Shown here piece after piece: positions 1 to 64,000 of a DNA stretch of 64,000 nt (positions are counted from its first letter, which is position 1; every line of letters begins with the position of its first letter). A program made the position numbers and the translations under genes. Origin of the DNA: Fonticula alba ATCC 38817 (Eukaryota > Protista > Nucleariida); NCBI GenBank assembly GCA_000388065.2, contig KB932201.1; one strand, written 5' to 3'. The notes under the pieces were generated by a model, which was not told where the DNA came from, did no database searches, and saw only the letters and a program-made list of their open reading frames with translations.

Positions 1-1084
1 CATGCGCGGCCGCGAACAGGCGAGGCCCCCCCCCCCCCCCCCCGGCACCCGCCAAAGGCAGCACCCGGCCCATACCAAAAAAAGGCCTGCCGCCACGGAG
101 GCTGCTTCCGGAGGGCGGCCGGGGGACACGCCGGCGGGTGGAGAGTTCTCGCGGCTTCCGGCCGGGCGCCATTCACCTGCCACTCACCGTGGGAGTATAT
201 TTCCCCGGACTTGGGGTGTTGAGCACCGAGACCATTGCCGGTCAGGCCGGAGGGTCGGATCGCGACCACACCAAGCAGGAGTGACCGTGCAGAATACATC
301 GGGCTGTGTGCATGTGTGTGCATGTGGGGCGGAAGGCGGAGGCATGGAGGCGCGGCCGAGTGGGGTTTCCCTTGCTTTCCCCGGTGCAAGTCCCCCCCCC
401 CCTGCCCTGGGAATGAGTAATCCCCAGCAGGTGCCTCTCCCTCCGAGGGTCGCGCTATTCTTGGTCGACCAGGTGTGCCTGTGCGGTGGCCGGTCGGCCG
501 GGCTGCTGGCCCGCGGGTTCCGCGCCTCGCTTGGGTTGCGTGTCCCCGGAGGTGGGAGTGCACTCTTTAGGGGGCTTTATTCCGGCCCTGGTCCTCGGCC
601 CGAGGCCAGGGGCGTGGCACCGACTTGCATCCTGGTCCGCGGGGCCGGGCGGCCGGGCAGCCAGGGTGGGGAAGTGGGGAGCTGGGGGGCGGGGGGGGGA
701 CTGCCCGGTTCCCACCCGGCTCCCCAAAAACACTCACGGTCGTGGAGACCGAGAGAGAGAGAGAGAGGGAGAGAGAGAGGGGGAGATAGCACAACGAGCA
801 CCATGGAGTCGCCCGGTCTGGAAACACGGGCGTGCGCGCGCATGCCCCTCGACGAGTGCGGTGCGCAGGATGTGCGTGTGTGTTTTTATTTCGCCAAAGC
901 GGAAAGGGGCGCGACTCCAGACGTAGAGACTAGGCTGCGATCGATCGGGCTGGCACGCGCGCGCGCGCACACGCGCANNNNNNNNNNNNNNNNNNNNNNN
1001 NNNNNNNNNNNNNNNNNNNNNNNNNNNNNNNNNNNCCCCCCCGCCTGCCCGCTCCTTCCTTTCCTCCCCTTCTCTCCCCCAACC

Positions 1085-2710
1085 ATGCCCCTTCATTACA
1101 CTCTGGGCGCCACCCAGACCCAGTTCTCCCTCGACACGGACTCCTTCCGCGTGGATCACCTCGGCCAGCGGACGGTCCCCTCGCCGTTGGACCGCGGCGT
1201 GGCTCGAGTGCGCGACCTGGCCGACGGTGTGCTGCTGGATGCCACGGTCCTGCTGACCTCGGCCTCCGGGGCGGATTGCACCAACAGCGGCACCGGCCAT
1301 TCGGTGGCCCAAACCAGCGGCTCCTCGACCGGCTACAGCCCGGAGCTGGCGGCCTCGCGCGAGGACCACGCCGTCCCCTGCTTCCTGGAGAAGGCCGGCC
1401 CGCGGGATCAGCTTTTCTTCGACCCAGCCAAGTCCACCGCGGCCATTGTCACCTGCGGTGGCCTGTGCCCGGGGTTGAACAATGTCATCCGTGCGATTGC
1501 CCTCTGCTGCTACTACCGGTATGGGGTTCGCCGGGTGATCGGCATCCCGTATGGCTATGATGGCATGTCCTTGGCTCGGCCGGAGTCTTGTCTCCGGCCG
1601 GATGGCACCCTCGGCGGGGTGGTGGAATTGACCCCGGCCGCGGTGAAGGACATCCACAAGTTGGGCGGGTCGATCCTCGGGTCGTCGCGCGGCCGGCAGA
1701 GCATCACCGACATGGTGGACTTCCTGCAGGCGCACAATGTGCAGATGCTCTTCACCATCGGTGGTGATGGCACGCAAAAGGGCGCGGCTGCCATCCATGA
1801 GGAGGCCCGTGCTCGGGGGTATCCCCTGTCGGTGGTGGGCGTGCCCAAGACCATCGACAATGACCTGCTCTATGTGGAGCGTTCCTTCGGCTTCGACACG
1901 GCCGTGGAGCTGGCCCAGAGTGCGCTGAATGCGGCTCACGAGGAGGCCCGCGGCTATCGCAATGGCATTGGCCTTGTCCGGCTCATGGGTCGCGATTCGG
2001 GCTTCATTGCCCTGCACGCGGCCTTGGCCTCGGCCGATGTCAATGTCCTGCTGCTGCCGGAGGTCACCTTCAAGATGGAGTGGCTGCTGGATTACCTGGA
2101 GTCGCGTCTGCGCGGGCGCCCGGGCCAGGATACCGCCGGCTGTGCGATCGAGCGCCCGAACAAGGCCTGGCCCTTTGGCGATACGCCGGCCGATCTGGAC
2201 CTGGTTCCGGATGCGCCGGCCGGTGCCTCGGCTGCCCTGTCCAGCCAGGCCAACTGCAGCCTGCCGCACCAGCATCCGATCCCGATGCAGCCGCATTGCC
2301 TGATTGTCGTGTCCGAGGGGGCCGGGCAAAACCTCATGTCCGGCGAGCGTGAGCGCGATCCCAGTGGCAATGTTCGCCATTTGGACATTGGCCTCTTCCT
2401 GAAGGAGGAAATTGCCAAGGGGCTCGACGCGCGCGGCATCAAGACATCCATCAAGTACATTGACCCGTCGTACATGATTCGCGCGGCCCCGGCCAACCCG
2501 AATGATGCGCTCTTCTGCACCCTGCTGGCGCACAATGCCGTGCATGCTGCCCTGGCTGGCAAGACCAACCTCCTGATCGGCAAGGTGAACGGCGAGTTCG
2601 TCCATGTGCCCATCCACAAGGCGGTCGAGCATCGCCGCAAGGTGGACGTCAATGCTCCGCAGTATCAGGCCTATCTGAACAACTCGGGGCAGCCCTTCGA
2701 GCTGAAGTAA
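1085..2710 (+). CDS. PFK: ATP-dependent 6-phosphofructokinase of the PPi-PFK-related clade X (bacterial/spirochaete/trypanosome/plant type); single exon, about 541 aa
   Basis: ATG at 1085 (ACCATG context) in frame to TAA at 2708-2710. Motifs EKAGPR, AAIVTCGGLCPGLN, GGSILGSSRG, IGGDGTQKG, GVPKTIDND, VRLMGRDSGFIA and KYIDPSYMIRA are present. GGDG is the ATP-type signature. No introns are needed. Confidence 0.93.
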   Translation: MPLHYTLGATQTQFSLDTDSFRVDHLGQRTVPSPLDRGVARVRDLADGVLLDATVLLTSASGADCTNSGTGHSVAQTSGSSTGYSPELAASREDHAVPCFLEKAGPRDQLFFDPAKSTAAIVTCGGLCPGLNNVIRAIALCCYYRYGVRRVIGIPYGYDGMSLARPESCLRPDGTLGGVVELTPAAVKDIHKLGGSILGSSRGRQSITDMVDFLQAHNVQMLFTIGGDGTQKGAAAIHEEARARGYPLSVVGVPKTIDNDLLYVERSFGFDTAVELAQSALNAAHEEARGYRNGIGLVRLMGRDSGFIALHAALASADVNVLLLPEVTFKMEWLLDYLESRLRGRPGQDTAGCAIERPNKAWPFGDTPADLDLVPDAPAGASAALSSQANCSLPHQHPIPMQPHCLIVVSEGAGQNLMSGERERDPSGNVRHLDIGLFLKEEIAKGLDARGIKTSIKYIDPSYMIRAAPANPNDALFCTLLAHNAVHAALAGKTNLLIGKVNGEFVHVPIHKAVEHRRKVDVNAPQYQAYLNNSGQPFELK

Positions 2711-2946
2711 GGTGGCCTGTGGCGCCCCTCCCGGCGCGCTCCTCCGGGCATTGGCGTTGTCCATTTTCCTGCCCCTCCCTCGGGCGTTCCTGCGCCGCGG
2801 GGGGTGCATCCGCCCAGCCATGCAGCTCTTCTCCCCGCCATACACTTCCTGAACTTGTGCTGTTCTGCTTCGCCAATCCAATGTGTTTGTCTGCTTTTGC
2901 CCCTTTCAGCGATGTCTATTTTCCGGGCAGGGCCGGGGATGTGCTT

Positions 2947-3465
2947 TTAGGGGGGTGGCAAGGCCGCCAGGAGCCGGATGAAGGCGGACCCCTCCGTCAG
3001 GGGACTTGAAGGGGTGGCGGCATCCGCACGAGCCCAATTGGGCGATTGTCTATCGGCCTGCATCCAACAGAAGTCATTAACACTGAGCAGGGTGGAGCTG
3101 GCGCTGGTGCAGGCAACCGCGCGACGCATGGCCTCCTCCCAGGCATCCTGGCTGGCCAGAGGTGCCAAGTGCCCGAGCCCTGGCAGAGCGGTGATGGTGG
3201 CATCAGCGACAGCATTGGCATCATCAGTTCCGACGGCTGGCGGAGGAGGGCCACATGCAGCCGGGGCCGGGCCGACAATCACCGCAGAACAGTCTTCGAT
3301 GACCGGCCGGCTGTTGGAGAAGGCCGACAGGAAATGCACGCCAGTGGACTTGGACATGCGGATCTGCCGGCATACGCGGCCGGAATCTTGGTGTCAGACG
3401 GGGGGCATGCGAGGGCACATGGACGGTGTGTGTGCGTGTGTGTGCGTGCGTGTGTGTGCGTATGT

Positions 3466-3497
<32 letters not shown>

Positions 3498-3544
3498 NNN
3501 NNNNNNNNNNNNNNNNNNNNNNNNNNNNNNNNNNNNNNNNNNNN

Positions 3545-3604
<60 letters not shown>

Positions 3605-4463
3605 TGTGTGTGTGTGGGTCAAGGAGGCGCACCTGATGGCAGCCCCCAAGTTCGGCCGGCAGGAGGGACAGCAGCAGCACATCGCAGCCATGGTCCACGT
3701 AGATTGTGGTCCCCTGGGGGGGTGGCAGCATCGCGGAGGCAGAATCCTCCTGGGGGGTGGGTGTCATTGCACCGACACCAGGTAGTGGGGCAAGCAGCAC
3801 GCGGCAGCGCCGCAGCCCAGCAAGCGACAGGAAGGGCAGCGAGGTGACACTGCCGGAGCTCGGCCCGACGAGCAGCACAATGTCGGCCCCTTCGAGGTGT
3901 GAAAGCTGGATCATCCCGCCGGAGGGATAGGCCGCCGGCCCGATGGGGGCCAGTAGTGCCACGGTCGATCCCGGCAGCAAGTATGTTGCAATCCCCTCGG
4001 GGCCGATATCCAGCGTGGCCGGTGCAGGGGGCCCGGCTCCCGCCGACAGGGGGGACGAGTGGACGGGCGTGGCGGCCGGCAGGGTGGCACGCGACGCCGG
4101 GGTACGTCGACGCCGGGGCGGTGCGCCAGCATTCCCAACTGCCTGGGCCTCGGGCAGGGCCAGCGTGGGGGCCAACTGTTCGCGCTGGCCGAGGGCCAGG
4201 TGCCCGGCGGCGAGCTCCAGCATGCGTTCCGATCGGGCAATATCCATCGGCGGGAGGCGGCCAGAGGCATCAGCAGCGGCGCTCTGCCGGAGGATTGCCT
4301 GTACCGCATTCAGGGCAGGCTCCACCAGCTCCGGCCGGGCCGACGGAGCAAGAGGCGGGAGCAGGCGCTCCAGTGCTGCCAGTGCGGTCGACAGCTCCTC
4401 CATCAGCTGAGCCCGGGCGCTGCGAGTGCGCGCCTCTGACCGATGTGTCCAGGAGCCATCCAT
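2947..4463 (-). CDS. TBCC: Tubulin-specific chaperone C (cofactor C); exons 4463-3633 and 3363-2947, about 415 aa
   Basis: The spliced junction reads GGCHQ|IRM (cf. CQQLRIH), followed by SRPVIEDCSAVIVGP (cf. SRPIIEDC..IRFAP) and VNDFCWMQADRQSPNW (cf. VDDFNWL...SPNW). The N-terminal helical segment contains LPPMDIARSERML. The GTGCGC...CAG intron is phase 0. The start codon is less certain. Confidence 0.82.
3428..3616. repeat. (GT)n microsatellite with internal N gap, in the TBCC intron
   Basis: Long GT dinucleotide run flanking Ns at about 3498-3544. Confidence 0.9.
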
Positions 4464-4601
4464 CGGGAGAGCGGGGGATTGTTGCGGGCTTCGTGACCGA
4501 GAAGGAACCGTGCAGGGCGTGTGGTGTGATGAGGTGGCGGAGGCGCGGGCCGAGGATCCCCGAGGGGCGTGGAGGCAAGCAGGCAGTCAGGCAGACAGGC
4601 G

Positions 4602-4664
<63 letters not shown>

Positions 4665-5795
4665 GCAATATGGTGTCCGGCCCAAAGTGCACCCGAGGCA
4701 AGGGGGGAGCAGATCAAGGCAGGCACGGAGTTGGCAGCCGGGCCCCGGAAGACTGCCGACGGACATGCCGCCGGCCGCCGCCGGCCCATCGCACGCAGCG
4801 GTTGGCGGCCGCGCCCAGGTGCTGGGTCCAGCGCGGGAGATTTGTCAATGGCGTGGGCTTTTTGCGCGCGTGCGCACACGGGCATGGGCGGACAGCCGCG
4901 CCTCGGGGCAAGGGTCTGTATCTGCGCGCGCGCGCGGGCACGCGTCCTCGTGTGTGGGCACTCCTCCTCCCCCCCCGCCCCGCCCTTGGGAAGCAGGGGT
5001 GGGGATGCCTTTTTTTTTTCCATCAAGGCCAGGCCGTTTCTGGCCGGTCACAGGCGCAAACAACGCGAGGCCGCCTTCTTTCCCTCCTCCTGGAGCAGAT
5101 GGGATAGGCATAAGGCCGAGGCCTCACTGGCGATGGGGCCGGTCGCACGCGCTCCCTCGCCGGTGGCAGACACCGATGGCTCGTGAGAGCCAAACAAAGG
5201 TCCTGTGTCCCATGTGGCGGCCAAGACTGGCCGGTATGTGTGTGTGTGTGTGTGTGTATATGTATGTGTGTATGGGGGGGGGGGGGGGGGGGGTGTTGCC
5301 TCTCCTACACTTGGACCCCTCAGGTCGGGGCTCTCTTCGGATGGATCCACCCGAGGAGGCGGCCATTTCGGCCACCCCCGACCCCGGCAGCTGACTTGCT
5401 TCGCACGCAACACACCTTGGAGCCCGAGCAGCACAACTGTAAGCCTCCTCTCCCCCCCCTCCCCCCCTCCCCTCTATCTCTGCCTCTCCTTTCGGTCCTC
5501 CTTCTGTACTCTCGCCGCCTCCTTTCCTGGCCAGTGCTCTTTCTCCCTTCTCCTCTTCCCCCACGTGCGTCCATGTTCCCCTGGTCTTGCCGCTTGTCTC
5601 GGCCTTCCTTCTTCCCCCGCTTGTCGCCCCTTCTCTCTCGTACCCCCCTGACTCACTCTCATGCACAGATCCTCCTGTGGCCCCGGCCCTGAGCCACCGC
5701 GCGCGCGCGCGCTCTTTCTCTCTCTCTCTCTCTCTCCCCCCCACCTCTCCCCCTCTTGCTTCCCTCCTCCCTTATCCCATTCAATCGCTTCCACC

Positions 5796-6050
5796 ATGGG
5801 TGTCCCTGGCTTCTTCCGCTGGATCACCAAGAAATACTCCAAGTTAACGACCCCCTGCCATGAGGTCCAGCCGAAGGTCGTCAACGGCGTCACCATCCAG
5901 GTGGACGCCACTCAGCCGAACCCCAATGGCTTCGAGGTGGACAACCTGTACCTGGATATGAACGGCATCATCCACCCATGTACCCATCCGCCGGGTCGCG
6001 TACGTGGCCACATTCGTCTTTGTCACCGGCTGCCCGCCCCCCCCCCCCCC

Positions 6051-6091
<41 letters not shown>

Positions 6092-8098
6092 TTCTCGCTT
6101 GCTCTCGGTTCCGGTCTTTTGTTGTTGCTTGACCCCTTACCCTTGTCGATTGTGTCCCTCTCACTCTGGCCACATGGATTGGCCCCCTGTCTGTGGCATC
6201 CATGCTCCTGACCATCGGCCCCTCCGCAGCCCGCTCCTGAGACCGAGGAGGACATGTTCATCGAGATCATGAACTACATTGACCGGCTGTTTGCCATCGT
6301 CCGCCCTCGGCGTGTCTTGTACATGGCCATCGATGGTGTGGCCCCGCGTGCGAAGATGAACCAGCAGCGCTCGCGGCGCTTCCGCAGCGCCCTGGAGGCA
6401 CGCGAGCTGCGCGCCAGCCAGGAGGCCATTCGCGAGGAGGCCATCAAGCGGGGCGTCCCGCTGCCGAAGCCCTCAGCCCGGAAGATCGACTTCGACTCGA
6501 ACGTCATCACCCCGGGCACCGCCTTCATGAGCAGTCTTTCGGAGTTCCTGCGCTTCTATGTGTCGAAGAAACTGTCGTCCGACCCCGCGTGGAAGGATGT
6601 GCGTCATGGCTGGGGGAGGGGGAAGGGGGGGGGGGGGTACTCTTGTTTTCCCAGCTGCCGGGCCGATGAGCTAACATGCCGCTTCGTCTCGCCGCTGCCT
6701 CTCAGCTCACGGTCTTCCTGTCGGATGCCAATGTCCCGGGTGAGGGTGAGCACAAGATCATTGATTACATCCGTCGCCAGCGGAATCAGCCGGATTATGA
6801 CCCGAACACGCACCACGTTCTGCATGGCCTCGTACGTTCATTGGCCTGGGCGTGGGGGTATCCCTTTTCCTTCTTCTTATCCGTCAGATCCCCCTCGTCC
6901 CCTCTGCCTTCCCCCCTCCCCCCTTTTTCCCTTTCCTCCTACTAACTCCGGTCCTCTGGTCGCTCTTCCGGTTCCCCGCCTCCTTGGTCTTGCCTCGCTG
7001 CCCGGTGTGCCAGGACGCCGATCTCATCATGCTTGCCCTGTCCACGCACGAGTTGCACTTCACCATCCTGCGTGAGGATGTCTTCGGCCAGGCGCAGGCG
7101 GCCCCTCGGTGCTTCTTGTGCCAGGGCGTCGGCCATGAGCCGGAGGAATGCCGTGGTGTTTCGGAGGATGGCCGGCCGCTGGGCATGGCCCCGCCGGCCC
7201 CGCCGCCGGTGAAGTTCCTCTACTTCCATGTGAGCCGCCTGCGTGAGTACCTCTACCATGAGCTCACGGTGCCGGGGCTGCCCTTCGCGGAAAGCCCGGA
7301 GCGCGCGGTCGATGACTGGGTCTTCATGTGCTTCTTCATCGGGAATGACTTCCTGCCGCACCTGCCCTCTCTTGATGTGCGCGAGGGCGCGGTCGATGCG
7401 CTGGTGGAGATCTACAAGCGTCTGCTGCCGCGCTTTGGCGGGTATCTCACCAACAGCGGCCAGGTTGACCTCCAGCGGCTGGAGCTCTTCTGCCAGGAAA
7501 TCGGCCAGCTGGAGGACAAGACCTTCGGTGCGCGCGCGCGCATTCAGCAGGCCAAGGAGCGCTCGCAGCGCGAGCGCCAGGAGCGCCAGCAGGCCGCCGG
7601 TGGTCCGCGCGATATTGCCCCCCTGAATGAGGACCTCGAGGAGGATCGCATCATGTTTGACCAAGAGGGCTGGAAGAACCGGTGCGTCTGATTGTTGTTG
7701 CAGCCGCTGCTGTTGTCTTTTTTTTTTTTTCGTGGCCGATTGGCCAGCCTCTTTACTGATTGATTTGGTGTTTCCATCCCCTTCGCCCTGGTGCTGTGTG
7801 CATCGACGTCGGCCTGTGTGAATATGCATGCATCTTTTGTCTCGCTTGCCCTCCGCTCACAGCTACTATCACCGGAAGTTCCATCTTGGCACGCCATACT
7901 CGCTGGATGAGGAGGCGGTGACCGGGATCGCCAACTCCTACGTGGAGGGGCTGTGCTGGGTGCTGCTCTACTACTACCAGGGTGTTCCGTCCTGGCGCTG
8001 GTATTATCCGCAGCATTATGCGCCCTTTGCTTCGGACATGAAGGTGCGCCATTCTCGCGCCGTGCGCGCGCGTGCGAAGGGGGAGGGGGCCTCTCCCT

Positions 8099-8141
<43 letters not shown>

Positions 8142-10680
8142 CCTTTCGGGTGCTCGTCTGTCCCCCAGCTGCTGGCCATGCCCGACTGACCCTGCTGTTC
8201 TCTTTTCATTTGTGGCGTAAAAAAAAGCACATCTCCTCGATGAACATCGATTTCGGCGAAAGCCAGCCTTTCAAGCCTTTTGAGCAGCTGATCGCCGTCT
8301 TCCCGTCCGATTCGTCGCATGCCCTGCCGAAGCCCTTTGCCGCGTTGATGACCGACGAGAAGTCCCCGATTGCGGATTTCTATCCGACCGATTTTGAGGT
8401 CGATCTCAATGGCAAACGTGTACGTCTCCAGCAGCGCTCGACGCTTTTTCGCTTTTCCCCCCCCCTTCCCCCCCCCCCCCCCCCCTCCCCTGCCACCTGC
8501 CGCCTTTGGTGTTGTCTGTCTGTCTGTCCCTACCCTGTCCTGTTTCTGATCATCCCCGCTCCACGCCCCCCCCCCTCCCCCTCCTCCTCCCCACTCCTCC
8601 TCCCTTTTGGGTGCCCTGCATGGGGCATGATCCCAGTTTGCCTGGCAGGGTGTGGTGCTGCTGCCCTTCATCGAGGAGAATCGCCTGCTGGAGGCCACGC
8701 GGGCTTGCGAGCACCTGCTGACCGAGGAGGAAAAGCGTCGGAATTCCCTGGGCACTGACCGGGTGTTCATCTCGGACAAGCATCCGATCTTCGACTTCTT
8801 TGTCCAGACAGTCGGGGCGTCGTCGTCGTCGTCGTCGTCGCTGGCCCTGCCGGAGCCGACCGCGGCCGATGCCTCGCAGGTGACCGTCGTGTCTACCTCC
8901 GCCGATGAGGTTGATGGTGGCTTGCCTCGAATCACCGTGGAGCTCGAAACCGTTGAGGCCACCTCGGCCGGCATTGCATCCGATGGTGGCACCTCCACCG
9001 AGGCCGCCTCCACCGAGGCCGCCTCCGCCGAGACCGCCTCCACCGAGACCGCCTCCACCGAGGCCGCCTCCACCGAGATCGTCTCGGCCAAGGACGCCTC
9101 CCTAGCCAGCGGGGCCACCGACAGTGGTGACGATGGGCCCGAGTCGCCGGACGCCGCGGACTTGGCCGCCGGCTGGAAGCGCCTCCCTCGGACTTGGACC
9201 ACGCTTGCCGGACTCATCAAGCCCGCTGGTGGGAATGCCACCATGCCGGCTGAGCTGACTTTCCCCCCGGCGCGGGTGTACAAGGACCGTGGCCTGCCCC
9301 ACGGTGCCGAGGATGATAGCATTGACGAGCGTCTGGAGCCATTCATTTCTTCGGCCCTGTCGGCCCTCTTCAAGTGCCCTTCCTTCCCGGAGGGCTTTGT
9401 CTTCCCGGCGCGTGCGCTGTCTGGTGCCAAGCAGCCGAAGAAGGTTCGTCTTCGTGGACTTCCGTCTCCTGTCCTCTCTTTCTTTGGGCATCCCATTTTG
9501 TGTCATCCTTCGTCCCGCCGCCTCATGTTGCCTGTTTGTTTGGCCGGATTGCTAACCGAGCCACATGACCCGATCCTCTCGCCGGCGATAGGTCGTGTCT
9601 GGGGACGATCTCCAGCGCATCCCCCGGTCGCACTACATTGCACTGGGTCCGCGCGGGCGTGACGACCGTCGCGACATGTCCGGCCCCGGGCAGCATCCAT
9701 CCAAGCGCCACCGCGGTGGGGATGGCGGCTTCCATGGCGGCCCGCGTCATCGTGGCGGGGACTTCTCCGCGGATCATGGGGGCTTCCCGCCGAATGGCCC
9801 GCCTCCTCCGCATCATGGCCGGGGCGGTGGCTACCGCGGCGGCAATGACGGATACTATGGCGATGGTGGCTATGGTGGTGGCTACCGCGGTGGCAATGAT
9901 GGCTATCGTGGCGGTGATGGCGGTAACTATCGTAACCATGACGCTGGCGGCTATGCCGGTGGTGGTGGCGGTGGTCATGGCGGCTACGGCGGCCATGACG
10001 GTCGTGGTGGCTATGGTGGCCCTGGTGGTTACGGCGGCCCTGGCGGCCCCGGCGGCTACGGTGGCGGCCCCGGCGGCTACGGTGGCGGCCCCGGTGGTCC
10101 TGGTGGCTACGGCGGCCCTGGTGGCTACGGCGGCCCTGGTGGCTACGGCGGCCCTGGCGGCCCTGGCGGCCCTGGCGGCCCTGGCGGCTACGGCGGTCCT
10201 GGCGCGCCTGGTGGCTATGGCTACGGCGGCCCTGGTGGTTACGGTGGCCCTGGCGGCCACAGCGGTCCGGATCATGGCGGCTATGGCGGTCCTCCCTCGC
10301 GACACAATGGCGGTCGGTATAATGATCAGCCGCCTCAGCGGCATGCTCACCGGCGCCCGGCGCCTCCGCAGCATGGCCACCAGTCGCACCGCTCGCAAGG
10401 CGGGCGCCCTCCCTTCGACAATGACCTCGGCAATCCCGCCCTGAGCATGCAGTACCATGGGTTTGATGCTGGGGCGGGACCGGCTCACGAGTCGGCCAAT
10501 GCCCCCTTCTACATGGGCCCCTCTTCGCATCACGATGGCCCGCCAGCCGACTCGCGGAGAGGTGCTCACTCTGCCCCGGCCCCGGGGCCGTATTATGGTG
10601 GCCCGCCACCCGGCGGCCCGCCTTCCCACCCAAGTGGAGGTCCTCCTCCGCCGGGTAAGCGCTTCTCCTTCAAGCGCTGA
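5796..10680 (+). CDS. XRN2: 5'-3' exoribonuclease 2 (XRN2/Rat1/Dhp1); exons 5796-5999, 6230-6598, 6706-6831, 7014-7681, 7863-8043, 8228-8419, 8637-9443, 9592-10680; about 1211 aa
   Basis: Motifs [78 protein letters not shown] knuckle [35 protein letters not shown] and DLNGKR|[11 protein letters not shown]. All eight exons join in frame through GT-AG introns. Confidence 0.96.
10000..10260 (+). repeat. Coding tandem repeats of 9- and 18-bp units encoding (GGYGGP)n in the XRN2 tail
   Basis: Repeated ggtggctacggcggccct and ggcggccct units. Confidence 0.85.
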
Positions 10681-11538
10681 GAGCGGCCCCTTCCCCCTCT
10701 TCTATCTCGAAGGCGGCCTGCCCTTGCCGGACAATGGGATTTCCCCCACTGCCCTTCTCCCTCTTCTTCCATCTGTTCTCACTCTCCCGAGAGCCCTTTC
10801 TCGCTGTGACACTCTTCCCCCCCCCTGCCTCTTTCTTTCTTTCTCTCTCCCTCCCCCCCCCTCTCTCTCTCTCTCTTTCTCTCGAAATGCGTCGACCCGC
10901 TGGTGAGCGTGGCGTTGGAGGAGCAAGACAGCCAACAAGAGGCAACCTTTTTAAACAAGATTTCGATACCCCTGCGTGTTTGCTTTTTCCTCGATTCACC
11001 TCGCTCCTGCCCCCCGTGCTTTCTCTCCGGCCAGAGGGGGGGGTGTTCAGCCGGCGGCATGAGCCGAGATCGATCAGATGCCAACGTATCATTTCTCCTG
11101 GGCGTCCAATGAGCGCCGGTCGGGCAAAAGCGCAAGGGGACTGGCCAACGCGCGGGCCTTTTGGGGTTGGATAGGGTGCGCCTGTGCGCCTGTGTGCCTG
11201 TGCGTGCTTGTGCGGGGCAAGGGTGTGTGTGTGTGTGTGTGTGTGTGGCTATTTGCGGGTGCCTGTGTGCAGGGAACGGGAAAAGGGGCTGCCGACCGGC
11301 CCCGTTCAACAGGCGTGGCTGTGGCTGAGGCCCAGAGCCTCGGGGCAAAATACACCGCCCAGCCTTCTCTTCCTTCATCGCCTCCCTCTCGCTCTCCCCG
11401 CCCTCCCTTCGGTCTCCGAGGCCGGTCAGCTCTCTTTATCCTCCTCTCCCCCCCCCCCCCCCCCCCCGCGCCGTTTCTCTTTCCCCTGCTTCCCTCTGCT
11501 CCACACCACCCCTATTCTTGAGCGGCTGCAGCCCCAGC

Positions 11539-12795
11539 ATGGAGTCGGGTTCCGACTTGCCCGCGGGCGGGCGTCCGCCCCAGGAGTTGGTCGTTCGTCC
11601 GGATCAGGCCGATCCTGCCTCTGCATCACGGCCAGCCGGTGCGTCCCATGGACATGGTCTTCTACTTGTCTTCTGCTGGTCTTGCTCCGCCTCCGCGCCC
11701 CACTGACGGAGGCTGCTCCTCTCCCAAACACCCAACCTCCCAGGCCCCCGACAGATTGAGCAGGATGATGTGGCCCAATTTTGGGAGCAGCAATACGAGT
11801 GGGTACGTATCTGACAGTTCCTTTTTTTTTTTTTGCCCCGGGACCGCCCATTGCTCCCGCGGGAATCCACCCACTACCTTCGCCATCTCTGCCAGCCTTT
11901 CTTTCTCTTTCTCTTTCTCTCTCTCTCTCTCTCTTTCCCCCCCCCCCCCCGCCTAACCATGCATTGTCTTCGACCGTCTTGCCATCAGATTATGAAAATG
12001 TCTCCCACCGAGTTGCGGACCCACGAGCTCCCATTGGCCCGGACCAAGAAGATCCTCCGCAACACGACCGACATCATGAACTGTGGTCCAACTGCACCAG
12101 GTGGGGGAACAGCAGCGGCAGCGGCAGCAGCGGCGGCGGCAGCGGCGGCGGCGGCCGCTGCAGCGGCGGCCGCCGCCGCCGAGGCAGCCGCCGGCAATGG
12201 CACTGCTCCCGCTCCCCAGGGCGAGGCGCACCTCCATCCCCATGCCGGCTATGCGTCTCATGGTTCGGAAGCCGCCGGGGGACAGAACCCGATGTCGGCG
12301 GCCACGGTGGCCGCGGTGGCGGCGGCCGCGGCGGCGGCGGTGGCCGCGGTCACCGGCGGCGATCCTGCCGGCACGGCGGACAAGCAGGATGACGGGTTTG
12401 AATCCGGCGATCTCTTGTCCACCGGGGCCGCTCCTCTGTCGATGATGCTGAGCAGCGAGCTACCGCGGGTGATCTCGCGAGTGTGCGAGCTTTTCGTCCT
12501 GGACATCACCCGACGTGCGTGGGTCATCGCACAGGAGAGTGATCGGGCACGCGAGCCCCCGGCCCCGGCGCCCGTGGCCCCGGGGTCCGAGACATCGGAT
12601 CAACCTCCTCCGCGCCGGCGCGGGCGCCCGCGCGGGACCAGCTCCGCACAAAAGTGCACAAAGCGTCACCGAATCCTTCAGAAGGATCACGTCGTGCGGG
12701 CCATTACCAGCTGCGATGTCTTTGATTTCCTGGTCGACCTCATTGGCCCATCTATTCAAAAGGGTGACACCGCGGGGCCGGCCCCGCCTCGGTAG
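11539..12795 (+). CDS. NFYC: NF-YC/HAP5-like histone-fold CCAAT-binding subunit; exons 11539-11638, 11744-11802, 11989-12795; about 321 aa
   Basis: The spliced sequence reads QFWEQQYEW|IMKMSPTELRTHELPLARTKKILR, then MMLSSELPRVISRVCELFVLDITRRAW, then RILQKDHVVRAITSCDVFDFLVDLI. These match the NF-YC motifs FW...ELPLARIKKIM, MISAEAP..F..ELTLRAW and RTLQR.DI..AI...D.FDFL.DI. CTGAC/CTAAC branch points precede both acceptors. Confidence 0.88.
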
Positions 12796-13156
12796 GCATC
12801 TTCCCGGCTGGCTCCGTGTCAAAATCCCAAATAGCAACACCGGTGGCAAGACCCCCATCGATGCCAAGCATGTTCATGTATTTGCCACACGTGGGGGTGG
12901 CACTCGCCTCCCCGGTGGCGGAGGCGGCGACAAGGCAAGGCAGGCGCACATTGGCATCCCGGGCGAGAGAGAGAGAGGCCGGAGCAGGGGGAGGAGGGGA
13001 AAGGGGGAGAGGGGGAGCAACGGAAGGGGAGCCTCAAGGGGGGGGGGGGAATGGGGGGGCATTGATGCGGATCATGATTAGCCCCAAACGAAGGGGGGAT
13101 TTGGGAGCACAAGTTCACGGGAGAGCGGGAAGCGAGGGGAATGGAGAGGCCGCTAC

Positions 13157-15416
13157 TCATTCGCCTTCGGGGGTAGAGTCGCCGGCTTCGCGCACATGCA
13201 GGCGGGCTCTCCGCGTCAGGACCAGGCTGCTGGCCTTCATGGCGGTCTCGCGCAAGACCACCCGCAGGTCGGCCGCGTCGAAATCCTCGTCGGCGGAGGG
13301 ATTGCCCTCGGGTGCGCCATTTGGACAGTGCTTGGCATCGGAGAGGTTCACCTGGACCAAAGCCCGGAGACCGACCGTATGGAAGTGATTCGGGTTGAGG
13401 TCTACACAGCCGGCGGGTGGTCAGTGGACGGGGGAGCCCATGGGCCGGGAGGAAACCGGCAAAGTCGGAGGGGGTATCCAGGGGCGAAAGTGTCGGCGAG
13501 ATGGGCACGCACTCTTCATGTATTCGATGCACTCATCGGCCAGGGCGCGGTCTTGCAGGACATCCAGACATACCATGCCATACTGCAGGGGGGGAGCCAC
13601 ATTCAGCCAGGGGGAGGGGGTTAGTCCGGGACAGGATGCGACACGGGGAGGCGAAGCAGGAGCGACATAAGGGGCTGCTGAGGCTTGGCCCTGGTCGATG
13701 GGTCACACGATCATATACCATTGTCCAGGCGGCCATGGCGTCCGAGCGGATGATTTCCAGCTGGTCGCCGGGGTCGGAGGCCGTCTTCAGGCGAATGTAG
13801 CTCTGGTGAATGCTGCGGGCCTTGTCGCGCAGGGAGTCCACCGCCTGGGCGAGAACCTCGTCGGCTGTCTGCTGGCGCTGCTCGCTCGACAACACCGACG
13901 ACTGGAAGGTCCCGGCGCACTGGGACAGGATGTAAGCCACGCAGATGCGCTGGTACACACGGCGAAGGGAGCCGATGGTCCGGTCCATCTCATCAGCATC
14001 GGGATCTGCCTCGACCACTGTGCGGGGATTCGAAGGGAGGAGGGGAGAGAGACGGGGTGGGCAGAGTGGCCGACAGCCAAAGGACCGGAGAAAAGGAAAG
14101 AAAGAGCGGAGGAGCAGAGGAGGGAGCGGAGGAGAGACGGATCAGGAGGCCGGCAAGGGGCAAGGGAGAGGATGTGTGCGGCGATGGACAAAGGGAAGGG
14201 CGCAAGGAGAGGCCCACTGCAAGAGGCACGGGCCCCGGAAGGCGGCGCACCACAACCCGGCATGTTGACCACAGCGGCCACGGCCTCCGTGACCGAGGGC
14301 GACGCGGCCTCGAGGCCGTCGCCGGCAGCCAAATCGGCCAGCTCATCGCGATAGACGCCCGGGTCATCATCAAGGCGTCCCTCGAACACGGCAGCCCGGG
14401 CCAAATCACACAGGAGGTAGTTCGCCTCGGCAAGGACCTCCGGCGAGAGGAGGAACTGCGAAATGGCCGGAGTGGGTGCGAAGAGGGAGGCGCCGGCCAG
14501 GGCGGCAGTCGCGTCGGCCGGCCGGCCGGCCGCCCGGTTCAAAGCCGCAAAACGCTGGACCAGCCCCAGCAGCACTTGGATGTCATTCGACTGGTAGGCC
14601 GCGCGGATGCATGCCCGAGCGGCCTGTGCCTGCTGGACGATGTCGGCATCGGCGCTGTCCGCCGAATCGGAAGACACAACCGACAGCCAGAGCCGGGAGC
14701 AGGCCAACGCCGAGCGCCAGTCAACCAGCTCCGACCGGGCAGTCAGTGCCGAGTACAGGGTTTGGAAGACATCCGGGTGGAGGACCCCCTCTTCAAGGAG
14801 CTGGGCCAGGCGCGACACCAGGGCATCGGCGTCGGCGTCGGCGTCGGGGCATCAGAGGGCGTCGGGGCATCGGCGCGCGCACGAAGTGCCGCATTGGTTG
14901 TGATGCAGGACAACCAGCGTCCGGGACAATTGGAGGGAGGGAAGGGGGAAGAAAAGAGACGGAGGAAAGAGGAAGGGAGCTTGCGGAGTTAGCACTGGTA
15001 CCCGGGCACACATTGGAGCCATGAATCNNNNNNNNNNNNNNNNNNNNNNNNNNNNNNNNNNNNNNNNNNNNNNNNNNNNNNNNNNNNNNNNNNNNNNNNN
15101 NNNNNNNNNNNNNNNNNNNNNNNNNNNNNNNNNNNNNNNNNNNNNNNNNNNNNNNNNNNNNNNNNNNNNNNNNNNTCGACTGGCGAATGTTGCCACTGAA
15201 CATGGCATCCTGGGCATCCTCAAGCTGGCTCTCATGCTGCCCTTCGCCACTGGTGGAGTCGTCATCGTCGTCATCCTGGGCGGTCAGATCGAATTGCAGC
15301 GCGGGCCAGCCGGGCCCGGCAGCCAGGCTGTGGATGTCCAGGCGCCGGGTGGGCGGGCTGTCAGCCGACTCGGGGGGAGCCTCGCCGGGAGCGGGGGAAT
15401 CTGGCCGGTCGGGCAT
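13157..15416 (-). CDS. Hypothetical multi-exon protein, predicted helical and possibly TPR-like; exon structure uncertain because of an N gap at 15028-15174
   Basis: Protein-like segments on the minus strand separated by intron-like tracts: MPDRPDSP...QLEDAQDAMFSGNIRQ; LLEEGVLHPDVFQTLYSAL...; RTIGSLRRVYQRICVAYILSQC; LQYGMVCLDVLQDRALADECIEYMK; LNPNHFHTVGLRAL. I recognise no family. Confidence 0.55.
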
Positions 15417-15854
15417 CGGGGGCGAATGCTGGGGAAAGGAGCAAATGCTAGAAAGGGCGAAGAATGGACAGAGATGCGAGTTGGTGGGGAGGGACAGCCT
15501 CCAGCGAGGGTTGCGGGCTGCTCGCACAAAAGTGTTCTTCCAAAAGTGTGCCCGTGTGCAGGGACCCGACGATCCGGAGGGCGGGGTGGCCACGGGCGCC
15601 GATGGAGCCGGGAAAAAAACAATGCGACTTGGAAATTGCCTTCCCCCGCCCCCCGGTTGACCATGGAGCCGGAGTCCCAATCACACACCCTTCGGCCCCT
15701 CCGGGAGAGGTCGATCGACCCCCGGCCCCGCCCTCCCCAACCCCACGGCCCAGGCACACCGCCGGGGGCCGGGCCGTGGACAGACAAACAAAGCGTCGCC
15801 CCACCACATCGAGGGAGCGGGGGGGGGGGGGGGGGGGGCGCCGACGGAGGGAGG

Positions 15855-15891
<37 letters not shown>

Positions 15892-15928
15892 GTATTGTCG
15901 ATCTGGCGTGCGCCTGCCAACGGAGCTC

Positions 15929-18264
15929 TTATGGGACGGAGTCGAGTTTCTTAATTAGCTCGTCACAGATGCCAAAGAGTTCGGTGTTCTCGCGCTCCTG
16001 CGAGTGTTGCACATGGGGAGGGCCGGGAGGGGAGACTGATCAGCGGGACAGGGGGCAGCTGGCGGGAGGGGAGGGGGGAAGGGGGAGGGGGGAGGGGGAG
16101 GGGGGGGGGGGGGGAGGCAGGGAGGAGAAAGGCGCACTCGCAGCTCGAGGGTAGATTGAAGCGACCGGACTTGGGCGGTCTCGAGCGCCAGGCGGGCCTT
16201 CGCGGCGCCCACCTCACGATGGTGCTCCGATCGCAGGCGATCAAGCTCGACATTGGCACTGGCGGAGCCCCGAGGGGAAGGGAAAGGGCCGGGACATGGG
16301 CAATGATGTGTGAGCACCGGGCAGGCGTCGGAACGAGGAGGGACAAACGGGGGGGGGGGGGGGGACGGCCCCCCCGAGATCTGCTGTTCAGCCTGGGTCT
16401 TGAGAGCCTCGAAGCGCTTCTGATACTGCTGAAGCNNNNNNNNNNGATCTGCTGTTCAGCCTGGGTCTTGAGAGCCTCGAAGCGCTTCTGATACTGCTGA
16501 AGCTGCTCCTGCAAGCCGAGGGCCGAATTCCGGAGGATGTCCTCGTTCTGTGCGACCCATTGTCAGCCAGCAAGTGAGGATGGGGGCATGGGCAGCAGGC
16601 ACATCCCGCGAGGAGGGGCACATGTGCCGGGGAGGCCCTGGCACTGGACTTGCCAAATGTGCCTGCAGGTGGGCGCGCATGTGGGCAAGTGTCTCCCCCA
16701 GAGGGAGGACGAACCTTCTTCATGGTCTCGGTCACAAGGGCAAGGTACTCGGAGCGCTCACGGAGCTGATGGCACGTTGACTCGCATGTGCGCAGGGCGG
16801 TGGTGAGACGGCGGATTTCCGCCACAGCAGACTCCAGCGAGGGGGTCGAGCCGCCGGCCGGTTGGCCTTGTGAGGGGTCGCGTCAGTCGGGTTGGCGTGG
16901 GCAGAAAGAGGGCGACAGGGGGGCGGGCGAAGGGAGGGGCTGGTCGACGGCCACCAAAGGGAGGGTGGCATGCGGCTCGTACTTGATTCCAGGGCCAGAC
17001 GACGCTGGCGCTCGGCGCGCCACCGCTCGTCCAGCTCGGCAACTTCGTCCTTCAGAAGACGGACCTCGAAGCGAAGCTTCTCCAATTCCTCACGCTCAGC
17101 AGGGGTCAGCTCACCGGTCGACCCGGGCCCGGTGGCCAATGCCCGGGATGCCGGGGATTGGGGAGCACTGGTGTGGGGAGCCACCAAAGAGAAGGAGCCC
17201 GGCGGCTCGGAGTGTGGCCGAAAGCCCGGGCGTGGGGCTGCGCAGCAGGGGGGGGGGGGTGTTACACAAGTGCGTTCGCACCGGCAGGGCAGGAGCCAGG
17301 CAAAAAAGGGGCGGGGGCATGGGGGACCCGAGGGAGGCGGCCGTCGGGCAGGGCCGCACGCACAGGCTGGCTGGGGGTGTGCCGGGGCGTCGGCAGTGGC
17401 CCGCCGGGGAGAGGCAGAGAATGAAGGCTCCCCGGCAGGGTAGCCGCCACTGCTTGGCAGGAAGGCCGACGAGCTGATGGTTGTCGTGGAAGTCGGTTCA
17501 GCCGGCCAGATGGGCGCCTCGGCGCGAAGGCTCGGCTGGCGCTCGAAGGCAGCCGGCGAGGGGGACATATCCGGCGACTGGGTGAAGGAGCTGGGCTGCG
17601 AGGGGGCCGGGTCCGGAGCGCCGGTTGAGAGAGAAAAGAAGCCGGAGGCCGGCCGAGGTTGCCGGTCATTGGACTTGACGCTCAGAGCGGCCACGGCAGC
17701 CGAGAAGTCCATCGGGTCGGGGGAAAGTGGGGCACCAGGGCCGGGGCCGTTGCCGGAGCCACCGGTGCCGGAGCCACCCCCAAGCATGCCGACTAGGCCG
17801 CTGCTAAAGCCACCGCTGCCGGCACCGCCACCATCACCGCCGGCACCAGCGCCGCCGGCACCAGCACCGCCGGCACCAGCACCGCCGGCACCAGCACCGC
17901 CGCCAAAAGCACCGCCGTCCCCACCGCCCAGGCCGAGATCCACGCTCGGGGCGGCGACAAGGGACGCGGTGACCGGGCCGGCCGAGGGCGGCAAGGCAAA
18001 GGCCGCCCCATCGGGGACCGGCTGCGGCCGGGGGAGTCGCCTCACGGGCGCAGGGACCGGAGCCGGCCCGGCCGGCGCGGTGCCGGTCATCTCGGCCATG
18101 CGCTCGCGCTCGGCCTTGGAGTAATACTTCTTGGTGAGGACCGGCTTGGCACGCAGGGGCTTGCTATCACCGCCGAAGTCGAAGGAGAGCAGCATGTCGG
18201 CCGGTGCCGGGGCGGGAGCCGTGTTGGTGTTGGCCGCCGAGCCACTTGGGTCCGTGAGGTCCAT
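15929..18264 (-). CDS. TACC: TACC-family coiled-coil protein with a C-terminal TACC domain; exons about 18264-17364, 17237-16983, 16866-16715, 16547-~16380, 16258-16138, 15997-15929
   Basis: The C-terminus reads TMKK|NEDILRNSALGLQEQLQQYQKRFEALKTQAEQQI..ANVELDRLRSEH...VRSLQSTLELR|ERENTELFGICDELIKKLDSVP*. This parallels the TACC domain (NEEVLK...RYQALK.HAEEKL..AN.EI...L..ICDELI.K). The N-terminus is low-complexity Ser/Pro/Gly. The 5' end is uncertain. Confidence 0.8.
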
Positions 18265-18908
18265 GTTGTGCCGGGTGATCCGTGTGCTGGGGCCAGGGGC
18301 CCGGGCGAAGGACAGAAGGAGAGGAGACTGCTGGGAGGGGGGCCGGGCAGGCGGGGGAGGGGGAGGGGGGGGGAGAGGGCACAGCGGAGCAGGGCACAAA
18401 GGAGAGAAGCAAGGCGGGGGGGGGGGGGCAAGGTCTCCATGAGGCGATCGGCGACGCTGGGCCACTGGCCGGCCGAAAAAGCAGCCGACGAGGAGGGGAC
18501 CTGCCAACGCCAGGGCAACCGCCGGGCGCGGGCACCGGGGGGGGGGGGGGCGCGGGCACGCTGCAATCGCTGGCACCTTATGTGTTTCTCCCAGGGGGGC
18601 CGGCCGGCCGGGGGGCATTTTCCCGGGCCGCAGCTTCTTTGCCGGCCCCCCGGCTCGCTGGGCCCCTTCACCACGGAGTCTCCCGGCATTCTCCGCCCGG
18701 GACACATGTGTTTGCAACTTTCTCGCCACGCGCAAGGCCGGGGGAGAGATCGCTCGGCCCGAGGCGTGGGTGGGGTGATCTGGTGCCTGCCCTCCGGCGA
18801 AGGCCGACCCCGGCTCCGGGCCCAGCACGGGCCCTCTCTTCAGGGAGGGTGGTCGGGTCCAACCGGCGGTGGCTCCAAGCAGATCTCCACCCCTCTGTCT
18901 CTGCCTCT

Positions 18909-18958
<50 letters not shown>

Positions 18959-19169
18959 ATCCACCCCCCCCCCCCCCCCCCTTTGCCCCCCTCTCGCCCC
19001 CCCACGCCCCACGGTCATCGCATCGCCGGTGTGAGCAGCCCCNNNNNNNNNNNNNNNNNNNNNNNNNNNNNNNNNNNNNNNNNNNNNAACTAGCCTGGCC
19101 CCCTGGACGCCCGTGGCCGGCCCCCTCTCCGCCTTCCTCCCACAGCCGATCCACCTCCGCTGCCGCCCG

Positions 19170-20122
19170 ATGTCCCCCCCGCTGCCTCTCCTCCGGCCTT
19201 CGCCGGCCGTCGCCCAGTCTTTCGCCTCGCGCTACCAGGCCTGGCGCGGCCTGCGTCACCGGCGCACCTTCATGGGCACCCCGCACCCGGTGTCTCTGGT
19301 GCAGCCCATTTGGTTCCGCTTGCCGCTGAATGCAGACCCTCAGCCGGTTGCTCCGGACACCCCGGACGACGTGGCTCCCTGTGAGTCTGAGTCTGACCAC
19401 GCCGGCGTCATGGTCGAGGTGCGCACGTACCCCCCTCCCCCCCTGCCGTGCTCCCTCTCTCTTGGCATGGATGACGCCNNNNNNNNNNTGCCGTGCTCCC
19501 TCTCTCTTGGCATGGATGACGCCAGGAAATGCGCTTTTACAAGCACGAGGTGGATTTCGCCCACGTGCAGCACGACTTCTGGATTCGAAACAACAGCCTC
19601 TTCCAGCGCGACCTTCCGAAGGACTACTTCACGGCCTCCCGGACCCCGGGCTACTCGATTGCCGGTGCGCTCACACACACACGATCTGCCCGTCGCTGCT
19701 TCGTGGCGCCCCTCTCCGCCCTGCCCCATTTTCTGACATGCCGCGCTCCCTCTCTTGTTGGTACTTTGGCTTTCCTGGTGCCAGATGCCGAGCGGCTGGA
19801 GGGCTTCCGCAGCACCTTCCGGGACATGACCCGCCGGGACTTCCTGGCCTTCCACGCGGTTTGGCTTTCCGGCGTCACCCAATCGGTCAAGTATTCCTTT
19901 TTGGCGTCGGTGGCCCGGCTCCGGTGGCTGGTCACCGGCCACGGGAACTGGATCGAGGCCCAGCCCAGCCAGGCGTTCACCGCTCCCAATGCCACCATCT
20001 CTTCGGTCCTTCGTCAATTCGAGCCGCCCACCATCGCCGCGGCCAGCGACGATCTGCTGGCCGCCGAGGAGGCCCTCTCCACCTGCCGGGCCCCCAGCAA
20101 GGAGGGACAGCAGCACGCATGA
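19170..20122 (+). CDS. COA8: COA8/APOPT1-like mitochondrial cytochrome c oxidase assembly factor; exons 19170-19418, 19526-19664, 19785-20122; about 241 aa
   Basis: FMGTPHPVSLVQPIWF (cf. WIGPPDKYSNLRPVHF), HDFWIRNNSLFQRD (cf. QQFWANQNLTFSKE) and ERLEGFRSTFRDMTRRDFLAFHAVW (cf. [25 protein letters not shown]). The Arg-rich N-terminus resembles a presequence. Exons join in frame. Confidence 0.72.
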
Positions 20123-20942
20123 GCCTGTCTCGAGTAAAGTCCAGCGAGCAGAGGGAGGATGGCTTGCTCCCTTTTCGCCACACCCCTGCCCGTCCCACTG
20201 TGCTTTGGTGGGCGAGCCCGCTCGCATCTCCTAGACCGGAAGGGTGCATTCCTTTGTCCACTACCTTCCTCCCCCTCCCCCCCCCCCTTTCACAGCTGCA
20301 TCCTGCTGAGTTGTTGCCTGAGTGCCATCTCCCTCCTTTTCCCTCCCCCGCTGTTTCGAGCAAAAAAACCCCTTTCCTACCTCTTTGTTTCCCTGTTGTC
20401 AAGAGCGCACAAGACGCCCTCCCCCTCACAAGCAATGCCAAGGACACAGATCTATTCAGGCTCCCGAACTACTGCACGGGAGCTCACCAAGCACAGGTGG
20501 GATGGGAGGATGGGAGAGAGGGGGAGAGATGCATGCCGCACCATCTCATTAAGGCGCACCCGAAGACACGCAAGGAGGCGCACGCAGGCGGGAGGAACGG
20601 GCGGGAGGGAGAGACCAGGCAAGCCTCATGTTCTGCCATGTCCCCCGCGATTGGCCCTGCTACACAAGAGAACAGCCACAAGGAGAAGGGCACCATGGGA
20701 CCTTCTCGCCCCGGCGCCCCTGTGTGCCCCCACCACCCCGGGTCGATGCCATTGAACGGGGCGTCTGATTGGCAGTCCGGAGGTGGGGGTGAGGTGGAGA
20801 CGAGGAATCGAGGGAGAAGGAAGGGAGAGGGGGGAGGGGGGAGAGGGCGAGCGGCGCGAGCCAGCCTCATGACACAAGTACACGAGCGCATATCCACATC
20901 CACGCGGCCGGGCGCAAAAGGAGCCACGCGGCCCCGGCGCCA

Positions 20943-21574
20943 TCACAGCCGGTGATCCCCGCCTGCTCCTCCACCGGTGTGGGGTGGCCCCCCTGCGCCA
21001 GCGCCGGAGGATGTCGCCAGTGACGTCGAGGATGACACCGAGGAGGAAGAGGAAGAGGAGGAGGAAGATCGCGGGAAGAGCCTCCGCAGGAGGTTCTTCG
21101 ACTCCTTCTTTTTGGCGCCGATGCCAGATGGTGGCATCCCCTCGCCAGATGCCAGCGGGACGCTCTGATCTGCCAGGCCTCCACCAGGAGGCTTGTTGGC
21201 CGAGCCGGCGGGCTCCGCCCCGAGAGAGTCAACTTCGGAGGTCCCAGCCTCCGGAGTGGGAGAGGGCGGCTTCCCGGCCACGCGCTTCGCCCCCCCGCCC
21301 GACCCATGGTGCGAGTCCTTCGGGGGGCCGTGAGTCGGGGCTTCGTCCCCATCGACCGGGTGCTCGACGCTGTCAGGCCCAGCCTCCGAGGAGGAGAACA
21401 TGGCCGATGCAGTGGGCGTAAGGCGTGCCTGCCATGGGGCGCCAGTGGAGGCTGTCGCCACCGGCGGGGCGGCGGCCATGCCGAGGCTCTCCCCGGCATT
21501 TGGACGCTGAGCATGTGAAGAAGAGGATGTCGAGCGCATGTGGCGCCGCATCAACTCCGACGGGATGGGCTGGC

Positions 21575-21640
<66 letters not shown>

Positions 21641-21644
21641 CGTG

Positions 21645-21702
<58 letters not shown>

Positions 21703-24700
21703 TGTGTGCGCGTGCGCTCAGANNNNNNNNNNNNNNNNNNNNNNNNNNNNNNNNNNNNNNNNNNNNNNNNNNNNNNNNNNNNNNNNNNNNNNNNNNNNNN
21801 NNNNNNNNNNNNNNNNNNNNNNNNNNNNNNNNNNNNNNNNNNNNNNNNNNNNNNNNNNNNNNNNNNNNNNNNNNNNNNNNNNNNNNNNNNNNNNNNNNNN
21901 NNNNNNNNNNNNNNNNNNNNNNNNNNNNNNNNNNNNNNNNNNNNNNNNNNNNNNNNNNNNNNNNNNNNNNNNNNNNNNNNNNNNNNNNNNNNNNNNNNNN
22001 TGGGGGGGTGTGCGTGCGTGTGGATGGGGGTGTCAGAAGTGATACAGTGGCACGGGGCATGCATGGCACACATGCGGGCTGGAGGGGGGTCCTTTGTGGG
22101 AGTGGGAACAGGGAGAGGGGAAAAAGCAGCCGATGCCGGCGGATGGACGAACCATGACTGAAGTGTCGACAAGGCCGCGAACGAAGATGGCCATGTCCTC
22201 GGCCGTGGCCACCTCCGGGCCATTGACGAAGGGATGTTTCTTTGGAGGAGGGAAGATTCCCCACAGCGGGAACAAAGGACGAGCGGGGTCAGGAGATGGG
22301 GGAAGAAAAAAAAGGCAAGCGGAGCATTCCACAGGGCAGGAGCAGGGGCAAAGACCGGGAGGGAAGGGGCGAACGCACCAGGAGCTGCAGCGCCGAGGGA
22401 CGCTGCGCCGGGTCCTTCTGCAGGCAGAGCATGATGAAATCCCGCAAGTCCTCGCCATACGGGCTGAGCCAGATGGCCGGAGCCGAGTTCGAAGGATCAA
22501 CCACATTGCTGGCACTCGGGCCGCCGCCAGATGCAGATGGCGACACGGGCGACAGGGAAATCGATGGGTGATGATAGGCGTCCGGTTGGACGGGGAACAT
22601 GGGCTGCTGGTGATCCGGCACCCGGTAGGTCCGGGGGAGGTGCGGCTGCCGAGCCGGGGAAAAGGTGGACGGGATGCGCCCGCCCCCGGGAGCTGACATC
22701 GCAAAGGCCGACTGCTGCAGGAGGTCCCTGTCGGATCCCGAGGGATTCAGGAGCAGTCGACTGCTGCTGCCGACACTGCGGGAAAGGTGAAGCTGCCGAT
22801 GTGGCAGGCTGTCATCCGGGCAATCGGCAAGAGGCGCGGTCGTGTCGTCCACCGACAGTGAAAGGCCCACATGCGATCGAGGCCCGGTGCCGGGCCCAGA
22901 TGGGATGCGGATATGCTCCGAGGGAAGAGCACCGTCCTGTGCCGGGGCCGAATCGTCGCCCTGAGGCGAGTAGGAGGGTGACAGGAGCAAGCTTTGGGGA
23001 TTGGGCGCCGGGAAGCACACATGCGAATGGGTTTCCGGCAGGGTGGGGATGGAGTCATACACGATGGCGTCCAGCAGCTCCCAGAAGCCCAGTCCAACGA
23101 TGGTCGGTGCGGGCTGCTGCACCGGGACCGGCGGAGGCATGGGCGCCGAGGCGAAGACTGTGTGTTTGTTTTCCCCCACCCGAGACCGATGCAAAGAGCA
23201 AACCAGCGGCAGGGGGCAGGGGGCAGGGGCAAAGATGAGGACACCATCCGTGGATCAGGGAGTGCGCGAAGGGGACAAAGAAGAGGGGGATCAGAAGGTT
23301 GCCAAAGGGGGCCCGGCCTAAAATGACAGCAGGCCAGCCCGACATCGGGCCCATGCCCCGGCAAGGGGGAGGGAGGGGAAAAGAAAAGGGGGAGACGCAC
23401 GGAAGGAGGAGGGGTCGGCCATGATGCCCTCGCCGAGGTTCTCGCCGTAGCCATAGTCAAAGGCAAACTCCTCGCCGTGGCCGTCAAACTCACCGCCAAA
23501 CCCATCGGCGTATGGGTCGAAGTAGTTGGCATCCTCAGGGGCACCCATGTCACCGGCATACGGATCCATGTGGTGTGGCTCCAGCATGGCAGCCTGCGGG
23601 CGCTGGGTCTGCTGCTGCTGGAGCTGGTGCTGCTGGTGAAGAAGGAGGAGGTTCTGCTGGTTGGATGGATCAAGGCCCTGGAGTGGGGCAAGCGACTCGG
23701 TGGCATGGGACTCGTGGATGTGTTCCGGGACAGGCACCTCCATCATCGGGTCGGCCGGAGGGACCGGCGCATAGGGGAACCTCCCAAGGGCCAGTTCCAA
23801 GATCGACAGGCCCAAGGCCCAGATATCCGACGCAAAGGAATAGGACCGGCCCTGGATGCGCTCGGGCTGCCGGGAGGAGATGATGGGGCCATGTGAAGGC
23901 GGCGAGAGGGGGCGCGAGTGTAAGAAGGAAGGTCATGAGATGTCTGTGTGGGTGTGTGTGGGTGTGGGCATGTGTGTGTGGGCATGTGTGTGTGTCTACA
24001 CATACCGACATGTATGTGACCGTTCCGACCCAGCTGGCGCAACTGGCCATACTGGCCGCTAGAGCTCCGCTAACAACCCCAAAGTCTGCCAAGGCCACTC
24101 GACCGCGCGCGTCACACAGGACATTCGAAGGCTTGAGATCCCGATGGAGCCGGCGACGAGGCGGCGCGTGCAGGTATGCCAGCCCCTTGAGGGTCTAGAG
24201 GGGAGGACAAATGCATATCAGTAAGTGATGGAACGAGGGGGAAAGAGGGATGGATAAAAAAAACAAGGAGAGACACAGAGGGAAGAAGCCGAAGCGGGAC
24301 GTGGCCACCCGGGAGGGGGGTACACAGGCACGGGAAGGCGGAGGGGGAGGGGGGGGGGAGGGGGGGAGAAACGCACCTCGCGGGTAATGCGCCGGAGGAT
24401 CCGCTCCGGCAGGGGCCCCCCCCACCGGGCGGACAGGTCGGCCAATGAACCGCCATCCATCAGCTCCAGGGCCACATGTGCATGGCCATCTGCCACGAAG
24501 GCGCCCCAGAAGCGAACAATCTGCTCCCGGCCATCACCCGGGCCGGGGGGCGGGTATTGCGTGGCGCTGGCCGAGTCCAGGCATGTCCGGCCTCCCCCGG
24601 GGCAGGCACCAGTCGAGTCCAGATGGGACCCATGGAAGTAATCGATGGAGGAGGCGTCGTACAGGGTGCGAAGTTCGCCCAGCAAGCGGGAGGGATTCTC

Positions 24701-26196
24701 GGCTTCCTTCTCGGCGGCGGTCGGCGCCCCGGGCGCATTGCCACCCGGCCGGCCGAGGCCTCCGGACGAGCCGTCAGCCTGGGGCAGAAGCGCCGCCAGG
24801 GGAATGATCTTGATGGCCACGGGCAGGGAAACCGCGCGGACAAGGGCGCGCGTGACTCGGCCCTGCGCGCCGCGACCCAATTCGGCCAGGGGGGTTTCGG
24901 CTGCGCGAATCAGCGCCGCGGTCGGCACACGACGCGGCTACATGCGCGGCATGGCCACCGAAGGGGACACATCAACGCAGCAGGGGGTGGGTGGGGGGGG
25001 GGCAGTCAGAAAGCCGAACAAGAGGGCGGCAGGGAGCGGAGAGGGGGGAGGGGGGGGGGGGGCATAAAAAAGAGCACGCGAGCGGGCGAAAGGCGGTCCA
25101 GGCGCACCAGGCCATCCTGGCCAAGGTCATGAACCCAGGGCCCGTCATCGCCATCATCCTCCAGGGCGTCGAGGTCCTCCGGCGAGGGGACCCCACCCGG
25201 GGGTGGCACCATGGAGCCCGGGCCGAGGAGCTCACCGGATGAGGTGGACACCGAGTGGCTGGCGCAGACGGAGCTCGATGCGCCCGAGGCCAACGACTGA
25301 TCGGCAAAGGAATGCGGCGGGACTTGGCTCAAGGGGGATGAGATGTAGGCGGCCGGGGTGGCGAAGGCACTGGAGCCGGGGGCCAGGGCGGCCGCGGCGC
25401 CGGGCGGGATGCCGCTAGGCGGCGGCCCGGCAGGGCCCTGCAGCCCGGATGACAGGGCCATGCTGGAGGAGGAGGCAAGATGCAGGCCCGACCGGCTGAG
25501 GGTCAGCTCGCCGGCCCGAAGGGTGCCATCGTCATCGAGGACCACCCCGCCGCTGGTGGATCGGGAGTGGCCGCCGACCGGGGCCAGGGATCCGGATGGG
25601 CCGCCAGCCGGGCCGCCAGCCGGCGCCAGCCGGCCCAGCTCCAGGTCCAAATTGCTGGCCGACCGGGACATATCCAGGCCCAGTTGCGATTGCGATGCCA
25701 TGCCGGGCGAGGAGAAGGAAGCCCCGGGCCCCGGGGCGCCGGGGGCCGCGACACCCCCCCCGGGCGGGGGGTACACCGGGTCCGGATCGGAGGCCAGGGT
25801 CAAGCCGCTGCCCGGGCCACCGAGGGTCAGATCCAGGCTGCTGGGGCCGGCCGAGGGCGAGCCGGCAAGACTCAAGCCGGACACCGAGGCCGACAGCAGG
25901 CCATCCGGGGACAGGGACCCGGCCAGGTGGGGAGGGTGTTGGGAGGTGGCGTGGATCGGGCCACCGGTGCCCGGCCGGGGGTGGTCCGGGCTCGGGGCGC
26001 CATCCGCAAGAGTCGTCCCCTCCGGGGCGCCCCCATTGGGAAGCAGGCTAAGGGAGGACTGGGATTGGAAGGACTCGGCGCTCGATCCGCCGGAGGCGGA
26101 AGACTCGTCCGACTTGAGGTCGGTGCCGGAGGGGGATGCGGCCGCCAGTTCCGCCGCGAGGGCGGCCTTCTGGCGGCGCCGAAGGAGAATAGACAT
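20943..26196 (-). CDS. MAP kinase kinase (STE7 family); exons 26196-25108, 24937-24377, 24194-24006, 23866-23401, 23157-22379, 22239-22153, 21575-20943; about 1267 aa
   Basis: Motifs [73 protein letters not shown]|[26 protein letters not shown] and [21 protein letters not shown]|KHPFV. Splice phases are consistent. An N gap at 21723-22000 could hide a further exon. Confidence 0.9.
21577..21720. repeat. (GT)n microsatellite in the last MAP2K intron
   Basis: About 140 bp of GT run, followed by a 278-bp N gap. Confidence 0.9.
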
Positions 26197-28914
26197 TGAG
26201 GCACGAGCCCGGGCCAGAGGGGATGGCGGAGGGGATGGTCCGCCAGGAGCTGTGGGTGAAGGGGCCTCGAGTGAAGGGGCGAAACGGGGAGGGGGAGAAG
26301 GGGGAGAGAGAGAGAGAGAGGGGGGGGGGGAGGGAACAAAATGGGAGGCCAGGCGCGTGGAGCGGGTGTTGGAGGGAAGATAGTATGGAGCTTTCCCGGT
26401 GGAACACCCGGCTGGGTGGTCCCTCAGAAGGGGGCATTTCGGCGCATGGCAGGGCGGCCCCGAGGCGAGGGGCGGCCCTCGCCACGGAGGGCGTGTCTTG
26501 TGTTCCACGGACCGCAAGCGCCCCGAAGGCCCGGCGAGGGGAGGGGGCACGCAGCGGACACCTCGCTCCTCGGCGGGGTCAACCTGCTTTGACCCCCCCC
26601 CCCCCCCTCCTGGCCCCCGTCCCCTGGTGCACGCTTTCCCCGGGCCGCGGCGTCCAACGCCGAAAAGAGGGGCCCGACCAGCGAGGCCCTTACCATGGAT
26701 GGGTGCCTCGATGTGTGTGTGTGGGGAGGTCTGGGGAGCCCCTTTTGGCCATCTATTAATTACCGCCGCTCGCTCGGGGGGGGGGGGGGNNNNNNNNNNN
26801 NNNNNNNNNNNNNNNNNNNNNNNNNNNNNNNNNNNNNNNNNNNNNNNNNNNNNNNNNNNNNNNNNNNNNNNNNNNNNNNNNNNNNNNNNNNNNNGGGGGG
26901 GGGGGATCGCCGTTGCCTCGGTGGCCGGGCTCGCCAATGGCGAAGGCCAGCCTGCCCGGGCCCGCTCCGGCCCCGCAATCGCCTCGTCAACAGTGGCCGG
27001 CGGGACAGCCACCGGGCCTTCGGCGAGATCGCTGCCCCCACCGCGGGAGACCAGCCGTCAATGGCCCCCGGGGGAGGGGGGGGCCTGGCCCGGGCTGGCG
27101 CTGGTATGCTCCTCGGCCGGCCGCCGGCGCGGCGCATGTCCTTCGTTAGTCGTGCGTGGTGCCTTTTTTTTTTTTTTTTTTTTTTGCCCGACCGATGCTC
27201 TCGGACACATCTCCCCCGGTCCGTCGGGCGAAGGGGGTCTCCCATGTCAGGGCAAGCGCTGGCAGGTAGCCCGGGTCTCGGTGCGCATGCCACAGGGCGC
27301 GCGGGCCGGCCGGCCGGCCGGCCGGCTGGCCAAGAAGAAGAAGGCAGCCCGCCTCGGGGCTCCGCCGGCCGGGCCTCAGCCGGGGTATGCACTTACGTGA
27401 GAATCCTCGCCCTTCCGCGAGTGGGCAGCCGGAAGGCTGAAGACGTTTCACTTCTCACGCCGCAGCCAACGGGGCAGGGCCAGACCGAGTGCGGATGCCA
27501 CCGCCGGGCGGGAATGCTTCTCTCTGGCATCTGCCCCTTGCGGTCCTGCCCCCCCCCCCCCTCCCCCCCCTGCGAGCGCGCCATGGGAGTTATTGCTATT
27601 TCCCCGCACGCCTGCGCATGCCGCTGCAGTAAATGCTGATGTTGTTGTTGTTGTTGTTGCTGCTGCGGCTGTTGCTGCGGCTGTTGTTGTTTACTCCAGC
27701 ATCCCAGGCCTCGGGTCCACCGCCCGCCCGGGCTGAAGGCCGCGCGCTGCTATTGTCATCCCTTCACACACCCACCGGGCCTGCTGTCCGGAGGCCCGCC
27801 GGGTGCGATGCTCGGCAGAGGCCCGCACCCCCCCGGGCTGGTGAGGCACCATTGCTCCGGCCCGCCGGCCCAGGTGCATTGCTCCCACGCAGTGGCCCTC
27901 TTCGCGCCCGGGGCTTGCACTCCGCACAGCCGGGGCCTGAGGAATGCTGGAGGCCGTTTTGTAGGGAGCGCCGTGGCGCGCCCGTCGGCGCAGCGGCGCC
28001 GGCAACCGTGCCCCGGGTCCCCCCCCCCCCTCCCCCGTGTGGGCCTCATGCGCGCCGGGGCGGCCCTCCCTCGGCCCCTTGTCCGGCCCGCTGCCTGCGA
28101 AGACCGCCGTCTCATACTGGGGGATTCCGGGCCCAGGGGCTCTCAGGCGCTTGGCGGCCGCCGATGTGCCATCGCCTCCCGCCCCCCCCCCCCCCTGCCG
28201 CTCACCACCTTCTCTGCGCCCGGGGCAGGGGGTGGGGGTGGGGGGGGGGCATGTGCGACTGCCGAACACAGCGCGACCACGCACGACACCCCGGGCCTGG
28301 CCCTGGCTTGGGGCTTCCCCTCCGGAGTCCGAGAGGGTCCCTCCTTGCCGGCGTAACGCACGCACACACACACACACAGGCACGCTGAACGGGGCATCTG
28401 GCTCGGCCCTCCCCCCCCCCCCCGGCCGCACATAAGCCTACGCCGAGGCACTCCAATCGTGTGCACACACATGCACACCGGACACTTGCACGCCAGGCAG
28501 ACGCATCCAGACACAGAAATACTGGCTAGCAGCCCCTGGGAGGCTACTCCGCCTCCCGCAGCCCACCCCGGGGGGGGGGGGGGAGGGGGGCAAGCGACGC
28601 TGGACAAGAACCCCCTCAGTGCCCCTTCGAAGAATGCCGACCTTCGCGTGGCCCCTGTTGTGCTCGTTGTCGGCGCGTTCCGGCTCCGCATCCCAGGAAC
28701 ACGATAGCACCCTTTCTCCGTAGGTGCCCCCGAAGGTTAACAGATGCGCAAGCCCCACGGCGTCGCGGGCGTGCCTGTGTCTGGGCACGGCACGGCACAG
28801 CATGCTCCTGGGTGCCCGTCCCGCCCTGCCGCCCCCCCCCCCCCCCGCACCGCTCACCCACAGCCACCAGCCGCGAGCCCCGTTCCGATGACTGTGTTCC
28901 TGACTGGTTGCCCT

Positions 28915-29438
28915 AGCGGAGCGCGCGCGCGCAGGAGAGAGAGAGAGAGAGAGAGAGACACACACGCACACACATCGAGGCCGACATGTTCCAGAGTGGC
29001 CCCCGGCGCGAGGGGAGCCGAGGCTTTAGGCACCATGTGAGATGGTCGCCTCGGCCCCGTCCTGTGGGGGCGGGTTGTCGCTTAGAGGCCTCCCCCCCTC
29101 GACGCCAGCGGCCCGAATGACACATATACGTGACGTTAGCCACGCCGAGCGGGGCGACCAGTGAGGAGCCCCGGGTCGCGGGCAGGCCTGTCGCCGGCCG
29201 GGCGTTGGCACAGCATCTTCCCCCCCCCCCCCCCCCCCCCGCCGCCCCCCCCCCCCCCCGCCGCCGAGCGACACAGCAGGGTCTTGGCGAATGCTTCAAA
29301 GAACGGGGGGGCACGCAGGAAGGCCCGAGCGGAGCGCGCGCGCGCACGAGAGAGAGAGAGAGAGAGAGAGACACACACGCACACACATCGAGGCCGACAT
29401 GTTCCAGAGTGGCCCCCGGCGCGAGGGGAGCCGAGGCT
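28915..29438. repeat. Near-identical 111-bp direct repeats at 28915-29025 and 29328-29438
   Basis: agcggagcgcgcgcgcgca..(ga)n..cacacacgcacacacatcgaggccgacatgttccagagtggcccccggcgcgaggggagccgaggct occurs twice, 413 bp apart. Confidence 0.85.
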
Positions 29439-30188
29439 AGGGCCACCCTGCGTCCCCCCCAGTGCCGAGAAATATACACCCCCCCCCCCCCCCCCCCCCA
29501 CCTAGAGGCCAGTCAACTATGGTCCACTTCCGTCGCCGGCAGGCGGTGGCCAAGGTGCCGTCTGGGGCGTTCCCACCTGCAGGCCGGCCGGAAATGCGCG
29601 ATTCCGGCACAGAAGAAGCCCCCCGGCCGCTGGTCCCCAGCCGCCCGTGCGGCAGACCGAATGCCGAGGCGAGCCGCCGGTCCCCGCGTATGGGCAAGCG
29701 CGAGGCGGTCCACCCGGCGCACGGGAAAGCGCACAGGCAGCACACACACTCACGCACGCACGCACCCACGCACGCACGCACCCACGCACGCACCCACGCA
29801 CCCACGCTCACAGAGCACACAGGGCCCGGGAAGTGGCAGTGGGCCGGGGCCGGGGGAAACACCCAGTTGCCGGCCCACACACACACACCCAGGGGCCGCC
29901 GGGGGGTCGCAACGGTGAACGCGCCCCCACCCCCTTCCCCAGAGCCGGCCCCATGGGGCCTTGTGCCAACGATCCAGTCGGTGTGCCTCTCGGTGTGATC
30001 GTGCGCATGTGATCCGCCCGGGACGCCGCCCGCTCAATCGCGATCGGCCCCATTCTTCTCGCGGCCGGCCGGGCGTGCAGGTCCGGGCCCGGCGGGCCGC
30101 CCTCGGCTCCAGGCACCAGCCACTGCACCCCCACTCCAATCACCCCATCTCCCGTATTTCCGCGCCTCCTGGGTCGCCCCATCCTCTC

Positions 30189-30266
<78 letters not shown>

Positions 30267-31425
30267 NNNNNNNNNNNNNNNNNNNNNNNNNNNNNNNNNN
30301 NNNNNNNNNNNNNNNNNNNNNNNNNNNNNNNNNNNNNNNNNNNNNNNNNNNNNNNNNNNNNNNNNNNNNNNNNNNNNNNNNNNNNNNNNNNNNNNNNNNN
30401 NNNNNNNNNNNNNNNNNNNNNNNNNNNNNNNNNNNNNNNNNNNNNNNNNNNNNNNNNNNNNNNNNNNNNNNNNNNNNNNNNNNNNNNNNNNNNNNNNNNN
30501 NNNNNNNNNNNNNNNNNNNNNNNNNNNNNNNNNNNNNNNNNNNNNNNNNNNNNNNNNNNNNNNNNNNNNNNNNNNNNNNNNNNNNNNNNNNNNNNNNNNN
30601 NNNNNNNNNNNNNNNNNNNNNNNNNNNNNNNNNNNNNNNNNNNNNNNNNNNNNNNNNNNNNNNNNNNNNNNNNNNNNNNNNNNNNNNNNNNNNNNNNNNN
30701 NNNNNNNNNNNNNNNNNNNNNNNNNNNNNNNNNNNNNNNNNNNNNNNNNNNNNNNNNNNNNNNNNNNNNNNNNNNNNNNNNNNNNNNNNNNNNNNNNNNN
30801 NNNNNNNNNNNNNNNNNNNNNNNNNNNNNNNNNNNNNNNNNNNNNNNNNNNNNNNNNNNNNNNNNNNNNNNNNNNNNNNNNNNNNNNNNNNNNNNNNNNN
30901 NNNNNNNNNNNNNNNNNNNNNNNNNNNNNNNNNNNNNNNNNNNCCCCCCCCCCCCCCCCCTCTAACCTCTGCTCTCACTCCTGGCCCTCTCCGGCGGCGG
31001 CTGCCCGTGCCAGGCGTCGCCTTTGCAAAGTACGGCGGGTCCTTCCATATCATTCCCAGAGATCGGGTTGGCAGTCCGATGTGACGACCGTTGGCTCTGT
31101 AACATATCCAATACATTGGCACCCATAACCCCTCCCGCACACGCACCTCGCGCCACACTCTCCGCCCTTCCCCCTGCCCCCCCCCGTACCCAGCCCGCAG
31201 ACGCCAGACCCCTGGACACGGACAAACACCCAGCGCGCGCCGGTGCCTTTTGGCGAGGTCCCCTGCACACGGGCCTCCCCCCTGGCCGTGCCCTAGTCAC
31301 TCTCCGCCCCTCCCCCCCCTCTCCTCTGTCTCGCACCCGCCCTCCCCCGCTCCCCCCCCCCTGCTATTCCCACTTTCCCGCCCCGTGTCTCGACACCGCA
31401 CCAGCCGCCTCCCCGCAATACCACC

Positions 31426-34400
31426 ATGTCCAACGCCCCCGCTCAGTCGCCTGCCCGCGTGCTGGTCTCTGGCGCCGTGAAGGGCCGGTTCAAGACCCTC
31501 TTCGACCGGGTGGCTCAGCTTCAGCAGAAGCACCGCTTTGACTTGCTCTTCCTGACCGGCGACCCCTTCGGCGAAGATGAGGAGCAGGCCGAGCTGCAGC
31601 CCTACCTCATGGGCGAGGTGGAGAGTACGCGCCCTGTGCCGCCGGGCCTTTCCCCGTCCCCCGCCCCCCCCCCCTCCTCCCCCACCTCGTCCCTGTCTTT
31701 CGCCTCCATTTGTCCCTTCGCCCTTTCCTCCCCCGGACTCACCTGCGCCTGGCTTTGCCGCTGTCATCTCCGCTTGCTGCTGCGGCTGCTGGTGCTGCTG
31801 CGGCTGCTGCTCTCCGTGCGCCTCCGGGCATCCAGTCCCGGTGGACACATACTTCATCACCCACGGCAAGATGCCGCAGTCGGTGCTCTCACGCCTCGGC
31901 CCGCATGGGGAGCTTTGCCCGAACCTCACCTTCCTCGGTCCGGCCGGCGTGGTTACCCTGCCGAGTGGCGTCAAGGTGGCCTATGTGTCGGGCGCCTTCT
32001 TTGCCCGCCAGGCGCACCATAGCCTGCCGGCCTTCGCCCTGGATGAGGAGATGAAGGCCGCGGCCGCGGCCGCCAAGAACGTCCCCTTCACCCAGCGCGA
32101 GGTGGATGTCTTCCGTAACATTGCGGCCAACCCGGCCTTCACCGGGGTGGATGTTCTCCTGACGTCCTGCTGGCCCGGGTGCGTCCTGCCACCGGCACCC
32201 GGCCTTGATCTCCATCCTCGGTCCGCCGCTAACTGTCTGTCCCTTTCCCAGTGACTTGGCCCAGCATCTGAAGGACGCCCCGCCGGCGACCCTGCCTCCG
32301 GGGGATCTGATGGTTGGTCGTCTGGCCCGTGTGCGTCATCCACCTGCCGCCCCTCGCATGACGATGGAGTGTGTCCGGGGCGGGGGCGGGGGGGGGGGGG
32401 GGGCTCCTTTCTTGACTTCAACGCACGCACATCCCCCAGTTCCCCTCGGCTCGCCTCTTTCCCCATCGATGGCCGCACTCACACAAAAGGGACTGGGCAC
32501 CGGGTAGTGCATCCGCCCGCGCTATCATTTCGCCTCAACCTCCTTCGGCGAGCCCGTTTTCTACGAACGCCTGCCCTATCGGAATGACCGCTCTGGCGCT
32601 CCAGGCCCAGGGCAGGGCCCGAAGTCCGGCGGTCGGCAGGAGCATCGGTTCGGCCGCGGCCGGTCCGCTCCTTCGGACGCCGGCCAGCTGTCTCAGGGTC
32701 CCATGAGGCAGATCCTCCCGCAAACTGCCTGTCGCTTCTATGGCCTGGCTGACGTCGGCAACACCGCCAAATCCAAGTGGCTGGTGCGTTACTTGTGCCA
32801 CTTCTGGCTCCGTTCCTGCCCCCCCCCCCCCCCNNNNNNNNNNNNNNNNNNNNNNNNNNNNNNNNNNNNNNNNNNNNNNNNNNNNNNNNNNNNNNNNNNT
32901 GGCAGTCCGATGTGACGACCGTTGGCTCTGTAAAACTACCCATAACTTTTGCACCACAACCCCCCCCCCCACACCCCCCACCACTCCCCCCCCTCCCCCC
33001 CCCCCCCCCCCCACCCCCCCCCCCCCCCCCCCCCCCCCCTGTCCCGCTCCCGGTCCATTGCCTGGGAAGGGGCAGGCGGGCCGGGGGCCAAACGCCCAAG
33101 ACCCCGCCTCTGACTCGGCAAATGCCCGCATGCCCTTTTTGCCTGGCCTCCCTGTCGGCTTGTCAGTTTGCCTTCAACCTGCCGGCCGTCCCGGATCCCC
33201 AGCTGCCCAAGGGCACCACCAACTGCCCGTACCCGATGTTCGGCCCGGCGCCGGTGGGCTTCCCCTCACAGCCTCCCGGGGCCCTGGTGAATGACCGCCG
33301 CCGGGGTGGCGGCCCGCATGATGGCCCCTTCCATGATGGCCGGCCGCAGAAGTTTGCTCGCACCGGCGGCATGGCCCCGGCTTCGGCCCTTTCCCGGCCG
33401 GCCGACACTGGCTGTTGGTTTTGCTTGTCGAATCCGGGCGCGGAGAAGGTGCGTCCTCCTTGACCGCCGGGGGGGGGGGGGGGGGGGGGGCCCCCCCCCC
33501 TTTTTGCCCTTCCCTCAGGACGCCTCCCCGCCCCTCGGACCTTGCTGCCTCGTATCTTACCCATGGTGCTTTTTTTTTCGGCCTCCCGCGACGTTCCTCC
33601 CGCCAGCACCTTGTCATTTCCCTCGGTGAGCTGGCCTACGTGGCCCTTGCCAAGGGCGCGCTCCAGGCCGATCACATTCTCCTCACCCCCATGAGCCACA
33701 GCGGATGTTTGAACCTCCAGGCGGCCGACGGCGCAGAGGGCGCCGACAGCGAGTCGGGCATTAGCCTCTCGACGGCCATCGAAATCGAGAAGTACAAGGT
33801 GCGCCATGGTGATTTGGTGTTCCTTCGACGGCAATCGCCGCCGTCGTCCATGCTGCTCCATGCTTTCAGGCGCAGGCGAAATCCTGCTCTGTCTTCTTCT
33901 TCCTTTGTGCCTCCTTGCCGTCCCCACCCCCCCTCCCCCATGCCTTCGCCGGACTCTCTTGGATGCGCCTCTTCGCTAACCGCCTGGCTGGGGACCACAC
34001 AGGACGCCATCCGCCGGGCATTTGCCAAGGCTCGCAAGCGTGCCTTCTTCTTCGAGGTGATTATCCCTCGGCCGAGCCACTCTGGTCCGGAGCCCTCGCG
34101 CTTTGTTCACGCGCACATCCAGGCCGTCCCGGTTCCGGCCTCCAAGTGCGACGATGTCATGTCCATCCTCTCCAGCGAGGTACCCTCTCTCTCTCTCTTT
34201 TCCCTCTCTCTCTCTCTGCTTCTCCGTGCACCTGGCCTTTTTCGCCCGTTCCCCTAAAGAGGGAGGACGAAAAACATACCGCTGTGTGCTGCTCACCAAG
34301 CTGCCCTGCCTTTTCCCCGGTTCACCCGTGCGGCAATCGTGCCAAAAAAAAAACACCCGGAAACTAGATCGAGCGCATCTCCGGTGCACAGCTTGAGCGG

Positions 34401-35069
34401 GCGCACTTCTCCGAGGAGGCCTCCTTGGCCGATCCGCTTGCGGGCGAGTCCGCCCCGGAGGAGGGCTGGTTCCGCCAGCGGGCGATCGAGCTCTCAACCC
34501 GCACAACCGAGCTGCTGGCCCCCCTGGCCAGCCCGGAGGTCGAGGCCCCGGCCGGGTCGCCGGCCTCCGGTGTCGGGTACTTCCGCTGCGAGATCCCGCA
34601 CGCGGCCGACGGCGCCGACCCCGGGGTCTTCGTTTGCCCGATCGCCGGGTTCCGCTTTCCCATGCAACTTGGCCGTCTAGTGGCGGTTGGGGCGCTGGGA
34701 CTGGACCCGAGCCGCGTCGGTACGTTGGCACCTTTTGGATGTTCCCCCCCCCCCCTTCCGGTCTCAGTCTCTCACGCCCCTCTCGATGCTCGGCCGGCGT
34801 TCCCCGGCTGGGCCCCGGCTCCCCCCGGCTCGGCCCTGAGGGCAGATTGGAAAAACTGCATTGTGCCGAACAACATCGAGGCTCGGCAGGCCGCCGACTT
34901 CCGGGAGTTCTTCTCGGCCTTTGAGCCGACCTTCGAGGAGGAGGAGGCGCCGGAGGAGGAGGACGCCGAGAATGAGCAAACCGACGACGGCCCGGCTCCC
35001 AACGAGGCGCCTGCCGCCCCGGCCGTGGGAGAGCCCACGGCGGCGGCGGCGGCGGCTGCCTCGTCCTAG
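31426..35069 (+). CDS. CWF19L1: CWF19-like protein 1 (Drn1; Dbr1-associated metallophosphoesterase-like domain plus CwfJ domains), multi-exon
   Basis: N-terminal VLVSGAVKGRF...FDLLFLTGDPF, IPVDTYF, ELCPNLTFLG..GV.TL.SG.KVAYVSG and GVDVLLTSCWP. C-terminal CWFCLSNP..EK|HLVISLGE..YVALAKG, HAHIQAVPVP, FPMQLGR and ADWKNC...FREFFSAFEPT. An internal N gap lies at 32834-32899. Confidence 0.9.
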
Positions 35070-35482
35070 CGGGCGCAGGGTCCATGAGCGCGCGCACACG
35101 CCCGCCCACGAACCGGCGACCATGCACACGCCCCTCGGGAGCCATTTATTCCGAGCGAGAACTTCATTGCCCGACGCACGCACGCACACACGCCCAAATA
35201 GATCTCTCCTCGTTCAGAAACCCCCGGCCCCGGAAGTTTCGACAATGCGCAAAGCACAGCGGTGGTGGTGGGCGTAAATTCCCTCGGGGTGTGATCGGGC
35301 GGGCTATTTTTCCGAGCTCCCTGCTTCCAGCCCTGGACCCTTCCATTCCCCCCACATAGACATCACCACTGCACGCGCCGCGCGCACGCACATACACACG
35401 CACGCATACATACATCCCTACGGACACCCGTTCGCCGCCCTCTGCCTCCTCCGCCCCCCCCCCCCCTGCCCTACTGTCTACC

Positions 35483-35686
35483 ATGTCCGACGGTCACTCA
35501 ACGGAGTCAACGCTCAGGTCGATGTCGGGCCGCTCCCAGTCCTCGTGTGGCTACTGCGGCAAGAGTCAGACCTCCACCTTCTCGTTGTGTGCGCTTTCCA
35601 TGTCCCCAAGGGGCCGATCTCCCTCATGACCGCGCCCTTTGTCGCGCGATGTCCCTCTAACTAGCCACCCTTCTTTTTTGCCCCCC

Positions 35687-35729
<43 letters not shown>

Positions 35730-35830
35730 TCCCCCCCCACACCACCCCCCGCACGCCCCCCTCCCCCTCACTCCCTCCCCCCCCCCCCCCCCCCCCCTCC
35801 TCCCCCCTCCCCCCCCCCCTCCCTCCTCCG

Positions 35831-35878
<48 letters not shown>

Positions 35879-38567
35879 TCTCCCCGGTGTATCGAGCNNN
35901 NNNNNNNNNNNNNNNNNNNNNNNNNNNNNNNNNNNNNNNNNNNNNNNNNNNNNNNNNNTCCCTTCGAGCCTCCCACTAATCCTTCTCCCTGTCCGTTATC
36001 GTCCTTTCCCGCCATCACCGCCACCCTGGCAGTCATGCTGGATGTGGGGTTCCGTCGATCTGGCAGCTTTTTCTACCGGCCCAACTTGCTAGCCACCTGC
36101 TGCCCTCAGTATCCGATTCGCCTGCAAGTTGGCCCCAAGAGCCAATCGACCTTGGCATTGCTGTCGGGCTCTCCGACCCCCGATCACTCGCATTTTTTTC
36201 CCACCCTCTCCAATGGATTCCACCCGACCTCGGACCAGCGGAATTCCCTTCGCCGACTGCAGCGTCTGCTTCAGCAGGGCGTCATCCAGCCGAGTACCCC
36301 CGCCCCCAGCCCAGGCAAGGGTACTGCTGCAGCAGCTGCTACTGCTGCTGCTCCCTCGGCCGCCGCCGCACCACAACCCGGCTCCCTGGGCGATCTCCTG
36401 GCGGAGGCCCTTCGCAGTCTCCATGGGGACCTCCTGATGGAGGCCGGCCTGGAGGCCACGGATCCCGGCATCCTGCGCCTCGGGCCGAATCGCACATACC
36501 AGCCCCCTGGCGGACGACGGTGCCAGGCCAGTGGGGAATCTTGCACGCGCGAGATCGCCTGCTGGTCCAGTGCCGCGGCCTTTCGCCTGCATGCTCTCAT
36601 GCGCGCTTCCGGTGCTGGCGGTGGCGGTGGCGGTGGGATTCCACCTCCGCCGGCCATTGCAGCCGGTCTGGCGGCCAACCTGTCAGCCGCACTGGCCAGT
36701 CATCGCCGGATTGCCGGGCTCCCCGGCATGCATGCCACTTGCCATGCCGCCGGGCCGTATGTCAACATTCTCCTTTGCCAGGACCCCCCTCCGGCGGATA
36801 AGCCCATGGTCACCGAGACCCCTGGCCATGCCGATGAGCCCGCTGCCCCGGCCTCCGGGTCGGAACCCAAATACATGCTCGTCACGCGCATGGTTCCAGC
36901 CTACTACTCGGCGGAATCGCATGCCCTCTACATGGCCTACCAAATCCGCACACACAAGTCCAAGCCCAACGAGGTGGGCGCCAGCCAGTATTTCGACTTC
37001 CTCATCAGCAAGTGCGTTGCCCTTGGGCCGCCCCTCGCCAGCCTCTCGGGCCATGCTTTCCTCCCGATGCCCGAGCACTGACACAGGGCCGGATGCCCAT
37101 CGCTTGCAGCCCCTTCAGGGACACCGTTCCGAAGGACTTGCAGGAGTACGCCGGCCCGGGGCACGAGTCGGCCGAGTACTCGGCCTCGCTCGGGGCCTTT
37201 GGCTATTTCTCCGACACTCCTGACCAGTGGCTGGACGATGTCAACTCGGATCGAGTCCTGCCGGCCGTGGGGGCCGACTACGCGGCCAACGCCCCGGATG
37301 TGCCCTTCCGTGAAGACTTGGACCTGCGCACTGGCCCTGCTCTGCCTCTTGGGAGCTACCATTTGGAGTACCGGCTCCGGCGTGTCGATGCCACCGGGCC
37401 CGGCCGCCTGGTGGCTGTCAGCGTGTTGGACGTCCTGCCACATAGCCTGTCCAGTGTCTATTCCTTCTTCGTGCCGGCCTCCGCCGGGTTGGGGGTTTCC
37501 TTCGGCGCGATCACCGCCCTTCTGGAGATTGAGCTCTGCCGGCGGGGGTCTCTGCCCAGCTCGGCGGCGGCGCTGGCCCGGCTGCACACCCCGGAGGACC
37601 CGTGGTTTGCCTTCACGGCTGGCGGGGCGGCCGCCGCTCGGGCCAAGGCCCCCCCGCACGCCGACAATCCCCTCTGGCCGTACTATGTCCTGGGGTTCTT
37701 GATTCTTTCCTGCCCGAAGATGGTGTACAAGGCCAATTACCACCCAAGCGAGATGGTGTGCCCGGCAACCGGTCGCTGGACTCCGATCCTGGCATACCAC
37801 ACCCTGCCATCCTATCGGCCGGACCCGGAGACCGGCCCCTCAAATGCCCTGCTCCTGCGTGTGTATCGCTCTGCGTTGAACTTTCTCCGCGAGCGCGAGC
37901 GCCGGCCGAAGGCCGAACGCTTTGATTTGGCCCACCAAACCCCCCTTCCGGGGCTCTGGCATTATGCCCGCCCGATTGGCCAGCAGATAAACACGCGTGC
38001 TGTGCAGGTGCGCAATGAGTCGCGTGGCCCGGGGTTGTGCTCTTCTTCGTCCATCTTTCCCCCCCCCCCCTCCCTCACTGTTGGCTCACATATCTACTCT
38101 CCTCTCTGCCTGCCTCTCTCTCTCCTCCCCCCCCCCCTCGCCTCCCCTCCGATGCATTCCTTCGCCTGCGCTCTGGCTTGGACCTGCAAATGCCCCAGGC
38201 ATTCAGCCGATTCTTCCCAGACCTTGTTTTCCTGCAGCTTGTCAGCTGGGATGACATGAATGTCATCCTCTTCCAGGCTTCCTATTTTGCGGACATGCCC
38301 ATCAAAAAGATGCCCCCCAAGGTGAGGGCATTCATCGGTTCGGACCCGAACCGGTTGAGTGCCGTCCGGGGGGGCATGTTTGCCCCGGTCCTCTCGATCC
38401 TGGCCTCCGCCTATGAGCCCCTGCTGCTGCAGCTCCTTGCCGGCGAGGCAACCCTTCCAGAGCGTACCGCCAAGCGCTACTCCGACCCGGACCCGGCCGA
38501 GGAGGCCGACACCTTCCACACCTTCCTCCGCATGACCACCTCAATTCGGCTGTTGGAGATCTTCTAA
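35483..38567 (+). CDS. ATE1: Arginyl-tRNA--protein transferase 1; exons about 35483-35586, [likely exon lost in gap], 36033-37011, 37110-38007, 38238-38567
   Basis: Motifs SSCGYCGK, MLDVGFRRSGSFFYRPNLLATCCPQYPIRL, FHPTSDQR, ESHALYMAYQIRTH, GSYHLEYRL, LVAVSVLDVLPHSLSSVYSFF, ALLEI and YYVLGFLILSCPKMVYKANYHPSEMVCP. Confidence 0.92.
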
Positions 38568-38912
38568 ATGGGTTGCTTTCTCCGGGCATCCTCCAATCCG
38601 ACTTGCCTGTCCTCTTATGTTGGTGGCCATTGTGGCGAGGAAACCCCGGGAGCCTGGAATGCACGCACACGAATGTCGCCCTAAGTCCAATTGGGACTCC
38701 TCCCCCCCCCCCCCTCTCTCCCCGGTGTATCGAGCAACGGGGGGAAGTCCAAGTGAGCGTCGACACACAAGCCAGGGAAACCCATGGACAGAGAAGCAGC
38801 GCGGGAGGGGGGAACCCCACGAAAGAGGGCGAGCGAGGGAATTTGACAACTGAAGAGCTTTAATATCACATCTGCCTTTTTCTGGGCCTCGTTTGGAGCG
38901 AGCGCAGAGCGG

Positions 38913-38943
<31 letters not shown>

Positions 38944-38995
38944 AGGCACAAAACCACAAATGCTGCTCCACCATCGGTGGTGCGGGGTGACACCC

Positions 38996-41481
38996 TCAGA
39001 GACGGCACCGCAGTCGAACCGAGCGCCGGGGGGTCGGCACGCTACAGCTCAGGTCCAGCAGACCGCCACTGATGGCCGGGCGCTCGGCCTCCCTTCCGGC
39101 CACCTGGGCCTCAAAGTGCACACGGTGGCGAAGGGCGGGATCCGGTGAAAACCGGACCACCAGCGTGTCGCCCGGGAAAACATGGTTGGAAAAGCGCCCG
39201 GCGATGGCCGTGGCTTCGGGCAAGGGGCCCTGCAGGGCTGGGACCATGCCTGCCGGGTCATCCTCGGTGCCCTCCTGGAGGTAGGACAGGATGGCTCGGA
39301 CCGCCACGCCCAAGGTGCACAGGCCGTGCAGGATGGGCCGGTCGAAGCCGCCGATCTCGGCGAAGTCCGGTGAAATGTGCAGCGGATTCAGGTCCCCGCT
39401 GGCCAGGCGGTACAATGCCGCCTGCGAGGGCCCGGTCGGCGCCGCCACTTGGACCAGATACTTGCTGGGGGCAGCGGGCCCCACAGCCGGGGCCGGGCGA
39501 ATCGGCAAACTGAGGGCCGAGTCGCGGCGGGAAAAACTTGATCGCGCAAGTTGTCGGATGAATGCCGGGTCAGGGAAGGGCGAGCATGGCAACCGGGCGC
39601 TTGGTCAGGGAAGGCTCCCCCTGACGGGTCACCACAAAGACGTACTTCCCGGCGCCGCGGATGAAGACCGCAAATTCATTGAAGAAAATCAGCCGACCAC
39701 TCTCATCGAAAGTGTCCACGCCGGTAATAACCAGCGCGCCCTGGGGCAGTGTGGACAAGCGGCAGGGTCAGTAACTGCGCCAGGCATGGCAATCCCAAGA
39801 GCTGGCCCATCGGGAAAGCCCGAGACGGGGGGGGGAGAGGGGCGAAGGGCCAAAAGTACCTTGCCCTTATCCTGGATATCAATGATGTATGCCTGGCAGC
39901 TGAGGGCCCCGCTTGTGGGGAGGGTGTCATAGATCTCGATGCGCTGCTCGCCGTGCAACAATCGAGCCTACCACGGACAAGAGGGTCAGCATTGCGGTGC
40001 CAATCGAAGGGGGCAGCAGGGAAGACGCCATTGGCGCCAGTGGCCCCGCACCAGGTCAAACTTCGGCAGATGCTGGCTGAGATTCATCGATGCGAGCAGA
40101 TTGAAGGCGCACACCACCGGGAAGGTGGGCAGACAGTGGAAGTAGTCGTGCTGCTCGTAGACCACCGATAAGTCCTGGCTGGTGGCACCAACCCCAAGGG
40201 CATAGAGTGCCACGTCGCGCTCGGAGAAAAGGAACTCGGCCTTCGGGCTGCGGAAGCGCCGCGACCAGAGGATGTCCACGAAGTCACTGCCCCGGCCGGC
40301 GGTGGCCGAGGCATCCTCCGAGAGCAGGCGCTTGATGATGGGCTCGTGAACTTGGCCCTGGGGGTCGTCGGCGCTGGCCGAAAGGTCCATATCGAGGATC
40401 TGACCGACCGGGTGGGGGTCGCCACGACGCCGAGGCCCCAAGCCAGAGACCGGGTGAGGAATGGCCGAAGGCGGGGTCAATGTCAGGCATTCGGATCGTC
40501 GAACATGGCCCTGCAGCGGTGACAACATCCGCAGCACGTACAGACTGGATGATGCCGGGATTCCCGCGCGCGGACAGTGCCACGGGCTGGGTGAAGACTC
40601 GGCGGACGCGCGCAAACCAGCCGCTCCCGGCCTCGAAGCAGCCGCCCGTCACCTGGCAACTGCCGGGATACGGGTGGGGACGAGCAGTGTGTGAGAGTTT
40701 GAACAGGCAGAACATCGGCCAGGTCCGACCGGGGGGGGAGGAAGGTTGTTCAAAGGGAGAGTCGACGCTGGGACAACGTACGCAGAGACCGAAAGAAGGG
40801 CAAGGATCGGCGAAACATAGGCCGGCGAGAGGCCTGGGCGGGGGGTGGCAGCCCCGAGAAGTCAGTGGCGGGGGGGAGGGAGGGCGCCCGGCGATCAGGC
40901 GTGTCTTCTCCCCCGGCTGAGAGCGGGAGGAAGAACCGGCAGGGCAAGGGCAAGGGAAGGGCATCAGGGCGTACGGGCAACCATGTCCTCCGGCAGGATG
41001 GTGGCCGTCATGGCGGTACCCGCATTTGGGCACAGGGTGTTGGCCGTGATGTTGTAGTCGCGGCCCTGGCAGGCCAGCATGTCGGTGAAACCATGAATGG
41101 CGGCCTTGGCTGAGGGCGGGGGACGCAGAGAACCGAGGCCGAGGGAATCACCCGGACATAGGCTGGATGAGCAATCGGAGGGTGGTCTCGTGTGGCGCGC
41201 AGTGGGGAGGGCAATCTCTCAAAAGCGGGACGGTCACATACCGGTGGAGTAGTTCGCCTGGCCGAAGTTGCCGTACAGCCCCACGCTGGAGGAGGTGTTG
41301 AACACTCGGCCATGGCGCTGGTGCATGAAGTGCGGCCAGGCGGCCGCCGTGACCGCAATCGTGCCCGCCAAGTGGACCATCATCACGGCATCCCACTCCT
41401 GCTCGGTCATCCGAGCGAAGGATCGGTCACGCAAGATACTGCCAACAGGAGAAAGGGCGATTAGCGCGCGCGAGCGGAGAA

Positions 41482-41525
<44 letters not shown>

Positions 41526-43543
41526 GAGGGGGGCCCATCAGCCAGTGAGGCAGGCGATGCGACAGATGCGCGCACCCGGCATTGTTCACCACGATGTCGA
41601 TCCGGCCGAAGTTCCGGATGGCCGTCTCCACACACAGATGCCCGGCGGTGTTGACGGGATTCCCATCCGGCACGGCCCGGCCGCCGAGGGACACGATCTC
41701 GGCGACAACCTTGCGCGCGGCGTCCAGGTTCATGTCGTTGACGACCACTGCCGCGCCATGGCGCGCCAACTCCAGCGCATGGAAGCGCCCAAGGCCAGCC
41801 CCGGCGCCGGTCACCAGGGCCACCTGTCCGCGCAGGCTCAAGTCCAACTTCGCGAGGGGCTTCGGCTGCGGGAGATCCTGGGCATCTGGGAGGGGGGCAC
41901 AAGCAGGAGGTGTGTCGGTAAGAGGGGGGAGATGCCTGGAAGTGGCCATGGGAATCCCCCGGCGGGTGTCGCACCCTCAAGATGGCCAATCCAGTCGACT
42001 TCGGTGATGGTCTCCGGGAAGGCGCTCTCGGCGTTGAAGGAAACAACCTGCTCGTCGGATGAGCGTCAGGCAAGCAACAAGACTCGGAGGAGACACGGGG
42101 CAGAGGAGAGGAGGGGGGGGGGGGAACCAATGCCAGGGCGGTCGGCGAGGCGAAGCGGGGAGGAGGGAGGTGGACAGAGAAATGAGCAGGGGGGGGGGGG
42201 GAAGAAACCCTCGACACGTACGTCGGTCCAACGCCGGTGCAAGTCCCCCAGGGGGATGGGCGAGTATGCGGGGTTGAGGAAACTCTGAGGGGTGGGGTGA
42301 GCCTTGGTGGTTGGATCGGCAGCCGGAGCGACCAGCGCCCCGGACGAGCGCTGCCAGCCGGCGCGACAAACCGAGGCTTCAGAGAAGCAGAACGCCTGCC
42401 CCGAGGCAGCATCCGTGAGGGCTAGCTCCCCGAGCAAGACGCCCAGGCCGGGAAGCAGGGCCACCGGCAGGGCAGACGGTGTGCCTGAGGCATACTGGAA
42501 TTGCGGGAACTCCGGGAAGAGGGCATTCACGCGAACTTGGAGCCTCTCCCCCTCTCGGGCCATGGTCCGGCAGAGAGCCGCCAGACCGTAGGCAATGCAG
42601 ATCTTCGAGGGGCCGGCGCCGCGACCCCAGGCACCGTGTCCGCCGAGGCGCCCACTGCCCAGGGCATTCACCGGGGCAACCAGGCAGACATTGGTCGGCC
42701 GGCTGTCCTCGCTGGCGGCCCACACATGCTTGAACAGGGCAAAGACCTCCCCGAAGCAGGGGAGAATTTGTCCAATCCACGCATCGGCACTACGACTGGC
42801 CAGCGGCGCCTCGATGAAGCTCCTTCCGAGTGGGTTGAGGTCAGTTGGGGTGAGATTGCCGGCTGTAGAAGTGGACAGAGGAGGTAGGGGGGGGGGGGCG
42901 GGGCAAGTGCGGGAGAAACCGCCGACAGAGCGGGGCAAGGGACATGCGCACTCGTGGCAGTGAAAGATGATGTTGTGATACGGGTCATCGAGGCGGCTCA
43001 GGACTTGAGCGAGGCCAGCACGCCGACCATCGATCGTGGCATCGTCTTTGGTCGTGGAGGAGATGAATTTCACGGCAGCCGGCAGGCCGAGGGCACTCTG
43101 CAAAGGGCGACGGGTCGAAGGGTGTCAGGAGGAGGGGCGCGAAAGAGGGGGATCCTCAGCAGGTCAAGGGGAAAGCCTCTCTGCCTCTCTCGAACAGCAC
43201 CTTTGACAGGGTTCGGGCTGGATGGCCGAGGGGGGAGATAGCATGCCGTCAGAGAAGGGGTTTGCCAGCCAGGGGCAGGAGGGCAATGGCGAGGCTCAGG
43301 GGGGGGGGGAGAGAGATGACGCACAGATGATGCACAGTCGCGAGGGGGCACCCTTGAATTGGGACGCAATGAACGTCACCAGATCTTGAGCGGCAGGCCC
43401 AATGACGAGGCAGAGCCGGGAGGTTAGCAGCCGACAGCAAGTGCAAAGAAAGATGGATCACCAGTGGCCGGAGTGTGGGGCGCACCCGGGGAGTCGGAGA
43501 TCAGCAGCGTCTTCCCGGCATCTGCGTGAAGAAGACCACTCAT
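38996..43543 (-). CDS. FOX2: Peroxisomal multifunctional beta-oxidation enzyme type 2 with fungal FOX2 architecture (degenerate SDR A, SDR B, 2-enoyl-CoA hydratase 2, no SCP2), multi-exon, ending in PTS1-like CRL
   Basis: SDR B motifs: VALVTGAGAGLGR, VVVNDM, GRIDIVVNNAG, ILRDRSFARM, NTSSSVGLYGNFGQANYST|AK. Hydratase motifs: RDVALYALGVG, LLHGEQ, LYRLASGDLNPLH, PILHGLCTLG, RFSNHVFPGDTL. The C-terminus is RLRCRL*. The start ATG at 43543 (MSGLLHADAG...) is inferred. Confidence 0.9.
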
Positions 43544-43959
43544 CCTAGCGGGTGAGGGGGCGCAAGCAGCGGGGGGGGGGGGGNNNNNNNNNNNNNNNNN
43601 NNNNNNNNNNNNNNNNNNNNNNNNNNNNNNNNNNNNNNNNNNNNNNNNNNNNNNNNNNNNNNNNNNNNNNNNNNNNNNNNNNNNNNNNNNNNNNNNNNNN
43701 NNNNNNNNNNNNNNNNNNNNNNNNNNNNNNNNNNNNNNNNNNNNNNNNNNNNNNNNNNNNNNNNNNNNNNNNNNNNNNNNNNNNNNNNNNNNNNNNNNNN
43801 NNNNNNNNNNNNNNNNNNNNNNNNNNNNNNNNNNNNNNNNNNNNNNNNNNNNNNNNNNNNNNNNNNNNNNNNNNNNNNNNNNNCCCCCCCCCCTCGCCTC
43901 GAGCGGGTCCTGTCAGTCAGAGGCAGGGAGACGAAGGGGCCGCCAGCCGCACGAACATG

Positions 43960-44200
43960 CAGGGGGTCCGAGGTCACGGCAACCGGAGGTTCGTCGGGCC
44001 AACGCGCAGATCTAACGATGCGACACTAAAATGGGACTCGCCGATGGGATACCTCACAGGGTACCCAGTCATGGTATCACGAGATGCCTCTGGCCTAGTG
44101 TATCACGCGTTCGTAATGGAGTTTGTAGAATGTTGTTTCCCAGGTGCATACGCACCGACCACCAGACCCTTGCGTACTTGCGCGGGAGGCCCGGGCTGCA
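43960..44200 (+). ncRNA. Candidate structured non-coding RNA of unknown family
   Basis: Lower-GC, non-repetitive block with hairpins at 44045-44067, 44073-44088 (a G.U pair favours the + strand) and 44143-44156. Long-range ACACTA/TAGTGT and AACGCG/CGCGTT complementarity is also present. No family motif recognised. Confidence 0.3.
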
Positions 44201-44249
44201 TCCCCGCCTCACGGCCGTGCGGCAGACGGGGGAGGCCGGCGACTCGGGG

Positions 44250-44290
<41 letters not shown>

Positions 44291-45535
44291 TTCATCCTCG
44301 AGGGGGGGAACCACCCGCACATGGCCCCCCACCTGTGAGGGGCGAGGGGGGACTCGGCCGCGACTAGTGTGCCCCCCCTGAGGCCCAAGCCCTTGTGAGT
44401 GGCGGCAGGGGCGGAGGGCCCAAGCTCAGGCGAAGCGTCGTGTGCCAGGCTCGCTCGGCAGAGGGCCGGGGGGAGACACATATTCCCAATGGGTCGGCAC
44501 CAAGCACCTAGCCTGCCATTGCCTCGGGCCGGAGCCCGGCGAGGGCGAGCGCGACCGCCCACCTCCCCAGCCTCGGAGGGGGTGTCACTACCCGACAACA
44601 TGGGGCTCGCCGCCCTTGTACGCACGCGCGCACGCACGCGCACGCATGCACACGCACACACGTACGCACGCGAGCGAGCGGCCACACGACGGCCAGACTC
44701 CGCACGGGGTGTAATTGCCACTGGACGGCCCTCCCCCTGGGGCCCGGCTGGTGGGGTCAACACCCTGCTTGCAGCCCCTCGCTTCCGGCCCGGGATGTCG
44801 GCTGGAACAGATTCCCGGAGGAGGGCACCCCTGTTCCCCACTCCGGCGCCCGGTGTGACCGCTGTGTATTGGCAGCTGCTCATGCGCGCCCGGCGGCACG
44901 CCCGCCAATGGGCTGGGGATTTCCCCTCCGTCCTCCGGGGCTGGCCCCAAGCATGGCTGACGGAGGGGCAGTGGTGGATTCCTCCCGCGTTGAGGGCGAA
45001 TGGGTGGGTGGGGGGGGGGGGGCATGGCTCCGTGGGTGTGGTGGCACACTTGCGGCAACATCCGGCACCGCCTCCTGCAGACCGCGCCACCTCGGGGCCT
45101 GGTGCGCTGATGCTGCTGCTCGGTCCGGTTTTTCGGCCCCCGGGGACCACCCTGGCCCCCCTCGGAGCGCAGGCAGAGATTTTCCTGTCGATTTCCTTCT
45201 CTCGCACCTCTCCCCTTTGTACGCCTCTCGCCCGCCTCCCCCGTCCTCCCGCTCCCTCCCACAACCACATCCCCCCGGCCTCCCTCCTACCCCTTGTCGC
45301 CCGCGGGCGCATGCGGGCGTACGCGCGCCCACGCGCGCGCACGCGTGTGTGTGTGTGTGTGTGTGTGTGCACTGGCCCCCACCACACACACACACACATA
45401 TATATATATTGATACATCCCCTCTCCTTGAGGCAGGCGCGCCCCATCATGCCGACACACCCCACTCACACGCCCCCTGTCCATGCTCCTCCCGCCTGTTC
45501 CCTGCCGCGTGCTGCGCTCCGCCACACAGGTCGAC

Positions 45536-47390
45536 ATGATTCGCGCCTTCGCCCAGATTCGCAGCCTCCGCCCTATGGTGGCCGGCCGCGCCCTCTATTC
45601 CAGCGCCGCCGCCCCGGCCACCAGCCAGTACCCCGGTGCCATTGGCTCCCCCTACACCAAGGACCTGGCCTTCGTCGATGGCAACGCCCCCCTGCCCACC
45701 TACCGCGTGATGGACCGCGCTGGTAAGATCCTTGATGAGGCCCAGATCCCGGCCGAGCTGGCCGGCGAGAACCTCGTTTCCGTCTACAAGCAGATGGTCC
45801 AGCTGAACATGATGGACAAGATCCTCTACGACGCCCAGCGCCAGGGCCGTATCTCCTTCTACATGACCAACTACGGTGAGGAGGCCTCGCACTTCGGCTC
45901 GGCCGCCGCCCTGACCCTCGATGACCACATCTTCTCGCAGTACCGCGAGGCTGGTGTGCTCATGCACCGTGGCTTCACCCTGGACGACTTCATGAACCAG
46001 TGCTACTCCAATGCCCTGGACCCGGGCAAGGGTCGCCAGATGCCGGTTCACTATGGCTCTCGCGCTCTCAACTTCCAGACCATCTCCTCGCCCCTGGCCA
46101 CCCAGCTGCCCCAGGCTGCTGGTGCTGCCTACGCCCTGAAGCGTGCCGGCAAGGAGTCCGTCGTCATGTGCTACTTCGGTGAGGGTGCCGCCTCCGAGGG
46201 TGATTTCCATGCCGCTCTCAACGTCGCTTCCACCACCAACTGCCCGGTCATTTTCTTCTGGTACGCATGCCCCTGCGCCGGTCCTCGCAACCCACCATGC
46301 CAACGCACATGCTGACACTGACACGCCGGGCACACGCACACTATCGCCGAATGTGACGGGAAAACAGCCGCAACAACGGCTTCGCCATTTCCACCCCCTC
46401 CTCCGAGCAGTACAAGGGTGACGGTATCGGTGCGTAGCCCAAGAAGGATACATACCTCTGGGTCTGGTCCATTGCGTGTGTCTGTCCCCCGCGGGTCCCC
46501 GCCATCGTGCCACTGACCAATGTCCCTCCGGCCGCCGCCTCTCCCCGCGCCCCTATGCACCTGGCGTGGCCTCTTTTCTCGGGCCCCCCACCACATCCTC
46601 ACAACCATGCAGGTGGCCGTGGCCCTGCTTATGGCATCCACACCATCCGTGTCGATGGTAATGACATCTTCGCCGTCTTCAACGCCACCAAGGAGGCCCG
46701 TCGCCTGGCCCTCGAGAAGAACCGCCCGGTCGTCATCGAGGCCATGACCTACCGCGCTGGCCACCATTCTACTTCCGATGACTCCTCGGCCTACCGCCCC
46801 CGTGAGGAGGTCGCCGACTGGCAGACCAAGGACAACCCCATCACCCGTGTCCGTGGCTACCTTGAGTCCATGAACCTGTGGAACGACGAGCTCGAGGTCG
46901 AGCACCAGAAGGAGACCCGTGCCAAGATTGTGGACTCCTTCGCTCGCGGTGCGTGCCTCTGCCTCCCATGCATCCTCCCTCCTGCCCCACCTGTACCGCC
47001 CTTGCCTTCGCTGTCCCCCTTTCCGCCGCGCGGCGCCCGCCGCACAGGGCCCCGGGCCGGGAAACCGGCCCATACACACACACACACACACACACACAAG
47101 TATATGACATCCAGGACTGCCACTGACCAAAAACGGGGCCATGGTGGAAACACAACGCGCATTCCCTTGCACACGTTTGTGCTGTCATGCACACAGCCGA
47201 GAAGCAGCCCAAGCCCCCCATCGCCGAGCTGTTCACCGACGTCTACGACGAGCCGACCCCCCTGCTCAAGGCCCAGCAGAAGGAGATGCTGGAGATGCTG
47301 GCCAAGTACCCGAACGCCTATCCCGTCGGCAACTACGCCACTGAGCTCCCTGACAACCGCCACAACGCCGTCGACAAGAAGTTCATCTAA
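45536..47390 (+). CDS. BCKDHA: Branched-chain 2-oxo acid dehydrogenase E1 alpha, mitochondrial; exons 45536-46260, 46368-46429, 46613-46948, 47197-47390; about 438 aa
   Basis: Presequence-like [13 protein letters not shown], then [55 protein letters not shown], the TPP motif [13 protein letters not shown]...IFFC|[16 protein letters not shown] and [16 protein letters not shown]. Exons join in frame. Confidence 0.97.
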
Positions 47391-48142
47391 GCGTCCGTGC
47401 TGCATGCCCGCCAAAAGATATGCGTGTGCGTGTGCGTGGTGGGTGGTGTGGAGAAAGGTGTCGATGCGCGCGTGCGCGCGCCTGTGCATGTGCCGCCCTT
47501 GTCTGTGTCCCTGTCTCTTTCCCCCTCTGCGCCGCCTTCCTTCATGTCACTGCTGCTATGCTGTCGTCGCCGGCGTACTGCCATGCCATACGCACATGCA
47601 TGCGTACAAACCTGCCTGTGTCACTACACTTCAAAATCAAGCAAAGCCCCTGGTGTTTTTGTTGTCTGCTTTTTTGGGATTGTCCTCCCCCTCGCGAGAC
47701 CACACCCTTGCCAGCTGCTGCGGCGGGGGGGGGGGGTCTTTTCCCGGACATCTGGCGTCCTCTCTTCGGAGACCACTTTTCCCGAGGACAAGCACGCCAG
47801 CCGTGAAGGAGCTTGCCCACCGGAGTGGCGGTGCTGCCGGTGGTCAAACCCAACAACAGGGGGCGCCGGGGAGGGGGGAAAACACGGGGTGTCGAAACGC
47901 GAAGTGTATTGCCATTCGATGGAGTCGAGAGGAGCAGGAGAGGGGGTATGGTACAGTTGGCAAGGGCAGGGGGGGAGGGGGCAGAGGGAGCGAGGCAGGC
48001 GAAGAAGGCGGAGCCAGGAGCGCGTGCGCGCTTGTCTGAGAACGAGTCGTCCTTCCTCTCGCGGGCTGTCCCTCCTTTCCTGGGTATTCCTCAGGAAGGG
48101 AGGAAAGAAAAACTGGGGGGGAAAAGGGAGAGGCAGAGAGAC

Positions 48143-48179
<37 letters not shown>

Positions 48180-48545
48180 ATGTGGCACAAAGGCACTGGA
48201 TGCGCCTGGGCGGGGGCTTCACCATGTCGTTCGGGCGAAGAGGAGAGAGTTGGGGGGGGGGAGACTGGTGCGAACAGAAGACTGAAAAGGAAGAGACCAG
48301 GACCAGTCTACACATCGAATGTGAGGCAAGAGGAAGAGGAGAGGGAGGAGGAAAACGGGGGGGCGGGGGAGGGGGGAGGAGGAGGAGGGGAGGAGAGAAG
48401 ACACAAGGAAGTGTGTCCCATCGCCCTGTCCGGCTCTCCGCGACCTGACTCTCGCCCCCACCCCGGCCCTTTTTTTTTTCGTGTTTCCTGAAAGAGAGAA
48501 AGGCGAATGGCGGCTGATCGGTGAAACTGTGGCCGGAGGCATATT

Positions 48546-51500
48546 TCAGAGAGCAAAGTCCGGAGCACCGCGCGAGGTGACCCGGGCGTTGGGCACCGAC
48601 GAGCCCAGCAGAGCCTCGGTGTCGACATCCACCGCAGTCGGGGACTCCGGCGCATCGGCCGCCGGGCGAGCCTTCAGCTTGGAAGAGTTGGCCAGCGAGG
48701 CCGACAAAATGTGCGGCGCGATGAAGGACCCCTCATCAGAGTCGGAAGAGATGTCACCGTTGCGCCACCGGTCGCCGTCCTTGACCACGGGGACCGGGCC
48801 CCGTGGAGGAATCACCATCGGCAGGGAACTGGCATAGATGCTGTTGCTGGAGGCGGCGGCAGCCGCGGCCGCAGACGAATTGGACCCCATGCTGATGGGC
48901 ACGGCCGCCGGGCCGGTATGCTGGCCCCCGGCGCCGATCTCCGGCTGTGCAATCGAGTCACCCTCGAGGTCGCTGTCGAGGTCGGAATCCGGCAGGTCCG
49001 AGACGTCCGAGTCATCGGGCCGAGCGGCCGCCGCATCATAGACAGCCCCGCCGCGGAAGCCGGATTCGCCGGAAATGGCGGCCAAGCGCGACCCGCCGAT
49101 GGCCCCGCCACCGCCGAGGGCCGCAGTCTCCGGCAGGCTCGGCAGGAGCATCAGCGAGTCGAAGGACAGGTCGGCCTCGGAGAGGTCATCCCCAGGGAGC
49201 GGGATGTCCACATTGTAGAGCGGGACATTGGTGGCCACGGGGGTGGGAGATGCCAGGGTGGCGGAGCCGCGGCCGGTGGCGGCGCTGGCGGTGGAATTGG
49301 GCGTGGTGGTGGTACTGTTGCTGCGGCTGCGCTGGCGATCGGCCTGGGCAATTTGCTCGACCGCCGCAGCCAGCAGCTGCTGCGCATTGCTGGCCGTCAC
49401 AGCGGCCGACATGGACTGGGCGTAGGAGGAATAGCGCGAATCGGTGACCATGGCCGAGGGAGTGGACGACGGGGTGGCCGGCGTGCCGAAGGGGGTCGAC
49501 GCCGGGGTCGGGGGAAGGCTTTGGCTGCCGGGGCTGGTGGAACCACTGGCCAGATCGCTGGAGGTGGGCGACGCCCCGAGGGCCGGGCCGCCGGTGGCAA
49601 AGGCCGGAGAGTACGGGGGTGAGGAGGACCCGGGGGCCGTGATGACCACATTCCGCGGGGGGGAATTCAGCGGGTGGACAGAGGGCACAATGGTCGAGGC
49701 ACCGGCACCGGCACCGGCACCGGCACCGGCACCAATGCCAGCACCAGCACCCTGGATGGGGATGGCCAGGGACCCGGCGGCCATGGGGGTGGCACTTAGC
49801 GAGGCAACGGCCAGGGACTCGGCCAGGAAGGAAGACGCCCCGGCCGGCGAGACGCCCAGCTCGAAGGCCGGCGACGGGCCATTCATGCGCATGGGAATGG
49901 CCCCAGGCGGGGGGGCCTTATTGAGGTGGAAGGGCGATCCCGGCCCGGCCAGCGGCGACCGGCCGACCTCCGAGAAGGAGGATGCCGCCGAGGGGGGAGG
50001 GCTGCCGGCACCGAGGACCGGCAGTCCGGCACCCGATCCACGCCGCAAGGGGCGCCCATGGGCCGAGAAGTCCGAAATCGACAGGGCAGTCGGAGACCCA
50101 GCAGTACCGGCAGCCGGCGTGGCGGCCGTGACAACAGCCCCAGGAGGAGACCCGGGGGAGGCGACGAAAAAGCCGCGCGTGGCCACCGGCATCGGGGCCG
50201 CCGTGGCCGAGGGCGCGGGGGCCGCCATGTCCAGCGGTGTGCCGGTGGACGGCGACCGGACGAATCCCGGCGCGGAGGAGGGCGTGGCCCCGGACACGAA
50301 GTTCATGCGACCCGCGGCAGCCGAGGTCGAGAGTGATCCGCTGAGGAAGGAAGACTCGGCGAGGCTGGAAGCCGGAGTGGCAGGCAGCGTGCGCGACCCG
50401 TCGGCCAGCGAGGAAGACAGTTGCGAGTAGCTGTCCGGGCCGAAGGACAAGCGCGAGGCCGAGGGAGTGGTGCCGGAGACAAAGTTCACCGGCGACCGGG
50501 GGACCTCGGACCCGGCGCGACCGGCCCCGGTGGCCCCGATCACAGGAACGCCCATTTGCCCGAGCGGGGAGGGATCGGCGAAGCTGGAGGCCGGGGTGGC
50601 CGGGAGCAAAACATCACCGATCTCCTCGGCCGTTCCGCGGGGAAGGTCGAACTCCATGGTGGCGGCCTCGTTGGCCGGGGTGGCTGCCTTCAGGGCCATT
50701 GACAGGGAGGAGGAGAGACCAAGTTGGGGGGAGCCTGGGCCACCGGCACGGGGGGAAGAAATGGCCGGCGCCGGGGCCGGGTCGACGTCACCCTCCTGAG
50801 GGCTGCCGGTTTGCATGGGGTCGAAGGACCGAGCGGCGGCCAAGATTCCCGGGGCCATGCCGGCCGGAGCGGACTCCTCCCCGGTCGAGGTGTCCAGCTC
50901 GGGGGTCGAGGCCAGGGCCGGGGCCGGACACGCGCGGATGGCGAAGTCCCCAAGACGCTGGAGAGCATCGCCGGCCGGAGCGACATCGGTGGCGGCCTCG
51001 CCGGCGGGGAAGAGGGCCGCCAGCAGGGCGGGCAGTCGGGGCCCCGCGCAGAGGGCCTGCACGAAATCCGGGGCCAGGTCCGCGTCCGGGGCCGGGAGGT
51101 CCAGAGGACCGCCAGGACCAATGGCATCACCGGTCGGGAGGCTATCCCGAGCCACCGGGTCCAGGCATCCGAGCGCCAGGGCCGAGTGCCAGATGGTCAG
51201 CCGATCCTCGAGGGCCTGCTGAATGGCCAGGCGGAGGTGGCTCCGCAGGCTGGCCAGGAGCTGGCTCCGCAGGTCGGCCAGGTCCGACACGGCCACCGAC
51301 GGCGGCGGGGGGCAGCAGCCACACTCGGCGGCCGGGGTGTCGCTGGGCTGTTCGGGGGCGAGTGCCCCGGAGCAGACCGGGCGCGGGCTGCGCAGGTGGT
51401 TCAGCAGAAGGCCGAAGGCGGCCGAGTACTCGGGACGATGGATGGCGCTCGAGAGAATGGCGCCAGTCTGGGTCAAGGGAGGAGGGGCGATTGTCGGCGG

Positions 51501-52043
51501 GTTAGCCGAGAGGGAAAGGGACAAGGGGAGGAGGGGGGGGGGAGGGCAGGGCATGCCGGCTCCGGTGGGCGGGGAAAGAAGCTGATGAGCATACCAGGAG
51601 GGCGTTACTGAGGTGGGCAGGGCCGGAATAGGCCGCCGCATCCTGGGTGATCTGCTGGGCGGCGGTGGTCTGTGCGTCGGCGGGGGGGAGGCCCGTGCGG
51701 GGGATGAAGAACGCATAGATGGAGCAGCCGAAACAGAAGATGCCAATATCATCACCAAAGGCCCTGGTGGCCACCAGGTGGGGATAAAGCTGACGGAGTG
51801 TGGCGCGGTGGGAAGGCGAGCAGCGACAAATGCCGGAGTTAGGCCCGAGCGGGTGGAGGAACTGTCGTCCGGGAGGCAGGGCGGCGAGGGGGGCGAGTGG
51901 CGTACAAATTTCGAGGCGTCAAGGAAAGACGGGACAGTGTGCGCCAAATGGGCAGTGGTGTCGCCTTCGGCCCCGGTCGGCCGGGCCTGAATGCGTATGT
52001 TCAGGCAAAGACAGGAGAGGAGACTGCCGGTGATGGAAGACAT
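48546..52043 (-). CDS. PRAS40 (AKT1S1)/Lobe-like protein; exons 52043-51906, 51789-51595, 51467-48546; about 1084 aa, mostly low complexity
   Basis: N-terminal CLCLNIRI, LVATRAFG..IFCFGCSIY, EYSAAFGLLL and a helical LRSQLLASLRSHL segment, resembling the invertebrate PRAS40 N-terminal region as I recall it. C-terminal YASSLPMVIP (cf. human YAKSLPVSVP). RxRxxS motif in RQRSRSNS. Splice phases are consistent. Confidence 0.6.
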   Translation of the reverse strand: MSSITGSLLSCLCLNIRIQARPTGAEGDTTAHLAHTVPSFLDASKFVRHSPPSPPCLPDDSSSTRSGLTPAFVAARLPTAPHSVSFIPTWWPPGPLVMILASSVSAAPSMRSSSPARASPPPTHRPPPPSRSPRMRRPIPALPTSVTPSWYAHQLLSPPTGAGMPCPPPPLLPLSLSLSANPPTIAPPPLTQTGAILSSAIHRPEYSAAFGLLLNHLRSPRPVCSGALAPEQPSDTPAAECGCCPPPPSVAVSDLADLRSQLLASLRSHLRLAIQQALEDRLTIWHSALALGCLDPVARDSLPTGDAIGPGGPLDLPAPDADLAPDFVQALCAGPRLPALLAALFPAGEAATDVAPAGDALQRLGDFAIRACPAPALASTPELDTSTGEESAPAGMAPGILAAARSFDPMQTGSPQEGDVDPAPAPAISSPRAGGPGSPQLGLSSSLSMALKAATPANEAATMEFDLPRGTAEEIGDVLLPATPASSFADPSPLGQMGVPVIGATGAGRAGSEVPRSPVNFVSGTTPSASRLSFGPDSYSQLSSSLADGSRTLPATPASSLAESSFLSGSLSTSAAAGRMNFVSGATPSSAPGFVRSPSTGTPLDMAAPAPSATAAPMPVATRGFFVASPGSPPGAVVTAATPAAGTAGSPTALSISDFSAHGRPLRRGSGAGLPVLGAGSPPPSAASSFSEVGRSPLAGPGSPFHLNKAPPPGAIPMRMNGPSPAFELGVSPAGASSFLAESLAVASLSATPMAAGSLAIPIQGAGAGIGAGAGAGAGAGASTIVPSVHPLNSPPRNVVITAPGSSSPPYSPAFATGGPALGASPTSSDLASGSTSPGSQSLPPTPASTPFGTPATPSSTPSAMVTDSRYSSYAQSMSAAVTASNAQQLLAAAVEQIAQADRQRSRSNSTTTTPNSTASAATGRGSATLASPTPVATNVPLYNVDIPLPGDDLSEADLSFDSLMLLPSLPETAALGGGGAIGGSRLAAISGESGFRGGAVYDAAAARPDDSDVSDLPDSDLDSDLEGDSIAQPEIGAGGQHTGPAAVPISMGSNSSAAAAAAASSNSIYASSLPMVIPPRGPVPVVKDGDRWRNGDISSDSDEGSFIAPHILSASLANSSKLKARPAADAPESPTAVDVDTEALLGSSVPNARVTSRGAPDFAL

Positions 52044-53032
52044 GGCGTCGTCCTTTCTCGACCGAGGGGAGGCGGGGAGGGAAGGGGAAGGGCGAGTGGA
52101 TGGGGGGGAGGAGAGAGAGAGAGAGAAAAAGAGGGAGGGAGTCCTTCCGTGTGCGAGCTCGCAGCGCGGCGGGAGCGGCTGAGGGGCGGCGGAGGAAGGG
52201 AGAGCTGGCGAGAAGAGAGGGGGAGAGAGAGAGAGAGAGGAGGGGAGAGGGAGAAAGCAAAGAGAGCCGGGGGGGGGGGGGGTGAAGAGGGCGCAGGGCA
52301 GGGGGCGAAGGCGCCGAGAGTCGGGGGGGGGGGGGATAAACGAGTGCGGCGCGTGGATCGAGCCGCTCGGGCGGCGGCGCCGGATAAAGCGCTTTTTCGA
52401 GGCAGATAGAGTGCGCGGCGGGCGGCGGCGAGCCAACACCAGCCAGCTCGGGGGCGGTGGAAACCGACCGACTGAGACTAACCAGCGAATGGGGAACGAC
52501 CGTGGGGCGTGGTTGGGCAGCGCGCGGGGACGAGGGGACCGTCGCAGGGGTGTCGCGGGACGTTCCCGAAGTCGAATCAGTCCGCCCCACACCCCCTGCG
52601 GCCCTTGGGCCCCGCCCCCCCCNNNNNNNNNNNNNNNNNNNNNNNNNNNNNNNNNNNNNNNNNNNNNNNNNNNNNNNNNNNNNNNNNNNNNNNNNNNNNN
52701 CCGCCACAGCTGTTCCCTGGGTACGCCACAAAGAGAGAGAACGGGAGAGTCAAATCCCTGGCTCATCCGCCTGATCGGCATGGGGTACATATGTTTGGGG
52801 AAGACACGGGGGGGGGGGGGGGCGGACATCCTCGGTCTCCCCCTCAGAACGCGCCTGGCCGCCCCCTTCTTGGGTCCCTGGGGGGGGGGGGAGCCGGCGG
52901 TCGGTGTCCGGCCCCAGTCTTGTGCGGGGCGCCGAGCCACTGGCCTCCGAGGCGTTTGTTTATTTTTGCCCCGCCCTTCAACACCTCGCCGAAGAGACGC
53001 ACACACACGCAGAGGAAGAGACAAAGAGAGAT

Positions 53033-53067
<35 letters not shown>

Positions 53068-56000
53068 GACACGGGCAGCAAGGCAGACAACGCGCTGGTC
53101 CGAGAGACGGTGGAGGTGGGAGATTATTTTATCGGCTATAAACTGCAGACGATACCCAACAGTGCGGGGGCAGGAGGGGGGCAGAGAAAGCTCACGGGGG
53201 CCCGCCCCCCCCCCCCGGCCGGAGAAGCCGAGAGCACGCCGGGGCCTGGGGAATCTTCCTCAGCCTTTACACCCCCCACCCCCCCCCTCGGCGAGGTCCT
53301 TCACCTGAAATGGGCAGAGAAATAGGGACGACGAATATTCCGAGCCAAGAGCACCCACCTGCCGGAGCGCTCAGACACACGCACGGAGACGGGCGCCCGC
53401 CCCTCCGCGGTGCGATGGCTCGTGTCAACAAGTACGAGAACAAGCGCGGGCGTGTGGCTTTGTCCCCCCTGGTCGAGCTATCCCCCTTGGTGTCCTCGCG
53501 CGTGTCGAAGAACTCCAGGGCCCTCGGCGCGCCGATGCGATCGGCTACACCTGGGGAGACACACAGGCAAGCACAAACCACGAATGGCAGCTTGACTCTG
53601 ACCACTGAAAGGGGGGGGGGGGGGTCCAAAAGAAGTCTCGAGGTCGAGCCCCCCCCCCCCCCTCACTAAACAGCATGGCCACAGCCGCACCCCGGCAAAG
53701 GGCAGCCCCCCTCCCGAGGGGCGGGGCCAGGGGCGCGGGGTGGGAGGGAATGAGAGAGCGCCCGTTGCCGAGTATCCTGGCGCCGTGGCACATCCTCCGG
53801 CAAACGTGAGCATGACACTTACAAACGGGCAAGCCGCCGTGCCGTCTCAGACTCCGAACGCTTCCAGAGAGAATAACAACGCTGGCATGACCTCCGGCGC
53901 GCGCCCCCCACCCCCCCCTGATCGCGGGCACAGCCGCGCCCCCACCCCCGGGGGCGGCTGGATGCGCCGGGGACGCCCAGAAGACTGGGTGGTCGGCGCC
54001 CCCCCCCCCCTATCCAACAACAACAGAGCCCCATGCCCACCGCCCGCGGGGCGGGGCGCCGGTTCGAGAGGATGCCTCGGGCTCGAAATAGTGGCCGAAA
54101 TAGTGGCCGCGTTCCAGGCAAGCCCGTCCTGCCGGCAGGAGGCACAAACGGAGGGAGGACGCAGCCTCAATGACACAGAGGACTAGAGAGAGGCCGAGAG
54201 GACGAACCGCGCTGAGGGGCAACATGGCCCCGGCAAAGAAGCAGGGCGGCTGGGGCGCGAGGGGGAAAGGACGAGGCCCAGCTCTAGGGGGACCCCTCCC
54301 GGCCCCTTGTGAGGTGCGGCCATTGGCAGGGATCGGGGCTGGCAGAATGAATGCGCCCTGTGCATTCCACACCCGCACGGGGCTCGGTCGGATGGGGCGC
54401 CGTGGTGAGGCCGGGTCGGAGGGATCGGCGAGGAAGGGTCCCCAGGGGGGCACGAAACAGGCGCACTCGCCGCGGTATCGCTGAGGGTGCCCTGGGGGGG
54501 GGGGGGGGGCCCTCCCGCTTCGTGCATCCGGGCCACGGGGGGGGGGGGGGTTCCACAGGTCCATGACATTGCCACCAGGAACAAAGGCCGGCATTCGGGC
54601 TTGTGCGCACGGGCAAGCGAATAATTGGGCGCCGAAAGACGCCGCAGGCGTTCTTCCCCTCCACACGGACAGACCGGGGCCCCGGCGGAAGTGCGCCGCC
54701 AGGCTGGCCAACTGGGCGGCCCAAGAATCAACGCGACCCAGCGCGCATGCGGCGGGGCCGACTCACTCTCGGGTGTCGGCCGGGCCGGGGGAATCACTCA
54801 CCAATCGGTTTGAGGCGTGTAGCAACAGCGAACACCGGCTCTCGTTTGGGGGGGCGGGGGAGGGGGGAATATAAAGGCACCATTTTCGATGGGTCTCTAC
54901 CACTCTACACGGCACCTGGGGTCTTTCTCCCCGTCCGATCACGACGAACTCTGCCTCCGCCGGCATCACTGTCAAGGCAAGAGAGAGGGTGGATGACGGA
55001 CCGGGAGGAGGCATGCGTGAGCACATGTTCGGTCTTCGGGGCCTCCTCCCCTGCCCCGCCGCCGAAGGGACGACGGGCGAGGCGGCGGCGGGTTTCGTCG
55101 ACGGGAGAGCCCAGGGAGAGGACCGGCGACATGGACAATCACGAGCCCCAGCCCATGCACATGGCACACACACTCACACGTGGGGTGATCAGCCGAACAT
55201 GACATTTCTCAGGCACAACCCCGAGGAACGCGCGTCAGAATGCGCGCGCTCGCCGGCGTCTCCACGCATCAGGGCTGCTGCGCCCCGCCCCCCAGGGGGT
55301 AAACTCTACCTCCCTCGGGGCAAGCACATTCGAGTTACCCAATCCCTCGGACACTCGCCCCACGGATGCTATTCTCAGAGGTGTTTGGACTAGCCGCCGC
55401 TCTTCTCCCTCCCTCCCCCCCCACCCCCCCCCCCCCCCCCTGGGGAGCAGCTCATGCGCGTGCGGGGGTGCTTGGTCCCGGCGCCCGGGTTCTGGGAGTG
55501 ATGTTGGACTTTGTTGCCTTGTCGCGGCCCCCACCCACGGTCCAGTCTTGTTAACCGTCACCCCGCCGAGCACCCCCCCCCCCCGCCCGGACTTATGTGT
55601 CTCTCCCTGGCTCTGTCCGGCCCCTGGTCCCCGCAGCTCTCCATGAAAGTCGACTGGGCCCGGCCGATCGAGCGCAGCATGCCCGTCGATCGGGGAACAA
55701 CCCAAACCGGCAAGCGAGGGACTGCCCCGAGGTCGAGCCGATGGCTGCCAGGTCTCCGAGGTCCGGACCAGCCGGAAGGCTGCCGAGGGCCGGGCACCTG
55801 TGGCGCGAACATCCAGACTCGAGCCAGACGGGCGGAGCTTCTCCGCGCGGTGCTTACCCGAGCATGGGGGGTCAACCGAGGTCCATCCCCGGCGGCCCAG
55901 CCCAGCCCAGCCCAGCGGCTGACAGTGCGCCTCCATAGAGGCTAGTCCTCCCCCTTGCTGGACTTCGGGTCTCCGTCTCCGGCGGAGGGGGGCGGGCGGG

Positions 56001-57511
56001 GGGGACTCCCTTCCGGACGCTTCTCCGGACCTTTGTCCGGAAGCGGGGCATTCCGCTGCCGCCGCGCAAGGGTCTCCCGACTGGCGTGACATGTTGCGGA
56101 GGGCCGCGGGGGTCGAGCCGGCAGGAGGACTTGGCGGAACATGTGTCCCCTTGCCCCGCGCGTCGCTCTCGCTCTCTCTCTCTCTCCCTCCAGCAGAAAA
56201 CCCGGGGCGCAGTAAGGAAAGCCTTCCTTCCCTGCCGGGGCATTTTTCGCGCCTGCCCTGATGGGATCGCACTGGTTGGAAGATGCGCCCTTCCTGAGAG
56301 GGCAGCTTACTCGATGGAGGAGGGGGCCCGGCTGATGATGATGATGATGATGACAATGATGGTCACCCGTCCTCTGTCTTCTCCGTCGTGGCTTGCCCCC
56401 AACAAGTCTGCCTGCTTTTTCAGCTGCCAGAGCCGCCCCCGGCAAACCCCCGGGGGAAGGGCGGCGAAGGGGCCACTCGAGCAACAGCAGTAATCTCACC
56501 TTCAGAGGGAGGGCCGGGATGCGCGCCGAGGGTGGGCTGGCACCTGTCCCCTCCCTCTCTCCCCTGCATGCTGTTGCTGGCGGCGTTTGATCATTTTCCC
56601 GTGCCCGGGAGCGGCATTTTTCCCCTGACATGAGGACTTTTCTCCGCCCCCTCCGCGAATTGCCCGGCCGAACTTTGGGAAGGCTCGCGGGCGGAGGGCA
56701 GCGACGCTCTGGGCCACCGCCCCTCTTGCCCGACGGTAACTGGGATACCGAGCGCGAAAAAAGGGGCTTCTGGCCCCAGTGAAGGACAGGGGCTCCGCCG
56801 AGAGTCCGACCCCCCCCCCCGGGGGGGAGCGGCGGCGGGGAGAGAGGATGGAGGGAATGTCCGCGTTATCGGCCAAGGCCTGCCCCGGCTTTCGCCCGTT
56901 CTCGGGCTCACTCTCGGAGTCTCGATGATCTCATTTGGCAGGGGGCGCCCGGGGCCGGGGATGGGACAGGGCGCTCGCGCGCGCGCGCGCCCGCACGCAC
57001 TGGGGGGGGGGGATGTGGAGCGCCTCCCTCCGGGTTGTCCGGTGTCCCTGACAGAGACAAACGTTCGGGTGGCCGTGGCGGGCGTGCTTCTTTGCTGTTT
57101 CGTGCGCCCCTGCTCGGGACGACCTCACCGTTTCCGCGCCCCCCCCCCCCCCCCCCCCCTTGCCCTGTTCCGCCCCGTTGCTCATATTCGACCATTAATG
57201 TGGTGCTGCCCTGAGGCTCACCTTGCCCGAAGGTGCCCCAGAGATTCCTCCCCCCCTCCCTCCCCCTCCTGTTCAGAGTAAGTTTCTCTCTCTCTCTCTC
57301 TTCCGCCTCTTCCCCCTCCCCCGGTCTTTCTTTCCGTCTCTTTCCCCCTCTCCCCCTCTCTCCCTCTCCTCTGCCTCATCAGCCCCTCCGCTCCCTCCTT
57401 CCTTCGCGCAGGACGCTTTTGTCCCCATTGCCGTCGGCCAAGACTGACCCGCCGCCACCACCGCCACATAGAGCACCCTCCGGCCTCTCCCCTCCCCTCC
57501 TCCCAATCAAC

Positions 57512-58024
57512 ATGTCCCGCACCTCCAAGTACAAGACTGACAATGACCTCAGTGCGTTTCCCTCTCCCCATCCCCCCATCCCCCTCGCCCCCTCTTCCCC
57601 ATTCCCCTCGCGCCCTCTCTCCCCTTATCTAACCCCCTCCCCTTTCCCTGCTCTCCTCCCCCGGACCCCCCCCCCACACCCAGGCAAGCGTCAGACCGAG
57701 TCCAAGAAGATCCTCGAGAAGCACCCGGACCGCGTCCCCGTCATCTGTGAGAAGGCTGACAACTCCTCCATCCCCGAGATTGACAAGAAGAAGTTCCTCG
57801 TTCCCGGCGACCTGACTGTCGGCCAGTTCGTCTATGTCATCCGCAAGCGCATCAACCTCGGCCCCGACCAGACCCTCTACGTCTATGTCAACAAGGGTCT
57901 CCCCCCCACTCACACTCCCATGAAGGTCATCTACGACGACAACCGCGATGAGGATGGCTTCCTCTATGTCACCTACTCCGGGGAGAACCTCTTCGGCAGC
58001 GACGAGAACACCGAGTCTCAGTAA
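57512..58024 (+). CDS. ATG8: Autophagy-related protein 8 (GABARAP/Atg8); exons 57512-57551 and 57684-58024; 126 aa
   Basis: KYKTDNDL|[25 protein letters not shown]...[25 protein letters not shown]...[17 protein letters not shown], with an 8-aa tail after the conserved Gly. Confidence 0.97.
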
Positions 58025-59624
58025 ATGTGTGGTCTCTCGGGCTTTGCGTCCCCCCCCCCCCCGCTTTGCCCGATGTGTGCCGCCGTTGCGCCTGAATGCG
58101 AGTGTGCGCACGTGTCTGTGTGTTTGCATGTTGTGAGTACACACGCACGCGCGTCCTCCCTCTGGCCTTTGCCCTCTCTTCACATGTTCGCCCGCCGTTC
58201 CCCTGTGCGCCGCTCCTCCCCCCCGAGAGCGTCTGGAGTCTGTGCCGGCCTCCATCTTGGCCGCAATCCCCGCACGACCTCTCTCTCTCATCCGATTTGT
58301 ATGCTTCTATCCTCGCCCTCCCGCGCCGCTTGTGGGCATGCATACCCGTTTGCCTGGGCACACCAATTCCTTCAACCATCCACCTCCCTCCCTCTCCCGA
58401 CACATGGCACCCATGTGTCGGAGTGGGTTGAAGATGGACCCTTGTACCATTATGTCGGCCCCATGTGTATGCTCCCCCTCTCGCACGCACGCATGCTTGC
58501 ATTTGCACTCTCATAAGCTCCACCGTGTCTCCACTTTCCCTCTGCCCGATGATCTGCATTTCGACAGAGGTAGAATTGTACCAATCTCTCGTTTGCCTCC
58601 TCGCCTCCCCGCCCTTTTCCCCCCTTCCCTCTGATAAACAGCCCCGTGGACGGTGTTTTCTCCTCGAGAATGCATCCCACTCCAATAACAAAGAAATTAC
58701 AAAGCACATCCCCGGTTCACCTTTTTATATACATCTATATTCCGACACCTGCGCGTGTAAAGGATACACCTTGTGATGACTTCCAAGCGGGGAGGGACAA
58801 GGATTGCCACCGGGGGGGGGGGGGGGGGGGTGGGGGGGGGGGGGGGGGGGTAGCTACAGGGGATGGCGTCCACATGTGGACCCGGAAGCGTGCATACCTG
58901 GTGGCCCTTTCTCTCGTGGCTCTCTTTATCGCGCCTGGGACACGCGATGAGCCTGAAATCCGCCGATATGCCCCCTCTCGTCCCTCAAGTAGAACGCCCA
59001 CCGGCTTCGGTGCGCCCAACAAGGGACACAAAACGGTTAGGGCTTGTCTTTGTTTCGCCCCTCCACCCACAGGTGAAGTTCAGGATCGCACTGTCGTGCA
59101 CTTTCTTTGCACACAATAACTGCCTCGGCCTGACGTGGGTGGCCTCACCCTTAAAACGAGTGGCCGCCGATGGGTGTGTCCTCCAGTGTGTGTGTGTGCG
59201 CGCGCACCTGTCTCCGTACATCTTTAAGCCATTCGTATTGGCCAAATACATCCAATCTACATATGAATGCCACATCCAGTGCCCACTCCCCCGAACAGGA
59301 AAAAAAAAGCCGATCTAATCCCCCGAACTCAACGCCCAGCCACCCGGACATGCAGCAGCAGGACACATGGAGGGAAGGGGCCCGTGCACAATCATGAAAG
59401 AGGGAGAGAGGGCGACGGACACCAACACAACCATGGGTAGATGGGCCAGAGAGGGAGAAGGTATAGCGCTGGGGGGTGGGGGGTGGGGGGGGAGCTAGGT
59501 AATGCTATATCTTTTGAATGGGGGGAGAGGGAGAGTTGGGAAGAGAGGCAAAGGGGGAGAGCCCACAAGGAAACTGGCGTGGGCATCGGAAAGCAGCGCC
59601 CAGCGCGGCGGTTACGTGGCGACA

Positions 59625-61412
59625 TCACCGGATGGAGAAAACTGCCCCGAGAAACTGCTCATACTGCATTGTGGCCCAGCCATTCTGCTCGAAGGAAAGG
59701 GTGGTGAGAGGGGGGGAGGAGGGGGAAAGGAGGGGGAAAGGAGGACAGAGAGCAGGGTCAGAACAAGGGGCACAAACAGGGGGAAAAGGTGAATGGGACA
59801 GAAGGCAGAGCAACAAAATACCCACCTGGTTGATGTCGTAGCGGCGGAAGGCATTGGTAAGGCTCTGGAGGGTCGCACAGAGCTCGATAAAGTGATCGAA
59901 GGCAATGCCGGTCTGGTCTGTGGGTTGACGTGCAACGGGGCGTCGGGGGGGGGGGGAGGTAGCAAGTGGGCGCACAGTCAGCATAGGCAGAGAAACCCGC
60001 GGGGAGGGCCGCCCCCTGCACAAGGGACCAGCACTTGGTCTGACTCGCTACGCACCGGGTACTGAGTACTTCCGGAGGAGAATGCTAACCATCTGATCAC
60101 TGAGAGCATAGCCAAACTGACGCAAGGCAGTGCGAAGTTCGTGGATGTCGATCGAGCCAGACTGGTCTGTGGTGGTACGGGTGCACACGCACACACGCAC
60201 ACACGAGGGAACACGGTGATAGGGAGAGGGGAGAAGCACCCGGAGGTCAGAAGAGTGATCGATGGACCGTAGAGAAACGCGCCCGCACAGCAACAGCAAC
60301 GCAGAGGGGTCACCCAGGTTGAAGGGGGGGAAAAACCGCGCTCACGTACCGCGATCAAACTGGCGGAAAACATTTACCCACTGGCCGATGTAAGACCAGA
60401 TGCCCTGCGCGNNNNNNNNNNNNNNNNNNNNNNNNNNNNNNNNNNNNNNNNNNNNNNNNNNNNNNNNNNNNNNNNNNNNNNNNNNNNNNNNNNNNNNNNN
60501 NNNNNNNNNNNNNNNNNNNNNNNNNNNNNNNNNNNNNNNNNNNNNNNNNNNNNNNNNNNNNNNNNNNNNNNNNNNNNNNNNNNNNNNNNNNNNNNNNNNN
60601 NNNNNNNNNNNNNNNNNNNNNNNNNNNNNNNNNNNNNNNNNNNNNNNNNNNNNNNNNNNNNNNNNNNNNNNNNNNNNNNNNNNNNNNNNNNNNNNNNNNN
60701 NNNNNNNNNNNAGAGAGAGAGAGGGGGACGAGGAAGAGGAAGAAATGATCCAACATCCGGATGTCAGCACAGCAAGGAGATATCGTCAAAGAGGAGGGGC
60801 AGAGAAGAGAGGGATGCAGTGGCGATACGCGAGTCAAGGATCGGCAAGATCGCCGCGGGTGGGAGAGCACCCAAGCGCACCTTAAACTTTTGAAAATCGA
60901 TGGTGCCATTGTTGTCAACATCAAAGAGGTTGATCAAGAGGCTGATGGTGGGAGAGGCAGGGGGCGGAGGAGGGAAAGCACAGAGGGGAAGAAAGGAATG
61001 TTAGTTGATTGACAACCACAGGAGTCAAGGTCAGGGGGCGGTGGGCTCATGAAAGGGACGCACTTGATCGTGGACATGGCAAAGGGCCGATTAGCCCATC
61101 CGCCATTGGTGAGGCAGCGCTGAAGCTCCTCCGCGTTGATTGTCCCTGAACGGTCACTGGCGATGGAAGAGGAGGAACATGGAGACGATCACAGGGGTCA
61201 GAGAGAGGAGACATACAAAAAGAGAGAGAGAGAGAGAGAGAGGGGAGGGCGAGGCGAAAGTGGGCAGTGGCGTTTCAAAAGGGAGGGGGCGGGGGAGTCG
61301 AGATGCAGGCTTACGTGTCTACGGCGCGGAAGAAATTCAGAAGCTGCGCTTCCTGGGGAGACATCGCAGGGTAGCCGCCGTGGCCAGGAGGGGGGTGACG
61401 CTGATATGACAT
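59625..61412 (-). CDS. Penta-EF-hand Ca2+-binding protein (ALG-2/PDCD6/peflin family), multi-exon with an N gap
   Basis: MSYQRHPPPGHGGYP...FFRAVD; DRSGTINAEELQRCLTNGGW..F...TI; LLINLFDVDNNGTIDFQEF; IWSYIGQWVNVFRQFDR|DQSGSIDIHELRTALRQFGYALS; IAFDHFIELCATLQSLTNAFRRYD; GWATMQYEQFLGAVFSIR*. Confidence 0.9.
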
Positions 61413-64000
61413 GGCTGTGTGGGTGGGAGGAGAGAGTGAGCACCAAGGGCAAGACGGGGAAAGATCTACACGACCGGGGGGAGGCTGGAGGGAGAAAGAG
61501 AGAGGGAGGAGGCGGGGGGGGGGAAGTGTGGGGCGACGCACTTGGGGGCGGAGACTCCGACGAATGGGGATGGGAAACCAAATCCGGGGATGGCGAGGAC
61601 GGAGAAAAGAGGGAGGGCGAGAGGGGAGGGGGCGAGGGGGAGAGCGAGGGAGGGGGGGGGGAGGGGTAGAAAGAGGGAGCGTTCAGGAGGGGCATTCGGG
61701 AGGGAGGCAATCCGCTGCTTCTACTCCAGCAACCAGGCAGACGGGCGCCCCGGGCATCTGAAAAAGGTCGCGCAGGAGGGTCCGGCCAAGGCCGGGAGTC
61801 TCGCGGAACTGTGTGTACCATTGCCGGGCCTCATGCGCCGCCCTCCCCCCCCCCCTCCCTCCGGGCTGCCCCCCCACACCGAAAAAGCCGGAAACAGGGA
61901 AAGCGCACCGGTTCACGAGGACCGCCCGTGCCTTGCTCGCCACTTTTCCGGCGTCAACAGCGGAGGAAGGGNNNNNNNNNNNNNNNNNNNNNNNNNNNNN
62001 NNNNNNNNNNNNNNNNNNNNNNNNNNNNNNNNNNNNNNNNNNNNNNNNNNNNNNNNNNNNNNNNNNNNNNNNNNNNNNNNNNNNNNNNNNNNNNNNNNNN
62101 NNNNNNNNNNNNNNNNNNNNNNNNNNNNNNNNNNNNNNNNNNNNNNNNNNNNNNNNNNNNNNNNNNNNNNNNNNNNNNNNNNNNNNNNNNNNNNNNNNNN
62201 NNNNNNNNNNNNNNNNNNNNNNNNNNNNNNNNNNNNNNNNNNNNNNNNNNNNNNNNNNNNNNNNNNNNNNNNNNNNNNNNNNNNNNNNNNNNNNNNNNNN
62301 NNNNNNNNNNNNNNNNNNNNNCTGCACACCTCCAAGCCTCAGGCGGGGAAAGGGGGGGGGGGGGGGGAGAGACCGCGCGGGGAAGACAGCATCCCTCCTT
62401 GCCCCGGGGCCACTTGGATAACCCTCGTTGGGGCTGGCCCTGAGGAGGTGGCAAGGGTGGACGTCTGGGGAATGGCGCGGGGCGCGGGCCGGCAGGGAGG
62501 ACCAGAAAACAATACACACCGCCCGGGCGGACGACCTTCGGAAGGGAAGAGACACCACAGATACCCCGGGGGCACCTCCTAGCCGAAGGTGATCACCCTT
62601 CTCTCGGCACCTTCGAGGAAACCAGCAGCCACAGGAAAGCCCGGGCCCTCTGATGGGGGGGGGGGAAGATGGGACGCGGGCGGGCTCACGAGGCCGGGCC
62701 CCACCGCCACCTGCACCGAAGGAGCTGCTGCTGAACGTGGGGCACACACAGGGACGAGGGGGGGCGGGGAGATTCCCGATTGGCTACCACATGTCGTGCG
62801 GAGACATCCCACAACCAAGATCACCCAAGCTATTTTCCCTGGGAGGCTCTGTACCTGGAGCCGTGTCTCATTTCTGGTGAAGGGTGGCGCGGCTCGGCCG
62901 CAGCGTCTGCGAAAACAGCTGCCCTTGCCCCCTCGACCGGGCCACGCCGCTTGCGGCCGGCACGATCACCTCCGGCGCCAGCGAAATAGTCTAGGCATGA
63001 GAATGTGGTTCCGGGAAAATGAGCCCGGCGCCCGTCCTCTCCGGGGGGGACCGCCCTTCACGCTGTCCCCGCGCCCCTGGTTCCCCGCGCGCCTCTCATG
63101 GCGAGCTTGTCCGGACCCATCTCGGCGCCTGTCGGGAAGGCTCCAAACGTGTAGATGCGGCGCACGGCAAAGAGCACCGGGAATGGGCGTGTCCGTGGGC
63201 TAGGATGTAGGTGTGTGTGTGTGTGTGTGTGTCAGACTCCCTTGACCGCAGCGGGCCCACGACGCCCCTGCCCCCGCCCCCCCCCTGGCGTCGGGCCTCG
63301 GCTTGAGCCCCGCCCATTTCAAGGAAAGGCCGAGAGCCTGCTCTGAGAGGGGGAGGCTTCCGCATGGGGAACGCCCCGCAGCCCCTTCACGGCCCCTCAG
63401 CTCCTCGCATACTTGCAAACAACAGAGTGACGTTGTCCGTGCTCCCTTCCTCGCGGGGGAACGCCGCGCCCTGCAGCCAGGGGGCGGGGGGGAGAGGGAC
63501 AGCGTGGAATATGGAGCCACGAGCAGACTCACGATCGCCACCGGTGACCTCGGGGGGCCGAAGCCCCCGGACCCCAGGGCACATGGCCATGTCCCAGCAC
63601 ACCAGGAAGCTCTCCCCCGACGGCGGAAATCCGGCACACATTTTCAAGCCCACACCAGCCCACACGAAGACACACGGCTCACTCACGCCCGGGTGGGGAG
63701 GGAAACTCCGAGCCTGGGCTACCCCGGCATGGGGCACCATGCGTCGCGGTCAACCGCGCGGGCTGGCAATTAAAGGACATTAGCCGAGCCGCAAGCAACT
63801 GACTGGCTCGGGGATATCGTCCCAGCGATACCGCGCCTGCCGGTGCGAAAAACGCCGAAGACCCCGGGGCCGGGCATGGCCCTCGCCGCTGCCAGCCACC
63901 ACCGCCGCCGCCGCCGCCGCCTTACTCGGCTATTGTCAGAAGGGCGCGGCAGGGCGCGACCGTCGTGGAGGTGTCCGTGCGGACCACAATTGAACAAGTG

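What the first reader, a model, noticed from the sequence alone, without database searches (positions are those of the whole stretch)
36380..36777. ATE1 carries an inserted domain resembling the arginyl-tRNA synthetase N-terminal (Add1) tRNA-binding domain
Seen in sequence: between the N- and C-terminal ATE1 core blocks lies an insert of about 130 aa: LGDLLAEALRSL...EIACWSSAAAFRLHALMRA...PPAIAAGLAANLSAAL...ATCHAAGPYVNILL. Established: the ArgRS N-terminal domain (Arg_tRNA_synt_N) follows the pattern GDY.CN.AF.LAK...P..IA..I...L....AGP(G)(F/Y)(I/V)NF.L and contacts the D-loop of tRNA-Arg. I recall a loosely similar segment in plant ATEs. Inference: an ArgRS-derived module has been recruited into the arginyltransferase, possibly to select or channel Arg-tRNA-Arg for protein arginylation. 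I do not know of this being described.
Basis: partly seen in the sequence, partly recalled or inferred. Interest (0 to 1): 0.8.

Follow-up and report, generated by a model that had tools for sequence, protein, structure and literature searches.

The report
ArgRS tRNA-reading domain inside arginyltransferase ATE1

Summary
The window is Fonticula alba, and the gene is ATE1 (H696_00269).

- **Position and expression:** the segment 36377-36781 (protein residues 115-249) is in frame. It lies between the tRNA-binding helix alpha-C and strand beta-6 of the GNAT fold. RNA-derived contigs retain it while splicing the two downstream introns.
- **Single-sequence searches:** on its own the segment hits nothing in Pfam or PDB sequences.
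- **Family membership:** it belongs to a conserved module found in about 70 of 151 ATE1 cluster representatives. The leave-one-out HMM scores 21 bits, against a maximum of 7.2 in 2000 shuffles.
- **Link to ArgRS by sequence:** 26 of 46 family members hit Pfam Arg_tRNA_synt_N (best E 7.5e-13), and six full-length ATE1s pass the gathering score. The family profile hits human ArgRS at E 2.9e-9.
- **Pocket residues:** three beta3/beta4 residues that contact A20 in E. coli ArgRS have counterparts here (A238, Y242, N244).
- **Distribution:** plants, green and red algae, Rhodelphis, a haptophyte, a stramenopile, Acrasis, Protostelium and Fonticula. The insect representative lacks it.
- **Literature:** none of eight full-text searches returned a paper describing this. 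ATE1 papers call the region a loop or IDR. tRNA binding itself is inferred, not shown.
- **Earlier scan findings:** none bear on this.

The parts
35483..35600 (+). Candidate exon 1 of ATE1. It starts at an ATG and contains the N-terminal Cys motif CGYC (35546-35557). The annotated model P0001 omits it. The 3' boundary is unresolved.
   Evidence: Translation. The motif matches the start of ATE_N in homologues (consensus). No RNA contig covers it.
35898..35958 (.). Assembly gap (run of N) preceded by a long poly-C tract (about 35680-35880), inside the presumed intron 1. It explains the N-terminal truncation of the annotated protein.
   Evidence: Sequence. In one search the ATE_N profile match starts only at profile position 32.
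36035..36127 (+). ATE_N core (P0001 residues 1-31), including the CCPQY..IR motif.
   Evidence: Pfam ATE_N E 9.6e-11. Aligns to human ATE1 residues 52-81 and K. lactis/yeast residues 80-107.
36128..36217 (+). Fonticula-specific low-confidence loop (residues 32-61) between the ATE_N strands and helix alpha-C.
   Evidence: 27-residue gap against P0002. pLDDT below 50 at residues 38-57. Retained in RNA contigs.
36218..36280 (+). Helix alpha-C of the GNAT fold (residues 62-82; modelled helix 66-81). In yeast and human ATE1 this helix binds the tRNA acceptor arm.
   Evidence: Model (pLDDT 85-88). The role of alpha-C is taken from PMC11283454 and PMC10115844.
36281..36376 (+). Linker 1 (residues 83-114), Ala/Pro-rich and predicted flexible.
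   Evidence: pLDDT below 50 at residues 87-108.
36377..36781 (+). Add1-like (Arg_tRNA_synt_N-like) domain, residues 115-249. Elements: helix 115-136, strand 149-151, strand 172-179, helix 181-191, helix 206-221, strands 232-239 and 242-249.
36746..36766 (+). Counterparts of three A20-pocket residues on beta3/beta4: A238 (36746-48), Y242 (36758-60) and N244 (36764-66). They correspond to E. coli ArgRS A78, F82 and N84.
   Evidence: Column counts. The profile-to-human-ArgRS alignment pairs the family G-h-l-N-F with ArgRS G-F-I-N-V. Residue roles come from PMC8975779 and PMC3956977.
36782..36871 (+). Linker 2 (residues 250-279), Pro-rich and low confidence.
   Evidence: pLDDT 46-61.
36872..37011 (+). 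Strand beta-6 and the start of ATE_C (residues 280-326). End of exon 2.
   Evidence: Model. Aligns to human ATE1 residues 290-323. Splice donor after 37011.
37012..37109 (+). Intron (98 nt, GT..AG) as seen in RNA contigs. The annotated model uses an acceptor 9 nt further downstream.
   Evidence: The joint 37011->37110 is present in all four runs.
37110..38007 (+). Exon 3: the ATE_C catalytic core.
   Evidence: Pfam ATE_C E 4.2e-20. RNA contigs.
38008..38198 (+). Intron (191 nt, GT..AG).
   Evidence: Joint 38004->38196, reported with the cut 3 places further right.
38199..38567 (+). Last exon: C-terminal helical extension and stop codon.
   Evidence: ORF list, P0001 sequence and RNA contigs reaching 38679.

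Best explanation
The segment is a folded domain homologous to the N-terminal 'Add1' domain of arginyl-tRNA synthetase (Pfam Arg_tRNA_synt_N). It is inserted into Fonticula alba ATE1 between GNAT helix alpha-C and strand beta-6, and two flexible linkers of about 30 residues tether it there. It is one member of an old, widespread ATE1 architecture (ATE_N - Add1-like - ATE_C), not a Fonticula novelty.

Proposed mechanism (inferred): helix alpha-C and the GNAT core hold the acceptor arm and the arginyl-CCA end, while the tethered Add1-like domain docks on the tRNA elbow. There it reads the D-loop, probably nucleotide A20, the tRNA-Arg identity element, through a pocket retained on beta3/beta4 (small residue ... 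Gly-aromatic/His-x-Asn; A238, Y242 and N244 here). That would give two-point recognition, raising affinity and specificity for tRNA-Arg.

Shown here: homology, fold, position in the protein, expression and taxonomic spread. Inferred: RNA binding, A20 specificity and the effect on arginylation.
For: **Identity of the gene:**
- Pfam ATE_N and ATE_C flank the segment.
- The exact protein is Fonticula alba H696_00269.

**A conserved family of inserts:**
- An exhaustive phmmer search gave 150 ATE1 cluster representatives.
- 70 of 151 match the insert HMM at E < 1e-3. Of these, 24 were not used to build the HMM.

**Fonticula belongs to that family:**
- The leave-one-out HMM matches residues 114-230 at E 1e-6.
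- The segment scores 21.0 bits against a maximum of 7.2 in 2000 shuffles.

**The family is homologous to ArgRS Add1:**
- 26 of 46 members hit PF03485, best E 7.5e-13.
- Full-length ATE1s pass the 21.5-bit gathering score: P0130 46.0, P0055 34.7, P0081 33.4, P0075 32.2, P0003 25.9 and P0041 22.2.
- The family profile hits human ArgRS 4r3z at E 2.9e-9 over profile positions 7-129 of 134, P. horikoshii ArgRS at 7.7e-6, and also Klebsiella and E. coli ArgRS.

**Structure:**
- The domain model has pLDDT 82.4 and pTM 0.77, with alpha-beta-beta-alpha-alpha-beta-beta order.
- AFDB Swiss-Prot: 23 of the top 30 matches are ArgRS N-termini, and two more are Arabidopsis ATE2 [163-282] and ATE1 [147-279].
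- The full-length model shows the domain flanked by linkers with pLDDT below 50.

**Pocket residues:**
- In E. coli ArgRS, A20 is held by F36, Q40, A78 and N84 and stacks on F82 (PMC8975779).
- ATE1 family columns equivalent to A78, F82 and N84 are A/S/T (40 of 46), H/F/Y (46 of 46) and N (46 of 46).
- Among 12 HMM hits not selected by my motif regex, Asn is kept in 9.

**Same site as a known tRNA contact:**
- The human ATE1 loop 105-268 sits between alpha-C and beta-6. In the cryo-EM ternary complex it contacts the D- and T-arms (PMC11283454).

**Expression:**
- RNA contigs retain the segment.
Against: - The Fonticula segment alone matches neither PF03485 nor any ArgRS by sequence. The link is transitive, through the family.
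- Foldseek against PDB is not significant: the best ArgRS hit has E 2.0, probability 0.47 and TM 0.43. AFDB E-values are only about 2e-2, with TM by query 0.29-0.45 for the ArgRS and ATE rows.
- The AF2 model was built from the family alignment, so it reflects the family fold rather than independent evidence for Fonticula.
- The GDYQ half of the pocket (E. coli F36 and Q40) is not kept. Fonticula has I-A-C-W-S-S, and the family consensus is x-x-Y-T-S-N.
- The invariance of G, aromatic and N in alignment A1 partly follows from how I selected its members.
- Yeast ATE1 works without this domain, and an acceptor-arm minihelix suffices for arginylation (PMC10115844). The domain is therefore not essential to the chemistry.
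- No tRNA-Arg gene lies in the window, so I could not check whether Fonticula tRNA-Arg has A20.
- No binding data exist.
Confidence: 0.72

Rival explanations
1. The fold is Add1-derived but no longer reads tRNA. It serves another role: a protein-protein interface, a lid that regulates access to the GNAT cleft, or a structural spacer.
For: - The GDYQ half of the ArgRS pocket is not conserved in the ATE1 family.
- Three of 12 unbiased family members have lost the Asn.
- Yeast ATE1 needs no such domain.
- The mouse insert is proposed also to occupy the GNAT cleft and to act as a regulator (bioRxiv 10.1101/2024.08.23.609426).
Against: - The most conserved columns of the family are those equivalent to E. 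coli A78, F82 and N84, which contact A20.
- The insertion point directly follows the tRNA-binding helix alpha-C. In human ATE1 the same site carries an element that contacts the D- and T-arms.
- The enzyme's cofactor is the very tRNA that Add1 recognises in ArgRS.
Confidence: 0.2
2. The segment is just the variable, intrinsically disordered linker described for animal ATE1, and the likeness to ArgRS is a chance effect of Ala/Gly-rich composition.
For: - The region is Ala/Gly/Pro-rich.
- The only single-sequence PDB hits are low-complexity matches, for example a poly-Gly ubiquitin construct.
- Published work describes an IDR-like insertion at this site in plant and slime-mould ATE1 as well.
Against: - pLDDT is 82 with seven regular secondary-structure elements.
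- None of 2000 shuffles reaches the real HMM score.
- The family passes Pfam's gathering score.
- The top seven structural matches are all ArgRS.
Confidence: 0.03
3. The segment is an annotation or assembly artefact: a retained intron, or a chimera of ATE1 with an ArgRS gene fragment.
For: - An assembly gap lies 80 nt upstream of the exon.
- The annotated model is imperfect: the N-terminus is truncated and one acceptor is misplaced.
Against: - Single RNA contigs join the C-terminal half of the domain to the spliced ATE_C exons (X2 record 6 and X4 record 12). X1 record 2 spans 36189-36838.
- The same architecture occurs in dozens of unrelated genomes and transcriptomes.
Confidence: 0.01
4. The fold and motif arose by convergence and do not share ancestry with ArgRS Add1.
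For: The domain is small (about 90 core residues) with a simple alpha/beta topology. TM-scores are modest.
Against: - Profile-to-sequence E-values reach 7.5e-13 and 2.9e-9 over the full domain length.
- Some members keep literal ArgRS motifs: H-G-D-Y in P0081, and A-A-G-P-G-F-[IL]-N-F in P0129 and P0131.
Confidence: 0.03

Closest known systems
Add1 (N-terminal 'additional') domain of arginyl-tRNA synthetase, Pfam PF03485. Examples: P. horikoshii 2ZUF (tRNA complex), human 4Q2T, E. coli 5YYN/4OBY, T. thermophilus 1IQ0.
   Same: Same fold and order of elements. The family-level sequence match is significant. The beta3/beta4 motif (small residue ... G-aromatic-x-N) that holds A20 of the tRNA-Arg D-loop is retained. 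The partner molecule, tRNA-Arg, is the same.
   Different: Here the domain is an internal insert in a GNAT-fold transferase, not the N-terminus of a class I synthetase. The F-G-D-Y-Q half of the pocket is degenerate. Fonticula has extra loops (residues 152-171 and a poly-Gly loop at 193-201). His often replaces Phe/Tyr at the stacking position in other ATE1s. RNA binding is untested.
Human ATE1 'tRNA-binding loop' (residues 105-268; PMC11283454) and the mouse ATE1 IDR (bioRxiv 10.1101/2024.08.23.609426).
   Same: Identical insertion site (between alpha-C and beta-6 of the GNAT fold), with a proposed or observed contact to the D- and T-arm region of tRNA-Arg.
   Different: The animal element is largely disordered, with one conserved basic helix. 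The insect representative P0116 does not match the Add1-like HMM. The Fonticula, plant and algal element is a folded Add1-like domain. [quoted passage not shown]
Plant and algal ATE1/ATE2: Arabidopsis Q9ZT48 and Q9C776, Riccia sorocarpa KAL3680317.1, Selaginella XP_024529360.1, Chondrus crispus XP_005711646.1.
   Same: Same three-part architecture. The Riccia protein already carries PF03485 in precomputed Pfam annotation. The Arabidopsis models match the Fonticula model structurally.
   Different: The Fonticula copy is much more divergent (10-25% identity, Ala/Gly-rich, no direct Pfam hit), and it is the only opisthokont member I identified.
DALRD3 (PMC7237682): a protein carrying the ArgRS-type DALR anticodon-binding domain that directs METTL2 to tRNA-Arg.
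   Same: Same logic: a non-synthetase enzyme system borrows an ArgRS tRNA-recognition module in order to target arginine tRNAs.
   Different: A different ArgRS module (C-terminal anticodon-binding domain rather than the N-terminal D-loop-binding domain). It is a separate subunit rather than an insert, and a different reaction (m3C methylation). I know this only from the abstract listed.

Membership tests
Arg_tRNA_synt_N / ArgRS Add1 domain (PF03485) | Significant match of the Fonticula sequence itself to the Pfam profile. | tested here: not met
   No hit at E <= 10 or E <= 1. phmmer against PDB gives no ArgRS.
Arg_tRNA_synt_N / ArgRS Add1 domain (PF03485) | Significant match of the family to which the sequence belongs. 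| tested here: met
   26 of 46 members hit, best E 7.5e-13. Six full-length ATE1s exceed the 21.5-bit gathering score. Family profile against human ArgRS gives E 2.9e-9. Fonticula's membership in the family: 21.0 bits against a shuffle maximum of 7.2.
Arg_tRNA_synt_N / ArgRS Add1 domain (PF03485) | Add1 alpha/beta fold: N-terminal helix, a four-stranded antiparallel sheet and two further helices. | tested here: met
Arg_tRNA_synt_N / ArgRS Add1 domain (PF03485) | beta3/beta4 A20 pocket: small residue, Gly, stacking aromatic, Asn (E. coli A78, G81, F82, N84). | tested here: met
   Fonticula has A238, Y242 and N244, with P241 at the Gly column. Family counts are, the unbiased subset, and residue roles in PMC8975779.
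Arg_tRNA_synt_N / ArgRS Add1 domain (PF03485) | F-G-D-Y-Q motif, which supplies E. coli F36 and Q40 to the A20 pocket. | tested here: not met
   Fonticula has I-A-C-W-S-S. The family keeps only the aromatic residue and the downstream S/N. A few members keep G-D-Y.
Arg_tRNA_synt_N / ArgRS Add1 domain (PF03485) | [quoted passage not shown] | not testable with these tools
   Needs binding assays or a complex structure.
ATE1 arginyl-tRNA-protein transferase (PF04376 + PF04377) | ATE_N and ATE_C profile matches in that order. | tested here: met
   ATE_N E 9.6e-11 (partial, because of the assembly gap) and ATE_C E 4.2e-20. Human ATE1 8tzv matches at E 5e-21.
ATE1 arginyl-tRNA-protein transferase (PF04376 + PF04377) | N-terminal Cys motif (C-G-Y-C). 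| tested here: met
   Present at 35546-35557 in a candidate exon 1 that the annotation omits. Its linkage to exon 2 is not shown by RNA.
ATE1 arginyl-tRNA-protein transferase (PF04376 + PF04377) | Arginyl transfer activity. | not testable with these tools
   Invariant core residues are present in alignment A2.
ATE1 intrinsically disordered insert (mouse/human type) | Insertion between alpha-C and beta-6 of the GNAT fold. | tested here: met
   The alignment to human ATE1 brackets the site. Modelled elements are H66-81 and E280-288. The site definition comes from PMC11283454.
ATE1 intrinsically disordered insert (mouse/human type) | Disorder across the insert. | tested here: not met
   Only the two linkers (residues 87-108 and 262-268) and a short loop (163-166) fall below pLDDT 50. 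The domain itself scores 74-95. This is prediction only.

The most novel reading that the evidence does not exclude
The ATE1 of the last eukaryotic common ancestor already contained an ArgRS-derived Add1 domain that reads the A20 identity element of tRNA-Arg. Its later history follows tRNA-Arg identity rules. Yeasts and other fungi lost it; their cytosolic tRNA-Arg carries C/U20 and their ArgRS ignores position 20. Animals replaced it with a disordered loop bearing a basic helix that still touches the D- and T-arms. On this reading, the 'IDR' of the current ATE1 literature is the remnant or replacement of a folded tRNA-identity reader, and most eukaryotes select Arg-tRNA-Arg for arginylation through two-point recognition.
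Probability: 0.4. Interest if true: 0.85.

Novelty: new variant of a known kind. Interest (0 to 1): 0.75.

Why it matters
How ATE1 selects and captures Arg-tRNA-Arg, in competition with the translation machinery, is stated as an open question in the structural papers (PMC10115844; bioRxiv 10.1101/2024.08.23.609426). Those studies used yeast, mouse and human enzymes, which are the lineages that lack this domain.

A folded copy of the synthetase's own D-loop reader, tethered next to the acceptor-arm-binding helix in plants, algae, amoebae, excavates and Fonticula, gives a concrete hypothesis. It can be tested by mutation (Y242/N244 in the protein, A20 in the tRNA).

It also changes how the 'IDR' at this site is read, and it is relevant to plant N-degron biology, where ATE1/ATE2 act in oxygen sensing. 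It adds a second case, after DALRD3, of an ArgRS recognition module reused to target arginine tRNAs.

Pfam's automatic annotation already marks PF03485 on some ATE1 entries. The novelty is therefore in recognising and interpreting the domain, not in raw detectability.

Tried and rejected
- **Word-indexed homologue searches** returned only the query or one relative, because low-complexity words filled the candidate list. The exhaustive phmmer search was needed.
- **Pfam and phmmer-vs-PDB on the Fonticula segment alone** gave nothing but low-complexity chance hits.
- **Motif invariance in A1.** I first treated the invariance of G/aromatic/N as evidence, then realised my regex had selected for it. 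I re-examined 12 regex-independent HMM hits and a column the regex did not constrain (the A78 equivalent).
- **tRNA scan of the window** found no tRNA gene, so Fonticula tRNA-Arg position 20 could not be checked.
- **Shimada et al. 2001** (PMC61076) is not held. Residue roles are taken from PMC3956977 and PMC8975779 instead.
- **Degenerate Add1 in animals.** I looked for this in insect and animal-like ATE1 inserts and found no HMM signal (P0116 and P0145). That neither supports nor excludes a remnant.
- **Literature.** Of eight full-text searches, seven aimed at ATE1 plus ArgRS or Add1 and one at ArgRS A20 recognition. None returned a paper linking ATE1 to the ArgRS N-terminal domain.
- **Earlier findings of the scan** hold nothing on this gene.
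- **Exon 1/exon 2 junction.** It could not be resolved because of the assembly gap.
Full report
**1. What is there**

The window is GC-rich eukaryotic DNA. ORFs on the + strand between 35.6 and 38.6 kb carry Pfam ATE_N (E 9.6e-11) and ATE_C (E 4.2e-20). The exact protein is on record as Fonticula alba H696_00269, an arginyltransferase of 744 aa (P0001).

Against solved ATE1s, the conserved blocks on either side align to human ATE1 residues 52-81 and 290-323. The segment therefore lies in the region that, in human ATE1, is the 'unstructured loop' 105-268 between helix alpha-C and strand beta-6 of the GNAT fold (PMC11283454).

**2. It is expressed and not spliced out**

Four small 2012 runs of the same organism hold the locus as contigs. 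Laid on 35960-38700, they show two GT..AG joints, 37011->37110 and 38004->38196 (the latter reported with the cut 3 places further right). This shows the contigs derive from RNA. No joint falls anywhere in 36046-37011. One contig spans 36189-36838, and others join the C-terminal half of the segment directly to the spliced ATE_C exons.

**3. It belongs to a conserved module of many ATE1s**

Word-indexed searches were swamped by low-complexity words. An exhaustive phmmer search of 1.84 billion cluster representatives returned ATE1s, and in a few of them the alignment ran straight through the insert.

Reading those sequences showed a recurring pattern that ends in G-[H/F/Y]-[L/I/V]-N-F. I aligned 46 insert segments as alignment A1. 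An HMM of A1 detects the module in 70 of 151 representatives at E < 1e-3, and 24 of those were not used to build it. Representatives with inserts under about 150 residues lack it, as does an insect ATE1.

Fonticula's membership does not depend on composition. An HMM built without it aligns residues 114-230 at E 1e-6 for a single target. The segment scores 21.0 bits, whereas 2000 shuffles of the same residues reach at most 7.2.

**4. The module is homologous to the ArgRS Add1 domain**

Scanned one by one against Pfam, 26 of the 46 segments hit PF03485 (Arg_tRNA_synt_N) with best E 7.5e-13. No other family was hit by more than one member.

Six of ten full-length ATE1s exceed Pfam's gathering score of 21.5 bits, from 46.0 bits down to 22.2 bits. 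The Riccia sorocarpa protein already carries PF03485 in the collection's precomputed annotation.

The A1 profile searched against all PDB sequences finds human cytoplasmic ArgRS first (E 2.9e-9, profile positions 7-129 of 134). It then finds P. horikoshii, Klebsiella, E. coli, Neisseria and Thermus ArgRS.

The Fonticula segment alone finds none of these, so its link to ArgRS is transitive.

**5. Structure**

- **Domain model.** AlphaFold2 with A1 as the alignment gives an ordered model (pLDDT 82.4, pTM 0.77). The elements run helix, two strands, two helices, then a beta-hairpin.
- **Foldseek against PDB.** Not significant; human ArgRS is at rank 8.
- **Independent scan.** The scan of 48,161 PDB representatives, which does not rely on Foldseek, is the clearest result. 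Ranks 1-7 are all arginyl-tRNA synthetases, each aligned over its first ~100 residues:
- **AFDB Swiss-Prot.** 23 of the top 30 matches are ArgRS N-termini, and two more are Arabidopsis ATE2 [163-282] and ATE1 [147-279]. E-values (about 2e-2) and TM-scores are modest.
- **Full-length model.** The domain (residues 115-249, pLDDT 74-95) sits between two low-confidence linkers (residues 87-108 and about 250-279). It follows helix alpha-C (66-81) and precedes strand beta-6 (280-288).
- **Caveat.** Both models rest on family alignments, so they describe the family fold as threaded on Fonticula.

**6. Pocket residues**

In ArgRS, the Add1 domain recognises the D-loop. The major identity element A20 lies in a pocket whose floor is beta3/beta4 (PMC3956977). 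In E. coli it is held by F36, Q40, A78 and N84 and stacks on F82, with N84 central (PMC8975779).

In the profile-to-human-ArgRS alignment, the ATE1 motif G-h-l-N-F pairs with ArgRS G-F-I-N-V. In A1 the columns equivalent to A78, F82 and N84 are as follows:

| E. coli residue | A1 column content | Fonticula residue |
|---|---|---|
| A78 | A/S/T in 40 of 46 | A238 |
| F82 | H/F/Y in 46 of 46 | Y242 |
| N84 | N in 46 of 46 | N244 |

I chose A1 members with a regex on this motif, so the G/aromatic/N counts are inflated. Two checks are free of that bias. The A78-equivalent column was not constrained by the regex. Among 12 HMM hits that the regex did not pick, Asn is kept in 9 and the preceding position is usually aromatic.

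The other half of the ArgRS pocket, F-G-D-Y-Q, is not conserved in ATE1s. Only the aromatic residue and a downstream Ser/Asn persist. Fonticula has I-A-C-W-S-S.

**7. Distribution**

Named members with the module:

- **Land plants:** Riccia (liverwort), Selaginella (lycophyte), Arabidopsis.
- **Green alga:** Tetraselmis.
- **Red algae:** Chondrus, Agarophyton, Galdieria.
- **Rhodelphis.**
- **Haptophyte:** Diacronema.
- **Stramenopile:** Chrysoparadoxa.
- **Heterolobosea:** Acrasis kona, whose record is named 'arginyl tRS', probably because of this domain.
- **Amoebozoa:** Protostelium.
- **Holomycota:** Fonticula.

That covers most eukaryotic supergroups and argues for an early origin with later losses. 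Yeast ATE1 has only about 50 residues at the site. The insect representative has a long insert with no HMM signal.

**8. How it most likely works**

Shown: an Add1-homologous, probably folded domain is tethered by two flexible linkers immediately after the helix that binds the acceptor arm in yeast and human ATE1.

Established elsewhere:
- In ArgRS this domain reads the D-loop.
- In the human ATE1 ternary complex, the unrelated-looking element at the same site contacts the D- and T-arms.
- AlphaFold modelling of mouse ATE1 puts its insert around the acceptor stem, the T-loop and part of the D-loop.

Inferred: in Fonticula and the many ATE1s with this module, the domain swings onto the tRNA elbow and reads the D-loop, probably A20, while the GNAT core holds the arginyl-CCA end. 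This adds affinity and tRNA-Arg specificity.

Main rival: the fold has been kept for another purpose, such as regulation of the cleft or a protein contact. The loss of the GDYQ half-pocket and the dispensability of the domain in yeast keep that open.

One suggestive correlation is worth testing. Fungi, whose cytosolic ArgRS is indifferent to position 20 and whose tRNA-Arg carries C/U20 (PMC8975779), include the yeasts whose ATE1 lacks the domain. I have not tested this correlation.

**9. Novelty**

Of eight full-text searches, seven aimed at ATE1 plus ArgRS or Add1, and none returned a paper connecting ATE1 with the ArgRS N-terminal domain. The recent structural papers call this region an unstructured loop or IDR. 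[quoted passage not shown]

On the other hand, Pfam's automatic annotation already marks PF03485 on some ATE1 entries, so the domain is visible in databases. Much of the subscription literature is also not searchable here.

I rate this a new variant of a known kind: a known enzyme with a known tRNA-recognition module in a combination that, as far as I can see, has not been interpreted.

**10. Gene-model notes**

- The annotated protein starts inside ATE_N, because an assembly gap (35898-35958) and a poly-C tract interrupt intron 1.
- A candidate exon 1 with an ATG at 35483 and the C-G-Y-C motif lies upstream.
- RNA contigs use the acceptor at 37109, which gives ...F-L-I-S-N-P-F-R-D-T-V... The annotation uses an acceptor 9 nt downstream (...F-L-I-S-K-D-T-V...). 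The RNA form fits the family consensus F-L-x-x-S-P-L better.

Noticed in passing
window 37012-37118: RNA contigs of all four runs splice 37011->37110. The annotated protein H696_00269 implies an acceptor 9 nt downstream. The RNA form reads ...FLIS-N-PFR-DTVP... instead of ...FLISK-DTVP..., and it matches the ATE1 consensus FLxxSPL better.
   Followed up: partly
window 35483-35958: The annotated ATE1 is N-terminally truncated. A candidate first exon (ATG at 35483, C-G-Y-C at 35546-35557) lies upstream of a long poly-C tract (about 35680-35880) and an assembly gap (35898-35958). The exon 1/exon 2 junction could not be resolved.
   Followed up: partly
window 36898: All four RNA-derived contig sets read G where the assembly has A. 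The change is in the third position of a Pro codon, so it is synonymous. It could be a strain difference or an assembly error rather than editing.
   Followed up: no
window 36128-36217; also P0001 residues 330-399 and 471-508 (exon 3): Fonticula ATE1 has several further lineage-specific, low-confidence insertions (pLDDT below 50) within conserved blocks. One is a 27-30 residue loop between the ATE_N strands and helix alpha-C, and RNA contigs retain it.
   Followed up: partly
P0075 (Acrasis kona KAL0476525.1): This full ATE1 (ATE_N, ATE_C and the Add1-like domain) is named 'arginyl tRS' in its NCBI record. This is probably a misnaming driven by the PF03485 hit.
   Followed up: no
window 38996-39592 (- strand): A 198-aa ORF downstream on the opposite strand looks, by eye only, like a MaoC/hot-dog hydratase. 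I did not test it.
   Followed up: no
P0116 (Ostrinia ATE1), P0145, P0058, P0077: Some ATE1 representatives have long inserts (190-270 residues) at the same site with no signal for the Add1-like HMM. At least one of them is an insect. Whether these are decayed Add1 domains or replacements is open.
   Followed up: partly
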